From Candidatus Poribacteria bacterium (GTDB lineage: Bacteria; Poribacteria; WGA-4E; PCPOR2b): 64,000 bases of DNA. The notes beneath the pieces were generated by a model. The model did not search any database and was not told where the DNA came from. It saw only the letters and a program-made list of their open reading frames with translations. How positions within the stretch are numbered: the first letter of the stretch is position 1; each line of letters starts with the position of its first letter. The DNA lies in contig OZ220744.1 of assembly GCA_965116925.1 (NCBI GenBank), forward strand, positions 1,728,001 to 1,792,000, given 5' to 3'. Of this stretch, positions 1-64,000 are shown one piece after another. The position numbers and the translations under genes are program-made.

Positions 1-131
1 ATAGTTTCGCCCTCTAAGCGATGCCGTTCTACCTCTTTGAGTCCGAGCAGATCGCAATAGAACCCTAGCGAGCGTTCCATATCGCTGACTGTTACCGATA
101 CATGGTCCAAAATGTTGACAGAATTAATCAT
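1..131 (-). CDS. VOC/glyoxalase family protein, N-terminus only (runs off window)
   Basis: Manual translation MINSVNILDHVSVTVSDMERSLGFYCDLLGL matches the VOC N-terminal motif; GAAGGAGG RBS upstream; absent from ORF track. Confidence 0.85.
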   Translation of the reverse strand, partial: MINSVNILDHVSVTVSDMERSLGFYCDLLGLKEVERHRLEGET

Positions 132-278
132 GTTATTCCTCCTTCTTATCGCGTTATACGCAGATTGGACGAAAAAACGTCTCTCATGTTGAGCGCGCCT
201 CTTTGAATCGAGGAGACGCCATAGATGTGCGAGATAGAATCGATGAAGCTTATCGCTTGGCGTATCTTGGAATTGTAG

Positions 279-307
279 TTGCAGGGAGCGGAGATCTTGA
301 GTATAAT
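279..307 (+). promoter_or_regulatory. Putative sigma70 promoter
   Basis: TTGCAG-17bp-TATAAT upstream of ORF 349. Confidence 0.55.
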
Positions 308-348
308 ACTCGACAAATTCGACATCTCTGAAAAGAGGAGTATAAACC

Positions 349-837
349 GTGCGATTCCGACGCAAAGAGGAAACCGGAAGCAACCCCTCACCTACCAATC
401 GAAAAGCTGAGGTGCCTGATCTCGCCTTTCAGGCACACAAATATAGCATCCAGTTTGATATTTCTCCAGAAATATCTTATCTGAATGATTCACTCCCCCG
501 ACTACTTCCTGAATTTTTGCCCCTCTTTGAAGGCTTTCCCGATGGCGTCCGGATTTCGCAGCAAGCCGTTGAAGAAGGGCTTGATTTCTGTCAGGTAACC
601 TTCTGGGCTTTTTCCGACGAACCCGACGCAGTTAAGGCATTTTCTATCTGGTTTCAAGCATTTTTTAGAGATGATCGAATTATTGATCTGCTAGAGCGTT
701 TTGTTAAACACGCGCTTGAAGATCCCGACGACATAGAGGTCACTCTACTCGATTGGGCACGGGTTCATGTAACGGCGGAGGAAGTGCAACAGGCTGCCGA
801 GGCGGAACGCCATTCTATCAGATTAACCGTCGTGTAG
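349..837 (+). CDS. Hypothetical protein
   Basis: 162 aa ORF, GTG start with GAGGAG RBS and upstream promoter; no family recognised. Confidence 0.65.
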   Translation: MRFRRKEETGSNPSPTNRKAEVPDLAFQAHKYSIQFDISPEISYLNDSLPRLLPEFLPLFEGFPDGVRISQQAVEEGLDFCQVTFWAFSDEPDAVKAFSIWFQAFFRDDRIIDLLERFVKHALEDPDDIEVTLLDWARVHVTAEEVQQAAEAERHSIRLTVV

Positions 838-842
838 CGGGT

Positions 843-958
843 TAGGGCAATCGTGGGCACGTACAGATTGGAAATCTGTACCCACGATATGAAAGAGGAA
901 ATGATTTGTGCAATTCAAGGGTGAAAATCCTACACAATATTTACATGCGATTGCCCTA
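843..958. mobile_element. MITE with ISAs1-like ends
   Basis: 11-bp TIR TAGGGCAATCG/CGATTGCCCTA; 10-bp direct repeat TGTAGCGGGT at 833-842 and 959-968; internal hairpin. Confidence 0.85.
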
Positions 959-977
959 TGTAGCGGGTAAAACGGCG

Positions 978-1006
978 TTGACAAACCGTATCGCAAGTGC
1001 TATACT
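978..1006 (+). promoter_or_regulatory. Sigma70 promoter of the lolA cluster
   Basis: TTGACA-17bp-TATACT with TG extended -10. Confidence 0.75.
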
Positions 1007-1081
1007 GCTAGCTGTATTTCTCGCATCTATCCGAATCACAAAGGAGCGCGGCTTGAATGAGCTCTACGCCGCAAAGAGATA

Positions 1082-1792
1082 ATGAACCGATTCCACTTTC
1101 TTTACATTCTTGCGTTCCTATTAACTATCACTGCAAGCAATGGGTCTGCGGATACTATCGAAAGCGTGTTTCAGAACTTCAAAGCAGCTTACGAAAAATC
1201 TAAAAACTTTAGTGCTGAATTTGAGGAGACGACATTGCAGGCAGGAAACAAAAGTATCGCACGCGGACGATTACTATTCAGCAAACCGAACCTGTTACGC
1301 AAGAAATATGTCAGCCACAAAGATCCGACACAACTCGCACAGCTTATTGTGCTTGACGGTGAATATTCTTGGTCATATACGCCACTACTCAGTCAGGTTA
1401 ATAAGATGAAATGGGGCAGAGCCAACCGCAAAGAACTATTGCCGGGGTTGGGAGCGTCCTTAGATGAAGCTTCCGAAAAATTTAACATGGAGCTAGTGCC
1501 GGACGAGGTGGCAAATCCGAAGAGCATCTACCGTATCAAGCTGACTCCCAAGCCGCAGATACCGCCTAATCTGGCAACCAACGAGCCCCGCGAGATTATT
1601 GAGATATGGGTCAAATCTGATAACTGGTTACCCGTCCAATTCGGTTATCAGACTGAAAGCGATAATGACAGCAGTATAAGCGTTATTGTTGCGTTTGTGA
1701 ATATCCAGCGGGATATAGAAATGGACGCTGATTTGTTCAAATTTGTTATTCCTGATGGAGTTGAAGTGATCGATCTTTCAGCCAATCAGTGA
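1082..1792 (+). CDS. lolA: Outer-membrane lipoprotein carrier protein, LolA family
   Basis: Signal peptide, FSAEF..GRLLFSKPNLLR, IVLDGEYSWSY, C-terminal LFKFVIPDGVEVID. Confidence 0.85.
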   Translation: MNRFHFLYILAFLLTITASNGSADTIESVFQNFKAAYEKSKNFSAEFEETTLQAGNKSIARGRLLFSKPNLLRKKYVSHKDPTQLAQLIVLDGEYSWSYTPLLSQVNKMKWGRANRKELLPGLGASLDEASEKFNMELVPDEVANPKSIYRIKLTPKPQIPPNLATNEPREIIEIWVKSDNWLPVQFGYQTESDNDSSISVIVAFVNIQRDIEMDADLFKFVIPDGVEVIDLSANQ

Positions 1793-1851
1793 AACGTTAA
1801 ACACAATGCTTAATATGCGAATCTCCACCCATTAAAGAAGGGATAAAGCAG

Positions 1852-2478
1852 ATGGATTTCCACAATGTGATGCGCCTAGCAAATTATTTGACGATTGCAC
1901 GCATGCTTCTTATCCCTTTCTTCATGCTCTCTTTTCGATATGAACGCATGTTGCCGGCACTTATTATTTTCTGTGTGGCAGCTATCACAGATTATTTCGA
2001 CGGAGTAATCGCCCGAAAACAGGGGACGACCAGTTTTGGGAAGTTTATGGATCCGCTTGCAGATAAACTCCTCGTTGGTGCGGCATTGATATGTTTGACA
2101 CGCTTTAAGGGTGGATTGATTCCGGGGTGGATGGTGTTAATCATTATGGGGCGTGAGGTCGTTGTCACGACACTTCGCTTGGTGTTCGTTGGACGATATG
2201 GCACGGTGGTCGCAGCGAGCAAGTGGGGAAAATATAAAACATCCTCACAGATGGTTGTTATTATTATCAGCCTCGTTCTGCTTGTCTGTCACGAATATAG
2301 CCACCTACTGAATATAGACATGGATTTTGTTATTCAACTCCCAGGCCCCATTTACTTCATGATGTATATTCCCTTGGTTCTTACGGTTATTTCAGGATTG
2401 GAATTCCTATATAACAACCGCAAAGGGATCTATGAATTGATGCGATCCCCGGACACTTACACGGATGATGACATCTAA
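1852..2478 (+). CDS. pgsA: CDP-diacylglycerol--glycerol-3-phosphate 3-phosphatidyltransferase
   Basis: CDP-alcohol phosphotransferase motif DYFDGVIAR..TSFGKFMDPLADK; start may be 1870. Confidence 0.92.
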   Translation: MDFHNVMRLANYLTIARMLLIPFFMLSFRYERMLPALIIFCVAAITDYFDGVIARKQGTTSFGKFMDPLADKLLVGAALICLTRFKGGLIPGWMVLIIMGREVVVTTLRLVFVGRYGTVVAASKWGKYKTSSQMVVIIISLVLLVCHEYSHLLNIDMDFVIQLPGPIYFMMYIPLVLTVISGLEFLYNNRKGIYELMRSPDTYTDDDI

Positions 2479-2486
2479 TACTAGGT

Positions 2487-2538
2487 GTGAAACGTGATGC
2501 GTGAAACGTGAAAAATGAACCAATGGACTCATAAACTC
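2487..2538 (+). repeat. Degenerate tandem 7-mers (GTGAAAC/GTGATGC x4) followed by 8-mers (ATGAACCA-like x3)
   Basis: Read directly; related arrays at 37506-37533, 48011-48044 and 58055-58102. Confidence 0.75.
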
Positions 2539-2636
2539 AATTGGTTTCGGTTGCACCATTTCTTTACATGAGTCCAATTGTTAATATGTTTTCCGGTTAA
2601 AGACCGAGAGTGAAACGTGAAAATTGACAAACACAA

Positions 2637-3206
2637 ATGAACCAACCCATTCGATGTTTCATTGCAATTGAGATACCAGAGACGATCCAAAATCAGTTGG
2701 CACGCATCCAAGGAACTCTGCGAAACCAGATTCAAAAAGCATCTTGGGTGAAACCGAGCAACATTCATTTGACGTTGAAGTTTTTAGGGGATGTTGATAC
2801 GGAAGATCTTGAATTCATCGGAGAGGCAATCGAAGGGGCGGTCATACATCACCGCAGTTTTTCATTACGTATCGGCGGCTTAGGGGCATTCCCTAATTTC
2901 GCACGCCCACGAGTCCTGTGGACTGGCGTGAAGGTTGGAGGTGAGCGGGTATCTGCCCTCGCTCAAGATATCAATGTAGCATTAACTGATTGTGGGTTTT
3001 CGCTTGACACCAAGACGTTCAATCCCCATTTAACAATCGCCCGCCTGAAAGCGCGAATCGACCTTCGGCCTTTCACGAATCAGTATCGTCAATATGATCG
3101 CATTGACGGAGCAGAGATGAGCGTCAATACAATCTCGCTTATCCAAAGTCAACTTCACCCCACAGGCGCTATTTACTCAACTTTACAGTCCTATTCCCTT
3201 ACGTAG
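2637..3206 (+). CDS. thpR: RNA 2',3'-cyclic phosphodiesterase (2H phosphoesterase)
   Basis: Two HxT motifs (HLTLKFLG, PHLTIAR); typical position upstream of recA. Confidence 0.92.
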   Translation: MNQPIRCFIAIEIPETIQNQLARIQGTLRNQIQKASWVKPSNIHLTLKFLGDVDTEDLEFIGEAIEGAVIHHRSFSLRIGGLGAFPNFARPRVLWTGVKVGGERVSALAQDINVALTDCGFSLDTKTFNPHLTIARLKARIDLRPFTNQYRQYDRIDGAEMSVNTISLIQSQLHPTGAIYSTLQSYSLT

Positions 3207-3320
3207 GCTCATATAAAAAGAAAGTGCAAAGTACTTGAAAGAGACCGAGTTTTGAAAAAAAGCTCTATTTCGGTTGCACGACTTACGTAACATCGAAAAT
3301 AGTATCAAAGGAGATTTAGT

Positions 3321-4370
3321 ATGACAGCAGACGATAAGAATAAAGCCATTGATCTTGCAATTTCGCAGATTGAACGGCAGCACGGCAAAGGCGCGATTAT
3401 GCGCTTTAGTAGTGAAGATATCTTGCCTGTTGAGGTAATTCCAACCGGCTCGCTCGCACTAGATATTGCGCTTGGTGTCGGCGGTGTGCCTCGTGGTCGA
3501 ATTGTAGAGATTTTTGGACATGAATCTAGTGGTAAAACAACACTCGCTTTACACATCATCGCAGAGGCGCAAAAAATGGGCGGCACTGCCGCGTTTGTTG
3601 ATGTTGAACACGCTATTGATCCAATGTACGCCAAACGCATCGGTGTCAATATGGAGCATTTACTCATATCTCAACCGGATACAGGCGAACAAGCGTTAGA
3701 AATTGTTGAAACGCTAGTGCGTAGCAGTGCTATTGATGTGGTTGTAATCGACTCGGTGGCAGCACTCACCCCTCAAGCGGAAATCGAGGGTGAGATGGGC
3801 GATGCACATGTGGGTTTATTGCCGCGTTTGATGTCCAAAGCATTGCGCAAACTCTCTGGAGTGGCAAGCAAATCGAAATCGTGCATCATTTTCACGAATC
3901 AGATTCGTCAAAAGATTGGTGTTATGTTTGGCAATCCAGAAACCACACCGGGTGGGCTCGCCCTCAAGTTCCACGCTTCGGTCCGACTTGAAATCCGACG
4001 GGCGGAGACCCTCAAGGAAGGGGACGAGATGGTTGGCAACCGTATCCGGGTTAAAGTTGCCAAGAATAAAGTGGCACCTCCCTTTACACAAGCTGAATTT
4101 GAAATGACGTTCGGAGAGGGTATTTCTAAGCTGGGCGATCTGCTCGACGTAGCAACGGATCAAGATATTGTGGATAAGAGTGGTGCATGGTTCTCTTATA
4201 ACAACGAGCGTCTCGGTCAAGGTAGAAATAATGCTAAAGAATATCTGATTCAACACCCTGAGATCATTGACGAAATTGAAACTAAAGTTCGTGAGAACCT
4301 TGGTATTTATGCCCAATCTGCCCCTGCATCAATTGCGGGTGTCGATTCTGACGCATCTGGTAAGGAGTAA
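3321..4370 (+). CDS. recA: Recombinase RecA
   Basis: GHESSGKTT Walker [24 protein letters not shown]. Confidence 0.99.
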
Positions 4371-4391
4371 GTCCGATTTGCTATTAATTCC

Positions 4392-5438
4392 ATGGACATG
4401 CTTGAAATAGACGGAAATTACGGTGAGGGCGGCGGTCAAATCCTACGCTCAAGCCTTAGTTTGTCTGCGATTCTTAATCGCCCCATCCGTATCAGCCGCA
4501 TACGCGCAGGACGAAAAAAGTCGGGACTGGCTCCGCAGCATCTCACCAGTGTTAATGCAGTGGCTGCGATTACCAATGCTGAAGTAACCGGCGGACAACT
4601 TGGTTCGCAAACATTGACGTTTCACCCCCAAGAAATTACCGGCGGAAACTATACTTTTGATGTCGCAGAAATTCGGCCGAGTGCTGGGGCGTTATCGTTA
4701 GTTTTCCAAGCGGTAGCACTACCGTTGTCCTTTGCTAAGGTCCCCTCAACTGTGACTTTGCGCGGTGGAACTCATGTTCCTTGGAGTCCCACCGTCCATT
4801 TTCTACAAGAAATTTTCATACCGATGGCAGCAAAGTTCGGGTTTCAAGGTTTGATTCAGTTGAACCGGTGGGGCTGGTATCCCAAGGGTGGTGGAGAGGT
4901 AATCGCAGGGGTGCAGCCGACCGTAGATTGGCATGGTGTTGGATTCAAAAATCGTGGAAAATTGCAAGCAATCCACGGCATTTGCGCTGCTTCCAATCTC
5001 CCTGAACATATTATCAATCGGCAGTACGACCAGATCGAAAGACGATTACAAAAGTTCAATGCACCGGTCAACATAAAGCGAGTAAGGGGGGAATCGATCG
5101 GGCAGGGAACGCTTGTTTTCTTGAAGGCAGAATTTGAAAATGCCCAAGCTGGGTTCTCCGCGCTCGGTGCGCGGGGTAAGCGGGCAGAACGCGTTGCCGA
5201 TGAAGCCTGCCAAGCGTTGGCAGATTTTCTGGTGTCAGACGCAGCAATTGAGCCGCACCTTGCAGATCAACTCATTCTTCCGATGGCACTTGCAAAGGGA
5301 GAATCTCGCTTTACTACCTCTCAAATCACGCGACATCTCACAACAAACATCTGGTTGGTCCGGCAGTTTTTACCCGTTCAATTCGAGGTGAATGGAGTCG
5401 AAAACGGACCGGGGGAGATCGTCAAGGTAGATTGTTGA
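4392..5438 (+). CDS. rtcA: RNA 3'-terminal phosphate cyclase
   Basis: GEGGGQILRS, GLAPQH, GWYPKGGG, HLADQL, TRHLTTN. Confidence 0.96.
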   Translation: MDMLEIDGNYGEGGGQILRSSLSLSAILNRPIRISRIRAGRKKSGLAPQHLTSVNAVAAITNAEVTGGQLGSQTLTFHPQEITGGNYTFDVAEIRPSAGALSLVFQAVALPLSFAKVPSTVTLRGGTHVPWSPTVHFLQEIFIPMAAKFGFQGLIQLNRWGWYPKGGGEVIAGVQPTVDWHGVGFKNRGKLQAIHGICAASNLPEHIINRQYDQIERRLQKFNAPVNIKRVRGESIGQGTLVFLKAEFENAQAGFSALGARGKRAERVADEACQALADFLVSDAAIEPHLADQLILPMALAKGESRFTTSQITRHLTTNIWLVRQFLPVQFEVNGVENGPGEIVKVDC

Positions 5439-5493
5439 AAGTTCGGTTCCTCTTTACGAAAGCAAAAAATTCAAAAACCCGTCCACAAAGCAG

Positions 5494-6531
5494 ATGAAAC
5501 CGCTTAATCGCGAAATTGACGAGCTCATACAGCATGGAATCTCTGAGAAAGTCTTCCCCGGTGCCGTTGCCTATATCGCTGAAGGCGATACAATCTCATA
5601 CTGCGAGGCATTTGGCTGCCGAATGTACACCCCCAAAATTAAGCCGATGCAGTGCGACACAATCTTTGACCTCGCCTCCCTCACCAAACCGATTGTGACC
5701 GCGACACTCATCATGCGCTGTGTTGAGGAGGGAACCGTTGCACTCAACGAGCCACTTCACAATTATCTTCCTGAATTCAGCCATCCGCAAGTAACCGTTT
5801 TTCATCTCTTGACCCATACCTCTGGACTTCCAGCGTGGCGTGCGATCTACCTAGAATCAAAAAATAGGGACGGAGTTGTCGACTGTCTCAGCCAAATCCC
5901 ATTGGATTATCCGACGGGAACGCAGGTAGTGTACAGTTGTTTGGGATATATCCTTCTTGGAAAATTGCTTGAATGCCTCACAGGCGAAGCACTAGACGCA
6001 CTCGCCCAGAGAAGGATTTTTCAACCGCTTGAAATGAAATGGACACGTTATAATCCACCGTCGGCGTGGGCCGAGAAGTGTGCGGCAACAGAAGATTCCA
6101 ACAGTTTTGAAAAACGGATGGTGGACTATCAGCCGCACGATTGGCGGGAAGGAGTCATTGTGGGCGAGGTGCATGACGAAAATGCCCATTTTCTTGGTGG
6201 AATTTCAGGAAATGCAGGGCTGTTTTCGACCGCTACAGATATAGCGAAATTTTGTCAGATGCTACTTAATGGCGGGAACAATGTCTTGACGGCCGAGAGC
6301 ATCAACCAGATGGCAACCGTTCAGACAACAGGATTAAATGAATCACGCGGCATCGGCTGGATTATATTAGAAGATGGTTCGCTCTATCATACTGGGTTTA
6401 CAGGAACGTCAATTCGGGTCAATATAGAGAGAAAACTGTACGCTATTCTACTGACTAACCGGGTTCATCCGGACGCTTCACGTACGGGTATCGCTGATTT
6501 TCGAGCTAAGTTTTACCAATCTATTTTTTAA
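5494..6531 (+). CDS. Serine hydrolase, beta-lactamase class C / AmiE-like
   Basis: FDLASLTK (SxxK), LLTHTSGL, YSC, HTGFTG, LLTNRVHP. Confidence 0.9.
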   Translation: MKPLNREIDELIQHGISEKVFPGAVAYIAEGDTISYCEAFGCRMYTPKIKPMQCDTIFDLASLTKPIVTATLIMRCVEEGTVALNEPLHNYLPEFSHPQVTVFHLLTHTSGLPAWRAIYLESKNRDGVVDCLSQIPLDYPTGTQVVYSCLGYILLGKLLECLTGEALDALAQRRIFQPLEMKWTRYNPPSAWAEKCAATEDSNSFEKRMVDYQPHDWREGVIVGEVHDENAHFLGGISGNAGLFSTATDIAKFCQMLLNGGNNVLTAESINQMATVQTTGLNESRGIGWIILEDGSLYHTGFTGTSIRVNIERKLYAILLTNRVHPDASRTGIADFRAKFYQSIF

Positions 6532-6553
6532 CTTTGAAAAGGAGATTATCAAC

Positions 6554-7486
6554 ATGCAAGAAATGTTGAATGGGGTTATAGACAGTATCAAAGAGCCATT
6601 AACACGGGTATTGGGCGAATCTATAATTAGTGTCCTATATGCCCTCCTAATTTTAATTGGGTTACTAATTGCTTATAAAGTATCGAAACGATTGATTATC
6701 GGTGCGATGCAAATTCAGGATCGCACCGATAATCAAGTTCGTCAGTTTGTAGCGATGTGGAGATATGGGTTTTTGTTGGGAGGCATTGTCTTTGTCATTG
6801 TAAGTATGTCAGGGTCACTGGCTGCAATGGGATTAACTGTTGCTTTTGTCAGTATGATCTTGGGTTGGTCCCTCCAACGACCGGTGACGGGTGTTGCGGC
6901 GTGGTTGATGGTGATGATTAAGCGTCCCTTTATGATTGGCGATCGCATTATCATACAGGGTGTGCGAGGGGACGTTTTGGAAATCTCACCCACACACATT
7001 CTGCTCGGCGAAGTCGGCGGCACAGTGGGCGGTGAGGAGTCTTCCAATCGCGGCATTTTGATTCCCAATGCGGTGTTATTTGATCAGATGGTAATCAACT
7101 ACGCGGTTTCTGACGACACGAAGTATATCTTGGACGAAGTCCCTGTTAGGATTTCCTATGATTCGGATTATAAATTGGCGGAACAAACGCTGATTGACTG
7201 TGCCCAAGAAGTAACACAGGAAATTATAGAAGATACAGGCAGTGCCCCTGAAGTCCGTGCGGAATTCTTTGATTCCGGGGTAAGGATGCGCCTGCGCTAT
7301 CAATCCATCGCCGTAGATAGACAGAAGATATCAACCGAGATCGTTGCAAAAATTGTGGAAGCTTTCAGTAATAGCGATCAACTTGGCTTTGCTTACCAGC
7401 ATTCTGCCATAGAGTATAAGTTATCCGAAGCGGCGTCTCTACCACCAATGTTTAAGGAGGTTCCCCTCAATCAAGAAGTTGACTGA
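6554..7486 (+). CDS. MscS-family mechanosensitive ion channel
   Basis: N-terminal TM helices, RPFMIGDRI, IPNAVL, VRISYDSD. Confidence 0.88.
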   Translation: MQEMLNGVIDSIKEPLTRVLGESIISVLYALLILIGLLIAYKVSKRLIIGAMQIQDRTDNQVRQFVAMWRYGFLLGGIVFVIVSMSGSLAAMGLTVAFVSMILGWSLQRPVTGVAAWLMVMIKRPFMIGDRIIIQGVRGDVLEISPTHILLGEVGGTVGGEESSNRGILIPNAVLFDQMVINYAVSDDTKYILDEVPVRISYDSDYKLAEQTLIDCAQEVTQEIIEDTGSAPEVRAEFFDSGVRMRLRYQSIAVDRQKISTEIVAKIVEAFSNSDQLGFAYQHSAIEYKLSEAASLPPMFKEVPLNQEVD

Positions 7487-7536
7487 AATTGAGTCAAGCT
7501 CCAACATTTACGTTTGGTTCAAAGTGACAAGAAAAT

Positions 7537-8334
7537 ATGCAAATCACAAACATGCACATAATAAAATATGTCGTAGGCTCGATCTGTCTGTTTGTTTTCG
7601 CCGCAAGTGCCAAAGGACAGGTCAATATCGAGACATTGCGGCGACTGGACTCAAAGCCCGGTTGGTATAATAACATCACTTTAAGTCTAACATACCAATC
7701 CGGGAATACAGATCTACTCAGATTCAAGAGCAGTCTGCGATCAGATTATTGGTTTGACAAGTATCACACTTTCGGTATTGCTACCTTGCAACAAGGTGAG
7801 CAGGGCGGAAAATTGTACACCGATAAGGGGTTCATGCACCTACGGGGTGCCCGTTCTATCATCGAGCATCTGGGTGTAGAGATATTTCTTCAGAAACAGT
7901 TTAATGAGTCGATTCTGTTACAAGACAGAAATTTGGCTGGTGGTGGGCTTCGTATCTCCGCCCTCAAGCAACGTACGGATAAGAAAAATACGGGAGTGAA
8001 TCTCTATCTCGGTATTGGAGGAATGTGGGAAAATGAAACCATAAATGATAAGGGACACGGTGAGGTCGAGACGACTATTATCCGTTCTACCAATTACATC
8101 TCTGCAGCATGGCGAATTGATAAACGATTTTCTGTTGTCGTTACTGGCTATTATCAACCTTATACCCAACGTTTTTCTGATTTTCGCATTCTGTCTGAAA
8201 GTCGTTTTGAATTTCATGTGACGAAGACGATATCAATTAATACTCGGTTGAATATTCGCTACGACAGTGAACCGCCAACTGATGTTGAAGCGCATGATTT
8301 AGAAGTTGTCAATGGGTTGAGTTACAAGTTTTGA
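7537..8334 (+). CDS. DUF481-like outer-membrane beta-barrel
   Basis: Signal peptide, QVNIE start, SGNTD motif, amphipathic strands, terminal LSYKF; start may be 7552. Confidence 0.8.
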   Translation: MQITNMHIIKYVVGSICLFVFAASAKGQVNIETLRRLDSKPGWYNNITLSLTYQSGNTDLLRFKSSLRSDYWFDKYHTFGIATLQQGEQGGKLYTDKGFMHLRGARSIIEHLGVEIFLQKQFNESILLQDRNLAGGGLRISALKQRTDKKNTGVNLYLGIGGMWENETINDKGHGEVETTIIRSTNYISAAWRIDKRFSVVVTGYYQPYTQRFSDFRILSESRFEFHVTKTISINTRLNIRYDSEPPTDVEAHDLEVVNGLSYKF

Positions 8335-8361
8335 ACAAATCTCCAAGAAAAAAATCATATC

Positions 8362-8463
8362 CAGGACTTACGCAAATTTAGTACATGGGGGATAGATTTT
8401 TGATTTTTAACCCCCTAAATCCCCCTTGTCAGGGGGACTTATGAATGCGCTGCGTAAGTCCTA
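8362..8463. mobile_element. MITE (AGGACTTACGCA family)
   Basis: TIR AGGACTTACGCA/TGCGTAAGTCCT; 5-bp direct repeat ATATC at 8357-8361 and 8464-8468. Confidence 0.8.
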
Positions 8464-8496
8464 ATATCTATGCTATTTGAGAAAGGATATTCAAAC

Positions 8497-9471
8497 GTGA
8501 AGGGGATTCTTATTTTATTTTTCATGAGCATCTTTATATCCTTTACGATCCTCGCTCAAGAGACTGATTACAGGATCCCGAAAAAGCTGGAGGCTGAAGA
8601 CTTTCAACTGCCACAAGATAAAGAATTGCTGACAAAATTTGACTCGGTAAAAATTCCGACGCTGATACGCCCCATGCTAAAAACGGAGGAGGAATATATC
8701 GTTCCGTGGTTGCGCGAACATACTGCCGACGTTCAGGACTACGAATTGACCATCAAAATGATGCGCCAAGGGGTGCTGGTGACGGAAAAACAGTTTGCAT
8801 GGGTGAAGTCAGAGGTAGATGCCTGTGCAGCGATTTTACATATTTCGCCCCCACCGGCTGTTTTCATTGTTGGCGACGGTAGGATGAAGGCGGAGGCAAT
8901 TAATTTCAAAACACCCTTTATTATCCTTCCCTCTGAACTGATTGACAAGTCAAGCCCTAAAGCACTGCGGTTCGCCATCGGACGCCAGATGGGACATATT
9001 AAATGCGATCATGTGTTTTACAAAGCCTTAACTTCTAAAGCTACTAGTTCACTTGGATTTGTTTTGGGAAAATGGGGGCAGGAATTACTTAACTCATTTT
9101 TTGAAAAGGTAAGCGATTTGGCTTTAGTGGATTGGATACTGGCTCACGAAATATCGGCTGACCGTGCGGGCCTCATCGCCTGTCAAGATTTGGCAGTTGC
9201 TCAACGGGCACTACTCAATTTCAGGTTGGCAATCTCGTTTGAGGGTATCGAGCTCAATGTTGACGACTATCTTGAGCAAGCGAAAATTGTACAAGAAAAG
9301 CAGGGACTGGCTTTAGAAGAACTGCCGGAACCGGTGCAGAAGGGCCTTGGTCATTGGCAGCGGTCAGAGCGATTGCAATCTGAGCATCCGTTCATACTTC
9401 AACGGATTAAAGCTTTACAAGAGTATGCAGCGTCTGAAGCGTATCAGAAGCTATTTGAATCAACTGACTAG
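8497..9471 (+). CDS. M48-family metallopeptidase homolog with degenerate zinc motif
   Basis: FAIGRQMGHIKCDH (expected HExGH), EISADRAGL, HPFILQRI; signal peptide; GTG start at 8497 (ORF track starts 8470). Confidence 0.85.
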   Translation: MKGILILFFMSIFISFTILAQETDYRIPKKLEAEDFQLPQDKELLTKFDSVKIPTLIRPMLKTEEEYIVPWLREHTADVQDYELTIKMMRQGVLVTEKQFAWVKSEVDACAAILHISPPPAVFIVGDGRMKAEAINFKTPFIILPSELIDKSSPKALRFAIGRQMGHIKCDHVFYKALTSKATSSLGFVLGKWGQELLNSFFEKVSDLALVDWILAHEISADRAGLIACQDLAVAQRALLNFRLAISFEGIELNVDDYLEQAKIVQEKQGLALEELPEPVQKGLGHWQRSERLQSEHPFILQRIKALQEYAASEAYQKLFESTD

Positions 9472-9586
9472 TACTCAGTCATATAAGTTTTGCATATCAA
9501 CAAGGGGGTCGGGTGACCCGACCCCTACGAAGTATTATGAGTCTCAATCCATATAGACAATCATAATTTGCCTGACAGTGTACTAG
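9468..9586. mobile_element. 119-bp CTAG-bounded MITE, copy 1
   Basis: CTAGTACTCAGTCA...TGACAGTGTACTAG; near-identical to 22789-22907. Confidence 0.9.
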
Positions 9587-9710
9587 AGTACACTGACACT
9601 TTGCTGTTGCGAGTTTGGGTTGTAGAAATTGCCTCAAGGCATATCGGTACTGATTCGATTTGCTAACTGCCGAAACAACCTATTAATATCTAAGATAAAG
9701 GGGAATCGGA

Positions 9711-10994
9711 ATGATTAAAATCAGGGATAGATCTGTGTATGGTTGCTATATTTTCTTGACATGCAGCTTCCTATTGGTCTTCTCAAATATGAAGGTTGTC
9801 GCGGCAGATCAATCGGCTCCAAATTCAGGAAAAGAATATATCTACTTGCCCCTTGCCCTCTCGATTGTTCCTCAAGTAAGCTCCGTTGAGTACGATCCGA
9901 ACGAAGTTCCCCATCTGTCCTTCAACCTGCTAGCTGGCTACTATGCGAAACTGGATGGATTTGAGTTGGGTGGACTCGCTAATTTGGAAACAGAGGAAGT
10001 ATACGGCGTGCAATTTGCTGGACTGACAAACGTTGTTGGCGGGAACGTCAAAGGGTTCCAAGCTGCAGGTGGTCTCAATCTTGCCCGTACCGATCTCAAG
10101 GGATTACAGGTTGCATTGGGAGCGAATATTGTCGGTGGAAACGTCGAAGGGTTCCAGGGTGCCTATGGGCTCAATTTGGCAGGCAGCAATCTTGATGGAA
10201 TCCAGATATCAGGAGCTGCGAATATCGCTGACGGATACGTTGAAGGGGCGCAGGGCTCCTATGGATTTAATATCGCGCGTGGCGATCTCAAGGGGTTACA
10301 GGTGGCGAGAGGTGCGAACGTTGCCGGTGGGAGTGTCAGGGGATTCCAAGGTGCTTTTGGACTTAACTTGGGTAGTGATATCTACGGTCTGCAACTCAGC
10401 GCACTTAATATCGCTCGTGGGCGTGTCGGTGGAACACAGATTGGTGTTATCAATATCGCCCGGAGAATGACAGGATTCCAATTGGGTGTCGTTAATATAT
10501 CTGGAAGCAACACCGGCACTTCCGTTGGGCTATTCAGTTTTACCAAGAGCAAGCTCCTGCATCTCCGCCTCTGGAGCAGCGATACCGAAAATGCGAACGT
10601 CGGGCTGCGGTTCGGTAGTAGCCGCAGCTACAACCTACTGATAGTGGGTGCCCAACAAAACTCGGATCCGATGCGGTGGTCTTACGGAATCGGCATGGGT
10701 GGACATACTCCGTTGAGCGAGCATTTCTTTATGAATATTGATGGAGTTGTTCGGCATGTTCACTACGGTGTGTGGGATAAGGACGATCAAGACAATTTCT
10801 TGACTAAACTGCGCGTTGCTATCGGTTGGGAACAGTATCAACGCTTGAGTGTCTTTGGTGGTATCGCGCTGAATGTCTTTCTGTCCGGTGCAAGCGAAGC
10901 ATCTGACTTCGCCTATGGACTAGATTACTTGACCGAATGGGGCGATGTGAAAATCCGGCTTTGGCCCGGAGTCTTTGCCGGTGTTCAGTTTTAG
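9711..10994 (+). CDS. Surface repeat protein (LA_2272-like GxQxxxxxN repeats) with probable C-terminal barrel
   Basis: Signal peptide, about 12 repeats of 14-16 aa, terminal VFAGVQF. Confidence 0.8.
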   Translation: MIKIRDRSVYGCYIFLTCSFLLVFSNMKVVAADQSAPNSGKEYIYLPLALSIVPQVSSVEYDPNEVPHLSFNLLAGYYAKLDGFELGGLANLETEEVYGVQFAGLTNVVGGNVKGFQAAGGLNLARTDLKGLQVALGANIVGGNVEGFQGAYGLNLAGSNLDGIQISGAANIADGYVEGAQGSYGFNIARGDLKGLQVARGANVAGGSVRGFQGAFGLNLGSDIYGLQLSALNIARGRVGGTQIGVINIARRMTGFQLGVVNISGSNTGTSVGLFSFTKSKLLHLRLWSSDTENANVGLRFGSSRSYNLLIVGAQQNSDPMRWSYGIGMGGHTPLSEHFFMNIDGVVRHVHYGVWDKDDQDNFLTKLRVAIGWEQYQRLSVFGGIALNVFLSGASEASDFAYGLDYLTEWGDVKIRLWPGVFAGVQF

Positions 10995-11058
10995 GCGTTG
11001 CTACACCAAAGGGGACTGTTCTTAATTCCAAGTCCAGCAGAGGAAACCTACAACAAAT

Positions 11059-12573
11059 ATGAACCGACAGACGAAACTCATCCTTGGCATTGTAGGTGGG
11101 GTTGTATTCATTTTGTTATCCCTTTACTTCTTTTCACGCCGGCAAAAAGAATCGGATATTTCAATTATACCACCCGCCCCACCGCGCGATGTTACACCCG
11201 TTCCACTGCCGCCTCCTATACCTTCGACTATTGCGGTTAGGGCAACTCTGCCTATCGCGGATCTTGAAAACCTTGCCGCATCAGCACTTAGTGGTTATCT
11301 CCGTAACCCTATCCATAGGAAAGACGATTCGATGGAATACTATGTGACGTTAGCGTTGCGTGGAATCACCATGAAAGGCTCAGATAGTTCACTGCAAGGA
11401 TATAGTTCCACTGAACAGGTAATTGAGGCAGAGGCACTACTCACCTTTACCGGTTGGGTACGCGTCTCTAAGCAAATTTTTGGAAAAACGCTTCAAAAAC
11501 GGGAAGATGTTACCGGTAATGCAGTTGCCACACTACAACTTGGATTAACATTTAATCCAGATTGGAGTATTAATGCGACAGCACACTCAGATCTCCTCAT
11601 TCAACAGGCGGACATTGAAATTTTAGGCTTAACGGTTTCGATACGCAAGCCTCTTACAAAATTGATAAAAGAAATGGTCCTCCCTAAATTAGAGGCTAAA
11701 ATTATTGAATATCTCACCCAGATAGAGATAAAAAGCCGCGTCTCCAGTTTGTGGGCGCGGCTCTATGAACCGATAGTCGTGAATTCGGAACCCCCTATTT
11801 TGCTTTCAATAGAACCTTTAGAAATCATGGCACAACAACCTTCAAGCGATGCGGAAGCACTCTACCTCGATTTTGGCATAAAAACCTATATTAGAGCAAA
11901 CATTGGGGAGGAATCTCCACTTGTATCCGATGCAACGGATACAGAGATCCTACCAACGGAAGATAGAGAGGAACAGACGAAAGCGATACCGAACCTCCAT
12001 TTTGTGGACTCGCTTGAGGCGGGATATCGCATTACGGCACCGCTGCTAGTGACCTATGCTACTATCGAACAGCTAGCGCGCCCCCATGTAGAGAAAGCGC
12101 ACCGGCTTAAAGGGATCGAAACGTTTGTTGAGAGTTTAACCATTTATGGGAGTCAAACTAAGCTCGTTGCTGGGCTCTCTTTTCGGATGCCGAAACTCCG
12201 CGCGAGCGGACAGGTTTATCTCCTCGGCACTCCTCACTATAATTCAGACGAAATGACGCTCTCAGTTACCGATTTTGACTATTCGCTCACAACGCGAAGT
12301 CTGCTTTTGGAGATAGCAGAGAACATGGATGGGGGTGCCTTTCTAAACCTGCGTGAGAATGTAGAATCAAAACTTGTCTTTTCCTTGGAAGAGCGATTGA
12401 TGCTGTTACGGGAAAAACTCCAAGCGGCGATTGAAAACCAAGCTATTGGCTCCTATATTCGCTTACATGGGACCGTAGATGCGATTACCCCAGAGGGGCT
12501 CTATCTAACCTCGGAGGGTATCCGTATTCCCTTCCATTTAGAGGGAAAGCTGCACAGTAAGGTTGAACTATAG
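11059..12573 (+). CDS. DUF4403-like membrane-anchored protein
   Basis: N-terminal TM, proline-rich linker, PSTIAVRATLP, GQVYLLGTPHYN..LSVTDFDYSLTT. Confidence 0.7.
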   Translation: MNRQTKLILGIVGGVVFILLSLYFFSRRQKESDISIIPPAPPRDVTPVPLPPPIPSTIAVRATLPIADLENLAASALSGYLRNPIHRKDDSMEYYVTLALRGITMKGSDSSLQGYSSTEQVIEAEALLTFTGWVRVSKQIFGKTLQKREDVTGNAVATLQLGLTFNPDWSINATAHSDLLIQQADIEILGLTVSIRKPLTKLIKEMVLPKLEAKIIEYLTQIEIKSRVSSLWARLYEPIVVNSEPPILLSIEPLEIMAQQPSSDAEALYLDFGIKTYIRANIGEESPLVSDATDTEILPTEDREEQTKAIPNLHFVDSLEAGYRITAPLLVTYATIEQLARPHVEKAHRLKGIETFVESLTIYGSQTKLVAGLSFRMPKLRASGQVYLLGTPHYNSDEMTLSVTDFDYSLTTRSLLLEIAENMDGGAFLNLRENVESKLVFSLEERLMLLREKLQAAIENQAIGSYIRLHGTVDAITPEGLYLTSEGIRIPFHLEGKLHSKVEL

Positions 12574-12670
12574 TAGATTTTAGAATTAATGGGACACGCC
12601 AAACCGGTGCGGTTACAAACCGCACCTACCGGGGGGCGCAAGTGTTTCTTTATTTTTTGAATTCACTATA
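12569..12670. mobile_element. TA-bounded MITE with TATAGT(A/G)GAT ends and internal REP hairpin
   Basis: Imperfect ~29-bp TIR; hairpin GGTGCGGTTACAAACCGCACC-TAC; homologous to split copy 18008-19494. Confidence 0.8.
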
Positions 12671-12734
12671 AATCCTCCGGATGATTTTGATTAGACAGCT
12701 ATGGGAGTTGATTGAATGAGTATGACGTTTCCAC

Positions 12735-15008
12735 CTAATCAATTGCAATCCGCTCAATTGAATGGACAAAGAGTACATCATTCGCACCCGCGTAACGCCG
12801 CAGCGTTTGGGTCACTGCTTCCGGTTCGAGATTTTCCCCTGTTACACCTGCAATAACTAAATCAGCCTGCGAAGAGTGGTGGGTCACCTCTTCCTCCAAG
12901 GCTTCTCCATTGCTGCACGAAACAGAAGTCACATTCTGCGCTGAAATCGGCAGCCGCCCTTCTCTCATCCACGCTGAGAGCCTATCCGCCTCACGTTCAG
13001 CGTCCTGAGAATCAAAGCAAGCAAAGAGTTGAATCTCAGCCCGCCTCCATTCCGGGTGCCCCACAATGATATATGCAAGCAATAGCATCATTGGAGCGTT
13101 CCCCAAGTTATCTTCGGTCACCCATACGTGGATCGAAGACCGGTAACCGAATCGGTACTTTGTTGATCGTAGGATGAGCACATTGAACATCGAATTGGCA
13201 GCGAGCCGAGCCCCTTGCCCAACCGCATTGATTTCATCAGGATTGTCTTGATCGAACTCAAGCAGGATGGAGTTGTTCGGTAAGCCGGAAATCCCTGGCA
13301 TCTGCAGCGTCTGTGCAATAGCGAGTTGGAACGTTGGGCAAATCAGGGTATCAACAAAGATGCCTGCTCTGCTGATCTCTGTTCGCTGGATTAATTCGTC
13401 AACATGGACGCGCGCATCAATCTCATCAGGGAACGAGTAATTGCCATGGAAAAACTGGATGAAATGACCAAATCCGTGCCGATGGCAAATCCAACGGAGC
13501 AGATCAAAATGCCCAAGCCGACGTTCACCAAATTGGGTTACCGCAATGATTGATGGACGCCACCCGCCTTCAGATGAAATCACACGGTTCTTCTGTAGGG
13601 TAATCTGCAACCACCGGGTGAGTTGGAACATAGTTCCTTGGAAGATCGCCGTTAAGTCACGCTGCCCACGATGGGTATGGCGAAGTCCGAGATAGATTGC
13701 TAGCATGAGAAAAATTGAGATAAACGCATACAGCACATTTATCTGAATCATCATCAAGCCGCACATCACAGTGCCAACTAGTGATAAGTACCACCGAGAA
13801 TGAAACGTAGGACGATAGGACGGATTCCCTGCGAAGTGCTCTAGAAATGACACCGCACAGAGGACACCGTATGTCACAATGAAGAACATGGTGAGGATTC
13901 GGGCTATGAAGTCCACACCGCCAGCCACTACGAACACAATCGCTATCGCACCTGATACGCAGGTTGCGTACACCGGCTCCTGCGTCTGTCCTACCCCCTT
14001 TTCCATTAGACGGTTCAATCTAGAGAACGGCAGCACATTGTCGCGACCAATCATTTGGAGTGTTCTGGGAGCCACTAAAACCGAACCAAGGGCGGAGGAC
14101 AGGGCGGCTGCGCCCAACCCAATGTAAATCGCCGGGCCCCATACAGCAATCTTTGTCATAACAAACTGATCAGCGGCAAGTGCCTCAGGTATAGCACTTT
14201 GGGCAAGCTTTACAGCAACAAGCGCGTATATGACCATGCCCACAATTGTCGCGCCAATCGTACCCAAAGGTATACTCCGTTGAGGATTCTTCAGGTCGCC
14301 GGATAGCCCAAGCCCCGCAATCATGCCGGTGAAGGCGGGAAAACAGATTGCGAAAACGGTGCCGAAGCTATCACCCCCTTCGATTCGTGCCGTGATGTTC
14401 AGTCCTTCCGGGCGTATATCCGCGGGTGCTTCTCCCAAAAAGAACGCACCGATTGAGATCGCTAGGATTGCGTTGACCCCCCACAGTGCCCATATTCCCA
14501 TATCGGCTCCCTTAGTTAACATCAGCGCAATAAGGAGGAGCGTGCCGGTAAGACTCACCCAGCGGGCATCAAGCTTGAATTCGTACGTGGCAGCCACCCA
14601 TTCATAGAGCGGTTGCAAAGCCTCTGCAAACGCAACCATATAGAAAGCAATTGAGATCGCTTGGGAAAGGTACAGAGTAATCCCAATTGTGCCGCCGATG
14701 GTCGGACCAAAGGAACGGCTGACTATGTAATACGCACCGCCGCCCGCCACGCGGCGGTTGGTTGCAATCTCGGACACCGCCAACACTGTGGGAATGGTCA
14801 CCAGATGCCCAAGAGCGATAATTGCCAAGCTGCCCCAAAGTCCTACATGACCGACAGCGTAGCCGAACCGCAAGAAAAGAATTGCACCCAGAATCGTACA
14901 GATTGAGGTGAGGAAAACAGGGGCGGTGCCAAAGCCGTGCCCATCTTGAGAATGTGAGACACCGCTGCTGGAGGTCGCCCCGGATTGTTGTGTCGGATTT
15001 GAAAGCAT
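12735..15008 (-). CDS. Cation-chloride cotransporter (SLC12/CCC-like) APC-superfamily permease
   Basis: ILGAILFLR, SEIATN, GGGAYYIVSRSFG, FPAFTGMIAG..SGDLKNP, WRPSI cytoplasmic domain. Confidence 0.9.
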   Translation of the reverse strand: MLSNPTQQSGATSSSGVSHSQDGHGFGTAPVFLTSICTILGAILFLRFGYAVGHVGLWGSLAIIALGHLVTIPTVLAVSEIATNRRVAGGGAYYIVSRSFGPTIGGTIGITLYLSQAISIAFYMVAFAEALQPLYEWVAATYEFKLDARWVSLTGTLLLIALMLTKGADMGIWALWGVNAILAISIGAFFLGEAPADIRPEGLNITARIEGGDSFGTVFAICFPAFTGMIAGLGLSGDLKNPQRSIPLGTIGATIVGMVIYALVAVKLAQSAIPEALAADQFVMTKIAVWGPAIYIGLGAAALSSALGSVLVAPRTLQMIGRDNVLPFSRLNRLMEKGVGQTQEPVYATCVSGAIAIVFVVAGGVDFIARILTMFFIVTYGVLCAVSFLEHFAGNPSYRPTFHSRWYLSLVGTVMCGLMMIQINVLYAFISIFLMLAIYLGLRHTHRGQRDLTAIFQGTMFQLTRWLQITLQKNRVISSEGGWRPSIIAVTQFGERRLGHFDLLRWICHRHGFGHFIQFFHGNYSFPDEIDARVHVDELIQRTEISRAGIFVDTLICPTFQLAIAQTLQMPGISGLPNNSILLEFDQDNPDEINAVGQGARLAANSMFNVLILRSTKYRFGYRSSIHVWVTEDNLGNAPMMLLLAYIIVGHPEWRRAEIQLFACFDSQDAEREADRLSAWMREGRLPISAQNVTSVSCSNGEALEEEVTHHSSQADLVIAGVTGENLEPEAVTQTLRRYAGANDVLFVHSIERIAID

Positions 15009-15054
15009 TAAAATGGTTTCTCCTTCATCAAAATGTCAACACGCCCTAACTTGT

Positions 15055-15417
15055 TTATTCAGCTTCTTTTTTCTCCTGATCACCGGAGTGGGCATCAGCC
15101 AGTTCCGACTTCTTTTCGACAAAAGCGGTTTTCCCAGCCTCGACAGCTGCCTTCACGCTTTCCGTCGTATCGCCTACTTCTACTTTCCCTTTCCCTACCA
15201 AATTAGTAACCTTTTCGGTTGTTACATTTTTTACACGATGGGTAGTACTGATAGCTTTCTCCTTAACAACCGTAGAAGCATCGCGAATCTTTTGCCGTGT
15301 TTCTCTACCCTTCATGGGTGCAAAAAGCAACCCGAGGGCTGAACCAACTAAGCCGCCCGAAAGGAATGCCAAAAATGCACCAAACTTATTACCTTGTTTT
15401 TCGCTACACATTTGCAT
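15055..15417 (-). CDS. YtxH domain protein
   Basis: FLSGGLVGSALGLLFAPMKGRETR. Confidence 0.9.
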   Translation of the reverse strand: MQMCSEKQGNKFGAFLAFLSGGLVGSALGLLFAPMKGRETRQKIRDASTVVKEKAISTTHRVKNVTTEKVTNLVGKGKVEVGDTTESVKAAVEAGKTAFVEKKSELADAHSGDQEKKEAE

Positions 15418-15503
15418 AACCTCCTTAGTTATAGTTAAACGTTTAGCCGTATACTTACGCCTAATTTCACGAATAATCCAAAGAAATACTGCGGAACAGA
15501 AAT

Positions 15504-16091
15504 CTACTCATTTTGTTCTATCGAAGTTTTATCTTCTGAATTTGATATGTGTGATGGCCGAGAACCTCTGAATACCTCCCAACCAGCCTTAATCGCGCTC
15601 CATGTGCTGATAATGTCTGTGACAGAACCGGCTAGTCGATCACGATAGTATTCTGCCTGCTTGATTGTTGTTTGTGAAGCATCTTTGACGGTATCAACTA
15701 ATTCATTGATTTTCGCAATGTTGTGATTTACGGTTTCCGTTATTTCTTGGATGTTATGTGTTGTCGCTCGAATTTCGGATTCACTCATCTGCTGGACGGA
15801 AGCGGTAATCCCACTGATATTCTCAAGCAATTGAGGAAGTTTTTGATTCAATTCTGTAACGGTCACATCCAGAGAGATGAGTAAAGCACTCACTTCGTGA
15901 TGTATGCCTACAAGGTCCTCAGCTGCTTTAAATAAACTAGGAACATCTTTACCTAGCAGATTCTCTACAGATTTTAAAGTCTTCCCAATCCGAAATGCTA
16001 GCCATATAAAAAAGATGGAAAGCACCAATAACAATAAACCCAAAGGGATTTGCCAGTAAAGCGAAGTAGCCACATTAAACAGAATATCCAT
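15504..16091 (-). CDS. DUF948/YtxG-like membrane-anchored coiled-coil protein
   Basis: N-terminal TM plus helical coiled coil, directly upstream of ytxH-like gene. Confidence 0.65.
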   Translation of the reverse strand: MDILFNVATSLYWQIPLGLLLLVLSIFFIWLAFRIGKTLKSVENLLGKDVPSLFKAAEDLVGIHHEVSALLISLDVTVTELNQKLPQLLENISGITASVQQMSESEIRATTHNIQEITETVNHNIAKINELVDTVKDASQTTIKQAEYYRDRLAGSVTDIISTWSAIKAGWEVFRGSRPSHISNSEDKTSIEQNE

Positions 16092-16308
16092 ATTTACTCC
16101 TCACAAAATCAGGACATATTCACCTCATCTCCACTTAGTAAAGTTTTCAACCTTATGCGCCTCGAAACAATTTTGGATATTGCTTTGGTTTTTAGCAGAT
16201 CATTTGATGCTTTCTGCATTTACCAAATTGGTGACAGCCAAACGTCAAGGTAGCACAGCAACTTGAATCAAATCATGTCCATTCTGGTGGTATGTCTCAA
16301 TCGAGAGG

Positions 16309-16370
16309 TATGGGGGCTTCATAAAATGTGAGGCAATACCTTGGGCTTTATGAAGTCCCTGTCCCCCATA
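16309..16370. terminator. Long inverted repeat downstream of the beta-barrel gene (terminator or stabiliser)
   Basis: TATGGGGG/CCCCCATA and CTTCATAAA/TTTATGAAG stems. Confidence 0.45.
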
Positions 16371-16388
16371 GTTTTGCGCTTCCTCTAT

Positions 16389-17579
16389 TTAGAAGACACG
16401 GTAGTTGAGTACGACAGTAAAATTGCTGGTGATGTCTTGATCAGATACAATTTCAATCTGCTCTGTTGCCACTAGATTGAGGTTATTCTCAATGTAGTAG
16501 ATGAACGAGATTCCTAATGCCTGACTATTCTCCGTATCCCCACCTTCGGGCTTGGACAACTGAAACAGATGTCGAAGACGCAAGTCAATACGGTTGGACA
16601 ATTCGTAGGAAATATCGCTTGACAGGGATAACGCGTATGCGGATCCAAAGCTATCAAACGGTGTATTCATTGTAATACGCTCACTGATTTGCCATCGCCA
16701 CGCAATTGGCCGTGCATAGCTCGCAGTCACATCAAGATTCGCTATTGGACGATCTTGGCCCTCATACGGTGTGGTGATATCGAATTTGGAACCAAGTGCT
16801 ACGTCCCAACCATAGAACCGATCTGCGATATCCTCACGTTCAAGAATCTCCTCAATCCGAAGCACCCCGATTGCACTAAGTCCATCTTCTTTGAGCAGTC
16901 CTGATTCACGCATAACCGCTTCCATGTCTTTATACCACTCTTTTTTGTAGACCTCGCCGAACCTATCTTGATATTCGCCTTCGCGGTTGATAATCTTACT
17001 CAGCTCTAGAATCACGTCCTTGGGCAGATGGCCGCTAAGTTCCCCTTCGTTAATGAGAAATTCTTCGATGCGAACGGCTTTTGCCAGCGCAGTCGCTTCA
17101 ATAAATCGTCCATATCCCAACCCAACAGTCACGGCGGAAGCGGGCCGGTCATATACTTTTTGCATGTCTGAACTAGCACGGATGGAACCAAAGCTATCTT
17201 TGAGTAACGGATTGCTTTCCATCAGATATTTTTTGACGCCGGCATCTCCGTTGACTTGGTAATTGTTGTCATACTCATCTGTCTCTATGTTCTTATCCAC
17301 CAAACCGGACCCAATAATGTCAATTGAATAACCAAACGGCAAGGAATCATAGAACCTTTTGTAAATACCACCAATATTTCCTTTGCTGGTTGTCGCAGTT
17401 GATCCTGATGTTGCATGGTTCATGGAAAAATCAATGAGGAGGCGGTCCGCAGCACTGACTGGTACTTCGTAGTCAGTAACAGATACTTCTTGTGCAGATA
17501 CATCGTTCGCAACAAGAATAAGTCCTCCAAATAATACAAGTGAAGCTCCTAGCAGAGCATACGCACATCTCTTCAACAT
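16389..17579 (-). CDS. Uncharacterised outer-membrane beta-barrel protein
   Basis: AAGGAG RBS, signal peptide ending VSA, alternating beta strands with central helical insert, terminal LNYRVF. Confidence 0.75.
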   Translation of the reverse strand: MLKRCAYALLGASLVLFGGLILVANDVSAQEVSVTDYEVPVSAADRLLIDFSMNHATSGSTATTSKGNIGGIYKRFYDSLPFGYSIDIIGSGLVDKNIETDEYDNNYQVNGDAGVKKYLMESNPLLKDSFGSIRASSDMQKVYDRPASAVTVGLGYGRFIEATALAKAVRIEEFLINEGELSGHLPKDVILELSKIINREGEYQDRFGEVYKKEWYKDMEAVMRESGLLKEDGLSAIGVLRIEEILEREDIADRFYGWDVALGSKFDITTPYEGQDRPIANLDVTASYARPIAWRWQISERITMNTPFDSFGSAYALSLSSDISYELSNRIDLRLRHLFQLSKPEGGDTENSQALGISFIYYIENNLNLVATEQIEIVSDQDITSNFTVVLNYRVF

Positions 17580-17671
17580 AATAAATCTCCTTTTTGTAGG
17601 TGTTTTGGTAGTCAATAAACAGTCAACGGTAACTGAAATCGAAAAAAATTAAAAGACAAATCGTAATATGG

Positions 17672-17688
17672 TGCAAGTACTATGCCAG
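17672..17688 (-). promoter_or_regulatory. Sigma54 (-24/-12) promoter
   Basis: Minus strand CTGGCATAGTACTTGCA matches YTGGCACGNNNNTTGCW with correct GG-N10-GC spacing; about 90 bp upstream of 17579; divergent bEBP gene nearby. Confidence 0.8.
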
Positions 17689-17869
17689 CAGCGAGGGCCG
17701 CCTTATGCTCAACTGTTGTAAAATTAACGGGAAGCCCTATCAAATCTGGATTGATAATATCTTTCCACATATCAAAACAAAATTTCATACAAGCGATTAT
17801 TATTTTAGCAATATTTTTCAGAGACTTGAAAAGGCTAACTACTCTCCTCTGAAAAATCGGCAAAAAGCA

Positions 17870-17898
17870 TTGATTTTCTCTGATGTTTCAAGTAGAAT
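17870..17898 (+). promoter_or_regulatory. Putative sigma70 promoter toward the bEBP gene
   Basis: TTGATT-17bp-TAGAAT followed by a hairpin-rich leader. Confidence 0.5.
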
Positions 17899-18027
17899 AT
17901 AATCAGTGTTGAGAGTATTTCCGCTTTTGGCTCTCAACGATTTACCCCCCGCGCTTAGAACATGCGCGTCGTAAATCAGGTTTGTGCTATTAAAGCATAC
18001 CTCAACTTATAGTGGATCTTAGGATTA

Positions 18028-19392
18028 CTAAAGTTTAGACAATTCTTATTTTCTTGATGTAGTCCTATCAAGGGTTTGTTGAATATCGTCGGCATTGATG
18101 TTTTTACCGAACATCGCAGAAACTAATCGGTTTTCCATTAAAGCCCGTAGATACCGCACCATCAACCCGCGTGTCAACTTAGCGGGTCGATACCAATCAA
18201 TGCCCAATGTCTGAGTTACCTGCTCGATGGTTACCGGCGTGTCAGTATGGGAAGTGACAGCAAATAGCAATTGGGTCATGCAACAGGCAACGAAACTGAG
18301 TTGGACAAACCGATTGATGCTTTTTCGACACTTGACCCGATAGGTGTCAAAGCCGAAGTGTTGCTTGGTGTCCCGAAAGGCGGTCTCAATCAACCATCTC
18401 TGTCGGTAGTATCGCACAATCTGCGGTAAATCTAGGGTTAAGTCAGTGGTAAAGACACAGAAGTATCGAAACGGCTTACGCCTTTTGTCACGGGTTCGCA
18501 TCACCACGACCCGAACGGGTTGTGGACACATTTTGGTTCGGGCGACTCTGGTTGCTATGGCATACTGTTTATCGTCAATGTCAGTCGTTTTATACCGCAG
18601 ATACGGCAGATGAATCCGTTCACCGTATCTCTTAGGTCTGCCGGGTTTGGATCGCTTGGGCGGAGTAGGTAACCGATAGAACACTGCATTCGACTTGGCA
18701 CGACACAACAGGTGGTGTCCCGCTTTAAGGACACAGCCAAACACTTTCTGTCGAGCGAATCCCCGGTCAAAGATAATCAGACCCGCAGGGATGCGGTTGC
18801 ATATCCGCTTCAGAACTGACTCACTAGTGTCGCGCTTTGTCTGTGGACACATCAACTTGACAAACACCGGAAAAAGTATCGTCTCGTGGACGGTGCTACA
18901 AAGTAATCCCAATGCACCAAACTGGTGACCATGGTGAAACTTCGATTGATTCGTGTTGCGTGTGTGATAGCGATGGTTCTTGAAAAAATGAAGTCCAAAC
19001 TGCGTCTGGCCGGTCTTTCGTGCGTGCGTCTCATCGTAAACGTAGACCCAGTTATCGAAACACCCCTGTAGCAACTTCAGCAGATGGTGAGCGACCCTAT
19101 CGGCGTCCCACTTGCCACGCGAAAGGAACTTCACCAGCGAGTGGTAACCCGTTTTCGGACGAACCGCTTGATAAATGCCGGTCAGCGTCGCACCCTCGCG
19201 CTGTGTGATAAGTCCCACAACAAAAACACAAAACAGATGAAAGTTTTGAGACTTGAATAACGGACGAAAATCGGTTAAAATAGCATTCAGGCAGAATATG
19301 AGGTACATAACTTCTCCTTTCAAAATTGTGATGGATTTCTGAAAGGATAACCTCTTTTCTGCCTTTTTGCATTAAAATTGTCTAAACTTTAG
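18028..19392 (-). mobile_element. Insertion sequence, IS701/IS4-like DDE, 1365 bp
   Basis: Perfect 17-bp TIR CTAAAGTTTAGACAATT; 8-bp TSD TAGGATTA at 18020-18027 and 19393-19400. Confidence 0.92.
18046..19308 (-). CDS. DDE transposase (IS701/IS4-like)
   Basis: YDET, IFDRGF, YRQRWLIETAFRDTKQHFG (YREK-type signature). Confidence 0.92.
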   Translation of the reverse strand: MYLIFCLNAILTDFRPLFKSQNFHLFCVFVVGLITQREGATLTGIYQAVRPKTGYHSLVKFLSRGKWDADRVAHHLLKLLQGCFDNWVYVYDETHARKTGQTQFGLHFFKNHRYHTRNTNQSKFHHGHQFGALGLLCSTVHETILFPVFVKLMCPQTKRDTSESVLKRICNRIPAGLIIFDRGFARQKVFGCVLKAGHHLLCRAKSNAVFYRLPTPPKRSKPGRPKRYGERIHLPYLRYKTTDIDDKQYAIATRVARTKMCPQPVRVVVMRTRDKRRKPFRYFCVFTTDLTLDLPQIVRYYRQRWLIETAFRDTKQHFGFDTYRVKCRKSINRFVQLSFVACCMTQLLFAVTSHTDTPVTIEQVTQTLGIDWYRPAKLTRGLMVRYLRALMENRLVSAMFGKNINADDIQQTLDRTTSRK

Positions 19393-21595
19393 TAGGATTA
19401 ATGAAACACTCCAAATTGGTAGGTCTGCGCCGTTTCAACCCACCACGGCACCTACCGGGGCGAAAGTGTCTATTTATTTTTAGAATTCACCATAATTGCA
19501 TTGTCTACCACCTCCACCCATTTGGAAAGAATTATGAATGATGATCACCCGAAACAAACATCAAATTTCCTAGATGTAGACGCCCCTGGGATCTTAGAGG
19601 ACATAGCAGAGGCACTACCAGCCGATGTCGCTTTCCTGCCATCTGAGGACATGGCGCGAGTTTATAAACTTGCTCATATGGTTGCCCAGTCTTCAAATAC
19701 GACCATAGTACTTAGTGGAGAGAGCGGTGTTGGGAAAGAAGGAATTGCACAGCTCATTTATAAGCTTGGTTCTCGAAAAGGGAAGCCATTCACCGTAGTA
19801 AACTGCGCGAGTTTTCAGAATAACGAACAGTTAGCCCTTAGTCAGATCTTTGGTCACATAAGAGGAGCATATACCGGCGCAGATAGAGCGAACCCTGGAC
19901 TCATTCTCGAAACTATGGATCAGGACTTAATCCTTGATGAAGAACAGGTGTGGTATAAACCACCGAAAGACAAAGAGGGTGGTATTTTATTCCTTGATGA
20001 AATTCACACCCTGCCCTTAGTTGTTCGATCACAATTACTTGTTTTTCTAGACTCTTATGCTTTCCGACCGCTAGGTGGAGGGCACCAACATCAACGACAG
20101 GTCAATATTCAAATCATTGCAGCGACAAACCAAGACCCCCACGAGGCATTAGGCCCAATGGATTTTCGTCAAAGACTGATGCAGGCCCACATTCATATCC
20201 CGCCCTTACGGGAGCGACCAGAAGACATTCCAGAACTGATACGCAGCTTCATGAAGAGCCACAATGATCTATATAAAACTAAGATTAATATTACGCCGGG
20301 CGCTCTTAGTGAACTTAACGATCGAGACTGGGATGGTAATATCCGCGAGCTAAAAACGATAATTAACCAAGCACACATCGTGGCAGCTTCAGAAAATATA
20401 GAATTGGATGCACGAGCTATAGAACTCGCATTTTACATGATGCAGCACGGGGACCTCCCGGGGCAAGTGCAGCCCCAAACAAAGGAAAAGATACAACTTT
20501 TATGGGGGAACTTATCTCCAAAAGAGCTTTGGTTGAGTTTGCATCAGGATTTTCCAGCACGTGAATTTGACAGATTACCCGAGGGCGAGCAGCTATTTCA
20601 TATTCGTACTGCGGCAGCTATGTTATCATCAACTGTAGGGAATCCAGATTCTTCAGAAGATGCTTCAGACCAGTGTAGGACAATGCCACCCCCGATTTCA
20701 ATGCCAAACGATTTACTAGACGAACTGACAGAGGAGTTCAAGGTAATCAGGGACTTTCTCAACAACCAGAGGCAGGGGACCAAGAACCGAGGGCGAGGTC
20801 GTCCTCCTATAGAAATCGAAAATATCCTAGGCGCATATTATTACATAGCCAAATACCATTGTGACTGGGATGATTTGAAATCGCTGACGGACTCGAAAAT
20901 AGATTATCCCTCACACGATACCTATAACCGTTTTTTTGCAGAGCAGCTTTATGAAAGGGAGTCATGCAGCAATATAGCAATGCAAGACAGCATTGAGAAC
21001 TACATTAATGAGTATACAGCATACGAGAATATGGTGCAGATTCCGGTCGGTGATTTCTACATGGGGAGTAACACTGAAGACACTGAAGATGACGCAAAAC
21101 CACAGCACAGGGTCTATGTGGATGAGTTTTCTATAGACCAGTCTGTGGTGACGAATGAGGAATATCAAGCATTCGTTCTTGCCAATCCCAAATGGCGAAA
21201 ACCGCCGGAGTCGCAAAAAAAAGATTCTAACCTCTACTATGATGCACATTATTTATTTCTTTGGACAGGAAATGATTACCCAAAAGGGAAAGGCAAGCAT
21301 CCTGTCGTCTACGTGAGTTGGTATGCGGCAATGGCGTATGCACAGTGGTTAGGGAAACGCTTGCCCACAGAAGCTGAGTGGGAAAAAGCGGCGCGCGGAA
21401 ATTTAGAAGATCAAGATTATCCGTGGGGCAACTCTATCACTGACAGACAGGCGAATTATCGATCTTTTGATAGGCATTATGCACCAGCCTTGTCAGTGGC
21501 TAAGAGTTATTACGACCCAAGCAGCTGTTTGTATAATATAGTGGGCAACGTGTGGGAGTGGTGTTTGGATGACTATGATCGCGATTACTACTATA

Positions 21596-22534
21596 ACCCA
21601 AGTTGCTACCTATAATTGAGTAGTTGGTTGGAGTTAAAGTTGATAGATACTGCTTGCTAATACAAACAAGACCACTTTCAATTCAAATCCTTGTTGTGTT
21701 ACGGCATGAATCGAACGAGGCAGCAATCGCTCAATTAAACTGCCAGCGGTCTCGACAGACTTACGATGGCAAGCCGCCACATAGGTCTCCCACTGTGGAT
21801 AAGGTCGCTTGGAATTCTGTTTGCGTGTCGGCTTGAGGTCCACTCCAATGGTTGCCAATATATCCTCTATCTCATAGTTATTGTATGCTTTATCCCCGTA
21901 GACACAACTGCCCGGTGGTAAGTCAAAATCAAAATACTGTAATCCCTCGACATCACTCATGCTTGCTGGCGTTAGAAAAAACTCAACAGGCTGTTGGCTC
22001 GCTGTCACTAACAGGTGAACTTTCAAGCCATAGAAGTACCGACGCTTGGACGCTTGATACCCACGAAATGCCTCATCGGTATACAGTTTTGACCGACTAA
22101 TGCGGATATTGTCACAGACCGCAATAGGCAGTGTATCTATCGCATAAATCTGCTGTTGATTGAGTTTTACATAACTTTCGGCTAAGATTTTGAACAATGT
22201 GATGAACATCGGTTTAATCCGATGCAACCGTCGATTGAAACGACTTTTTGACAGCATATTGGGGATATAGCCATGAGTGTGTAGAAAGTCACAAGTCACT
22301 TGGAAGTTACCACCGAAAAACAACGCAGCGACGACCCCGGTGGTCATGACCTCGGCGTCAGTCATCTGCGCCTGTGGAGAGGTTTTTGAGTTAAGTGCTT
22401 CTAACAGCTTGTCACAGAGATAGAAAATGGTTACAATTTGTAGGTCCATGGGTTTCTCCTTTTGAGGGGGTATGGGTGAATCCCCTCAAGTTTAACGGAA
22501 AACCCATGGATTTTCAATAACTAGCAACTTGGGT
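21596..22534 (-). mobile_element. IS982-family insertion sequence, 939 bp
   Basis: 13-bp TIR ACCCAAGTTGCTA; 7-bp TSD TACTATA at 21589-21595 and 22535-22541. Confidence 0.93.
21634..22449 (-). CDS. IS982-family transposase
   Basis: MTDAEVMT, SRFNRR, IDTLPI, YFYGLKVHL, GDKAY, RKSVET. Confidence 0.93.
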   Translation of the reverse strand: MDLQIVTIFYLCDKLLEALNSKTSPQAQMTDAEVMTTGVVAALFFGGNFQVTCDFLHTHGYIPNMLSKSRFNRRLHRIKPMFITLFKILAESYVKLNQQQIYAIDTLPIAVCDNIRISRSKLYTDEAFRGYQASKRRYFYGLKVHLLVTASQQPVEFFLTPASMSDVEGLQYFDFDLPPGSCVYGDKAYNNYEIEDILATIGVDLKPTRKQNSKRPYPQWETYVAACHRKSVETAGSLIERLLPRSIHAVTQQGFELKVVLFVLASSIYQL

Positions 22535-22788
22535 TACTATAAGAAACCGGAAAAAAATAATCCACTGGTAACGAACCAAGGGATAGATCTCAAATGGCTG
22601 GCGGATAAGGATAATTTTACAAATCTTGATGGAGAGACCCGGGTGGTAACTCGAGGTGGAAGTTATGCAGATTGGCGTGGGACACTAAAAGTTTTCACAC
22701 GCAATGCTAACACAAGAAAATCGACTCATCCAACGCTTGGCTTCAGATGCGTTCGTGAAGGGGCACGCAAGCAATAAAACAAAGAACA

Positions 22789-22907
22789 CTAGTACTCAGT
22801 CAGATAAGTTTTGCATATCAACAAGGGGATCGGGTGACCCGACCCCTACGAAGTACTATGAGTCTCAATCCATATAGACAATCATAATTTGCCTGACAGT
22901 GTACTAG
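22789..22907. mobile_element. 119-bp CTAG-bounded MITE, copy 2
   Basis: Only about 3 substitutions relative to 9468-9586. Confidence 0.9.
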
Positions 22908-22977
22908 CGGAGCAGCATATTTGTTGGATAACACGTAATTGTCCAGTTAGTACTATAGAAGATGAGAAGATGCCCTT

Positions 22978-24927
22978 ATGATCGACCGTCTGAAAAATAG
23001 ACTGAAGTTTCAGATTGAACAACTACTGTTACGCGGTGCAAACGCTCGATTGCTATTTATTGCGTCCCTAGTTGGCATTGTTGCTATCGCCGGCGGTTTG
23101 CTGGTACAAGCAACAGACACCCCCTTTGATGGTAACAACACGGCAATCTGGTGGGCATTTTTGCGTCTGACAGATCCGGGATACTTGGGAGACGACGAGG
23201 GCCTATCACGTCGTATGATTTCAACGGCCTTGACGGTGCTTGGATATGTCCTTTTCATGGGGTCGCTGATTGCAATTATGACGCAGTGGCTCAATCAAAA
23301 AATTCGCAATTTTGAGAGTGGGCTCACCCCTATTGTGCGGCGCAATCACATTTTGATTTTGGGCTGGACAAACCGGACGCCCGCCATTGTCGAAGAGTTG
23401 ATGTACTCTGAAGAGCGTGTCCGTCGGTTTCTAGAACTGCTCGGTGCCCGTGGATTACATGTAGTCATCCTATCCGAAGATGTGAGTTTAGAGCGAACCA
23501 TGGAATTGCGGAGTGTCCTCGGCCCGCTGTGGGATGCACGGAAGATTACATTTCGATCAGGTATCCCCCTACGGATGGAACATCTGGAACGAGTGGATTT
23601 CCGAAACGCCATTGTCATTATTTTACCGGGGGCTGATTTTGCTTATGGCAGCGCAGATGAATCTGATACACTCATTGTTAAAACAGTGCTATCAATAGCA
23701 AATCAGCAAGGTGCTAGGAGAAGTCAACCTTTACCTTTGTTGGTAACAGAACTTTTCGATCCGAGTAAAATTTTCATGGCACAAAAGGCTTATCAAGGGA
23801 TTTTGGAAATCTTAGCAACGGATGTTTTTATTACACGCTGCATGGCGCAGAACATACGCCATCCGGGATTATCACATCTATTCCACGAAATCTTGTCCCA
23901 CAGACAGGGAAATTCCATCTATATCCGTACCTTTGAATCGTCTACGGGTGCTCGTTTTTGGGAGTTGGCGGGGGCGTGTCCCAAGGCGATTTTACTCGGT
24001 GTAGTGCGTCCTCATCGCGAAGGGTTTCTCTCCATACTCAATCCAGCCAGCGATATGATTTTAGAATCAGGGGACCGCTTGGTCTTTTTGTCCCAGACGT
24101 ACCAAGATTGTGAAATACCGAAAGATTTCTCATCGGAACAGTCACCCCCTCAATTTCAGCCTCCATCACGGCAGAGATCTCAGATTCAAATTGAGCGGAA
24201 GCGACGAATCTTGATTTTGGGTTGGAATCACAAAGCTGCACGGTTGATTGGCGAACTGGACGACTATCTGCTAGAACAGTTCGAGATTTCGACGCTGTCT
24301 CGTAAGCCTACTGTTGATAGAGAAATTGAATTGGCACAGCAAGGAATTGACCAGGGCCGCGTGACAGTAAACCATTATGAAGGCGATCTCACTTCCCTCT
24401 CGGATTTGGAAGCCGCACAGCCAGGCAGCTACGATAATGTGGTAATATTCGGGAATGATTGGTTAGAAACGCAAGAAAAATCGGACGCACGGACAATTAC
24501 GGGACATCTAGTGTTAAAGAATGTACTTGAAGGATATGCCCAGGAACCGCGGATTTTGGTTGATTTGATGGATGCTAACAACATCGGGTTGTTTGAGGAT
24601 GAAAACATGGATGTATTGGTAACGCCGGTGATGGCAAGTCATGTATTGGCGCAAGTTGCACTGCGGCGGGAACTGAATGCGGTTTATGCAGAGCTGTTTG
24701 GTGCTAGTGGTGCGGAGATATGTTTTCGATCTGTCACAGATTATAACATAGCCGATCAGAAAATAAGGTTTGGAGCACTCAAGGCAATAGCGGCAGACCG
24801 TGGCGAAATTGCACTTGGGATTCGCCGCCAAGATAGCCCAATCGAGTTAAATCCGGTACAAAACCAAATTTACATATTGCAGGAAACGGATGACCTTGTT
24901 GTGTTAGTTCGGGAGGATGCAGTATGA
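22978..24927 (+). CDS. CASTOR/POLLUX(DMI1)-related ion channel with two RCK domains
   Basis: WWAFLRLTDPGY pore helix, two ILILGW RCK Rossmann starts, LAQVALRREL. Confidence 0.8.
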   Translation: MIDRLKNRLKFQIEQLLLRGANARLLFIASLVGIVAIAGGLLVQATDTPFDGNNTAIWWAFLRLTDPGYLGDDEGLSRRMISTALTVLGYVLFMGSLIAIMTQWLNQKIRNFESGLTPIVRRNHILILGWTNRTPAIVEELMYSEERVRRFLELLGARGLHVVILSEDVSLERTMELRSVLGPLWDARKITFRSGIPLRMEHLERVDFRNAIVIILPGADFAYGSADESDTLIVKTVLSIANQQGARRSQPLPLLVTELFDPSKIFMAQKAYQGILEILATDVFITRCMAQNIRHPGLSHLFHEILSHRQGNSIYIRTFESSTGARFWELAGACPKAILLGVVRPHREGFLSILNPASDMILESGDRLVFLSQTYQDCEIPKDFSSEQSPPQFQPPSRQRSQIQIERKRRILILGWNHKAARLIGELDDYLLEQFEISTLSRKPTVDREIELAQQGIDQGRVTVNHYEGDLTSLSDLEAAQPGSYDNVVIFGNDWLETQEKSDARTITGHLVLKNVLEGYAQEPRILVDLMDANNIGLFEDENMDVLVTPVMASHVLAQVALRRELNAVYAELFGASGAEICFRSVTDYNIADQKIRFGALKAIAADRGEIALGIRRQDSPIELNPVQNQIYILQETDDLVVLVREDAV

Positions 24928-25799
24928 AGAACTTGCAAGAGATTGTTGACGTATTAAAGAAAAAGCTTATCTCTTTGGGAGATGTGACGATAACACCAGC
25001 TGTTTTGATATCGGTTGTGCTGATCCTGATAGGGGCATTTTGGCTGTCGCGCTTTTTGCGGGGTGTGTTGCGACGCAATGTGTTTAGACGGACACACTTG
25101 ACCATAGGCACACAGGAGACCGTCTTCCGCATATTGCACTATATCATAATGTTGCTGGGCGTATTTATTGCCATACAACAAGTTGGGGTGGACCTAACAA
25201 CCTTGGCTGCGATAAGTGCGGTATTGATGGTCGGAATCGGCTTGGGGCTACAAAATATCACCAGTAATTTCATCAGTGCACTCATTCTACTGTTTGAGCG
25301 TCCCGTGCAGGTAGGTGATTTTGTTGAGGTTGGTGGCGTCCAAGGTCGTATTCGCAGGATTAAAACACGCAGTTCAATAGTCGAAACGCTAGATAATGTG
25401 GCTATCATTGTGCCCAACTCAAACTTTATAACTGATAACGTAACAAATTGGAGTTATCGAGATTCAAAAGTGCGGATTCATATATCTGTCGGCGTGTCTT
25501 ACGGCTCAGATGTTGACTTGGTCGCAGAGACCTTGTTACAGGTGGGGCATGCCCATCAAGAGGTGTTGTTGAATCCCGAACCGACGGTACAATTTTTGGA
25601 CTTTGGCGACAGTTCACTTAACTTTGATTTGTTAGTTTGGATCAATGATGCTTCCCGCCAATACGTTATAAGGAGTGCCCTAAATTTTGCTGTTGTAAAA
25701 GCATTTCGAGAACAAGGTATTACAATTCCATTCCCGCAGCGAGATTTGCACATCCAAACTGCTGTACCACTTGAGTTTAGCCAAAGAGATTCAGATTAA
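24924..25799 (+). CDS. MscS-family mechanosensitive ion channel
   Basis: GIGLGLQNITSNF, ERPVQVGD, IVPNS, VGVSYGSD, IPFPQRD; ATGA overlap with upstream gene. Confidence 0.93.
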   Translation: MKNLQEIVDVLKKKLISLGDVTITPAVLISVVLILIGAFWLSRFLRGVLRRNVFRRTHLTIGTQETVFRILHYIIMLLGVFIAIQQVGVDLTTLAAISAVLMVGIGLGLQNITSNFISALILLFERPVQVGDFVEVGGVQGRIRRIKTRSSIVETLDNVAIIVPNSNFITDNVTNWSYRDSKVRIHISVGVSYGSDVDLVAETLLQVGHAHQEVLLNPEPTVQFLDFGDSSLNFDLLVWINDASRQYVIRSALNFAVVKAFREQGITIPFPQRDLHIQTAVPLEFSQRDSD

Positions 25800-25824
25800 T
25801 CATGAAAATTAGCGTAACTCTACT

Positions 25825-26982
25825 ATGACTAAAGTCGGTTTAAGCGTTTTATTTAGAGAACAGTCGGGGTTCATTGAAGGGCGATCCATCGGGTTAATCA
25901 CCAATCAAACCGGAATTGACTCACAATTTCGGAGTAATTTAACACTGTTTGCCGAACATCCGAAAGTCGAACTTGCAGCAATTTTCAGCCCGGAGCATGG
26001 CATATTGGGGAACGCGCAAGCTGGAATCCAGATCGCCTCCGCAATCGGCAAAGGGGGACAGACCCCGATCCACAGTCTCTATGGGAACACCCGGCAGCCA
26101 ACGCCGGAGATGCTCGCTGGAATTGATGTATTGGTGTACGATATCCAAGATGTCGGCTCTCGTTTCTATACATATATTTCGACGCTGCTCCGAGCGATGA
26201 GCGCAGCTGCGGCCAACAGTGTGGATTTCATTGTCCTCGATCGTCCGAATCCGATTCGCGGTGATTGCGTCGAAGGAAATCTACTGCAGCCAGCGTTCCG
26301 ATCCTTTGTTGGGGAGACAGCGATTCCAATCCGGCACAGCATGACCGTCGGTGAACTCGCGCAATTTTGTCAGGCAGAGCTTGATGCTGCACCATCACTT
26401 CGACTGCATGTTGTTCCGATGCACGGTTGGAGACGGGCGATGTGGTATGATCAGACCGGACTGCCGTGGGTGCCACCCTCACCGAATATGCCGACCATCG
26501 AGACGGCAACGTTGTATCCCGGCACCTGTCTAATCGAAGGCACCAACCTGTCCGAAGGACGGGGGACAACCAAACCGTTTGAGTGGATAGGGGCACCGTG
26601 GATAAATCCAGACAGATGGGCGGATATGCTCAACAATCTGTACCTCCCGGGCACCCATTTCCGGCCAATTCACTTTACCCCTACTTTTTCTAAATATGCA
26701 GAACAACTGTGCCACGGTGTGCAAGTTCATGTCACAGATCGGGACCAATTCAAACCGGTTGATGTTGGCTTACATCTTATCGCAACGGCTCAACGGGACT
26801 ATTCGGATCAGTTCAAGTTCATAAAAAATAGGGGACGGTACTTCTTCGATCTCTTGGCTGGGACTGATACATTACGGTTGAGACTTATGGCACGCGAATC
26901 GGCTACTAAAATTGTTCAGTCTTGGGAGGCAGAGGTGGAAAAATTTACTGAGCGATGTCGTCCATATTTCATTTACGATTGA
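25825..26982 (+). CDS. namZ: Exo-beta-N-acetylmuramidase NamZ (DUF1343)
   Basis: GLITNQTG, FSPEHG, DIQDVGSRFYTY, LDRPNP, PPSPNMP, SEGRGT. Confidence 0.92.
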   Translation: MTKVGLSVLFREQSGFIEGRSIGLITNQTGIDSQFRSNLTLFAEHPKVELAAIFSPEHGILGNAQAGIQIASAIGKGGQTPIHSLYGNTRQPTPEMLAGIDVLVYDIQDVGSRFYTYISTLLRAMSAAAANSVDFIVLDRPNPIRGDCVEGNLLQPAFRSFVGETAIPIRHSMTVGELAQFCQAELDAAPSLRLHVVPMHGWRRAMWYDQTGLPWVPPSPNMPTIETATLYPGTCLIEGTNLSEGRGTTKPFEWIGAPWINPDRWADMLNNLYLPGTHFRPIHFTPTFSKYAEQLCHGVQVHVTDRDQFKPVDVGLHLIATAQRDYSDQFKFIKNRGRYFFDLLAGTDTLRLRLMARESATKIVQSWEAEVEKFTERCRPYFIYD

Positions 26983-26986
26983 GGTT

Positions 26987-27014
26987 GTAGGGAACGCAGA
27001 TCTGCGTTCCCTAC
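26987..27014. repeat. Perfect 28-bp GTAG REP-like palindrome
   Basis: GTAGGGAACGCAGATCTGCGTTCCCTAC; copies at 29338, 49288 and, degenerate, 59249. Confidence 0.9.
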
Positions 27015-27089
27015 GAAATGGAATCTACACTCACTCAGTTTGGGTGTCGAGATATGAATCTCGACCTACTACATACCTGCTTGACAAAC

Positions 27090-28277
27090 ATGAAATCCTT
27101 CTATCAACTTCTCCAAAAACCGACGAAAAAAGTTATTGGGTTAATGTCTGGCACCTCTGTCGATGGCGTTGATGCTGCTCTTATCGAAATTCGAGGGCAC
27201 GGTTTAGAGACGAAGATTGAACTACTCGCATTCCATTCGCATCCCTTCAAGGCAGAAGTCCGGGATCGCATTTTTGATCTCTTTCAGCCAGAGGCAAGTC
27301 GCGTTGACGAACTTTGTCAGATGAATTTTCTTATCGGGAAGATTTTTGCGGAGGCAGCACTATCGGTCATTCACGAGGTGGGGTTAGCCGTGGAAGAAGT
27401 AGATTTGATTGGCTCACATGGGCAGACTGTCTATCATCTGCCTCCGCAGACAGGGGCAAAGGACGTTCCATCTACATTGCAGATTGGTGAACCGGCGGTC
27501 ATTGCGTATCGGACAGGTATACCGACAATTGCGAACTTCAGAGTCGCTGACCTCGCAGCGGGGGGACAGGGGGCACCACTTGTGCCGTATGTCGATTTTC
27601 TGCTATTTCGGAATACAGATCGGACGGTTGCACTGCAAAATATCGGCGGCATTTCCAATGTGACGCTCATACCCGCAGGCGCGTCGGCATCCGATGTCCT
27701 TGCCTCCGACACGGGACCAGGGAACATGATTATTGATTCAGTTATGGAAATTCTCACGGACGGAGCGGAAAAGTACGATAACGCGGGTCAGTTTGCCGCA
27801 CAGGGGAGCGTTTGTGAATCGCTGTTAGGGAAGTGGTTGGGACACCCCTTTATCAGGGCGCATCCACCCAAAACAACGGGACGTGAAGCGTTTGGTAGGC
27901 AGTTTGCGGATCAGGCGATTCAGCAGGCACAAGATCAGAATGCAGCACAGGCGGATTTGATTGCCACCTTGACAGCATTTACGGCGGAGACAATTGTTGA
28001 CTACTATCGTCGGTTTCTGTTTCCGCACTATTCCGTTGATGAAATCTATATCAGTGGAGGAGGCAGTCATAATCTCACGTTGATGGGACACCTTGAGAGG
28101 CTATTCCAACCAATTCCACTCCTACCGATTGATTCTATCGGCTTCTCAAGTGATGCGAAGGAAGCGATTGCGTTTGCTGTTCTTGCCAACGAGGCGGTTC
28201 ATGGACATCCGACGAACCTACCACAAGTCACAGGGGCATCACAACCGATGGTGCTTGGGACGTTCTCTCCAGCTTGA
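27090..28277 (+). CDS. anmK: Anhydro-N-acetylmuramic acid kinase
   Basis: GLMSGTSVDGVD, GSHGQT, GGQGAPLVP, NIGGISN, DTGPGN, PKTTGRE, KEAIAFA. Confidence 0.96.
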   Translation: MKSFYQLLQKPTKKVIGLMSGTSVDGVDAALIEIRGHGLETKIELLAFHSHPFKAEVRDRIFDLFQPEASRVDELCQMNFLIGKIFAEAALSVIHEVGLAVEEVDLIGSHGQTVYHLPPQTGAKDVPSTLQIGEPAVIAYRTGIPTIANFRVADLAAGGQGAPLVPYVDFLLFRNTDRTVALQNIGGISNVTLIPAGASASDVLASDTGPGNMIIDSVMEILTDGAEKYDNAGQFAAQGSVCESLLGKWLGHPFIRAHPPKTTGREAFGRQFADQAIQQAQDQNAAQADLIATLTAFTAETIVDYYRRFLFPHYSVDEIYISGGGSHNLTLMGHLERLFQPIPLLPIDSIGFSSDAKEAIAFAVLANEAVHGHPTNLPQVTGASQPMVLGTFSPA

Positions 28278-28297
28278 AGTCATGTGGCTGGCAGCAA

Positions 28298-28348
28298 AGA
28301 AACCGAGTTTTTAGCAAGTACGGGCGGGGCAAGATGCCCCGCCTACGG
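28298..28348. repeat. AGAAACCGAGTTTT half repeat plus REP hairpin
   Basis: GGCGGGGCAAGATGCCCCGCC-TAC; related sequences at 3241, 55175-55208 and 59470. Confidence 0.6.
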
Positions 28349-28407
28349 CTTATCTTCGTACCTTACACTTTCTTTTTTAATAAGCCGAAGTTTCTAAGGG
28401 GTGCTGT

Positions 28408-29301
28408 TCAACCCCTACCGGGGAAGGTGAGTTCGGCGACACCGGATTTATCCAACTCCCCTTTGCCAAGCTCAATCATTCTGTCATACTGATCTTTGGT
28501 CGCTTCGGCGAGTGGGAGGTTCAAGCCCTCGGCTTTCGCGAGATCAAGGGCAATTCCTGAATCCTTCGACGCATGCGCCGCGGAGAAGTAACATTCGTGG
28601 TCGCGAGCCTCCATGTCTTCGCCGTCGGTTTCTAGGACGCGAGAGTTTGCACCGGTTTGGGAGAAAACTTCTTGCAACATCCCCAGATCCAACCCAAGCG
28701 CAGCCCCAAGTCCAAGCCCTTCTGCCAATCCGGCGGTGTTGATGTTCATCACCATATTCACAAGTGCTTTGACCTGAGCAGCCTGTCCCGCTTCACCGAT
28801 GTAACGGAGAGAGATGCTCATGGAATCGAGAATCGGTTTGGCATTGTTGAAGGTGTCCTCTTTCCCACCGCACATCAGATACAGCGTGCCTTCCCGTGCT
28901 TGGGTGATACTGCTCGCCATACAACCCTCAAGGCTCGATGCGCCGTGCTTCTCTGCGAGTTGTTCGACATCTACATGCACCTGCGGCGAGATTGTCGCAC
29001 AGTTGATAAATGTTGTTCCACTTGCACCTTTAAGCAGGCTGTCTTCCGCATCTTCCGAGAAGATCTGCCGCATCGCGTTATCGTCCGTCACAACGGTGAT
29101 GATGTAGTCCGCAAGTTCGGTCACGCGTGCAAGCTGATCCGTTGCCTCTGCGCCGATTTCCTCGCCGAGCGATGTCGCACGGTCTCCAGCCGCGTCGTAA
29201 ACAGCGGTGACCGAGAATCCTTCATCATTTAAGTGGCGTGCGATGTTTGCTCCCATCCTGCCTACGCCTACAACACCGATTTTGTAATCTGAGTTTGCCA
29301 T
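28408..29301 (-). CDS. NAD(P)-dependent oxidoreductase, 3-hydroxyisobutyrate dehydrogenase family
   Basis: IGVVGVGRMG, GQAAQVKALVN, HASKDSGIAL. Confidence 0.9.
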   Translation of the reverse strand: MANSDYKIGVVGVGRMGANIARHLNDEGFSVTAVYDAAGDRATSLGEEIGAEATDQLARVTELADYIITVVTDDNAMRQIFSEDAEDSLLKGASGTTFINCATISPQVHVDVEQLAEKHGASSLEGCMASSITQAREGTLYLMCGGKEDTFNNAKPILDSMSISLRYIGEAGQAAQVKALVNMVMNINTAGLAEGLGLGAALGLDLGMLQEVFSQTGANSRVLETDGEDMEARDHECYFSAAHASKDSGIALDLAKAEGLNLPLAEATKDQYDRMIELGKGELDKSGVAELTFPGRG

Positions 29302-29337
29302 GTTTTCCTCCTATCGTTTGAACATATCTGAAAGTTA

Positions 29338-29365
29338 GTAGGGAACGCAGATCTGCGTTCCCTAT
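29338..29365. repeat. GTAG REP-like palindrome
   Basis: GTAGGGAACGCAGATCTGCGTTCCCTAT, at the edge of the defence island. Confidence 0.9.
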
Positions 29366-29367
29366 TT

Positions 29368-30174
29368 CTACTGAGGACGTTGAATATTCTTCCACCAAGC
29401 ATCACCATCTTGGTCAATGCTCCTTAGCAATAGTTTCCCCAAGGAAGTCATATCATAACCTTGAGCCTTCAACATACCCGTTTTTTCATCAAATTCTGGC
29501 AATTCTTCCGGTCTTGGTTTTTCAAATCGGATTTGGAGCAGATCTAAACGGACAAGGTTTGCTTCGTAGGTTTTATAAATTGTGTGTTTATCAGCTTTTT
29601 CCTGCGGATCTCTATAGAGTACAATTGGTTCAGTCAGGGCACCTTGATGTTTTTTTTCAAATTCGTGCCTTTTAGCCCAAGCCATTGAGTGAGACTTTAA
29701 CATAAGCACTTCAACATCGTTTAGCTCACCAAGTAGAAACAGCAATTTTTTATACTGAATATGTTCTAAATCTTCATTTGTGAAACTATTTTTTAGCAAG
29801 GAAGCTATGTATTCAATTCGCTCTTCTGATAGTGCCCGAGCTGCTTGCATAAACCCGTCTTCCATCAAATCAATTGATTTCTCCTCAAGCATCCTTTTCT
29901 CTACTTTAACCTTCTCTTTTTCATCAACCTTTGATTCCAGAGTTTTGAGCAGGGAGAAAATTCTGTCAATCCTCTGATTTGGAATTAAGCTGCCAATTAT
30001 TTCGGCGAATATTGGTCCGTAAATAGGAATAGCACCAAGGCCGCCTTTTGCAAGAATTGCTATTATGTCCGTTGCTTTAGTGTCCATTAATTGTTCTTTA
30101 TAACTTTGCAGAATCGCCATCAGGCGATGTTCCTTATTATTTGTTTTATCGTGCATAGATAACCTTCTCATCAA
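29368..30174 (-). CDS. Hypothetical protein coupled to the R-M S-subunit gene
   Basis: AT-rich ORF overlapping the S-subunit stop; GAIPIYGPIFAE N-terminal helix; start uncertain. Confidence 0.75.
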   Translation of the reverse strand: MMRRLSMHDKTNNKEHRLMAILQSYKEQLMDTKATDIIAILAKGGLGAIPIYGPIFAEIIGSLIPNQRIDRIFSLLKTLESKVDEKEKVKVEKRMLEEKSIDLMEDGFMQAARALSEERIEYIASLLKNSFTNEDLEHIQYKKLLFLLGELNDVEVLMLKSHSMAWAKRHEFEKKHQGALTEPIVLYRDPQEKADKHTIYKTYEANLVRLDLLQIRFEKPRPEELPEFDEKTGMLKAQGYDMTSLGKLLLRSIDQDGDAWWKNIQRPQ

Positions 30175-31036
30175 GGAAGGTTAACGCTTCCTGCTCCAAC
30201 TTATAGGCTTCTGCCCTTTTCCGGTTGGCTTCCAAAACCTTGTCGTTTATTGTCTTTTGTGTGTTCGCATCATGCAATAAAGGGAGGGATATTGAGGCAA
30301 CTTGCTCAACATTAATTTCATCTACTACCGCACCGTAGATATGTCGAGTTATCAAAGGATACGCGTAATCGCTTGAAAGCCAAGCACAGAGATAACCAGC
30401 AATTTCATTATTTGCTGGTACGATACGGATGACATGTTCGTTTGGAATCCAGCCCTCCCAATGTTCGGGGACAATTGCAACTTTACCAACTGTTCCACTT
30501 CTTGTGATTAGTATTGAATTAGTGCGAATTTCTAAGTCCCCCATTATTTTCTTTTGATGCTGACCTTTTGAAAGATACTTTTTGTTACTTGGATCCAACT
30601 CGGATAGCTGTGCCCCACCAAAAAACACAACACCATTATCTTCTTCAACATAGACTCTTTTAAATCTGCTTGGCAGGATAACCGATTGGCTTATTCGACT
30701 GTTTTCAACGCTAAGTATTTCCCTAGCCCTTTTCGCTATTTCTTGTTCGATTGTTTTCACAATCGGAACGTGATAAGATCCATCCAATCGATTAGTTAGC
30801 TCGCTTGAAGGCACAGAATAATTCAGAACGCCGACAGTCTTGTCGAACTGTTCAGCTCGCTCCTGTAAATCTTCAATGTCGGGAAGTTGCAGGGCTTCTT
30901 TTAACAAGATTTGTACTTCATCCATTAGCTCATTAGATTCATCCCTTAAACTGAACGATTCTTCAATTAGGTTATGAATTACTTGTTTGAAGATAGAAGG
31001 GGGATTGGGAACAGGAATGTCGTTTAGGTGTTTGGA
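30146..31036 (-). pseudogene. R-M specificity (S) subunit, 5' part missing
   Basis: RLDGSYH, ILITRSGTVGKVAIV, NEHVIRI, YGAVVDEI TRD motifs; frame begins at the IS3 end. Confidence 0.88.
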
Positions 31037-31122
31037 TGAGCTTACCCCCATCCTTTAGACAGCGATGAATGGGATTTAAGATATAAAATCTGAGCAACGT
31101 GGTCCAGTGTAAACGCCTGATT

Positions 31123-31968
31123 TTACTGGAAATACACCTCGTGAGGTGTTCGATAGTTAAGTGCTTGATGAAACCGGTGTTGATTGTAAAAGTTGAAATA
31201 ATCTCTCAATCGACAACAAGCCGTAGTCACCGAATCATAGTCGTTGAGATAAACCTCCTCATACTTGACACTGCGCCAAAGCCGTTCAATGAAGATATTG
31301 TCAAAATAGCTACCTCTTCCGTCCCAACTGATGGCAATATCAGCGGCTTTGAGTCGATTAGTAAAGGCATCAGAAGTGAACTGACTGCCTTGGTCATTGT
31401 TGAATATCAAGGGTTTGGATTGGCTAAGGGCACGTTCGAGAGCCGATAGACAAAAGTATACGTCGAGTGAGTTTGACAGTTCCCACGACAACACATACCG
31501 GGAGAACCAATCCATAACCGCTACCAGATACACAAACCCACTGGTCAGGCGAATATAGGTGATATCCGTTGCCCAAACCTGATTGGGTCTAATGATACTT
31601 AGTCCCTTGAGTAAATAGGGATACGTTTTCGATGGGTTGCCCGTAGCTGAAGCTGTGGGTTTGGGATAGATAGCCGCTAATCCCATCTTCCGCATCAACC
31701 GTGCCACCCGTTTTGGGTTGATACTATAGCCTTCAGAACGCAACCATGCGGTCAATCGAGGCACGCCGTAAAACGGTGTTTTTGTGTACTGCTCATCTAT
31801 CAACCGCATGTAGCGTAGATTTTGTGCCGATTCGCCTATAGGCTGGTAATAGAACGAGGCTCTAGCCAAGCCTAACAGCTCACATTGTCTGACAACCGAA
31901 AGACCATGGCACGTCTTGTCAATCAACTGTCGTTTCTGTTCAACGGAAAGGTTGAGTTTTTTTTTCAA
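31123..31968 (-). CDS. IS3 transposase OrfB (rve integrase domain), expressed by -1 frameshift
   Basis: WATDITY, DQGSQF, DNIFIERLWRSVKYE; A9 slippery run at 31957-31965 (minus strand). Confidence 0.93.
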   Translation of the reverse strand: MKKKLNLSVEQKRQLIDKTCHGLSVVRQCELLGLARASFYYQPIGESAQNLRYMRLIDEQYTKTPFYGVPRLTAWLRSEGYSINPKRVARLMRKMGLAAIYPKPTASATGNPSKTYPYLLKGLSIIRPNQVWATDITYIRLTSGFVYLVAVMDWFSRYVLSWELSNSLDVYFCLSALERALSQSKPLIFNNDQGSQFTSDAFTNRLKAADIAISWDGRGSYFDNIFIERLWRSVKYEEVYLNDYDSVTTACCRLRDYFNFYNQHRFHQALNYRTPHEVYFQ

Positions 31969-32227
31969 GCCAGTCCAACTCCACCTTCAACTGACCGATT
32001 TGACGATACAGTTCTGCTACTAACTGGTCGGTGTCAGCCTCCGCTTTTGAGCGTCCGTTGGTAAACAATTGAGGTAATTGCTCAAGCACCTGTTTCTTCC
32101 ATTGGTTGACTTGAGTCGGGTGCACTCCATATGCACTGGCTATCTGAGCGACTGTTTGTTGATTTTTTATCGCTTCAATAGCCACCTGTGCTTTAAATTG
32201 ACTCGTGTACTGCTTTCTACGGGACAT
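31940..32227 (-). CDS. IS3 transposase OrfA (HTH)
   Basis: RKQYTSQFKAQVAIEA..GVHPTQVNQWKK..LYRQIGQLKVELDWL. Confidence 0.93.
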   Translation of the reverse strand: MSRRKQYTSQFKAQVAIEAIKNQQTVAQIASAYGVHPTQVNQWKKQVLEQLPQLFTNGRSKAEADTDQLVAELYRQIGQLKVELDWLEKKTQPFR

Positions 32228-32346
32228 GGGGGTGAAAACTCCTTTCTTTGTTAGGCGTTTCTGACCCATATTCTCGCACAGATGACGACTGTTTTATAGT
32301 CCAAAATATATCTTATTCAGGTGCCCAGGTTTTGGGGGTAATTACA

Positions 32347-33699
32347 CTCAATGGTGTTGGGATTTCTGATGCTATCTGCTTTTATATTCAAAGCATCTGC
32401 TAACTGTTTTTTGAGATCTGACTCCCATTCATGCGGTGGTAATAGCGAATCATTCCGATAGATATTACCACTCCCATCATTATTCATCACCATATTCATC
32501 TTTGTTGCCTTAACAAGATCAGGATTGATGTCAAAACCGTAGAAGTTTGATGCGGCGATTTCTTTAATTCGGTCTCTAACCGCGCTTTTTTCATGATCCA
32601 TCCATTCACTTTCTGGTTTTCCGAGATCTCTTTCAACTTCAGCTTTTAATTGTTCAATAACATGATTCATTGCCATGACCAAGAAACCGCCTGTGCCACA
32701 CGAAGTATCGCAGACCTTTTCATCCGGTTGTGGGTTAATCATTTCAACTGCCATACGCATTATATTTCTCGGCGTGAAAAATTCTCCTCTGTCACCTCTT
32801 AAATTCGCACCTACCAACTCCTCATACGCTTTGCCTTTTACATCTATATGGGTTTCAAGCAGGCTATAGGGTTGCAGCTCCGAGACAATCCACGCTAGCG
32901 ATCGAGGCTCCAATTCAATCTCATCACTCGCTGCAAAGATCTGTGGAAACTGCCTTTTCACTGTCTTGAAGATTTTAGAAATTCGATTTTTTACTGTTAA
33001 TTGCCCATCCTGATTGGAACGTTCCTTTGATGTTGCATAAAACTCAAGTGGTTTTCCTACATTCTGCTCATCAAGCGTTTTACAGAAAATAAGTTTTAAC
33101 AACTCAAAAAACGCAGGTTGTTTTTGCAAACCGTCAGTCGCATAGATATGATTATGGCAGGTTCTGAAAACCATCAAGAGGTTATCTTCATAGGCTTTTT
33201 TCAAGGTGTTGCGTTTTGGTCTGTCGACATCATTTAGAGAGCCATCGGCGGGGGGAATATCGTTGTATTCCTGAAATTCATAGTCCCCTGCGACCTTTAC
33301 CTTTCTGAGTACCTGCTTGTATTTACCATTTGTCCACATACCCCATTCGCAATTTGGACACACACTCATATAGGACACGAGTTGTCCGACACCATTTTTA
33401 TGTTTCGGTTCTACTTTTTCGCTCTTGCATTCAACAATTAGCTTAACATACTCTTGAGTAAATTCAGGACTATCTTTCGGAAAGATGACTATATCCGCAC
33501 GCGGCCGTCCTGAACCCGATTTAAGACCAAATTCTATTCTAATTTGTTCCGGCTGGTATTTGTGCTCGTTGACCAACCTTTTTTCTATTGTCTGGCGGAC
33601 ATACTCTTCCGGTGTATCATTCCGGATTGTGCCATCAATGTAGTCACGAATTTTGCCTTCTGGCACTCTTATGACTTGTCTTTCTGATTCTCGATTCAT
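32347..33699 (-). pseudogene. Fused restriction endonuclease / N6-adenine methyltransferase (Type IIB/IIG-like), 3'-truncated by IS3
   Basis: PEEYVRQ, RADIVIF..IVECK nuclease motif, RGEFFTPR, DTSCGTGGFL; frame ends before the NPPF catalytic motif. Confidence 0.9.
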
Positions 33700-33772
33700 A
33701 GGTACTCCTTATGTATCGGGCACTTTTTTGATTAAAGATTGGTTTAATCTGTCAAGTCTCAACTAAACCTAG

Positions 33773-34663
33773 CTATTTTTGGGGAGGCATTAGTGTGGAT
33801 ACGGCTTTCGTCAACTCTGCTTTGTCTTTTAAGAGGACGGATAATCTTTCAGACAGTTCGCCTAGAACAAGCCTAATAGTGCTAGCAAGTTCCAAACATT
33901 CCTCATCGGATAATTCATGCACACCCCGGCTGAGTGCATGGTGCAACAAACGCATTGGACTATGACCGTCAATTAATAGACTTTCTGGTATAGCATTCTT
34001 TGCCATGTTAAGGGCTGTACTGAATTGAGTTTCTTCGATCGCATTGGATAATGTATCGATTTTGTCTTGCGATGCACCAATTTTCTTAGATACTCTGATT
34101 ATTTCTTCTAGGATCCTATTTTTTTGGTTTTCCACTACCCGTCGATAGTAAGTAAAAGCACCGATACCAAGTCCCTGATTCTCACATCCACGCCCTTTTA
34201 AAAAAATATCCCTATCTGGACCAATCAATTTAATAAGTCTTGAAGGAACGGGTGGACCATAGGGTGGATATTCACCAAATTTATAACATATCCCATGAGA
34301 TTCTCCAACCATATTAATTGTCGCCGATAAAGAATATAGTTTTACTGTTTTTGTGCAATTGGCACATCGGTACGTAACATAAAAATAATAAACAGTGTTT
34401 GGTTCCCCAAGTCTTCCTTCATCTGAAACATTAATGCAACGAAAAAACCGATCTCCATTGCACGAATCATACGAACAGTGCAGCTCCAGCTCGGGCTTGT
34501 TGATGAACCAACGAATGGTAACGTATGGTTTTGCTACGGTTTTTTGTACGGCTAAATCTGATATATAGGCTAGCTGATTCGGAGGAGTGTTTTGTAGAAA
34601 CTCAGAAAAAGGCTGGTAGGTGACTTCTGTCTCTGCCTGTTCTTGTTTGTTGAGCTCGGTCAT
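33773..34663 (-). CDS. Hypothetical protein: Cys-rich N-terminus plus DUF4145/HEPN-like helical domain
   Basis: CSYDSC, CANC, GAFTYYRRVVE, LSRGVH; defence-island context. Confidence 0.6.
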   Translation of the reverse strand: MTELNKQEQAETEVTYQPFSEFLQNTPPNQLAYISDLAVQKTVAKPYVTIRWFINKPELELHCSYDSCNGDRFFRCINVSDEGRLGEPNTVYYFYVTYRCANCTKTVKLYSLSATINMVGESHGICYKFGEYPPYGPPVPSRLIKLIGPDRDIFLKGRGCENQGLGIGAFTYYRRVVENQKNRILEEIIRVSKKIGASQDKIDTLSNAIEETQFSTALNMAKNAIPESLLIDGHSPMRLLHHALSRGVHELSDEECLELASTIRLVLGELSERLSVLLKDKAELTKAVSTLMPPQK

Positions 34664-34698
34664 AGACGCTCCTGTGAAATAACTTCAGTTTATATAAC

Positions 34699-34843
34699 TA
34701 GGACTTACGCACTTGAACACTCAAAGGGACAGGCGGGCAACCACAAGGGTTGCTTCTACAGTCGATCTCAGGTTTATAGTCGGGCATGCCTATCAAGACG
34801 CGCAATGAATTGCGCTACTACAAACTGAACTGCGTAACTCCTC
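34699..34843. mobile_element. MITE (AGGACTTACGCA family)
   Basis: TAGGACTTACGCA...TGCGTAACTCCTC; 5-bp TSD ATAAC at 34694-34698 and 34844-34848; two REP hairpins inside. Confidence 0.82.
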
Positions 34844-34848
34844 ATAAC

Positions 34849-35130
34849 TTAATTATACCTTCGTTCCCAATCTATATCATTAAGGGTTTCAGCAGTTAAA
34901 GCTTGCTCAAAAAGCGCGTCAAGGCGGGCGAGACTCCGCAGTGACGAGATTCGCTGCACAACGGATTCGGGGATGGGGTCAAATCGAACCGTTAACAGTT
35001 TTTGGAGTGCATCGCGTTTGGCACGGATGATCCCCCGAGTTTCGCCACGGGCTTCGCCAATTTTTTTTCCTCGAGCTTCGCCCCGAGCTTCGCCTTGCTG
35101 TATCAGATATTCCGCCATTGTTTGTGCCAT
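34849..35130 (-). CDS. Putative intragenic small Rpn protein (RpnS-like, 93 aa, in frame)
   Basis: GAGGAGG-8nt-ATG inside rpn, starting MAQTMAEYLIQQGEARG. Confidence 0.6.
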   Translation of the reverse strand: MAQTMAEYLIQQGEARGEARGKKIGEARGETRGIIRAKRDALQKLLTVRFDPIPESVVQRISSLRSLARLDALFEQALTAETLNDIDWERRYN

Positions 35131-35958
35131 GGCTTGTGCCTCCTCTCTCTGTGAGATATCTGGGATACGTTCGGAAATCAACGATGTTAACACATCACCT
35201 TCCTCACGCGGCCGACGGTGTAGAATCAATAGATATAAATAGAAAATCAACTGCTCACGCAACCCCGCTCCAGTGCCTTCGGCATTTATGATATGCGACG
35301 ATGCTTCTATCAATGCCTCCCGAATCGCCTGATGTGAGGCGGTTTCCTGCTGCAGCACCGTCAGCAGCCAACCAAACGGGTGGTTGCTTCCCGTCAAATC
35401 CGAGACCGATGCAGTCTTCACATCAAGCAATAGTGTGTCAAATGTGGGAACGAACCGAGCCAATTCCGAAGGCACTTCCATCACAGTATTGAGTGTCACC
35501 GGGATATCCCATCGCCGCTCACCGGTATAGAACACTATCGGCAGAATCGGTCGAAACCGCCATTCCCGTTTCGGCACTTCGTTTGACACCCAGTCCCGCC
35601 GTTGTGCATCCCAAATCTGCATCATATAAAATAGGACCCGAAACCCCATCGACACATCTACCGTTGATTGATGCTCAATGAGGATATAAATCCAGAGGTC
35701 TGCTGTCTCCGAGTCGCCCCGAAAGGGTACGCTACACACCACGTCAGATTCCTGCTCCCGAAGGTTGTCAGAGATAAAACTGCGATTAATGTGTGTCAGT
35801 TGAGTGAAATCTAATCGGGCCACCAATTCACTGGAGACAATTTCTAATAACCCCCGGACAATCTCCGTATTTTCGAGGAGCCATCGTGCCCCCCGGTCAG
35901 CGAACTGTTCAATTGGAAAGTTGAAAACAGCGAGTCTTTCTAAGTCTTTAGGGGGCAT
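34849..35958 (-). CDS. Rpn-family recombination-promoting nuclease / putative transposase (PD-(D/E)XK)
   Basis: ESDVVCSV, YILIEHQS, ILPIVFYTG, C-terminal GEARG repeats. Confidence 0.92.
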   Translation of the reverse strand: MPPKDLERLAVFNFPIEQFADRGARWLLENTEIVRGLLEIVSSELVARLDFTQLTHINRSFISDNLREQESDVVCSVPFRGDSETADLWIYILIEHQSTVDVSMGFRVLFYMMQIWDAQRRDWVSNEVPKREWRFRPILPIVFYTGERRWDIPVTLNTVMEVPSELARFVPTFDTLLLDVKTASVSDLTGSNHPFGWLLTVLQQETASHQAIREALIEASSHIINAEGTGAGLREQLIFYLYLLILHRRPREEGDVLTSLISERIPDISQREEAQAMAQTMAEYLIQQGEARGEARGKKIGEARGETRGIIRAKRDALQKLLTVRFDPIPESVVQRISSLRSLARLDALFEQALTAETLNDIDWERRYN

Positions 35959-36087
35959 CGTTCCAACTTTCTTAATCAGCGTTCAACTGTGCTTAGAACA
36001 GCAGACAATGGTATTTTGATGGCTTTGATATAAGCCAAAAGTTTAGCACAATTCCGAAAAAAATTACAACGAAAAGTGCCAAGCTAA

Positions 36088-37350
36088 TTACGTCCGCAGC
36101 TGCCCATTCCCGTAGACGATGTACTTATAGCTCGTCAACCCTTCAAGCCCCATGGGGCCCCGGCAGTGCAGCTTTTGTGTGCTGATGCCTACCTCCGCAC
36201 CGAGTCCAAATTCGTAACCGTCGGTGAAGCAGGTGCTCGCATTGACATAAACCGCCGCGGAGTCAACCTCTTTGAGAAACCGTTGTGCGGTGGTGTAGTT
36301 CTCCGTCACAATCGTGTCCGAGTGGTGTGAGCCGTAGGTTTCGATATGTTCTACCGCTGCGTCGAAGTCCGAGACGATTCGGATGGATAGGATGTAATCG
36401 AGGTATTCCGTTCTCCAATCTTCCTCGGTGGCAGGAAGCAGATCTGGACATATCGCCCGCGTTTGCTCACAGCCACGCAGCTCAACCTCCTCGGCGACAA
36501 ATTTTTCGCACATTGACGGGAGAAAGTCAGGGGCGATTTCTTCGTGCACAAGCAGCGTCTCCATTGCGTTGCAGACGGCGACCTTGTAACCGCTCTTTGC
36601 GTTTATACAGATTTCCTCCGCCATCTCGGTATCGGCTGCCTGATCAACGTAGACATGACAGATTCCATCCGCATGACCGAGCACCGGAATCTCCGACTGC
36701 TTCATCAAGTAACGAACTAACTCGTAGCTTCCCCGCGGTACAATAAGATCGATCAGGTCAGGCAACGCAATCATTTCGTGGACAGCCTGCCGATCGGTAA
36801 TATCTACAAACTGAACGGCACCCGGTATCCCCTCTTTTTCAGCGGTCTCGCTCAATATATTAGCAAGTGCCGTGTTCGAGTGGATTGCCTCCGATCCACC
36901 GCGTAGAATAACACCGTTGCCGGACTTGATACACAAGGCAGAGACCTCGACCGTGACATCTGGACGCGATTCATAGATAACGCCCACCACGCCGATTGGG
37001 ACACTCACGCGCCCTATCTGTAGACCGTTGGGTCGCTCCCGGATGTGTGAAACCTCTCCGATGGGATCTGGCAACGCGGCAACCTGTCTTAAATTATCCG
37101 CCATCCGTGCAATCTTCTTCTCATCTAACTCTAGTCGCTGCATCAGCGGCTCAGCAAGCCCCGTCTTCTGCCCTTCCTCCAGATCGATTTGATTTGCTTC
37201 TTGGATCTTGCTCTTGAATGTTAGGACACTGTCCGCCATCGCTAGCAGTGCTCCGTTACGCACATCAACGGAAGTTTTGGACAGCGTGCGCTTGGCAGCT
37301 TTGGCAGTTTGGGCTTTTGAACGGATCATCTCCTGAATTGCTTGGCTCAT
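36088..37350 (-). CDS. proA: Gamma-glutamyl phosphate reductase
   Basis: IYESRPDVT, ILRGGSEA, CNAMETLLVH, NASTCFTDG, GISTQKLHCRGPMG. Confidence 0.97.
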   Translation of the reverse strand: MSQAIQEMIRSKAQTAKAAKRTLSKTSVDVRNGALLAMADSVLTFKSKIQEANQIDLEEGQKTGLAEPLMQRLELDEKKIARMADNLRQVAALPDPIGEVSHIRERPNGLQIGRVSVPIGVVGVIYESRPDVTVEVSALCIKSGNGVILRGGSEAIHSNTALANILSETAEKEGIPGAVQFVDITDRQAVHEMIALPDLIDLIVPRGSYELVRYLMKQSEIPVLGHADGICHVYVDQAADTEMAEEICINAKSGYKVAVCNAMETLLVHEEIAPDFLPSMCEKFVAEEVELRGCEQTRAICPDLLPATEEDWRTEYLDYILSIRIVSDFDAAVEHIETYGSHHSDTIVTENYTTAQRFLKEVDSAAVYVNASTCFTDGYEFGLGAEVGISTQKLHCRGPMGLEGLTSYKYIVYGNGQLRT

Positions 37351-37451
37351 AATATGTTTTTCTCCTAATCTAGTCGCTATATTAACCTTTAGTGCTAGTT
37401 GGTGGGACTATCCTTTTCGCCTCTTGATTTATTGGTTCACTTGTTCATTAT

Positions 37452-37533
37452 CGGTGCGGTTGGAAACCGCACCTACCGGGGGCGAATGAATCCACAAACA
37501 AATTGCTTTCACGCTTCACACATCACGTTTCAC
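37452..37533. repeat. REP hairpin (CGGTGCGGTTGGAAACCGCACCTACC) plus 7-mer array
   Basis: Same hairpin core as the MITE at 12569; GTTTCAC-type x4 at 37506-37533. Confidence 0.75.
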
Positions 37534-37540
37534 TCACGGA

Positions 37541-38029
37541 TTAGCCAGCGAACAAAAACCCTAGGTAAACGCCGACTCCAACTAAAATGATCGCTACGCC
37601 GATAACACCTATCACAAGTTTCCACGTCAAAGCGATTGGTCCTCCTTCCTGTTCCGATGTTTCCCAGAATACCCTCTCGTTTTCCCTTGCTTCTTCTTCC
37701 TCCTCTTGTTGCTTTCTGGTCTCCCCCGTGACGGGGACGGGTGCATCATCCGATTCTGTTTGAACGCTTGATTCATCTTGGTTCGTTTCTCCGTCCATAG
37801 TTTCCGTGGTTGCAGGTTGATCCGCTGCTATGGATGAAGAATCGGATTGCACATCTGATAATATGGCATTGGTTGAATCCATTGTGTTATCTGCCGCATC
37901 ACCCTGATCTGCCTCCGCTGTTTTTTCTTCAGATTCTTGCGACGTTGACTGTTTTCCTGACCACATTGCTTGACGTTGCTCTTTATATTTTTCCTGCAAC
38001 GCCTGTTTGTCTTTTTCATTCAGCTGCAC
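37541..38029 (-). CDS. Hypothetical acidic, disordered protein with C-terminal membrane anchor
   Basis: CAGGAGG RBS, GTG start, D/E/S/T-rich linker, single terminal TM. Confidence 0.75.
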   Translation of the reverse strand: MQLNEKDKQALQEKYKEQRQAMWSGKQSTSQESEEKTAEADQGDAADNTMDSTNAILSDVQSDSSSIAADQPATTETMDGETNQDESSVQTESDDAPVPVTGETRKQQEEEEEARENERVFWETSEQEGGPIALTWKLVIGVIGVAIILVGVGVYLGFLFAG

Positions 38030-38067
38030 AACGGTTACCTCCTGAGAATCACTCGCTTTACTCTCCG

Positions 38068-38451
38068 TTATTCGTCGGAGATTTTCTCGATCTTAACAAC
38101 AGTTCCATCCTTGACCTGTTTGAACGCCGTTGGCTCGCCGATCAGTTTACCGACAACATTGACCGGACTCGCGGGACGAATCTCCGCACCCCGACTCATC
38201 GGGGTGGGTCCAAAGAAGATACAGAACGCCGTGCCGGGGGGCCAATAGGCAAGTTCGCCTAATTCTACCACCTCTTGTGCATTATCTGTCTCCGCTTCTA
38301 CAGGGATGGAAAAGTAGATTTCGTCACCCCACGTATTCCCACGCTCCTCAATCGGGAGCACATCCCAAATCTGCTGTGCCGTTTGGGATTGATTCAACTC
38401 AGCTTCCATGACAACAGGTTCTGCGGTGATTCTTATCCGCTTCTCTGGCAT
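38068..38451 (-). CDS. Cyclophilin-like fold protein (DUF369/TM1367-like)
   Basis: WGDEIYF, GELAYWPPGTAFCIFFGPTP, PASPVNVVG; GGAGG RBS before 38451. Confidence 0.9.
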   Translation of the reverse strand: MPEKRIRITAEPVVMEAELNQSQTAQQIWDVLPIEERGNTWGDEIYFSIPVEAETDNAQEVVELGELAYWPPGTAFCIFFGPTPMSRGAEIRPASPVNVVGKLIGEPTAFKQVKDGTVVKIEKISDE

Positions 38452-38603
38452 GATATTCCTCCAAGATGGAACGGGGTGAAATCCCATTTGCTGTTGACTT
38501 ACAGGATACTTTTTGCGATAATAGGTATCCAGCAAGATTTAATTCTATCATAAGCCTATAAGGATTCTCAACACAAAAAATAGTTCACGCAGGAGGAAAC
38601 ATA

Positions 38604-39338
38604 ATGAGACTGAGGGACCGTGTTGCAATTGTAACAGGCGGTGGACAGGGAATTGGACGGGCAACCTGCCTGCTGCTTGCCAAAGAAGGTGCAAATATCG
38701 TTATTGCAGAATATAACCCGACTACAGCTGAAGCCGTGGGAAAGGAGATCGAAGGACTCGGTGTGCGGAGTCTTGTCCTCCAGACCGATGTCTCAGATGG
38801 CGAGTCTGTCCGTTCAATGGTAGATCAGACCCTCAATGCTTTTGGACGGATCGATATTTTGGTCAATAACGCCGGGATTTTTAGCTATACACAAATTGAG
38901 GAGTGCACCGAAGAGGAGTGGGACAGAATAATGGCGGTCAACCTCAAGGGACCGTTCCTCTGTTCACAAGCAGTTATCGATACAATGAAAAAACAGAAGT
39001 CCGGCAGAATTATCAGTCTCGGTTCCTTAGCGGGTCAGGTTGGCGGACTTGTTTCATCTGCACCGTACGCTGCTTCTAAAGCGGGTGTTATGTGTCTTAC
39101 AAAATCCCTAGCGCGTGCCCTCGGACCGCACAACATCACTGTCAATGCAATCGCTCCCGGTGTTGCTGCAACGGATATGACGACGAATCATCCCGATTTG
39201 ACTGCACAGATGGTACTTGGTCGAGTTGCCGAGCCGGTGGAAGTTGCGAATGCGATTCTGTTCCTTGCTTCCGATGAAGGTTCTTACGTGACAGGCTTCA
39301 CACTTAACGTCAACGGCGGGATGTTCATGTCGTCTTGA
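38604..39338 (+). CDS. SDR-family oxidoreductase (FabG-like)
   Basis: TGGGQGIG, NNAG, YAASK. Confidence 0.95.
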   Translation: MRLRDRVAIVTGGGQGIGRATCLLLAKEGANIVIAEYNPTTAEAVGKEIEGLGVRSLVLQTDVSDGESVRSMVDQTLNAFGRIDILVNNAGIFSYTQIEECTEEEWDRIMAVNLKGPFLCSQAVIDTMKKQKSGRIISLGSLAGQVGGLVSSAPYAASKAGVMCLTKSLARALGPHNITVNAIAPGVAATDMTTNHPDLTAQMVLGRVAEPVEVANAILFLASDEGSYVTGFTLNVNGGMFMSS

Positions 39339-39344
39339 AATCCC

Positions 39345-39373
39345 TTGAAAATCCACGCTGCTTCTGATACAAT
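39345..39373 (+). promoter_or_regulatory. Putative sigma70 promoter of dapL
   Basis: TTGAAA-17bp-TACAAT with TG extension. Confidence 0.55.
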
Positions 39374-39424
39374 CCCCGCAGCTTAAGAAATAGGATTTTG
39401 AAATTTTAGAAGTTAGGAGAAAAG

Positions 39425-40594
39425 ATGCAGATTGCAAATAGACTTAAAAGGATTCCACCCTACCTGTTCATCGAACTACGGAATAAAATTAATCAAGCAA
39501 TTGCCGACGGCATTGATGTTATCAGCTTGGGAATCGGTGACCCCGTTGAACCAACGCCGCAGCCCGTTATCGACGAACTCTGCCGCACTGCAGCGGACCC
39601 GGCAAACCATCGTTACCCGACAGATGAAGAGAAGGGCATGTTCGCGTTTCGGAAGGAGGTTGCCGATTGGTATGCTGAACGGTACAACGTTGAATTGGAT
39701 CCAGAGGAGGAAGTCCTCGGATTAATCGGATCCAAGGAGGGTTGCCACCATTTTATTCTCGCGGTTGTGAATCCCGGAGAGACAGTTTTAATGACAGATC
39801 CCGGCTATCCTGCGTACCGGGCGAGTATCTTCATGGCTGAAGGGGAGCCTTACAATGTCCCAATCACAGGAGAGAACGGCTTTCTACCCAAGCTTGCCGA
39901 TATTCCGTCGGATGTCGCCAATCAAGCGACGGCGATGTTCTTGAACTACCCCAATAACCCAACCGGGGCGACTGCGACACCTGAGTTTTTTGCGGAAGTA
40001 GTTGAGTTTGCCAAAAATTACGACATTGCTGTGTGCCACGATAACCCGTATAGCGAGATTGTCTTTGAAGGCGAAGAGCCGTTGAGTTTTCTTTCGACGC
40101 CGGGAGCGAAGGACGTTGGCGTTGAGCTCAATTCGTTGTCCAAGCCGTTCAATATGACAGGATGGCGAATTGGGATGGCGATGGGGAATGCAGAACTTAT
40201 CGAGGGGATGGCAAAGGTCAAGGGAAATACCGATTCGGGAATTTTCAACGCGATTCAATACGCTGGAATTGCCGCTCTGACGGAATGCCGCAATAACATT
40301 GACAAAATGCTGCCCATCTACACGGGCCGTCGTGAGAGGGTGCTTAACACCTTCAAGGAACTCGGTTGGGCTGATTATGATACACCCAAGGGGACATTCT
40401 ACCTCTGGCTGCCAACCCCTGATGGGCTGAACTCGGTAGATTTCGCAACGTTGATGTTTGAAAAAGCAGCGGTTGTGATTGCGCCGGGGGCATCGTACGG
40501 TGAGTATGGCGAAGGGTATTTCCGACTGGTCTTGACCGTACCGGATGACAGGTTGGACGAGGCACTAGATCGGATTAAAAAAGCATTGAGTTGA
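39425..40594 (+). CDS. dapL: LL-diaminopimelate aminotransferase (class I/II PLP)
   Basis: IPPYLF, LIGSKEG, NYPNNPTG, SLSKPFNMTGWRIG, KGNTDSG. Confidence 0.85.
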   Translation: MQIANRLKRIPPYLFIELRNKINQAIADGIDVISLGIGDPVEPTPQPVIDELCRTAADPANHRYPTDEEKGMFAFRKEVADWYAERYNVELDPEEEVLGLIGSKEGCHHFILAVVNPGETVLMTDPGYPAYRASIFMAEGEPYNVPITGENGFLPKLADIPSDVANQATAMFLNYPNNPTGATATPEFFAEVVEFAKNYDIAVCHDNPYSEIVFEGEEPLSFLSTPGAKDVGVELNSLSKPFNMTGWRIGMAMGNAELIEGMAKVKGNTDSGIFNAIQYAGIAALTECRNNIDKMLPIYTGRRERVLNTFKELGWADYDTPKGTFYLWLPTPDGLNSVDFATLMFEKAAVVIAPGASYGEYGEGYFRLVLTVPDDRLDEALDRIKKALS

Positions 40595-40659
40595 TAAAAC
40601 TGTAACAGGAGGTCGTGCTTCTACCATTTTGAAGGGGGTTCGGAAGGAAGGGGTGTGCC

Positions 40660-41310
40660 CTATTGTCTTAACTCTTGGGCAGTGCCGGTTTTCAGGACTT
40701 TATAGCTGCACACCGAATCCCCGGAGGGCATGTGACATTCTCGTTCAACTGGCACATCGAGTAGCCGCTTCAACAGGGACAATTCGAGTTGACAGAGTTG
40801 GGGATATTTCTGTGCAATAGATTCAAGGGCGCAGTTGTGTTCTTTAAGGATATAGGCGCTTGGGGTTTCCGTAATTTCGACCTGATAGCCCTCTTCATCC
40901 AAAAACGCGGCAAGTATTTTAATCTTTTCGGCTAAACTCTTACCCTCGATATCGTCGAGACACATCGTGACCTTTGCTTCCATCTGATATTCAAGGAGTT
41001 GGTTGACCTTTTCTGCGCCGTCAATTACCACCAAGGCATCCAAAGTGCCCAGTGCGAATCGTGGGTAGTCGTTCGGAAACAGACTCTCCTTTGCCTCCGA
41101 GGTGAGTTTATATATGTAGACAGGTCTGCCCCGGCTAATTTTTTCGCGATAGTGTTGGATGTAGCCTTCCCGCTCTAGGATAGACAGATGTTGACGCACT
41201 GTCATCGAATGAAGGTCTAACTGCTTCGCAAGTTCACCGGCTGTCATACCGTTATTTTTTTTCAAAAGTTCGACGATTGCGCCGCGTGTGTCTTTCGGTA
41301 CTGATTTCAT
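40660..41310 (-). CDS. SufR-like HTH regulator with C-terminal Cys cluster
   Basis: TVRQHLSILEREG..RGRP; EHNC-x12-C..EC..GDSVCSY. Confidence 0.85.
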   Translation of the reverse strand: MKSVPKDTRGAIVELLKKNNGMTAGELAKQLDLHSMTVRQHLSILEREGYIQHYREKISRGRPVYIYKLTSEAKESLFPNDYPRFALGTLDALVVIDGAEKVNQLLEYQMEAKVTMCLDDIEGKSLAEKIKILAAFLDEEGYQVEITETPSAYILKEHNCALESIAQKYPQLCQLELSLLKRLLDVPVERECHMPSGDSVCSYKVLKTGTAQELRQ

Positions 41311-41490
41311 GGTTTTACCTTCCCGGCTTTGGCAGCGAACACGCCTTAACTCCTGCGTATTACTATGTCTCCAAAATTCCCTGATTAGGCAAAAATATTG
41401 GCTAACAAGCCTTCCCAGTACAATTCTGGTAAGATTATATCAGAAAAATAGCACATTTACAAGTCAAAATAGGTTTTTTAAGTTATTTAC

Positions 41491-41520
41491 TTGACAAAAC
41501 ATAAAATATCGTGTTACTAT
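41491..41520 (+). promoter_or_regulatory. Sigma70 promoter of the sigma factor / nfuA genes
   Basis: TTGACA-18bp-TACTAT with TG; a divergent TG-TATAAT lies on the minus strand near 41434. Confidence 0.65.
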
Positions 41521-41589
41521 TCCACCAATTCGATGCTAAACCCTGTTACGATACGTTAGTTTAACAGCCTTCTTAGGAGAGCGAGGTAA

Positions 41590-42576
41590 ATGACAACAAG
41601 GGCAAATGAAATGGTCGGTGGAACGTTCAACCGTAACCTTGTTGAAGCACCGATCGAAGATACAGAGAGCTATGAAGGTAACAGCGAGTGGGCAACGCTG
41701 TCAGAAGATGAGACACGAACGCTTCAAATTGATGCGTTAAGCACTTGGCTGCAGAAGGTTTCAACGCACAAACTTCTGTCTAGGGAACAAGAGGTAGAGC
41801 TTGCCAAGCGGATCGAGCAAAACGATGAAAGTGCCCGCGATGAGTTGGTCCAGGCGAACTTACGCTTAGTGGTATCAGTCGCGATAAAATATCAAGGACA
41901 TAATGTTCCCCTCGAAGATCTTATTCAAGAGGGAAATATCGGGTTGATGCGTGCAGTGAGTAAATTCGACCATCGGAAGGGATTTAAGTTTAGCACCTAC
42001 GCCATTTGGTGGATTCGGCAGGCAATCATGAGAACCCTCGATAACTGTTCGCGTTCAATCCGGCTACCGTCTTATGTCGTCGCGAAGGCGAGCAAGTTTG
42101 ATTCGGCTTATGCGGATCTCAGCCAAACGCTTCACCGTGAACCCACAATCGAGGAATTATCCGAGGTGCTTGAGTTGACGGATAAACAGATCGAAGATTT
42201 GTTGGTTCTCAATTCGGGGACGGTCTCGTTGGAGTTACCCCTCAATGATGAAAAGCACGCAACAACCTTGAGCGATTTGATTGAGGATCCGAAAGCGAAC
42301 CCAGAAACTGGTCCGATTGCGAATCTGGTCGACGGCGATTTAGTGGACACACTCCTCAGCAAATTAAAAGTGAGAGAGCGGGAAGTGATTAAGATGCGCT
42401 ATGGGCTTGAAGATGGGGAAGAAAAGACTTTGCGTGAAATTGGAGAGAAGATGGATGTCACTAGGGAACGGATCCGACAACTGGAAATTGAGGCGATCGC
42501 TCGTATAAAACGTCTGTACGACGAGGCGGGGGAACTTCGGCTTCCGAAAGAGGCATCAAGCTGTCCGGCTGCGTAG
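41590..42576 (+). CDS. RpoD/RpoS-like alternative sigma70 factor
   Basis: [54 protein letters not shown]; no region 1.1. Confidence 0.95.
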
Positions 42577-42601
42577 TATCTACCAACACTAAGGAGAAGA
42601 A

Positions 42602-43234
42602 ATGAAGAGTATATTGAATAAATTAAAACAGAAACAACCTCAAACTGTAGAGGGGTCCACACTACTTACTGTCACTGAAGCTGCCAAAGAGAAGATTCAA
42701 TCGGTGATTGAAGACCAAGGGATGGAAGTTGAAGGATTGCGCGTTAGTATCAATGGTCGTTCCGCATCAGCGTTTGAGTATGGTCTGGGTCTCGAAGTTG
42801 AACCCAATCCAGATGATGTCGTGGTTGACTGCGGAGATTTTAAGGTTTTGGTTGATCCGGAAAGCGCAAAAAACCTAAAGGGAGCAACCATCGATTATGT
42901 GGAAGACCTGAATTCGAGCGGTTTCAAGGTTGATAACCCGAACACGCCAACATGGGATAATCCCAAAGCCCAAGCGATTCAGCAACTCATCGATGAACGG
43001 ATTAATCCCGCGGTCGCATCGCACGGTGGGCACATCGATTTGCTGGATGTTACAGATGATTCAATCTACATCCACATGGGGGGCGGCTGCCAAGGGTGTG
43101 GGATGGCAAATGTCACCTTGAAGCACGGCATTGAGGGGATGATTCAAGAGCATTTCCCAGAAATCAAGCATATTATTGACAGCACCGACCACGAATCCGG
43201 TACGAATCCCTACTATGAACCAAGTAAGGGGTAA
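42602..43234 (+). CDS. nfuA: Fe-S carrier NfuA (degenerate A-type domain plus NifU domain)
   Basis: LTVTEAA..GATIDYV..GFKVDNPN; INPAVASHGG, GGGCQGC. Confidence 0.9.
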   Translation: MKSILNKLKQKQPQTVEGSTLLTVTEAAKEKIQSVIEDQGMEVEGLRVSINGRSASAFEYGLGLEVEPNPDDVVVDCGDFKVLVDPESAKNLKGATIDYVEDLNSSGFKVDNPNTPTWDNPKAQAIQQLIDERINPAVASHGGHIDLLDVTDDSIYIHMGGGCQGCGMANVTLKHGIEGMIQEHFPEIKHIIDSTDHESGTNPYYEPSKG

Positions 43235-43294
43235 GCGACCAGCCCGAACACAGTCATGGCACAGATCCGCTTTCACTTCTTTAAGGAGTTGGTC

Positions 43295-43972
43295 ATGTCC
43301 AAGCGTCGTCTCATCTGTTACACCATAGCGTTAGCTGCGTTTTTTAGTGCCTATGTGGGATATAAGCTTTACGAAAGCCGCACTCAATCAACAAGGACAG
43401 CGACAACAAACCAGTTGGATGCTAGCGTAGGGCTTGGCTCGATGGACCGTGCATTTTTACAGCGACAGGAATCTGTCAGCCAACTGACAAGGGGGATTGC
43501 AAAACGATTTCCCTCGTTGAAACTTCCTGTATGGACATATACACCCGAGAAATTAGATAGCAGCACTGTTGATTCAGTGAAAGCTATTGCTTTAGTGAGC
43601 GGGGTCGTCGAGTTTCACTCAACTAGGCTACCTGACGCAAAAGCATACCGACTGCCGCTACCAGCAGAAAAGACACTTCTCGCGGGGGACATAATCAGCG
43701 CTCAAGAGGTAATTTATTTAATCTTCACAACACCCGAAAACACGCCCGAATTTCCCCCTCCAAGTTTCCACGAGCTTCAAAGTCCGTCTGATGCTTCAAT
43801 TCCTTATCCACTGATTGCGAAAGCCTTTGATTCACCAAATGACGCTGCTCTAACCCAACTCAGAGATTGGATAGAATCGGTAGGCGGAGCAGCTCGCGCA
43901 CAATCGTTACTTGAGGCAGCGGGACTATCGGATTCTATACGGATTGAAACAGCGACTATTTTCCGTCAATAA
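43295..43972 (+). CDS. Hypothetical N-terminally anchored protein
   Basis: AAGGAG RBS, single N-terminal TM. Confidence 0.7.
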   Translation: MSKRRLICYTIALAAFFSAYVGYKLYESRTQSTRTATTNQLDASVGLGSMDRAFLQRQESVSQLTRGIAKRFPSLKLPVWTYTPEKLDSSTVDSVKAIALVSGVVEFHSTRLPDAKAYRLPLPAEKTLLAGDIISAQEVIYLIFTTPENTPEFPPPSFHELQSPSDASIPYPLIAKAFDSPNDAALTQLRDWIESVGGAARAQSLLEAAGLSDSIRIETATIFRQ

Positions 43973-44037
43973 AGGCAAGCGGAAATGAAACACCCGAAGC
44001 CGATTCTTATGACAGGGCATCGGAAGGATAATTCTCG

Positions 44038-44071
44038 GTAGGGGCAGATTAACGTATCTGCCCCTTTTTTT
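44038..44071 (+). repeat. GTAG REP hairpin with T-tract (possible terminator)
   Basis: GTAGGGGCAGAT-TAACGT-ATCTGCCCCT followed by a T run. Confidence 0.6.
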
Positions 44072-44084
44072 AAAGGTCAAATTG

Positions 44085-45545
44085 ATGATGAAACGTCCGG
44101 GCGCAATATTACTCATTTCGTGTTATGAACTGGGACACCAACCTATTGGTCTTGCCTCCCCGCTTGGGTTTCTTGAACGTGCTGGATATGTGCCAGACGT
44201 GATGGACATCGCTGTTGAAACCTTAGATGTGGAAAAAGCTGCCCGTGCGGAGTTTGTTGGGATTTGTGTGCCGATGCACACCGCCCTCCGTCTGGGCGTC
44301 CATGTTGCAACCCGTCTTCGCAGAATCAATCCAACCTGCCATATCTGTTTCTATGGACTCTACGCTTCATTGAACGCTGAATACCTGCTCAAACATCACG
44401 CCGATTCGGTCATCGGTGGTGAATATGAGACACCACTAGTCAAGTTGATTGATTCTTTTGCAGCTGGGACACCTGTAGAGATAGCCGGTGTCCTCCGACG
44501 TGACGGTGTCGAATCGCTTCAAGATACCCCTCAATCCAAACCCCTTCTGAAACCTTCACACAATGCCGTGCCAAGTCGAAAGCGATTGCCGTCGCTTGAT
44601 AGGTATGCACGCCTTGAACAGGATGATGTTGCACACCTTGCCGGTTATGTGGAGACAAGTCGTGGCTGCAAACACCTCTGTTTCCACTGTCCTATCCCGC
44701 CAGTTTATGAAGGGAGATTTTCCGTTGTGCCGAAGGAGATTGTACTGGCGGATATTCGAGCGCAGGTTGATGCGGGTGCGGCTCACATCACATTCGGCGA
44801 TCCCGATTTCCTTAACGGTCCCAAACACGCACTCCGGATTGTTCAAGCTATGCACGAAGCGTTCCCAAACCTGACCTTTGATTGCACAACTAAAATCGAG
44901 CACCTCCTGAAGCACCGTTCCATCCTATCTGAACTCCGCAACTGCGGTTGTATATTCATCGTTTCCGCTGTCGAATCGCTTAATGACACGGTGCTTGACA
45001 ATCTCCAGAAAGGGCACACACGCGCCGATGTTTTTGCCGTCATCGATCTTTTGAAGGAGGTTGGAATTGCTTTGCGACCCTCGCTTGTCCCGTTCACACC
45101 GTGGGAGACACTCGATAGCTATCTGTATATCCTCGACTGTGTTGAAAACAGCGGGCTAATCGATTACATTGATCCAGTGCAGTACACCATTCGGTTGCTT
45201 GTTCCGCCCGGTTCTTCCCTGCTTTCCCAACCCTCTATTCAACCCTACCTTGGGGAGCTCCATCAGGAATCTTTCACTTATCTTTGGACACACCCGGATC
45301 CGCGAATGGATGAACTCCACAAAGCGGTCACTGTTGCCGTAGAGAGTGCATCACAGATTGGTGAGGATACATTCGTAACCTTCCATCGGGTGCGCAACCT
45401 TGTGTATGCTGCAATCGGTAGAGCAAAATCTTCCATTGTGTTCCCAATGGGTTTTGAATCTGACCGAAAGCGACCGCCGCGCCTGACGGAAGATTGGTTC
45501 TGCTGAGCGGAGCCAACGCAGGGTCAGTTAGACCCGCTCACCTAA
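44085..45545 (+). CDS. CUAEP-tail radical SAM selenoprotein (B12-binding-like N-terminus); Sec at UGA 45504-45506
   Basis: ISCYELGHQP, SRGCKHLCFHC; readthrough gives PRLTEDWFC-U-AEPTQGQLDPLT-stop. Confidence 0.92.
45504..45540 (+). promoter_or_regulatory. Bacterial SECIS-like hairpin
   Basis: GGGTC-AGTTA-GACCC upper stem-loop, loop 19 nt after the UGA with G at position 2; TGAGC/GCTCA lower pairing. Confidence 0.75.
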
Positions 45546-45551
45546 TGCGAT

Positions 45552-46841
45552 TTACATCATTAGCTTCTCAATCTCATCAATCGTCTTTGGTACGGCTGCG
45601 GTCAAAACTTCACAGCCAGACTCGGTAACTAAGATATTGTCCTCAATCCGCACACCGATTCCCAGATACTCTGATGGGACGTTTTCGCTGTCAGGATCAA
45701 TGTACAGTCCCGGTTCGACAGTCATCACCATGCCCGGTTGGAAGGTTTTATACTCTTCTCCCTCCCGCGTCTTTGCCACGTCGTGAACTTCTACCCCCAG
45801 CATGTGTCCGACACTGTGCATATAAAATTTCCGATATTCCTGCTCCTCAATTATCTTCTCTTTCTCTCCGACCAATAATCCCAACTCCAACATTGCTTCG
45901 GTCAGCATCTCTACCGCCTTCTGAACAGGATCGCCAATCGAAACACCGGGACGAATGCTTTCGATAATCTCACACTGGACGTCGAGTACCGATTGGTACA
46001 GCGCACGTTGCGCCTCCGTAAACTTTCCATTGGCGGGGAACGTCCGGGTTATATCGCCACAATAGTATTGGTATTCGCATCCTGCATCAATGAGTACCAA
46101 ATCGCCATCTTCGATCTGGCAGTCGTTTGTCGTATAGTGCAAGGTCGTTGCATTTGCACCCTTTGCTACAATCGTGAGAAAGGCAGGACCCGTCCCACCG
46201 TTTTTCCGATAGATTGAGTCAATTAGACTGTCTAGTTCATATTCGTACATGCCGGGACGAACTGCCTGCATCGCTGCTATGTGTGCCTCAACACTGATGT
46301 CTACCGCTTTGCGAATCCGTCCGAGTTCCGTTTCATCTTTGATAAGACGCATCTCCGCAAGAATGTCGGTGGGATCAATTAAGGTGGTAGGTCCGGTTCC
46401 CTCGCGCAAGCGATACCGTCTATACCCCTTGAGGAGTCCGATAATCTTCTGGTTAAAGGCTTCGTCCGCACCAAACCCGTAGTAGAGTTGGTCCGATGTC
46501 CCGATATATTCAGAGATTTTTTCGTCAAATTCCTCAATGGGATAGGCTTCATCTGCGCCGAAGTGTTCCTTTGCGCCCTCGACGCCGGCGCGCTTGCCGG
46601 TCCACACCTCCTGTTCGGGGACACGGGGACGGACAAATAAAATGTACTGATGTTCAGGATGGTCTGGGGCAATGACGCAGACCGCCTCCGGTTCCTCGAA
46701 GCCGGTTAGATAGTAGAAATTGGCGTCTTGGCGGTATCTATATTCTGTCGAGTGGGTGCGCATCGCTTGCAATGCGCTTGGAAAGATTGCAACACCTCCC
46801 CCTATTTTTTTCATCAATGCTTTGCGTCTACTTTCGTGCAT
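45552..46841 (-). CDS. pepP: Xaa-Pro aminopeptidase
   Basis: YRQDANFYYLTG, IDAGCE..DITRTFP, HSVGHMLG, TVEPGLY, GVRIED. Confidence 0.95.
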   Translation of the reverse strand: MHESRRKALMKKIGGGVAIFPSALQAMRTHSTEYRYRQDANFYYLTGFEEPEAVCVIAPDHPEHQYILFVRPRVPEQEVWTGKRAGVEGAKEHFGADEAYPIEEFDEKISEYIGTSDQLYYGFGADEAFNQKIIGLLKGYRRYRLREGTGPTTLIDPTDILAEMRLIKDETELGRIRKAVDISVEAHIAAMQAVRPGMYEYELDSLIDSIYRKNGGTGPAFLTIVAKGANATTLHYTTNDCQIEDGDLVLIDAGCEYQYYCGDITRTFPANGKFTEAQRALYQSVLDVQCEIIESIRPGVSIGDPVQKAVEMLTEAMLELGLLVGEKEKIIEEQEYRKFYMHSVGHMLGVEVHDVAKTREGEEYKTFQPGMVMTVEPGLYIDPDSENVPSEYLGIGVRIEDNILVTESGCEVLTAAVPKTIDEIEKLMM

Positions 46842-46933
46842 ACTTGCTTTCTCCTTCTGTGGACAACCGTGATTGGGTTTGATTCGACATTATAGCATAA
46901 TCCCCTAAGCAGCCGAATGAAAAAGAAAGCGCG

Positions 46934-47054
46934 AAGGGAGAAAATGGGAAGACGGGAAAACGAGAGAACGGGAAAACGAGATCAGATTCTCATCTTGTTT
47001 TCGTCCCTTTCACCGGAACTAATGAACTGATGAATCAATGTACTAATGAACCAA
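46934..47054. repeat. Degenerate tandem 8-mers (ACGGGAAA-type and AATGAACT-type)
   Basis: Two arrays in the divergent pepP/pduO intergenic region. Confidence 0.65.
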
Positions 47055-47060
47055 TTTGCG

Positions 47061-47089
47061 TTGCAGGTTTTCGTCAGATTTGCTATAAT
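47061..47089 (+). promoter_or_regulatory. Sigma70 promoter
   Basis: TTGCAG-17bp-TATAAT with TG extension. Confidence 0.65.
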
Positions 47090-47116
47090 GACGGGAAAAG
47101 GAACGAAGGCTGAAGC

Positions 47117-47680
47117 ATGAAAATCTATACCAAAACTGGAGATACCGGGGAGACAGGACTGTACGGTGGGGCGCGGGTGCCTAAAGACGCACTGCGTGTT
47201 GAAGCGTGTGGCACAGTTGATGAACTCAATGCCTGGATCGGGTTCGTGAGATCTCAAATTCAGGACACTGAAATTGGTGTTATCCTCCATCGCATCCAAA
47301 ACGAACTCTTTGATATTGGGGCGGATCTCGCAACATTAGACACGCACCCGAAAGCGGCGAGTCTGAGAATTCCGCCAACCTTGACCCTCGAACTGGAAAG
47401 CGAGATCGACCGGTTTGAGGATCAGCTCCCACCGCTGAAAAACTTCATTCTGCCCGGCGGCTCAACCGTTGGTGCAGCGGTTCACCTCGCCCGAACTGTC
47501 TGCCGTCGTGCTGAACGGTGTGTTGTCACTCTTGTCAAAACGGAAGAAGCAAATCGAGAGGTGCTGATTTACCTGAACCGGCTCTCCGATCTGCTATTTG
47601 TACTTGCCCGTTTGGTCAATCATCGGTTGGGTGAATCGGAGCCGCTTTGGGAGTCGCAAACAAAACGCACAAAATCCTAG
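47117..47680 (+). CDS. pduO: ATP:cob(I)alamin adenosyltransferase, PduO type
   Basis: KIYTKTGDTGET, GTVDELN, FILPGG, RTVCRRAER, YLNRLSD. Confidence 0.95.
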   Translation: MKIYTKTGDTGETGLYGGARVPKDALRVEACGTVDELNAWIGFVRSQIQDTEIGVILHRIQNELFDIGADLATLDTHPKAASLRIPPTLTLELESEIDRFEDQLPPLKNFILPGGSTVGAAVHLARTVCRRAERCVVTLVKTEEANREVLIYLNRLSDLLFVLARLVNHRLGESEPLWESQTKRTKS

Positions 47681-47970
47681 TACATTGTCAGATAAATGTA
47701 GCGCAAACTGTTAGTTTGCGGACTCGGATCACAATCTAAATGAAGTTTAAGTATTTAAATCGGTAATCCCGATTTTCCTCGAAACATACGGTAGGCGCGG
47801 TTTTCAACCGCGCTGGTGTCCATAACAAATTACCGAATTATTTTTTTAATTTTCATACAGATTGTGGTACAAAAGCTTCCTTTAGATACTTTCCCCACAA
47901 AGCGGCTTGGCTATGGCTATCCAAACCGAGCGGTGAGTGCCTTATCATGATTTATTTGACAGAGCACTAG
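47677..47970. mobile_element. CTAG-bounded MITE with a nested element (47730-47866)
   Basis: CTAGTACATTGTCAGATAAAT / ATTTATTTGACAGAGCACTAG ends; inner ~38-bp imperfect TIR CACAATCT..TCGGTAAT enclosing a REP. Confidence 0.75.
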
Positions 47971-48118
47971 CATTTCGCCTTTTTTGTATGATCCCTGTAT
48001 GTTGGACACTAATGAACCAATGGTCTTCACGTTTCACGTTTCAGTCGTGGTTTGGATATTCTTAACCGAATTAATCTTGACCTCCAAACCGAACTCACAA
48101 TCTAGATAAGGAGCGAAT

Positions 48119-49255
48119 ATGAATAACTCAAAAATAGATCGTATTGAATGCGTACCGCTTATCGGTACAAGGCCGCGGGAAGCGGGGTGTAACTCACGCT
48201 TGCAGGTACACGGGCTGCATGTTAGACCGCCTATTGCACGTATCACCACCGATGACGGTGCGACCGGTTTTGGTTTATCGCGTATGTCTGAGGAGGATGC
48301 CGCAGGGCTCGTTGGGGCGCCCTTGAGCGAGGCATTTGATCTCGAAAACGGTGTCAGTGAACGCTTCCGCGCGCTTGAATATCCGCTCTGGGATCTCGCT
48401 GGAAAACTATCTGGAAAGCCGGTGTATGAGATGCTCGGTGGAGAACCGGATGCGGATGGCGTTTTTCGGGCACGTTGTTATGATACCTCGCTATACATTG
48501 ATGATTTACATCTATCAGATGACAACGAAGCGGCTGCGCTGATTGCCTCTGAAGCGTTAGAGGGCAAAGCGCGGGGGCACAAAGCATACAAGATTAAGGT
48601 CGGACGCGGCGCGATGCACATGCCGCTCGAACAGGGGACGCATCGCGACATTCTGGTGATCCGTGCCGTCAGGAACGCGGTCGGACCCGATGCTACGATT
48701 CTGATCGATGCCAACAACGGCTACAACCTGAACCTGACGAAACAGGTGTTGGGTGAGACCGCTGAAGCAAAGGTGTATTGGATGGAGGAGGCATTCCACG
48801 AAGATGGCAGCTTCTACGCCAATCTGAAGGAGTGGCTCAATACGGAGGGTATAGGAACGAAAATCGCTGACGGAGAGGGCGGTGCTTCACTCAATCTGCT
48901 CCAGTGGGCGGAGGAGGGGCTAGTTGATATTATCCAGTACGACATCTTCCACCCCGGTTTCTCCCGTTGGCTAGAACTCGGACCCCAACTCGACGCATGG
49001 AATGTCGGATCCGCACCACACCATTATGGCGGGCATTACGGCAACTATGTGTCTTGTCACCTCTCTGCGGCGATCCAAGGCTTTGAGTTTACCGAATGGG
49101 ACGAAGCGGATACACCCGGCTTAGACGGCTCTGGGTATTCAATCTCTGATGGGCTGGTCAGTGTTCCCAATTCGCCCGGTTTCGGTCTCAATCTGGACGA
49201 GGAGATCTATGCCCGCGCCGTCAAGGAGAGTGGATTTGATGTTCGAGCGGCGTGA
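48119..49255 (+). CDS. Mandelate racemase / enolase-superfamily protein
   Basis: LWDLAGK, YKIKVG, IDANN, WMEEAF, ADGE, PGFGL. Confidence 0.9.
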   Translation: MNNSKIDRIECVPLIGTRPREAGCNSRLQVHGLHVRPPIARITTDDGATGFGLSRMSEEDAAGLVGAPLSEAFDLENGVSERFRALEYPLWDLAGKLSGKPVYEMLGGEPDADGVFRARCYDTSLYIDDLHLSDDNEAAALIASEALEGKARGHKAYKIKVGRGAMHMPLEQGTHRDILVIRAVRNAVGPDATILIDANNGYNLNLTKQVLGETAEAKVYWMEEAFHEDGSFYANLKEWLNTEGIGTKIADGEGGASLNLLQWAEEGLVDIIQYDIFHPGFSRWLELGPQLDAWNVGSAPHHYGGHYGNYVSCHLSAAIQGFEFTEWDEADTPGLDGSGYSISDGLVSVPNSPGFGLNLDEEIYARAVKESGFDVRAA

Positions 49256-49286
49256 TCCATAAGGCGAAAAAAGTGGTTGGGCTTCC

Positions 49287-49316
49287 AGTAGGGAATGCAG
49301 ATCTGCATTCCCTACT
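49287..49316. repeat. GTAG REP-like perfect palindrome (variant)
   Basis: AGTAGGGAATGCAGATCTGCATTCCCTACT. Confidence 0.9.
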
Positions 49317-49401
49317 AGCCTGACAGTGGGTAGATGGAAGATGCAAAGATGCGAGCATACTACTTAACCTCCAAAAAAATTATCGTTGTGTAAGACAAAA
49401 T

Positions 49402-50127
49402 ATGAATACGCCGGACCAATCCGAGTCCCAAGATGATCTAAATGCAGTTTTTGAAAAAATCCAAGAAATAGCAGCAAAATCATCTGATGGTGATTATATC
49501 TACCGTGGCGAACCTAAACGCTACCGAAAAGTTTCCTCAAGCCTTTGGCGTGAATGTAGTAAAACATTGGGTACTGATCAATTTGATATAAATGCTATCC
49601 AAGATCAAATGCTGAAAATAGTTAAAAGCTATACCCGATATACCCCTGAAACAGAAGACTTTGAAATTTTAACTGAACTCCAACACTACGGCGGGCAAAC
49701 CAACTTGATAGACTTTACGACCGATTCTCTGATAGCCCTCTTTTTCGCCTGTGACGGCTCTCATAAGATCCGAGGCAGAGTTATCTTGTTTCAAAAAACT
49801 GAAGAAAAAACCAAAGCATATAGAATAGAGGAACCTCGGAATCCTCAAACCCGTGTCATGGCACAAAAAAGTATATTCGTTCAACCACCCAAAGGCTTTA
49901 TTGAACCGGAAGAATATAAAACAATAACCATCACAAAAAGCCTCAAACAACCGATGTTAGACTATCTGCGAAAGCACCACGGCATATCGACCAGAACTAT
50001 CTACAACGACCTCCATGGATTTATAAGAAACCAGAGCATCCATCAGGAGACATACATGGCAATTTATAAGGGGGCGACGCAGCCACGCGAGGACGACTCA
50101 GGTTTTGATCGGATGGGCTCTTATTAA
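49402..50127 (+). CDS. FRG-domain protein
   Basis: YIYRGE, LQHYGGQTNLIDFT..ALFFAC, RVMAQKSIF. Confidence 0.9.
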   Translation: MNTPDQSESQDDLNAVFEKIQEIAAKSSDGDYIYRGEPKRYRKVSSSLWRECSKTLGTDQFDINAIQDQMLKIVKSYTRYTPETEDFEILTELQHYGGQTNLIDFTTDSLIALFFACDGSHKIRGRVILFQKTEEKTKAYRIEEPRNPQTRVMAQKSIFVQPPKGFIEPEEYKTITITKSLKQPMLDYLRKHHGISTRTIYNDLHGFIRNQSIHQETYMAIYKGATQPREDDSGFDRMGSY

Positions 50128-50145
50128 CACAACGGAGGATCAAAA

Positions 50146-51015
50146 ATGGAAACACAACCAACACAGACACGCTATGATGAGGCAATCAAGCACTATACCC
50201 ACGCAATTGAACTAAAACCCGATTTTGCAATAGCCTATAATAATCGCGGTATTACTTACCGTGATAAAGGTGAGATTAAACGTGCCATTGACGATTTTAA
50301 CAAAGCGATTGAACTACAGGCTGATTATGCGGAAGCTTATAACAATCGTGGGCTTACTTACCGCAATAAAGGGGATTACGATAGGGCTATTGATGACTTC
50401 AACACAGCGATAAAATTGAACCCCCAGCTTGCGGAAGCTTATAACAATCGTGGGCTTGCTTACCGCAGCAAAGGCGAGTTGGATCGCGCTATCCAAGACT
50501 ATAACAGAGCCATAGAGCTAAAACCCGATTTTGTCGAGCCTTATAACAATCGTGGGGTAGCTTACGGTAGTAAAGGTGATTATGACCGTGCCGTTGCAGA
50601 CTTAAACACGGCGATAGACTTGAACCCACAGTTTGCCGTGACCTATAGTAATCGCGGTCTAGCTTACGTCCAAAAAGGGGATTATGACCGGGCTATTGCA
50701 GACTTAAACACGGCGATACAACTCTATGCCGGTGATGCCGGTGATCCTGCTGTTCGTTACAATTGTGGTATGACATCGCTGCATTCAGAAGAATGGATAC
50801 ACGCTGCCAAGGATCCTTTTGTTCATTACAATCGTGGTATAGCATGGTTATACCTGAAAGAATGGAAAAAAGCCCGATTAGACCTGACGTATGCCAGAGA
50901 CATGGGAGTAGCTATCATTGTTGCGTTCCATGATGATCACGGAAGTGTTGAGGTCTTTGAGAAGGAATATGAGATTACACTGCCGGACGACATCGCCGAT
51001 ATGCTGACATCCTAA
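50146..51015 (+). CDS. Tetratricopeptide repeat protein
   Basis: About 6 34-aa repeats AYNNRG..AI.D.N.AI.L.P; same reading frame as the FRG ORF. Confidence 0.93.
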   Translation: METQPTQTRYDEAIKHYTHAIELKPDFAIAYNNRGITYRDKGEIKRAIDDFNKAIELQADYAEAYNNRGLTYRNKGDYDRAIDDFNTAIKLNPQLAEAYNNRGLAYRSKGELDRAIQDYNRAIELKPDFVEPYNNRGVAYGSKGDYDRAVADLNTAIDLNPQFAVTYSNRGLAYVQKGDYDRAIADLNTAIQLYAGDAGDPAVRYNCGMTSLHSEEWIHAAKDPFVHYNRGIAWLYLKEWKKARLDLTYARDMGVAIIVAFHDDHGSVEVFEKEYEITLPDDIADMLTS

Positions 51016-51163
51016 GGGATTTTCCTAAGCCCCTGCAAAATGAGGGGAAAGGATGATTGTTTCAGTTCAAGTGTTGTCACCTTACAGATGCCTCCTCTAC
51101 TGGCTGAACTGTTGAGCGACAAAGACCAAATCGAGGATGTTGACGATGCCATAGCTACTAACA

Positions 51164-51198
51164 GAAAACAGGGCAACCCTTGTGGTTGCCCTGTTTTC
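51164..51198. terminator. 15-bp perfect hairpin (terminator or REP)
   Basis: GAAAACAGGGCAACC-CTTGT-GGTTGCCCTGTTTTC; core related to the hairpin near 34735. Confidence 0.6.
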
Positions 51199-51249
51199 AT
51201 AGTTTCACCTCATATTCCTTCCTGCGTGTCCAAACCCTCCCAAAAAAAC

Positions 51250-51278
51250 TTGCAACGAAAAATCGGATCAGGTATAAT
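51250..51278 (+). promoter_or_regulatory. Sigma70 promoter
   Basis: TTGCAA-17bp-TATAAT. Confidence 0.7.
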
Positions 51279-51345
51279 CAGACGCTAAGGACACAAGCAG
51301 CATAAGATCCTTAAATCGGCGAATACCTGAAGGGAAGTCGTCTGC

Positions 51346-51789
51346 ATGTATTCATACCAAAATAACAAACTTGGATTGCGAATAGCGATCTGCTGTATTG
51401 CGATCCTAATAGTAACCGCATCTTCCGCACGAGCCGTTGATCGGTCGCGTGTGTTGACGATAGGGTTGTTTACCTCTGGGGTCGCCTTAAAATTTGGAAG
51501 CATCTTTGTCGCCAGTTCGGCGCAGGACACATACGATAAATATCTATCCACCGGAATCCAGAGCGACCTAGCAAAGCATCGGGACGATTACGAGGCTCAA
51601 CGCAGCCTGAGTATTGGGATGTCCCGCACAGGAATCGGATTCGTTGGGCTTGCAGTGTTAATCTCGGTCTTTGACCAATTGGATGTTATCTCAGAATCAT
51701 CTGCTGCCCGTGTAGCCCAGTTAAGCCTCAAGCCGAGTTATAATCCAATAACAGGCGACGCTGCCCTCACCCTTCGACGGAAATTTTGA
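51346..51789 (+). CDS. Hypothetical exported/membrane protein (DUF5683-like)
   Basis: Signal peptide, two hydrophobic helices around YDKY, terminal LTLRRKF. Confidence 0.7.
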   Translation: MYSYQNNKLGLRIAICCIAILIVTASSARAVDRSRVLTIGLFTSGVALKFGSIFVASSAQDTYDKYLSTGIQSDLAKHRDDYEAQRSLSIGMSRTGIGFVGLAVLISVFDQLDVISESSAARVAQLSLKPSYNPITGDAALTLRRKF

Positions 51790-51793
51790 AGCC

Positions 51794-52921
51794 ATGATAT
51801 TATCTCCATTTCGATCGCTAACCTTTTTTATTCTCTCTATCGCAGTGGGATTCTGTGTGGGTTGTACGGGTAATGAAGATTACGCCAATCCGCTCGATCC
51901 TCAAAACCTACGTACCGCCGGATCGCCAGTCGGTTTAGAGCTCCTACCCGGTGATCAGCAGGTAACTGTTTCGTGGGCAGATAACGGTCACGAAGGGATT
52001 ATCGGGTATCGAATTTATCGGCGATTCACAGGTGATGCGGATTTGATTTTTGAGTTTGTTGGTGAGGTACTTGGGGAAAACGGCGAGCGTCCAGCGACAG
52101 AGTTTGTTGATACACAGAACCTAAAAAATGACCAATTTAATGATGTCAGTGGGGAGCGTCACCGTTATATCTATCGGATTTCATATATCGATGCAAACGG
52201 GGTCGAAATCCCCGATCCCAATGCACCTCCGACCGATAGCGAAGATCCACGCCGAATGTGGCAAACAGCCAGTGCAACGCCGAGCGTTGCCCCACCTATC
52301 CCAAATGTCATTGTTGGCGATGAATTGGACGATTTGACCGTTAAACTGTTCTGGCAGGACTATCAGGCACCCAACGATTTTGAGCGATTCCGCGTAATTG
52401 TGTCTCAACAAAGTTTGAACGGTGAATTCTTGCCGTTTCGCCTCCGTGCAGAGCTGCCGAAAGAGCAGCCATACTTTTTTGATATGGAATTTAATCGCGA
52501 CAACACCACCAAAATTTACCGTATCATTGCCGTTGACCGGTTTGGCGTCGAAGGGGTAAAAGTGATTCAAGCAACTTCGCCTAACTTGCCACCGTCACCG
52601 CCGCAAGGTGTTCGAGCGGCTTTTGGTCTTCTAGGTGCTAGGTATAATGTCCGAATCTCTTGGTCAAAGAGCAAGGAACCGGACGTCGCCGGCTATGTAA
52701 TCTACGCTACGAAAGCAGCTGCCGGCAATCTTGTTGTCGGGGACGATTTGATTCCGCGACGGAGAACGGATGCGAAAGATACGAGCGTCACGCTCACCGG
52801 CGAAGAGTTTATTCTGGACGGTCAAGACCTTGTTCCCCGGCGATACTTTGTCACAGCGTTTGATGATACACCTCAAGAGAACGGCACTCGCGACGAAAGT
52901 GAGATGGTTGAGGCACGGTAA
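51794..52921 (+). CDS. Lipoprotein with fibronectin type III-like domains
   Basis: Lipobox VGC, NPLDP, VTVSW..GYRIYRR, ISWSK..DVAGYVIY. Confidence 0.8.
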   Translation: MILSPFRSLTFFILSIAVGFCVGCTGNEDYANPLDPQNLRTAGSPVGLELLPGDQQVTVSWADNGHEGIIGYRIYRRFTGDADLIFEFVGEVLGENGERPATEFVDTQNLKNDQFNDVSGERHRYIYRISYIDANGVEIPDPNAPPTDSEDPRRMWQTASATPSVAPPIPNVIVGDELDDLTVKLFWQDYQAPNDFERFRVIVSQQSLNGEFLPFRLRAELPKEQPYFFDMEFNRDNTTKIYRIIAVDRFGVEGVKVIQATSPNLPPSPPQGVRAAFGLLGARYNVRISWSKSKEPDVAGYVIYATKAAAGNLVVGDDLIPRRRTDAKDTSVTLTGEEFILDGQDLVPRRYFVTAFDDTPQENGTRDESEMVEAR

Positions 52922-52965
52922 TAAACCGAGTCGTTCCAACACACAAACTACTTGTAAGGACAAAT

Positions 52966-53961
52966 ATGCACTTATTTCAGATACCGCAGCAGCGATTTCT
53001 GTTAATTCTCTCCGTTTTTTTTGTAACGACGGGAACATCTCTCGTTGCACAAAGCCCACCGGTGACGCAGCTCGGTGTGATGCAAACTGCTGATACCTTG
53101 GGTAAAGGGGGCTACACAACCGCTGTGGGGATGTTTCAAGTTGCCAGAAAAAAATTGGACGACACGCCCAAGCAGCCGCAGCGTGTGGTTATCGGTAATT
53201 TTGAGGGGTTACATAATGTCGAATTTGATGTTAATACCTTCTTAATCCCTGCTCAATTGACCTACGGCATTGGTGAGCGATTGGATCTCCTCCTAGGGGC
53301 GACCTTCTCAACCGGTGGTGCCCACAAAATTGTTCCCGATTTTTATCGGATTGGTGACACCTACGACGTTGAGGAATCAATTGACTCAACACGAGATCGA
53401 CGGGTCTACGAGCAGTCCATTTTTGACCTTGTGGTCGGGTTGAAACACAATATTAAACCGGACCGACAGGACGGTTTGCCCGGTATATCGATCGGCGGCG
53501 ATGTACAGGTTGGGTTTACTGCGGATGATCAGCTGAATTCCGACAAGGAATTCGTCGATGCTTCACCTGCGGATGGTTTTCCGTTTGTGGGTGTTAATAC
53601 CTATCTGGTAGGGACCCAGCGGTTTGGTCAGTTCATGCGGGTACACGCAGGTGTCGGCAGCTATCTCTCTTCCAAATCGCTCAAATCAACAGATTCGTTT
53701 CAGCTGCTCTGGCAGCTTGGGGCTGAAGTTGCGTTCTCGGATAACTTTTGGCTTGTGACCGATTTTTCACGAAGACGTGCCTTCAGTGGTATTACCCTCA
53801 ACGACCTGATTAGTATCGGATTTCGATACAGACTTTCTGACACCGCCGCTTTCAATATCGGTTACGTAACTGAACCGGGCTTTCAGTTCTATCTGACGAT
53901 TGGCGGTGGAGCAGAAGGCGGTGCTGCGCCAGAGGAAGGTGAAGCTGATCTGCTGTTTTAA
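52966..53961 (+). CDS. Putative outer-membrane beta-barrel protein
   Basis: Signal peptide, QTADTLGKG, amphipathic strands. Confidence 0.65.
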   Translation: MHLFQIPQQRFLLILSVFFVTTGTSLVAQSPPVTQLGVMQTADTLGKGGYTTAVGMFQVARKKLDDTPKQPQRVVIGNFEGLHNVEFDVNTFLIPAQLTYGIGERLDLLLGATFSTGGAHKIVPDFYRIGDTYDVEESIDSTRDRRVYEQSIFDLVVGLKHNIKPDRQDGLPGISIGGDVQVGFTADDQLNSDKEFVDASPADGFPFVGVNTYLVGTQRFGQFMRVHAGVGSYLSSKSLKSTDSFQLLWQLGAEVAFSDNFWLVTDFSRRRAFSGITLNDLISIGFRYRLSDTAAFNIGYVTEPGFQFYLTIGGGAEGGAAPEEGEADLLF

Positions 53962-54032
53962 TCAAGATGAGGCAAGCTGCTAGAGCATATTAGCATTTTG
54001 ATGTTGCAATTAATGATTCAAGGGAGAGGACA

Positions 54033-55130
54033 GTGCCAATGTTATTCAAATTTTGGTTTCGTCGGTTGCGCCGTGTAAGCCGTAACCGTCACATTCAGCG
54101 CCTTACCGTGGCGGGACTGATCGTTCTGGGGTGCATTATTCTCAATTCCGCATGTTTTTACTTCTTTGAAAAGGCTGTGAAGGCAGATCTGACGGTTTGG
54201 GATTCCTTCTGGCTCAGTTTCACGACCATAACAACAGTCGGTTATGGAGACTATTCCGCATCGACGGTTGGGGGAAGGCTAGCAACGATGGTTCTACTAT
54301 ACGGGGTTGGATTAGCTACATTCCCCTACGTGATTACTCAAATTGTGGACACAACTGTGGAGAGAAATAACGATCGCCGTCGTGGGTTGATTGATTGCCG
54401 GGACCTTGTTGAAAATCATATCATCATCGTCAATTATCCCTCCGAATTGAGGGTAGCTTCAATCATAGAACAACTTTCCGCGGATGTAGTGACAGCACAT
54501 CGGCCTATCGTTGTCTTGGCGGATAACGTAGATGAGTTACACTTCAGCCGTTCCGATGTTTATTTTGTGCGCGGTGCACCATTACAAGAAGAATCGTGGA
54601 AACGTGCGAACATTGAAATGGCGTACTCGGTCCTTATCCTTGCACCGCAAACCGAGGAACACGTGGCAGATGCGATTACCGCATCAACGATTTCACTCAT
54701 TGAAACACTCCATCCGCATATCCGGACAATTGCTGAATGTACTAGTATTCAACACTTAGCGATTTTCCGATCTTTCCGATGTGATGCAGTGATACCGACG
54801 AATAATATTGCCGCGAAGGTATTGGCACAAGAGGTGCGTGACCGCGGACTCGCTCTTGCAGTCCGGGAGTTGTTGACCGAAGCAGAGGGCAGTGAGCTAT
54901 ATAGCGAAACTGTTGCTATTGATGGGATAGACTTCGGTGAGCTGCAATCCCTACTTCTGAAATTGAAAGCCGAAGTTATTCTGATTGGCATCCTCAGAGA
55001 CAGCCAGCATCTGATTAATCCGCCACTAGATCTCCAGATCCAAAGGACAGACCGGCTTATCCTTATCGGCAATCGTCGTAGCGATTGGGAGCGGATTCAT
55101 GAGCAGTTGTTAAGTGTCAAGGGGACATAA
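54033..55130 (+). CDS. Potassium channel (2TM pore plus RCK domain)
   Basis: TTITTVGYGD selectivity filter; HIIIVN RCK domain. Confidence 0.93.
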   Translation: MPMLFKFWFRRLRRVSRNRHIQRLTVAGLIVLGCIILNSACFYFFEKAVKADLTVWDSFWLSFTTITTVGYGDYSASTVGGRLATMVLLYGVGLATFPYVITQIVDTTVERNNDRRRGLIDCRDLVENHIIIVNYPSELRVASIIEQLSADVVTAHRPIVVLADNVDELHFSRSDVYFVRGAPLQEESWKRANIEMAYSVLILAPQTEEHVADAITASTISLIETLHPHIRTIAECTSIQHLAIFRSFRCDAVIPTNNIAAKVLAQEVRDRGLALAVRELLTEAEGSELYSETVAIDGIDFGELQSLLLKLKAEVILIGILRDSQHLINPPLDLQIQRTDRLILIGNRRSDWERIHEQLLSVKGT

Positions 55131-55174
55131 TAAAACAATCGTAACTCATGTTAAAAAAAGGACGAAATGCCCAG

Positions 55175-55208
55175 AGAAACCGAGTTTTGCCGAAAAAACT
55201 CGGTTTCT
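55175..55208. terminator. Palindromic repeat between convergent genes
   Basis: AGAAACCGAGTTTT-N6-AAAACTCGGTTTCT. Confidence 0.7.
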
Positions 55209-55239
55209 TTGTATGATTGCTTAACATGAGCCAAAACCG

Positions 55240-55716
55240 CTACGATCCTGGCCTAAAGAGCGTTACCAGACAACCGCCGATTGCTGCTAACACGATGCCG
55301 AGAACAAACGGCCACCGTACAGCGCTCCAACCTCCCGCAGGTGGATGCAGTGCTGTTGCCACCACTGCGTTGACAATCGGTGCGCCGGCGAAAACGATGG
55401 ACATCACCACCGGCGGGGTGCCCTTTGCCCCAAATGCCAAGAGGACACCGAACGCTCCTATCGCGCCCACGAGCCCTGCAAGCGTTGACCAGACCAACCC
55501 CTTCGTCGGAAAGCTCCATTGAGCACCGTTGACCGCCAACATAATTGCCGAGCCGATGACCGCTGTCAGCAGGTAGGCGATCCCGACAAAAAGAAACGCT
55601 TTGTAACGTCCATGCACCGGATCACTCATAGATATCTGTCCCGTATGCAGAAATACACCGTAAAGTCCCCACGCTGTAACAGTCATAAATGCAAATATTA
55701 ACCAAGTCATACGCAT
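55240..55716 (-). CDS. Small EamA/DMT-like membrane protein, paralog 3
   Basis: About 5 TM; WGLYGVFLH, GRYKAFLF, VMSIVFAGAPIVNA, RPG terminus. Confidence 0.85.
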   Translation of the reverse strand: MRMTWLIFAFMTVTAWGLYGVFLHTGQISMSDPVHGRYKAFLFVGIAYLLTAVIGSAIMLAVNGAQWSFPTKGLVWSTLAGLVGAIGAFGVLLAFGAKGTPPVVMSIVFAGAPIVNAVVATALHPPAGGWSAVRWPFVLGIVLAAIGGCLVTLFRPGS

Positions 55717-55769
55717 CAAAATCCTCCTGTATTTTTACCTCAATGAGCGATTAAGTTGGGAAAGTTTTG

Positions 55770-56264
55770 TTACATCCCCGGTCGATAGATTGTCACCATA
55801 CAACTACCAGCTATTGCTAATTGAATGCCGACAATAAACTGCCACCGCAAGCCGCCCGGTTGCGGTGTATCTATCACCATAGCGACAACTGCATTGATAA
55901 TCGGCACACCGGCGAAAAAGATAGACATAACTACAACTGGCGTCCCTTGTGCTCCGAATGCCAAGAGGAGCCCAACCGCCCCCATTGCACTAACAACTCC
56001 CGCCAAAGTTGCGAAAACTATTCCTTTCGCTGGGAAACGCCATTGGGCACCGCGGACCACCAACATGCTTATCGAGACAATGACCGCTATCAATAGATAG
56101 GTAATCCCGGCGAAAAGAAGCACTTTGTGTCGTCCGTTGGTTGGATCTGCCATTGCTATCCGGCTCGCGTGAAGAATGACACCGTAGAGTCCAAGTGCCA
56201 TAACCTTTATCAGTGAAAATAGTAACCAAGGTCTACGAAATATCAACAAACGTCTACGCTGCAT
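55770..56264 (-). CDS. Small EamA/DMT-like membrane protein, paralog 2
   Basis: LGLYGVILH, GRHKVLLF, VMSIFFAGVPIINA, RPG terminus. Confidence 0.82.
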   Translation of the reverse strand: MQRRRLLIFRRPWLLFSLIKVMALGLYGVILHASRIAMADPTNGRHKVLLFAGITYLLIAVIVSISMLVVRGAQWRFPAKGIVFATLAGVVSAMGAVGLLLAFGAQGTPVVVMSIFFAGVPIINAVVAMVIDTPQPGGLRWQFIVGIQLAIAGSCMVTIYRPGM

Positions 56265-56275
56265 CTACAACCCTC

Positions 56276-56740
56276 CTACGTACCCGGACGATAAACTGTC
56301 ACCATATAACCGCCAATCGTTGCTGCCGCGATTCCAAAGATAAACTCCCACCGTAAACTGCCTGGAGCCGGTGGAAATAAAGCCAAAGCGATAACTGCAT
56401 TCACAACTGGGGCACCGGCGGAACCGATGGACATTACAACAACCGGCGCGCCTCGCGCGGCAAATGCCAAGAGGTTGCTCAACATCACCACAACAATAGC
56501 AATCCCCACCAGAGATGCTAAACCGAGCCCTTTTGTCGGAAAATTCCATTCAGCACTGTTGGCTACTAACATAGATCCCGAACCAACAATCGCCACTAGT
56601 GAATAGCCAATCCCGGCAAAAAGTAGTGCTTTGTATCGTCCATTATCTGGATCCTCCATAGCTTTTTGCCCTGCATGAGTAAAGACACCCAAGAATCCTA
56701 CCGAGGTCATTGCTATGAGTGTAAATATTAACCAAGCCAT
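56276..56740 (-). CDS. Small EamA/DMT-like membrane protein, paralog 1
   Basis: GFLGVFTH, GRYKALLF, VMSIGSAGAPVVNA, RPG terminus. Confidence 0.82.
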   Translation of the reverse strand: MAWLIFTLIAMTSVGFLGVFTHAGQKAMEDPDNGRYKALLFAGIGYSLVAIVGSGSMLVANSAEWNFPTKGLGLASLVGIAIVVVMLSNLLAFAARGAPVVVMSIGSAGAPVVNAVIALALFPPAPGSLRWEFIFGIAAATIGGYMVTVYRPGT

Positions 56741-56759
56741 ACGTGTCTAAGTCCTCCTA

Positions 56760-58049
56760 TCAACTGGTATATTTTCGATAAACTGCCAGAGTTGCCTCTG
56801 CCATCACATCATCGCTAAACCCGCGGTGTATTGCTTCCTTGCCCTGCTGTCCTAGTTGTTCCCGGTAGCCTCGATCGTTCATGAGTTGGGATATTCCTTC
56901 CGCAATAGCGTCGGGCGATTCTGCGTCCACTAGTATGCCCCCATCTGTCGCTGCTATCAATTCGGGGAAGGTCCCGTGTCGTGGTTGAACGACCGGGACA
57001 CCATTGGCAAGTGCCTCTAAAATGAAAAGCCCCTTTGATTCTTTGTATGTCGTCGGCACGGATAGGACGTGGAGGCTGTTGAGAAAGTCAATTTTTTGGT
57101 GTCGATCGACTTCGCCCCAATAATCAAAGGCATCTGATAACTCCCACGCATCAATCTGTTTAACCAATTTCTCAAGATACGGCTCGTCTTTTTTGCCGAG
57201 GTAACCGGCGACCTTGAGTCGGACTTTGTCTGATCCAACTCTATTTGTCAAGCGGTAGAACGCATCAACCAACAGATGAAGCCCTTTCTCAGGACAGATA
57301 CGAGCTAAATAGCCGATGACAAAGGGCATTTCGGCGAGGTTTTTTTTACCGACTCCGTGCTCACTCAGATTCAAACCGAGATGCACAACATCAATTTTGT
57401 TCGCTGGGATATCTAGATAATCAGCCATAAAGTCCGCATAGTATTGGCAGGGCGCGATGTACCCATCTACCTCCGAAGCACGTGCTTGCAGCAATTTCAG
57501 AGCTTGCGATTTATACGGCTCGATGAGGCCTTCGAGAAAGATGTCCTCTCCCTGAAGAGCGCAGAGGATCGGAACGCCTAACGCCCTTTTCATCTCCCTC
57601 GCGAATCCCACGAACATGGAGTTGGTAAGTTGAACCAGATCGGGCTGATAGGACTCTTTCAGCCATTTGACCAATTTCGCCAGTTCCTTTTTCTGTTGTC
57701 CTTCCTCTCCCCTAAGCACTGAGACGGTAAGCGCGCCTAGATCTTGTGCACTGGTGGACGCACTCAAACGGGATAATCTGTTCAGCAGCGAGGGACTATC
57801 GAATAACCGATCAAGCATCCAAGGGGTATGACGGAATAGCCCCAACTTCTGTTGGAGATATACATTGATTCCGCCGTAAAAAACGCGATCGATGCTGACA
57901 TCAGTTTCATCAGTGCGGATGGGCGTGTAGGTTGGGATCAAAGCAACCTCGTGCCCTTTCCTCTGCAACGCTGAGGCTAGCGTATTATCATGGATACAGG
58001 TGCCGCAATACATACCCGCGGCACCCGCGGCGATATAGGCAATTTTCAT
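56760..58049 (-). CDS. Glycosyltransferase family 4 with N-terminal CxxC
   Basis: GMYCGTCIHD, GYLARICPEKG, ESKGLFILEALANGVPVV. Confidence 0.92.
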   Translation of the reverse strand: MKIAYIAAGAAGMYCGTCIHDNTLASALQRKGHEVALIPTYTPIRTDETDVSIDRVFYGGINVYLQQKLGLFRHTPWMLDRLFDSPSLLNRLSRLSASTSAQDLGALTVSVLRGEEGQQKKELAKLVKWLKESYQPDLVQLTNSMFVGFAREMKRALGVPILCALQGEDIFLEGLIEPYKSQALKLLQARASEVDGYIAPCQYYADFMADYLDIPANKIDVVHLGLNLSEHGVGKKNLAEMPFVIGYLARICPEKGLHLLVDAFYRLTNRVGSDKVRLKVAGYLGKKDEPYLEKLVKQIDAWELSDAFDYWGEVDRHQKIDFLNSLHVLSVPTTYKESKGLFILEALANGVPVVQPRHGTFPELIAATDGGILVDAESPDAIAEGISQLMNDRGYREQLGQQGKEAIHRGFSDDVMAEATLAVYRKYTS

Positions 58050-58054
58050 GATGG

Positions 58055-58102
58055 GTCAAACGTGAAACGTGATGCGTAAAACGCAAATGAACTCATAAAC
58101 TT
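58055..58102 (+). repeat. 7-mer plus 8-mer tandem cassette
   Basis: GTCAAAC GTGAAAC GTGATGC GTAAAAC ... ATGAACTC ATAAACTT, like 2487-2538. Confidence 0.75.
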
Positions 58103-58193
58103 ATTTCAGGTCCTGCTCGCTCTGGACTGCCAAATTCAGCGGACGACAGGGGGGCAACTTGCGTTAAGTCGGTAGATGATATTGGAGCCAATC

Positions 58194-59162
58194 CTAAGGA
58201 ATCAGCAGAACCTTACCCGTTGTCTGCCTGCCTTCTAACGCACGGTGTGCATCAGCGGCATCTTGAAGTGGGAATGTCCGGTCAATGTGCAGCTTCAATG
58301 TGCCAGCAGCGATCCATTCAAAGAGATCTCCCGTCCGTTCCATTAGTTCTTCCCGATCGGCCGCGTAGTGTGTCAACATCGGGCGCGTCACGAACAATGA
58401 ACCACTCGACAGACGGCTCAGGTCCAATGGCGACGCAGTTCCACTCGACTGACCGAACAGCACCAGATAACCGCGGGGGCGGAGACTGTTGAGACTTTTA
58501 TCAAAAGTAGTCCTAGCGACCGAATCGTAGACCACATCAACTCCCTGCCCATCGGTTAGGCGTTTAACTTCGGCTTCAAAGTCGGTCTGTGTGTAGAGGA
58601 TGACTTCATCGGCACCAGCCTCCGTGGCGAGTTGTGCTTTCTCCGGTGTGGAGACTGTGCCCAATACACGCGCTCCCAACATTTTAGCCATCTGAATGAG
58701 TAGAAGCCCGACCCCACCGGCGGCTGCATGAACCAGTGCGGTGTCACCCGTACTGAGTGGATAGGTGCTGCGGGTCAGATAGTGCGCTGCCATACCTTGC
58801 AGTATTGCCGCCGCTGCCGACTGTGTGTCAATCGAATCGGGTAAAGGGACAAGTGCCTCAGATGGCACGGTTGCGACCTCGGTGTAGGAACCTTGGTGCG
58901 TCGCAAAAGCGACACGATCCCCCACATTGACCTCAGTGACGCCGGGACCGACTGCTTCGACCACACCGGCGCCTTCCCTCCCCGGCGTGAAGGGCATATT
59001 GGTACTCGGATAGAGTCCTGTACGGTGGTAAACGTCGATATAGTTTAGTCCCGCTGCTTCGATACGCACCCGCGCTTCACCCGCACCGGGCTCGCTCGTA
59101 GAAACCTCTTCGTAACGGAGTGCTTCTGGTCCACCGTATTCGTGAATACGAATAGCGTGCAT
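58194..59162 (-). CDS. qor: NADPH:quinone oxidoreductase (zeta-crystallin family)
   Basis: GLNYIDVYHRTG, HAAAGGVG, FGQSSG, GSLFVTRP, TTGKVLL. Confidence 0.93.
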   Translation of the reverse strand: MHAIRIHEYGGPEALRYEEVSTSEPGAGEARVRIEAAGLNYIDVYHRTGLYPSTNMPFTPGREGAGVVEAVGPGVTEVNVGDRVAFATHQGSYTEVATVPSEALVPLPDSIDTQSAAAAILQGMAAHYLTRSTYPLSTGDTALVHAAAGGVGLLLIQMAKMLGARVLGTVSTPEKAQLATEAGADEVILYTQTDFEAEVKRLTDGQGVDVVYDSVARTTFDKSLNSLRPRGYLVLFGQSSGTASPLDLSRLSSGSLFVTRPMLTHYAADREELMERTGDLFEWIAAGTLKLHIDRTFPLQDAADAHRALEGRQTTGKVLLIP

Positions 59163-59342
59163 TTTTCTATCTCCTATTTTTGTAGGGGGATTATCCCACG
59201 ATTGCTAAAAAATCTGAAGTCCAACTGTCTAGGGACTTACGCACGTTAGTAGGGAACAGAGATCATTGTTTCCTGCAGGTTCCTTGATGGAACCTTTGTT
59301 ATAATTGCCCGATTCATCTAACCAATGAACTAACATAACACA

Positions 59343-59545
59343 TAGGGTCATTTAATTCTCCCATATTATTGTCTGAATCACGGATAGACGCGGATTAACC
59401 GATTACAGGGATAAAAGATGCTATCGACAGTTGGCATACGAACGCGCAATGAATTGCGCTACTACAAACGGTGAGGAAACCAGATGCCTCGCCTACGGGT
59501 TTGAGTCAGCCCGAACGGTCAAAAAGCGAAAACTAAATGCCCCTG
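59343..59545. mobile_element. MITE with ISAs1-like (T/C)AGGG ends
   Basis: TAGGGTCATTTAATT / AAACTAAATGCCCCTG; 10-bp TSD ACATAACACA at 59333-59342 and 59546-59555. Confidence 0.82.
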
Positions 59546-59550
59546 ACATA

Positions 59551-59733
59551 ACACAAGTTGCTAGTTGAATATCCATGGGATTTCTGTTAGAGTATTTGTT
59601 AGTCAAACAGAACTCATAAATAGAAGACTCTCATAGACTTAATCATCGTAGCATTTTATATGCTTTGTGCCGATCTTTTAATTCTAAACCGGCATACACA
59701 TCGCTATATAGAATCGCACATAGCAACTTAGGT
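59551..59733. mobile_element. Non-autonomous derivative of an IS982-like element
   Basis: Ends ACACAAGTTGCTA / TAGCAACTTAGGT; first ~38 bp resemble the IS982 end at 22534. Confidence 0.75.
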
Positions 59734-59772
59734 TATGCTAATTCAACAAGAGTGTAGGAGATTTTCATCAAC

Positions 59773-61263
59773 TTATGAATTTACCTTTGCCCCTTCCGAT
59801 GGGAAGAATTTCTGGATTACGGTTGGAGCTAGTGGTTTGCTTATCAGCGAACCGATGACCATCGCTACGACAGAGCCAGCGAGAATCACCGCTACAGGCA
59901 TGATTCCGGTGCCACCTACCGTGTAGCCGGGTGCCTGCCAACCCTGAATAAAGAAATATATCCATAACACCACAACGCTAATGACAGAAGCGAAAGCACC
60001 ATGTTTGGTACTGCGCTTCCAAAAGAGTGCAGCGATGACAATCGGGAAAAGCGAGGCGAATCCTGTAAAGGACCAGACTGCGAGTTTGAAGATACTCCGG
60101 TTAAGAACAAGCGAGAGCAGGTAGGTCAAGGAGAGTATCCCGCAGACAAAAAGTCGCCCAACCAAGACCTGCCCTTTTTCGCTCAATCCATCCTTTGCCG
60201 GATCAAAACGGACTCTGTAATGACGGATAATATCGTGCGTAAACATACTTCCGATGGAAAGCGATTGGGAATCGAGAGAAGACATAATCGCCGCAAAGAC
60301 ACCCGCACCCAGAAGTCCCGCGAGCACTCCGGGCGCATGACGCTCAATCATCTGAACCAAAACTGAATTGGCTTCAGGGCCCTTGAGTCCCGGCACATCC
60401 ACGCTTCCCAAAATTCCGAGTAGCACACTCGGAATCCATACAATCGCAACGCAGATCGGATACCACATCACGGGATACCGAAATGTCCCCGCGCTTTTTG
60501 CTGTGAGCCAGTGCATGAATATATGTGGAAACATCCCCACCGATAGCGGGATACACGTATAGGTCAGCAGCTCCAGTGGTCTGATGTGAGCCTTCTGAAT
60601 CAATAGATCTGGTTCCACCTGCGCCAAGCTAGCAGAGAGTCCGCCCATTTTATGCACAATAAAAAAAAACGTTGCCCCACCAAGCGTCATGAAAACAAGG
60701 GTTTGAAAGGTGTTTGCCCAAGCGGTCCCACGCACGCCACCGTAGCAGACATAAATGAGAACTACGACGCAAACTAGCAGTCCACCCAGCCACTGCGGAA
60801 TCTGCCCTTTCGTAATCTGATGCAAGGTGATGCCACCGCCCATCACGCCGATTAACAGGTACGGAATGATAAGCGCGACAAGGACAACAAACAGCAGCAG
60901 CCCGAACCCATTGCTGTTCCACCGTTCTCTGAAGTATTGTACCTGTGTGAAATAACCGTGCCGCTTCCCGATCGCCCATAGTCGGGTGCCAACAAAAAAG
61001 AAGACGCACGGAGCGACCAAAGCGGTCGAGGAAGCCATCAGGGCAAAAACGCCGATGCCTCGATGGTAGGCTTCACCGGAGGCACCAAGGATAGAGAAGG
61101 CAGTCATGTTCGTGCCAAAAAGGGACATCAGCAGCACGAATGGCCCAATAGTTCGGCTAGCGACGAAATAATCCTCACCGGTGCCGCGAAAGAATCTATG
61201 GCTCACAGTGCCAACAATCAGCACAAGCCCCAAATATGCAAAGATAACAACGATAACTATCAT
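59773..61263 (-). CDS. Sodium:solute symporter (SSS) family protein
   Basis: EDYFVASR, YGGVRGTAWAN, FAAIMSSLDSQ, ALFWKRST. Confidence 0.93.
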   Translation of the reverse strand: MIVIVVIFAYLGLVLIVGTVSHRFFRGTGEDYFVASRTIGPFVLLMSLFGTNMTAFSILGASGEAYHRGIGVFALMASSTALVAPCVFFFVGTRLWAIGKRHGYFTQVQYFRERWNSNGFGLLLFVVLVALIIPYLLIGVMGGGITLHQITKGQIPQWLGGLLVCVVVLIYVCYGGVRGTAWANTFQTLVFMTLGGATFFFIVHKMGGLSASLAQVEPDLLIQKAHIRPLELLTYTCIPLSVGMFPHIFMHWLTAKSAGTFRYPVMWYPICVAIVWIPSVLLGILGSVDVPGLKGPEANSVLVQMIERHAPGVLAGLLGAGVFAAIMSSLDSQSLSIGSMFTHDIIRHYRVRFDPAKDGLSEKGQVLVGRLFVCGILSLTYLLSLVLNRSIFKLAVWSFTGFASLFPIVIAALFWKRSTKHGAFASVISVVVLWIYFFIQGWQAPGYTVGGTGIMPVAVILAGSVVAMVIGSLISKPLAPTVIQKFFPSEGAKVNS

Positions 61264-61272
61264 TATAGGTCT

Positions 61273-61494
61273 CTACTCATCGGTATCTTCGTCTTGAAGA
61301 TGACGAGGCCAAGCATGGTTGATTATCAGTGTCATCAGTATGGCTGCTGCGACGCAGAATCCGATGTGATAGAGCAATCCAATAGGCAATCCCAGTGTTA
61401 CTTTTGAGCTGTTCCATAGCCAGAAATCATTGTGAAGTAAAAACAATGCGACAAGCCCAATATAAAGTATCCATCGGGAAAAGGTCTTATTCAT
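61273..61494 (-). CDS. Small 2-TM SSS accessory protein (DUF3311-like)
   Basis: LHNDFWLW..LGLPIGLLYH; directly upstream of the SSS gene. Confidence 0.85.
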   Translation of the reverse strand: MNKTFSRWILYIGLVALFLLHNDFWLWNSSKVTLGLPIGLLYHIGFCVAAAILMTLIINHAWPRHLQDEDTDE

Positions 61495-61513
61495 TTATTT
61501 ATACCCCCATGCT

Positions 61514-62326
61514 TTATGGAAAAGCAGCATTGATAATATCCAAAAGCTCGGCTTTCTCATCGTTACCGATTCCTTCAGATAGACGAGCGGCAGCAGCAGA
61601 GAGTTCCCAGCAAGCAATCGCTTTGCGCGAAGTTGACTGTATATGTGTGTAGTGTTCTAGATAAGCTTCACAGAACAGATGACGGATCTCAGTAACTTTT
61701 TGGCGGTGTCGCTCGTTCATGCTAGGCGGTAATTCGCTGAACCTAAGAAGTAAGGTTGTACGAGCGACATCAACCAACGGGGATCCTTGAGTGGCATCTA
61801 CCCAGTCAATGATAACAGGTTCGTCGGTCGTTAGCAAGATATTCTCTGGATGGAAGTCACCGTGGCAGATGGCATTGTCGTCCGGAAGTCGATCTAAATC
61901 GTTTAAGATGGCTGCTTTAGTCTCTATAGCTAATCCAGATACGCTTTGAATTGTGCGCTGTAACCGGCATCGCTGTAAAGGCAGCTTAGATGCTGTGCGT
62001 GCGTGTATATCAACTTGCAATTCCGCGAGGAGATGTGCGTATGGGATAAGTTTCTGAGGATGAGCGTTTATAGCTTCCAGCATGGTTACGCCATGCACCC
62101 TTTCAAAGACGACACCTTGACGGTTTTCAACAATGATGGTATCAATAACGGCGGGCGTGTTCAGGCCTGCGTCATACGCGATAGAAGCGCAGGCGGCTTC
62201 TTGTTCAGCTTCCCCCGGTGAAGCACCCTCATGGTACAGTTTAAGAATTTTATCCTCATCCCATGCGAAAATTTCGGCTGTTGCTCCTTCGGCAATCGGT
62301 GGGTACTTAATCGTAGATAAGACCAT
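61514..62326 (-). CDS. Aminoglycoside phosphotransferase / kinase-like protein
   Basis: IAEGATAEIF, CHGDFHPENI, IIDW. Confidence 0.88.
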   Translation of the reverse strand: MVLSTIKYPPIAEGATAEIFAWDEDKILKLYHEGASPGEAEQEAACASIAYDAGLNTPAVIDTIIVENRQGVVFERVHGVTMLEAINAHPQKLIPYAHLLAELQVDIHARTASKLPLQRCRLQRTIQSVSGLAIETKAAILNDLDRLPDDNAICHGDFHPENILLTTDEPVIIDWVDATQGSPLVDVARTTLLLRFSELPPSMNERHRQKVTEIRHLFCEAYLEHYTHIQSTSRKAIACWELSAAAARLSEGIGNDEKAELLDIINAAFP

Positions 62327-62365
62327 CTCTTTGTACAGTTTATACAGGGATCTCTAGATAAAGGA

Positions 62366-64000
62366 CTACTGGTATTCCAATAAGGATTTTCTTGAACGCC
62401 AGTTAAAATAACCGATAGCTGCAATGACAATAAATGCGATCAACTGTCCCCAGCCGGAATGGGTGAGGAAGAATACCGCAGCGGCAGCAAGCAATCCTGC
62501 TCTTTTCCAAAAATTAAGTGGTGAGAACCAGTAGCCTGAAACGCTTGCAGCCAATGATATAATTCCGAAGACAGCAATCAGGATACTTGCTGCGATAGCA
62601 AAAAAACCGGCGGTCCCACCATCTGGGGATAAAAGCAATAGTTCTGGCTTTAGGACGAAGGCGTAAGGCAGCGCGAATCCCACCAACGCAAATCGAAAGG
62701 CAGCGACCCCCGTCTGCATGATACCGGTGCCTGCAATAGCTGCGGCGGTGTACGCTGCCAAAGCGACCGGCGGTGTCACCATCGCCATCATGCCAAAATA
62801 AAATATGAAGAGATGAGCGGCAAGGGGAACTAATCCCAATTCGCTCAATACCGGTCCGACCAATGTCGCCATGAGCAGGTAACACACCGACGACGGTAAG
62901 CCCATACCAAGGATGATTGTCGAAATCATCAAGAGGGCAAGTGCTAAAATGCGGCTATTTTCTGCAAGCGGTAAAAGGGTTCCCGGTAGTTTCGCTCCAA
63001 TTCCTGTCAAAGTGACCACACCGAGAATTAACCCTACACACGAAGCCGCCGCAATCAGCGAAACACCTCCATGTGCTGCTTTTTCCATTGCTTCCACTAT
63101 TCGACGAATCCCGATCCAGATCTGTCTAGTGGAAATCAGGAGCGTCTGCCTAATTGGTATCCCGGTTGATGAAGCACACCTGTGGGTAACCTGTCTGAAA
63201 ATATCCCAAATCCCACGAATGCTTATCAAGATTAAGATGAAAAGCAAACTGAGACTGACCGCTCGAAACGGTGTATAACCAAGCAGCAAAAAGAGGATAA
63301 GCGTAACAAATGCTACTAAGAAAACGAACCCCTCTATCCCGGTTTTCGACTGAGGGATTTCGGCTATGCTTTCCTGGGGAACTTCGGCTGATGCACCTAC
63401 GCGTTTGGCGTGAAAGTGGACTATCAAGAGAAGCGCGGTATAGTAAAGGATCGCAGGGATTAGCGCAGCTTTGATGATTTGCAGATAGGTCACTGCTGGT
63501 TCAACAATTTCGAGCATCATATAGGCACCCGCACCCATAATCGGTGGGACCAAGGCACCCCCTGAACTTGCCGCGGCTTCGATACCTCCGGCAACTGTCG
63601 GTCTGAACCCGGAACTTCGCATCATCGGGATAGTGAAGGTCCCAGTGGTAGCGGTATTGGCGACAGCACTTCCCGAAAGCGAGCCCATCGCCCCGCTGCT
63701 GACGACGGCAACTTTGGCGGGACCTCCAACGCTCGAACGAAACAGACGCCTTGCAAGGTCAATAATATAGCCGGTGGCTCCCGTTTTCTCCAGCAATGCG
63801 CCAAACAGGACAAAGAGGAACACGTAGGTGAACATTACCTTCAAGGCAATGCCAAAGACCCCCTGACTGTGTAGGAAGGTCTGGCTGACAATCCGTTCCC
63901 ATGAATAACCTCTGTGCGGAAACAGCCAGTCGGGCATTGATTGACCGAAAGCCGCATACGCCAAGAAAGCAAGAGAGAGGATGCAAAGGGTCAAACCGAT
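62366..64000 (-). CDS. TRAP transporter fused permease (4TM/12TM), 5' end outside window
   Basis: GGPAKVAV, SGSAVAN, EAAASSGG, PPIMGAGAY, VTPPVALAAY. Confidence 0.93.
   Translation of the reverse strand: MGLTLCILSLAFLAYAAFGQSMPDWLFPHRGYSWERIVSQTFLHSQGVFGIALKVMFTYVFLFVLFGALLEKTGATGYIIDLARRLFRSSVGGPAKVAVVSSGAMGSLSGSAVANTATTGTFTIPMMRSSGFRPTVAGGIEAAASSGGALVPPIMGAGAYMMLEIVEPAVTYLQIIKAALIPAILYYTALLLIVHFHAKRVGASAEVPQESIAEIPQSKTGIEGFVFLVAFVTLILFLLLGYTPFRAVSLSLLFILILISIRGIWDIFRQVTHRCASSTGIPIRQTLLISTRQIWIGIRRIVEAMEKAAHGGVSLIAAASCVGLILGVVTLTGIGAKLPGTLLPLAENSRILALALLMISTIILGMGLPSSVCYLLMATLVGPVLSELGLVPLAAHLFIFYFGMMAMVTPPVALAAYTAAAIAGTGIMQTGVAAFRFALVGFALPYAFVLKPELLLLSPDGGTAGFFAIAASILIAVFGIISLAASVSGYWFSPLNFWKRAGLLAAAAVFFLTHSGWGQLIAFIVIAAIGYFNWRSRKSLLEYQ

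Follow-up and report, generated by a model that had tools for sequence, protein, structure and literature searches.

A likely transposase-derived DNA-binding module inside a sigma54 activator of Candidatus Poribacteria

The window that we analysed here comprises 64,000 nucleotides of contig OZ220744.1 from a sponge-dwelling Candidatus Poribacteria bacterium, a host belonging to the IS-rich symbionts of sponges. It carries an open reading frame for a protein resembling sigma54 activators, divergent from a presumed target operon (Table 1). From the N- to the C-terminus, the activator consists of an AAA+ domain, a helical subdomain, a module resembling the N-terminus of IS5 transposases and an FGE-fold head. 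Pfam recognised the sigma54 AAA+ domain with its lid (aa ~46-305) and the FGE-sulfatase domain (aa 509-698). The segment singled out in the earlier note (20701..20940, forward strand) does correspond to residues 401-480 of the activator ORF, and its sequence reads as quoted there. The module itself probably starts slightly before this segment, at residue ~395-402.

Table 1. Features of the activator locus; positions are those of the window
Feature	Position	Strand	Remarks
Presumed target operon, first gene	16389..17579	-	396 aa; predicted N-terminal signal-like stretch; no Pfam family
Sigma54 promoter (-24/-12, GG-N10-GC) for the divergent operon	17672..17687	-	Window and L011-L015
Candidate upstream activator site (or IHF-type site), 13-bp block	17794..17806	+	~110 bp upstream of -24; putative function
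Sigma70-like -35/-10 pair towards the activator	17870..17898	+	17-bp spacing; read from sequence; conserved in alignment
IS4-clan (IS701-like, PF13546) element	18028..19392	-	17-bp TIRs; 8-bp target duplication
Sigma54-activator-like ORF	19534..21615 (alternative start 19501)	+	693 aa from ATG; cut short by the IS982-like insertion
bEBP AAA+ domain	19636..20415	+	PF00158 (E 7e-39) and lid PF25601
All-helical subdomain, aa 306-380	20416..20640	+	Between AAA+ and IS5-like module; dN/dS 0.12
IS5-transposase N-terminal-like (DUF4096-like) module, aa 395-485	20683..20955	+	Family searches, hhalign, tblastn, joint alignment
FGE-sulfatase-fold domain, 5' part, aa 509-698	21025..21595	+	PF03781, E 1e-44
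IS982-like element	21596..22534	-	Inside the FGE domain; 7-bp target duplication; 13-bp TIRs that start with ACCC
FGE domain, severed 3' part	22535..22777	+	PF03781 positions 209-255; matches orthologue C-termini

Two insertion sequences interrupt the locus. The IS4-clan element, with nine near-full copies in the genome, parts the activator from its predicted promoter and is not found in the orthologous loci L011-L014. The other element—presumably IS982-like, judging by its ACCC ends—has seven near-identical copies in the genome. Both of its junctions lie inside contigs of the public runs X1 and X2, which may represent the source sample, and none of the contigs listed skips the element. Two IS elements have thus struck the activator gene recently, and in the source genome it has probably lost its full function. 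Repeats were also seen here. A MITE- or REP-like intergenic repeat of ~120 bp (window 22787-22907) has 45 near-full copies of at least 90% identity in the genome. A degenerate repeat of ~100 bp adjoining an IS end (window 19395-19497) has 27 copies of at least 80% length and 176 partial matches; a single IS copy at another place in the genome carries it as well.

The activator gene was found in six of the 176 genomes of the phylum, all from one genus. Its intact relatives are 736-802 aa long, as against 693 aa in the source genome. Homologues of 765-802 aa with the same architecture form eight clusters. The proteins of a second clade measure 736-737 aa and are ~41-45% identical to those of the main one. 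Relatives retrieved with the middle region of the activator came from Candidatus Poribacteria. Three short contigs in the RNA run X20 are ~95% alike to the AAA+ part only and do not demonstrate transcription. The raw-read run X21 gave no aligned reads. An ion-channel-like gene downstream (22978-24927, forward strand), whose product has Castor/Pollux and RCK domains, is syntenic in four of four orthologous loci.

Walker A, a GAYTGA loop, Walker B and sensor II are all present in the AAA+ domain of the activator, and an N-terminal regulatory domain is absent. These motifs are retained in both clades. The loop reads GAYTGA, or GAYTSA in some orthologues, and GAYTG(S) or GAYTD in the divergent clade; GAYTGA is described as a functional variant of the GAFTGA loop (PMC6615313). 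Between the loop and Walker B, both clades have an insert of ~20 aa with a conserved WY pair (window 19720-19960, aa ~128-158), which the other activators of the genome do not have. The R-finger stretch is shortened and one arginine is kept. The subdomain that follows (aa 306-380) is predicted to form three or four helices in an AlphaFold2 model of aa ~298-503, and matched no Pfam and no PHROG family. We rejected its interpretation as a decayed Fis domain, the hhalign probability being below 1%. Possibly, it serves as an oligomerisation element or as a second DNA-contact element.

The FGE domain begins ~20 aa after the IS5-like module. When the intact domain of the orthologue L012 was aligned with solved FGEs, both active-site cysteines were absent—that is, the pair after RGGSY, which we take to be the active-site pair of catalytic FGE. 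Since this pair is missing, the domain is probably a non-catalytic, ligand-binding head. We assume FGE to be a subclass of the CLec (C-type-lectin-like) fold; TvpA was among the matches of the L012 domain to solved structures. C-terminal lectin-like heads on signalling proteins have been discussed for the targets of cyanobacterial DGRs (PMC7517822), and the activator resembles these proteins in joining a lectin-like or FGE-fold head, proposed there to bind ligands, to the C-terminus of a signalling protein. In contrast to the cyanobacterial targets, no DGR template repeat for the 3' end of the activator gene (the FGE 3' end) was found in the source genome.

A sigma54 -24/-12 promoter faces away from the activator in six of six loci—the window, all four syntenic loci (L011-L014) and L015—against a genome background of 0.036 such motifs per kb. 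One match to an RpoN-box gene was found in the genome. The 13-bp block of Table 1 is invariant in five of five syntenic intergenic regions, as is a second block of 10 bp (17852-17861), likewise upstream of -24 and another candidate site. We also noticed a perfect inverted repeat (window 17813-17857) whose 11-bp arms are separated by 23 bp; the orthologues keep its A/T cores only. A resemblance of the intergenic region to the genome's IS5 ends was considered and dismissed, being no better than shuffles in seven regions.

In the presumed operon, the 396-aa gene is followed by DUF948-like, YtxH-like and amino-acid-permease-family genes. Its product looks like a secreted or outer-membrane protein; it is 69-91% identical across several genera, with paralog pairs in genus g6. 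Within the genus of the activator, the target gene occurs in exactly the five of 20 genomes that have the syntenic activator, these genomes being kin and not independent. Homologues of the target gene were found in seven of nine genomes of other genera without the activator. Four target loci of other genera had neither the activator nor a -24/-12 motif directly upstream, and some had upstream IS insertions. The divergent activator copy (genome G054, locus L015) lies in an unrelated locus with different genes behind its sigma54 promoter. Facing it are four genes without a confident Pfam family (L015 3509-6822, reverse strand), and the activator copy itself adjoins an EF-G-like gene.

The module in question lies between the helical subdomain and the FGE head. 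Its landmarks are GRP (aa 433-435), W456, P470, T474 and F479, and it is predicted to contain an N-helix, a post-GRP helix, a short helix and a C-terminal helix. The earlier note had likened it to the N-terminal HTH of an IS5 transposase. Direct family searches lean the same way at scores below the family cut-offs. DUF4096 was the top Pfam family in five of six isolated segments of 98-99 aa (E 0.0017-0.016; 15.9-19 bits), the best of them thus staying at 19 bits under a cut-off of 34.3 bits; it matched neither the divergent sixth segment nor the whole proteins in Pfam scans. For the noted 80 aa, the NCBIfam IS5 transposase model ranked first (E 0.011, model positions 8-52; below its cut-off). 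In the ESM Atlas, the best three clusters carry DUF4096 at 0.89 (180-184 of 256 features), a value just under the line of 0.9 and therefore a lead; the top cluster is called 'hypothetical protein' and has DUF4096 on 19% of its members. The segment of the divergent member gave no match in the Atlas.

Other searches with the module returned little. Among 1.84 billion representatives, phmmer (E<=0.001) found three members of the activator family and no transposase. PHROGs gave no HTH or transposase family, a PDB sequence search gave chance matches only, and tblastn against phages gave six unrelated weak rows. A phylum search with the segment profile yielded 11 weak matches, mostly chance or interrupted frames, one of which is an IS5 N-terminus (L057). 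Weak single-copy DUF4096 matches were also seen in ten other genomes, all within short or broken frames.

A profile comparison, akin to the HHpred run suggested in the earlier note, was more telling. By hhalign, 26 segment rows (25 distinct) were set against profiles whose sequences came from loci in related genomes, namely 27 distinct IS5 N-termini (30 loci), 18 ISAs1 (22 used), seven DUF772 and 23 Fis HTHs (of 25), with E-values being pairwise and secondary-structure terms left out. The probability was 90.6% for IS5, 21% for ISAs1, 0.7% for DUF772 and 0.1% for Fis, so an ordinary regulator HTH did not emerge as the better match. Against IS5, the real alignment scored 37.4, as compared with 10.8±1.8 (maximum 14.9) for 60 column shuffles. 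Taken alone, the main clade gave 88% and the divergent clade 85%. When 24 sliding 90-aa windows were drawn over the activator, three exceeded 15.4, all of them overlapping the segment. The part after GRP scored 24.7 against a shuffle maximum of 21.6; the homology signal is thus distributed, yet leaning on GRP. As for the IS5/IS427-type label of the earlier note, the likeness to IS5 held, while IS427-like elements were not the closest subgroup: the 'YPTDLTD' type, which we take to be IS1031-like, scored 36 and the IS427-like type 26.

When eight segment and 11 IS5 rows were aligned jointly, with a best pairwise identity of 25-34%, they shared 14 positions in the same order between P402 and F479; those outside GRP include W456, L462, P463, P470, T474 and F479. 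Since the identity of the module to any compared IS5 is only 25-36%, no donor could be identified. A tblastn search of 7.3 Gb of plasmids (E<=10) matched 34 records, of which 30 were listed. Among the listed ones, all 14 annotated matches were transposases, 12 of them named IS5, whereas an equal-length control from the same activator matched transposases in none of 18 rows. No plasmid match was significant alone (best E 0.5), and several rows represent related plasmids. One match that we inspected was the N-terminus of its transposase. The divergent segment gave two weak rows.

Structure prediction spoke neither for nor against the IS5-type fold. AlphaFold2 reached a pLDDT of 50 for aa ~298-503 (32 rows) and 53 for the segment alone (six rows); with such poor models, the best Z in VIA-align was ~4, and Foldseek returned no match. 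For the genome's IS5 transposase, a search by sequence gave no relative with a solved structure.

The nine-residue stretch of the segment's last helix is identical in two ISAs1-type N-termini (L016 5980-6324 and L017 1395-1883), which points to a common recognition helix of the IS4/IS5 clan. With the IS5 N-terminal domain (PF13340, DUF4096; NF033580), the module shares the four-helix prediction and the collinear pattern P..L(T)D....GRP.....(I/V)L.A..Y......W...LP....P...T....F. Unlike that domain, it stays below the family cut-offs, has short inserts and has lost the conserved W after the final F. Unlike IS5 transposases, it is internal to a host protein of 736-802 aa under purifying selection, without DDE or IS ends. 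Overall, we might conclude that the module is very probably homologous to the IS5 N-terminal domain and that, given homology, its origin from a transposase is also highly probable.

The remaining evidence concerns what the module would replace and how far it has been kept. As the earlier note had stated, no Fis-type HTH follows the AAA+ domain: HTH_8 (PF02954) was not listed by Pfam in the activator, and of the 39 HTH_8 matches across the genome, 25 exceeded the cut-off and none lay in the activator gene. The same note had proposed that the transposase domain was domesticated in frame, with no DDE domain or TIRs flanking it. Both points agree with our results. A profile of three IS5 sequences found no DDE domain in six frames of six gene loci (best E 0.35), and the genome's own IS5 end (one end type) matched the module flanks no better than shuffles. 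The segment is present in a single copy in the genome. The dN/dS ratio across homologs, estimated by the Nei-Gojobori method for five orthologous genes (10 pairs) with a bootstrap CI, was 0.21 (0.12-0.33) over the whole segment and 0.13 in its core, indicating purifying selection; it was 0.145 for AAA+, 0.125 for FGE and 0.47-0.62 for the flanking linkers. The module is retained in the second activator clade, ~41% identical, and its invariant residues include a basic R-G-R-P arm and a C-terminal T-Y-N-R-F-F helix. IS5 N-termini (DUF4096) occur in 121 of 176 phylum genomes, the activator in six of 176. A distribution 'widespread in mobile elements, restricted in hosts' is named as a signature of co-option in section 10 of PMC8987985. 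Because of the purifying selection, the retention in two clades, the lack of DDE and ends, and the narrow host range against the wide range of IS5, we favour domestication. Its direction, from transposase to activator, rests on parsimony of the 121 versus 6 distribution. A search for an intermediate form, with the same AAA+ and a Fis HTH, found none within a capped set of candidates, which lacked the known divergent clade as well and so may also lack intermediates.

Such evidence induces us to propose that the place of the Fis HTH in the activator was taken by a DNA-binding domain from IS5, domesticated long ago. We give this reading a probability of roughly 0.6, which combines our estimates for homology, for transposase origin given homology and for a DNA-binding role, the last being quite likely. 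By the general anatomy of transposases, IS5 N-termini should bind the ends of their elements. We found no experiment showing DNA binding by a DUF4096 domain in the accessible literature; on transposase binding, the accessible text of PMC8477213 cites an IS903 study only. The following scenario would fit. The N-terminus of an IS5-family transposase would have been captured before the split of the two ~41%-identical activator clades. The module would then bind upstream sites in the divergent intergenic region in place of the usual Fis-type HTH, the FGE head would gate oligomerisation on meeting a ligand or partner, and the GAYTGA loop would remodel sigma54-RNA polymerase at 17672-17687, thereby switching on the divergent operon. 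It is tempting to suppose a true host-transposase fusion factor, in which sites descended from or resembling IS5 ends act as enhancers and the lectin-like FGE head acts as the sensor; we see about even odds for this extension.

Several other scenarios deserve attention. The module might be IS5-derived and serve for dimerisation or as a spacer, DNA being bound via aa 306-380 or activation occurring from solution, as bEBPs without a DNA-binding domain do exist. Indeed, aa 306-380 occupies the usual position of Fis and is equally constrained (dN/dS 0.12), and no motif was clearly common to the intergenic regions of both clades—six 9-mers (<=1 mismatch) are shared, in AT-rich DNA and without a chance control. 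However, aa 306-380 matches no HTH, an invariant R-G-R-P arm with a T-Y-N-R-F-F helix would be expected of a module contacting DNA, and invariant non-promoter blocks are present upstream of -24. We therefore regard this scenario as unlikely.

Lower still is the probability of convergence, in which a generic three-helix bundle with an RGRP arm similar to an AT-hook would happen to score against DUF4096. The sub-threshold family scores, the share of the signal that rests on GRP and the failure of three methods on the divergent member (Pfam, Atlas, and plasmids with only weak rows) all speak for it, but 14 collinear positions are shared over ~80 residues, six of those named lying outside GRP, and both clades match by profile, and neither the shuffles nor the control segment give a comparable signal. 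Just as improbable in our opinion is a module homologous to IS5 N-termini that came from an unsampled family of cellular or mobile-element regulators instead of a transposase. With its last helix matching two ISAs1-type N-termini letter for letter, the module combines traits of the IS4/IS5 clan at large. The absence of a close IS5 donor (25-36% identity), an Atlas top cluster that is labelled 'hypothetical protein' and has DUF4096 in just 19% of its members, and the patchy presence of the gene in the genus, which fits horizontal gain, would agree with such a source. Yet no family of this kind appeared among the 1.84 billion representatives or in a search of longer proteins, and all annotated plasmid matches among those listed are transposases. 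Thus, a captured IS5 domain that binds DNA for the activator remains our preferred reading.

From the sequence comparisons, the activator is likely to be an enhancer-binding protein variant with a transposase-derived DNA-binding module. Known bEBPs include PspF-type proteins without an N-terminal sensor and LevR/PRD-type proteins with C-terminal sensors (PMC6615313). The activator is similar to these types in its AAA+ domain with a GAFTGA-type loop, its divergent sigma54 promoter, the lack of any regulatory domain at the N-terminus and its probable C-terminal sensing domain. It differs from them by having the IS5-like module instead of a Fis-type HTH (PF02954), an FGE-fold head in place of PRD/PTS domains and the ~20-aa insert after the GAYTGA loop.

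Reuse of mobile-element modules for DNA recognition in host regulation is also known from plant FHY3/FAR1, which are transposon-derived transcription factors (PMC13306707), from bacterial TldR, an RNA-guided, nuclease-dead derivative of TnpB (PMC10705468), and from Ner/SfsB, where section 10 of PMC8987985 describes co-option of phage and antitoxin HTHs and does not name transposase domains. Unlike TldR, which is a whole RNA-guided protein, the activator would contain a protein domain of a DDE transposase fused inside an existing bacterial activator; unlike Ner/SfsB, its module would come from an IS transposase. No report of the activator family or of a DUF4096-regulator fusion was found in the openly accessible literature that we searched. 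DUF4096, PF13340, PF03781, FGE-sulfatase and Poribacteria are all absent from the 11 supplementary files that accompany the recent sigma54 survey PMC12316311.

Finally, we would like to comment on what the finding means. In eukaryotes, both plants and animals, it is well established that new transcription factors can arise from the DNA-binding domains of transposases. In bacteria, such recycling has hardly been described, and the precedents in the accessible literature are HTHs of phages or antitoxins and RNA-guided derivatives of TnpB instead of protein domains taken from IS transposases. If our reading is true, the activator would be the prokaryotic parallel to transcription factors that arose in plants and vertebrates by capture of transposases, and would give a first functional handle on DUF4096. 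The sigma54 read-out is simple—one promoter, upstream sites and ATP-driven activation—and the question of capture is therefore directly testable in this activator family. The family would also extend the bEBPs by a new domain architecture, in which an FGE-fold head at the C-terminus is the putative sensor, from the IS-rich symbionts of sponges.

Follow-up and report, generated by a model that had tools for sequence, protein, structure and literature searches.

Selenocysteine Recoding at the 3' End of the Gene

The locus described here raises the question of whether the TGA at which gene callers end a radical SAM enzyme gene is a stop or a selenocysteine codon and, in the latter case, what an enzyme with a Cys-Sec tail may do. 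The gene is located at 44085..45545 on the plus strand of the window (the whole stretch of 64,000 nucleotides that was analysed). It starts with the ATG at 44085, and its table-11 open reading frame closes at the TGA of 45504-45506, after ...RLTEDWFC; past this codon the frame, just as the earlier note had read it, continues with GCG GAG CCA and stays open until the TAA of 45543-45545, giving the tail WFC-U-AEPTQGQLDPLT and a protein of 486 aa with selenocysteine as residue 474. The readthrough extension fits the gap left for it, finishing 6 nt before 45552, where the convergent gene pepP has its stop. The hairpin claimed by the same note, GGGTC (45521-45525), AGTTA (45526-45530) and GACCC (45531-45535), was located exactly as described, at 45521..45535 of the plus strand, inside the coding tail and with its loop 19 nt past the UGA.

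Folded alone, this hairpin is only modestly stable (z = -2.62 in a 31-nt window, -1.23 in 57 nt and -0.68 in 87 nt), so the case for a SECIS element rests on comparison and covariation. In 29 distinct sequences from relatives, 97.2% of the 145 cells of the five-pair stem pair, three of the five pairs change on both sides, and the covariation score was reached by none of 500 shuffles of these sequences, all of which are kin; slid partners, used as a control in the same alignment, pair in 5-67%. A longer hairpin, pairing the UGA itself, is absent from the consensus fold. A sharper control than covariation among kin is provided by distant homologues: of at least 588 loci, spread over many phyla, the best 80 were compared (42 of the 80 span 15 kb or more). 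The UGA position, which the earlier note had proposed to inspect for cysteine codons, is occupied in these 80 loci by TGA (62) or by TGC/TGT (14), with homology continuing beyond it, or is cut off (4). At least four of the five stem pairs are kept in 59 of 61 TGA alleles vs. 1 of 14 TGC/TGT alleles, five loci being left out of this count (the four cut-off tails and one more that was too short); in other words, the hairpin tracks the TGA allele.

The genome to which the window belongs (6.47 Mb, single contig, with the nearest named homologues belonging to Candidatus Poribacteria) was also searched for the selenocysteine machinery, as suggested by that note, and selA, selB, selC and selD were all found. 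The selA and selB genes, both over cut-off, are clustered with selC, i.e., tRNA-Sec(tca), at G000:C1:2373929-2377461 on the minus strand; selD, over cut-off at 6,018,631, has an in-frame TGA of its own, and the stem after it carries a loop of the same CAGTTGG type. A genome scan for such stem-loops matched 18 of 27,503 candidate TGAs; this gene and selD are among the 18 by construction, as the pattern was drawn from them. Among the carrier genomes tested, selB was found in four of five with the TGA allele vs. one of five with the Cys allele. A second probable selenoprotein of this genome is a thioredoxin-fold open reading frame with a weak ResA match only (L136:1206-1823, minus strand; G000:C1 near 4,721,121), which reads FWRGAY-TGA-PKD and has a 7-pair stem with a CAGTTGG loop after the TGA. 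RNA-library contigs over the region are uninformative on transcription, since their depth is flat on both strands and in intergenic DNA alike, and they may represent DNA.

The alternative, a genuine stop at the TGA and a protein with WFC as its C-terminus, draws on the databases: 109 of the best 120 protein matches end at W[FY]C as called, 9 go on to CCAEP (one of these seen in part only) and 2 end otherwise. However, the W[FY]C ends are gene-caller truncations, and the databases appear mostly to truncate the Sec form: the enzyme family is carried by 32 of 41 related genomes, each with one TGA inside the match, and all 30 loci examined from relatives read W[FY]C-TGA-AEP in frame; homologues ending at the cysteine with no conserved AEP, which the earlier note had named as an argument against itself, were not encountered among these 30. 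Taken together with the cysteine codons at the same site in 14 of 76 distant loci (from the best 80 of at least 588), the hairpin that follows the TGA allele and the complete Sec machinery, this leaves a true stop extremely improbable. The comparison of sequences indicates that the apparent stop almost certainly encodes selenocysteine, and the proposed recoding with its SECIS element is upheld. As for the word "hidden", which had been applied to this selenoprotein, it is right for gene callers only, since the family has a curated entry as a (seleno)protein already; the recoding itself was known, and it corrects no more than a 13-residue truncation by gene callers.

Enzyme Family and Predicted Structure

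The protein scores 692 bits against the NF040546 model of radical SAM enzymes with a CUAEP/CCAEP tail (cut-off 500), over profile positions 1-467 of 468, and carries the C-[U/C]-A-E-P tail of the family as WFC-U-AEP, so the family assignment made earlier stands. Judged from its sequence, it is an ordinary member of a catalogued, uncharacterised (seleno)protein family. The available part of bioRxiv 2022.07.06.499078 names this family as uncharacterised and its CU motif as rare, which agrees with the earlier remark that its reaction is not established; no characterisation was found in the literature on CUAEP/CCAEP tails, ArsL, the aminocarboxypropyl (ACP) radical derived from SAM and the partner genes, with subscription papers mostly outside this search.

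The radical SAM domain is recognised by Pfam (PF04055, 50 bits vs. a cut-off of 29.5), and the CxxxCxxC motif of its [4Fe-4S] cluster (C195, C199 and C202; 44667..44690, plus strand) is invariant in 98 rows of the family and in 3 ArsL-type rows. The N-terminal B12-binding-like Rossmann domain (residues 10-121; 44112..44447, plus strand) scores 32.1 bits with PF02310, exactly at the cut-off, and its alignments to solved structures miss the cobalamin ligand loop; cobalamin binding is given here as putative. The AlphaFold model, built from 101 sequences, has a mean pLDDT of 95.4, and its C-terminal tail is ordered (pLDDT blocks of 94, 88, and 87). Its top solved matches in Foldseek are the radical SAM enzymes AprD4, TsrM, OxsB, and MgmA, at 14-18% identity, and there is no ArsL structure among the PDB matches listed. 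In one family member, P0129, a CCAEP enzyme is fused to a MerB organomercurial-lyase domain, this being a single sequence.

Relation to ArsL

The likeness to ArsL-type enzymes that the earlier note had pointed out is borne out by the ArsL model NF040542, which is the next-best family (333.3 bits, under its cut-off of 450), and by 33% identity to an ArsL-family protein over 425 columns. Cys473 and Sec474 (codons TGC TGA, 45501..45506, plus strand) align with the CC of the ArsL tail RCCLKC, the third cysteine of which is absent here. Alignment of 98 family rows with 3 ArsL rows showed D239, F242, T268, H273, A295, E297, P339, W340, and Q366 to be invariant in both families and H65, H201, D241, K270, and H311 to be family-specific and different from ArsL (His65 is conserved in 92% of the family and replaced by Phe in the 3 ArsL-type sequences), which suggests that the chemistry may differ. 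In a quick tree of 74 sequences, ArsL and the NF040546 family group apart from three outgroups with an SH-aLRT of 95, the outgroups being long-branched B12-radical-SAM or MiaB-like proteins and the tree search a quick one only. P0229, a long-branched protein with a CCAEP tail, joins ArsL in this tree (SH-aLRT 96), which may be taken as a hint that ArsL arose within the NF040546 family. P0245 is a GNAT-ArsM-ArsL triple fusion.

ArsL splits SAM into MTA and an ACP radical; to form the As-C bond it requires its tail (bioRxiv 2024.02.01.577332). According to the accessible portion of bioRxiv 2026.04.29.721666, it forms an Fe-ACP species and, as mass spectrometry of the intact protein and of fragments shows, holds arsenite by all three tail cysteines; replacement of a single one of these by Ala is reported to abolish its activity. 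ArsL has been described as the sole CxxxCxxC enzyme making an ACP radical. Its gene sits in an As(III)-induced arsQML operon (PMC8552651, available text). Methylated arsenicals are also accepted, the mutant "MCCA" being the best catalyst on methylarsenic (PMC13598754, in the portion available); we read this name as two of the three tail cysteines retained, which the review does not spell out.

The proposal of the earlier note that As(III) is bound by the Cys-Sec tail is plausible by analogy with ArsL; it finds no support in the genomic context, and the tail has two donors vs. three in ArsL. In the best 80 of at least 588 homologous loci (42 of the 80 span 15 kb or more), arsM is near the enzyme gene in one, and BLAST with Acr3 and two further genes of one acr3 ars locus found these in none of the 80, the matches being methyltransferases only. 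Among 251 Acidobacteriota genomes, arsM is present in 31 of the 41 with the enzyme and in 131 of the 210 without it, which is no enrichment in carriers (p = 0.11). In this genome arsM sits 2.6 Mb from the enzyme gene and acr3 was not found, nor was any ars gene identified among the neighbours scanned with NCBIfam and Pfam. Overall, the arsenic context of the family is weak. The enzyme family is present in 20 of 20 genomes of the genus, this one included, and such near-universal retention looks like housekeeping, not like antibiotic production.

Gene Neighbourhood

The recurrent neighbour of the family that is found in the window is a gene of an NfuA-type Fe-S carrier with A-type and NifU domains (42602..43234, plus strand), located two genes upstream of the enzyme gene and being the only NifU-domain gene found in this genome; a SufR-like gene, scoring below cut-off, lies further out. 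Within 40660-43234 this regulator points away from an alternative sigma-70 gene and nfuA, and each strand has promoter-like sites at 41434-41520; the order sigma-nfuA-radical SAM recurs in the genus. A 10-bp hairpin with a T run just upstream of the enzyme start (44040..44072, plus strand), terminator-like by consensus match only, may separate the enzyme gene from the sigma-nfuA unit. The 238-aa open reading frame at 43256-43972 (plus strand) has a membrane-like segment at its N-terminal end and matches neither Pfam nor NCBIfam; only a part of the relatives have it at this place, between nfuA and the enzyme gene. On the other side, 1.6 kb downstream, there is a gene of PduO-type cobalamin adenosyltransferase (47117-47680, plus strand), which is probably incidental, being near 1 of the 80 homologues. 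The same frequency (1 of the best 80 of at least 588 in each case) led us to reject pepP, the sigma factor, the SufR-like gene, and the 238-aa frame as partners, along with pduO.

In the same 80 loci the enzyme gene has nearby a NifU-domain gene in 23, DUF169 in 19, yggX in 16, and an ATP-grasp L-amino-acid ligase within 8 kb in 28; at least one of these four is near in 56. Over 140 loci, the enzyme has an NfuA-type gene as its neighbour in 31 and yggX in 45, with no locus showing the two together, and the choice between them partly follows lineage. In Chloroflexota (L167-L196, L083-L130) the gene immediately ahead of the radical SAM gene is yggX in 25 of 30 loci, and the latter gene usually has a formyltransferase-like gene as its divergent neighbour. 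NfuA was rejected as a dedicated partner, as it is found in 40 of 41 relatives, including 8 of 9 without the enzyme, i.e., it is a housekeeping protein. According to the part of PMC8593673 that is available, NfuA works for LipA and MiaB, two radical SAM enzymes that donate sulfur, and the roles of low-molecular-weight thiols overlap with those of Nfu and YggX. Of the thiol biosynthesis proteins searched for in five carrier genomes, GshB was over cut-off in none and BshC in two; BshC was not found in the genome studied here.

A Co-inherited Ligase

The ligase has its orthologue in this genome at G000:C1:1483150-1484397, 289 kb from the enzyme gene, and the two are co-inherited although unlinked here. 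In four groups pooled (664 genomes), 137 genomes have both genes, 3 have the enzyme alone, 21 have the ligase alone and 503 lack both, a co-occurrence that Fisher values overstate, since the genomes are kin and many of them incomplete. Given in the same order, the numbers are 32/0/0/9 for the 41 relatives, 2/0/0/119 for the phylum of a Nitrospira genome, 40/1/5/205 for Acidobacteriota (one of the ligase-only genomes, G188, is unpublished) and 63/2/16/170 for Chloroflexota. The pair is thus found in 16% of the sampled Acidobacteriota, 25% of the sampled Chloroflexota and most relatives among Poribacteria, and among these relatives joint absence is seen in at least three separate lineages. Of five long matches, P0249 was kept as the sole clean ligase-enzyme fusion; in P0280, P0281, and P0283 the tail is lost or stretches are out of frame, which points to joins by frameshift or assembly, and P0282 looks like a chimera.

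In 20 loci taken from 19 of the ligase-only genomes (L197-L216), the ligase adjoins an NfuA-type gene 18 times, often on the opposite strand; one of the 20 holds a cut-off piece of the enzyme gene, and a profile search of five of these genomes found no enzyme orthologue. The ligase has the domains ATP-grasp_4, ATPgrasp_N, and LAL_C2, and its nearest solved relative is BL00235 (3VOT, E 8e-66), which makes Met-Gly and Met-Met, as stated in the part of PMC6920838 available; methionine, in our inference, shares the ACP skeleton. As for DUF169, it is found in 25 of 32 carriers and in none of 9 non-carriers among the relatives (a query with a single protein missed the genes of four of the 25) and is a partner of the enzyme in a subset of genomes; here it lies 3.2 Mb from the enzyme gene, and the literature on DUF169 gave no function. 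The FIST gene adjoining the ligase was discarded as a partner, having no match in other loci. The presence of the enzyme and the ligase in the same genomes across four bacterial phyla makes it likely that they form one undescribed small-molecule pathway. Neither this ligase nor the connection of the family with Fe-S carrier genes had been noticed in the earlier note.

Proposed Reaction and Its Alternatives

We consider the best explanation to be an ArsL-like transfer of ACP to a soft atom held on the Cys-Sec pair, methylarsenite leading among the acceptors, with subsequent ligation into a dipeptide, and give it a probability of roughly one in three. Its first step, reading of the downstream hairpin by SelB with insertion of selenocysteine, is practically assured from sequence and comparison. 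That the enzyme works with one ATP-grasp L-amino-acid ligase is very probable, the co-inheritance being observed and the functional link deduced from it. The [4Fe-4S] cluster would then, somewhat more probably than otherwise, cleave the C-gamma-S bond of SAM to give MTA and an ACP radical or Fe-ACP, by analogy with ArsL; NfuA or YggX would serve to keep this cluster loaded. Only tentatively do we propose a trivalent organoarsenical, e.g., methylarsenite, as the acceptor, converted directly to arsinothricin, to which the ligase would couple a second amino acid; methylarsenite leads as a single acceptor because it needs just two chalcogen ligands and the tail has two donors. The 33% identity, the aligned CC/Cys-Sec tail, the grouping with ArsL in the tree and the ordered tail of the AlphaFold model speak for the ArsL-like transfer. 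The single MerB fusion speaks for arsenic. The performance of the "MCCA" mutant on methylarsenic (PMC13598754) likewise favours arsenic and the products of BL00235 (PMC6920838) the dipeptide step, in both cases as far as the available parts of these sources go. On the other side stand the residues H65, H201, D241, K270, and H311, which differ from ArsL, the housekeeping-like retention in the genus and, with respect to arsenic, the three tail cysteines of ArsL vs. two donors here, the single arsM among 80 loci, the lack of arsM enrichment in carriers and of a detectable acr3 in this genome. Nor does arsenic chemistry explain why the ligase is beside an NfuA-type gene in 18 of 20 ligase-only loci.

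Two readings are close rivals of the methylarsenite one. The same ACP transfer could be directed to sulfur or selenium carried by the Cys-Sec tail, in the form of a persulfide or of a small Fe-S centre that NfuA reloads, in which case the enzyme and the ligase would make a homocysteine-type thiol or selenol dipeptide serving iron/Fe-S homeostasis in the manner of glutathione or bacillithiol. We regard this as rather doubtful, even though the NfuA-type and yggX neighbours (31 and 45 of 140 loci, never both), NfuA beside the ligase where the enzyme is missing, the SufR-like regulator and nfuA upstream of the gene, and the failure of both GshB and BshC to exceed cut-off in this genome all point to it. 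The ties of NfuA to LipA/MiaB and of thiols to Nfu/YggX (PMC8593673) are of the same kind, and the ACP radical of ArsL readily gives homocysteine sulfinate with dithionite (bioRxiv 2024.02.01.577332, bioRxiv 2026.04.29.721666), these sources being cited from the parts available. However, NfuA is general housekeeping, its alternation with YggX tracks lineage, and BshC is present in two of five carrier genomes tested. Homocysteine, besides, can arise from SAH, with no radical chemistry needed.

It is likewise unlikely, in our estimate, that the enzyme performs a canonical 5'-deoxyadenosyl radical reaction or a cobalamin-dependent methyl transfer on an organic substrate, with Cys-Sec as a redox or metal site. 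Nearly every radical SAM enzyme generates the 5'-dA radical (bioRxiv 2026.04.29.721666, accessible portion), the B12-binding-like domain reaches the Pfam cut-off, His65 takes the place of the Phe of ArsL-type enzymes, and the top Foldseek matches are AprD4, TsrM, OxsB, and MgmA. These matches are, however, only 14-18% identical vs. 33% for ArsL, of which no structure is among the PDB matches listed, and the tail motif is common to ArsL, where the substrate binds to it.

Regardless of whether methylarsenite is the acceptor, the chance that the enzyme and the ligase act as a two-step pathway making a new ACP-derived dipeptide, either organoarsenic (arsinothricin-amino acid) or a homocysteine-type thiol or selenol for Fe-S metabolism, is in our opinion slightly below even. 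If true, it would be a selenocysteine-dependent radical SAM reaction, of which none characterised was found in the literature searched. The ArsL-like transfer would add a common organoarsenic pathway in case arsenic is the acceptor, and possibly a new low-molecular-weight thiol in case it is sulfur or selenium. The enzyme family being a widespread sister of ArsL, it is the reaction that matters, and co-inheritance names the second enzyme for a reconstitution, which opens the reaction to a direct test; for expression, a natural CCAEP homologue has no need of the Sec machinery.

Comparison with Known Systems

With the rest of the NF040546 family the protein shares the full-length match, the B12-like domain, the CxxxCxxC motif and the WFCUAEP tail, and nothing was found to set this copy apart except the location of the ligase and DUF169 genes elsewhere on the chromosome. 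The ligase has the same domains as the L-amino-acid ligases of the BL00235/BacD/RizA type, with 3VOT as the best solved match, but scores far under the cut-offs of the named families BacD and DdaF. Other proteins with a Cys-Sec motif are SaoL and HgcA, in which the CU dipeptide is proposed to contact a heavy-metal atom (bioRxiv 2022.07.06.499078, available part). The dipeptide is common to all three, the heavy-metal contact being a proposal. The folds and contexts of SaoL and HgcA are presumably unrelated to those of this enzyme. With ArsL the enzyme shares its architecture, many invariant residues of the barrel and a vicinal Cys-Cys/Sec pair near the C-terminus; it differs from ArsL in having two tail donors instead of three and an insertion of about 50 residues, made up of two helices and a linker, ahead of the tail, and its gene, in contrast to arsL, lies outside any arsQML/ars operon and travels with an L-amino-acid ligase.
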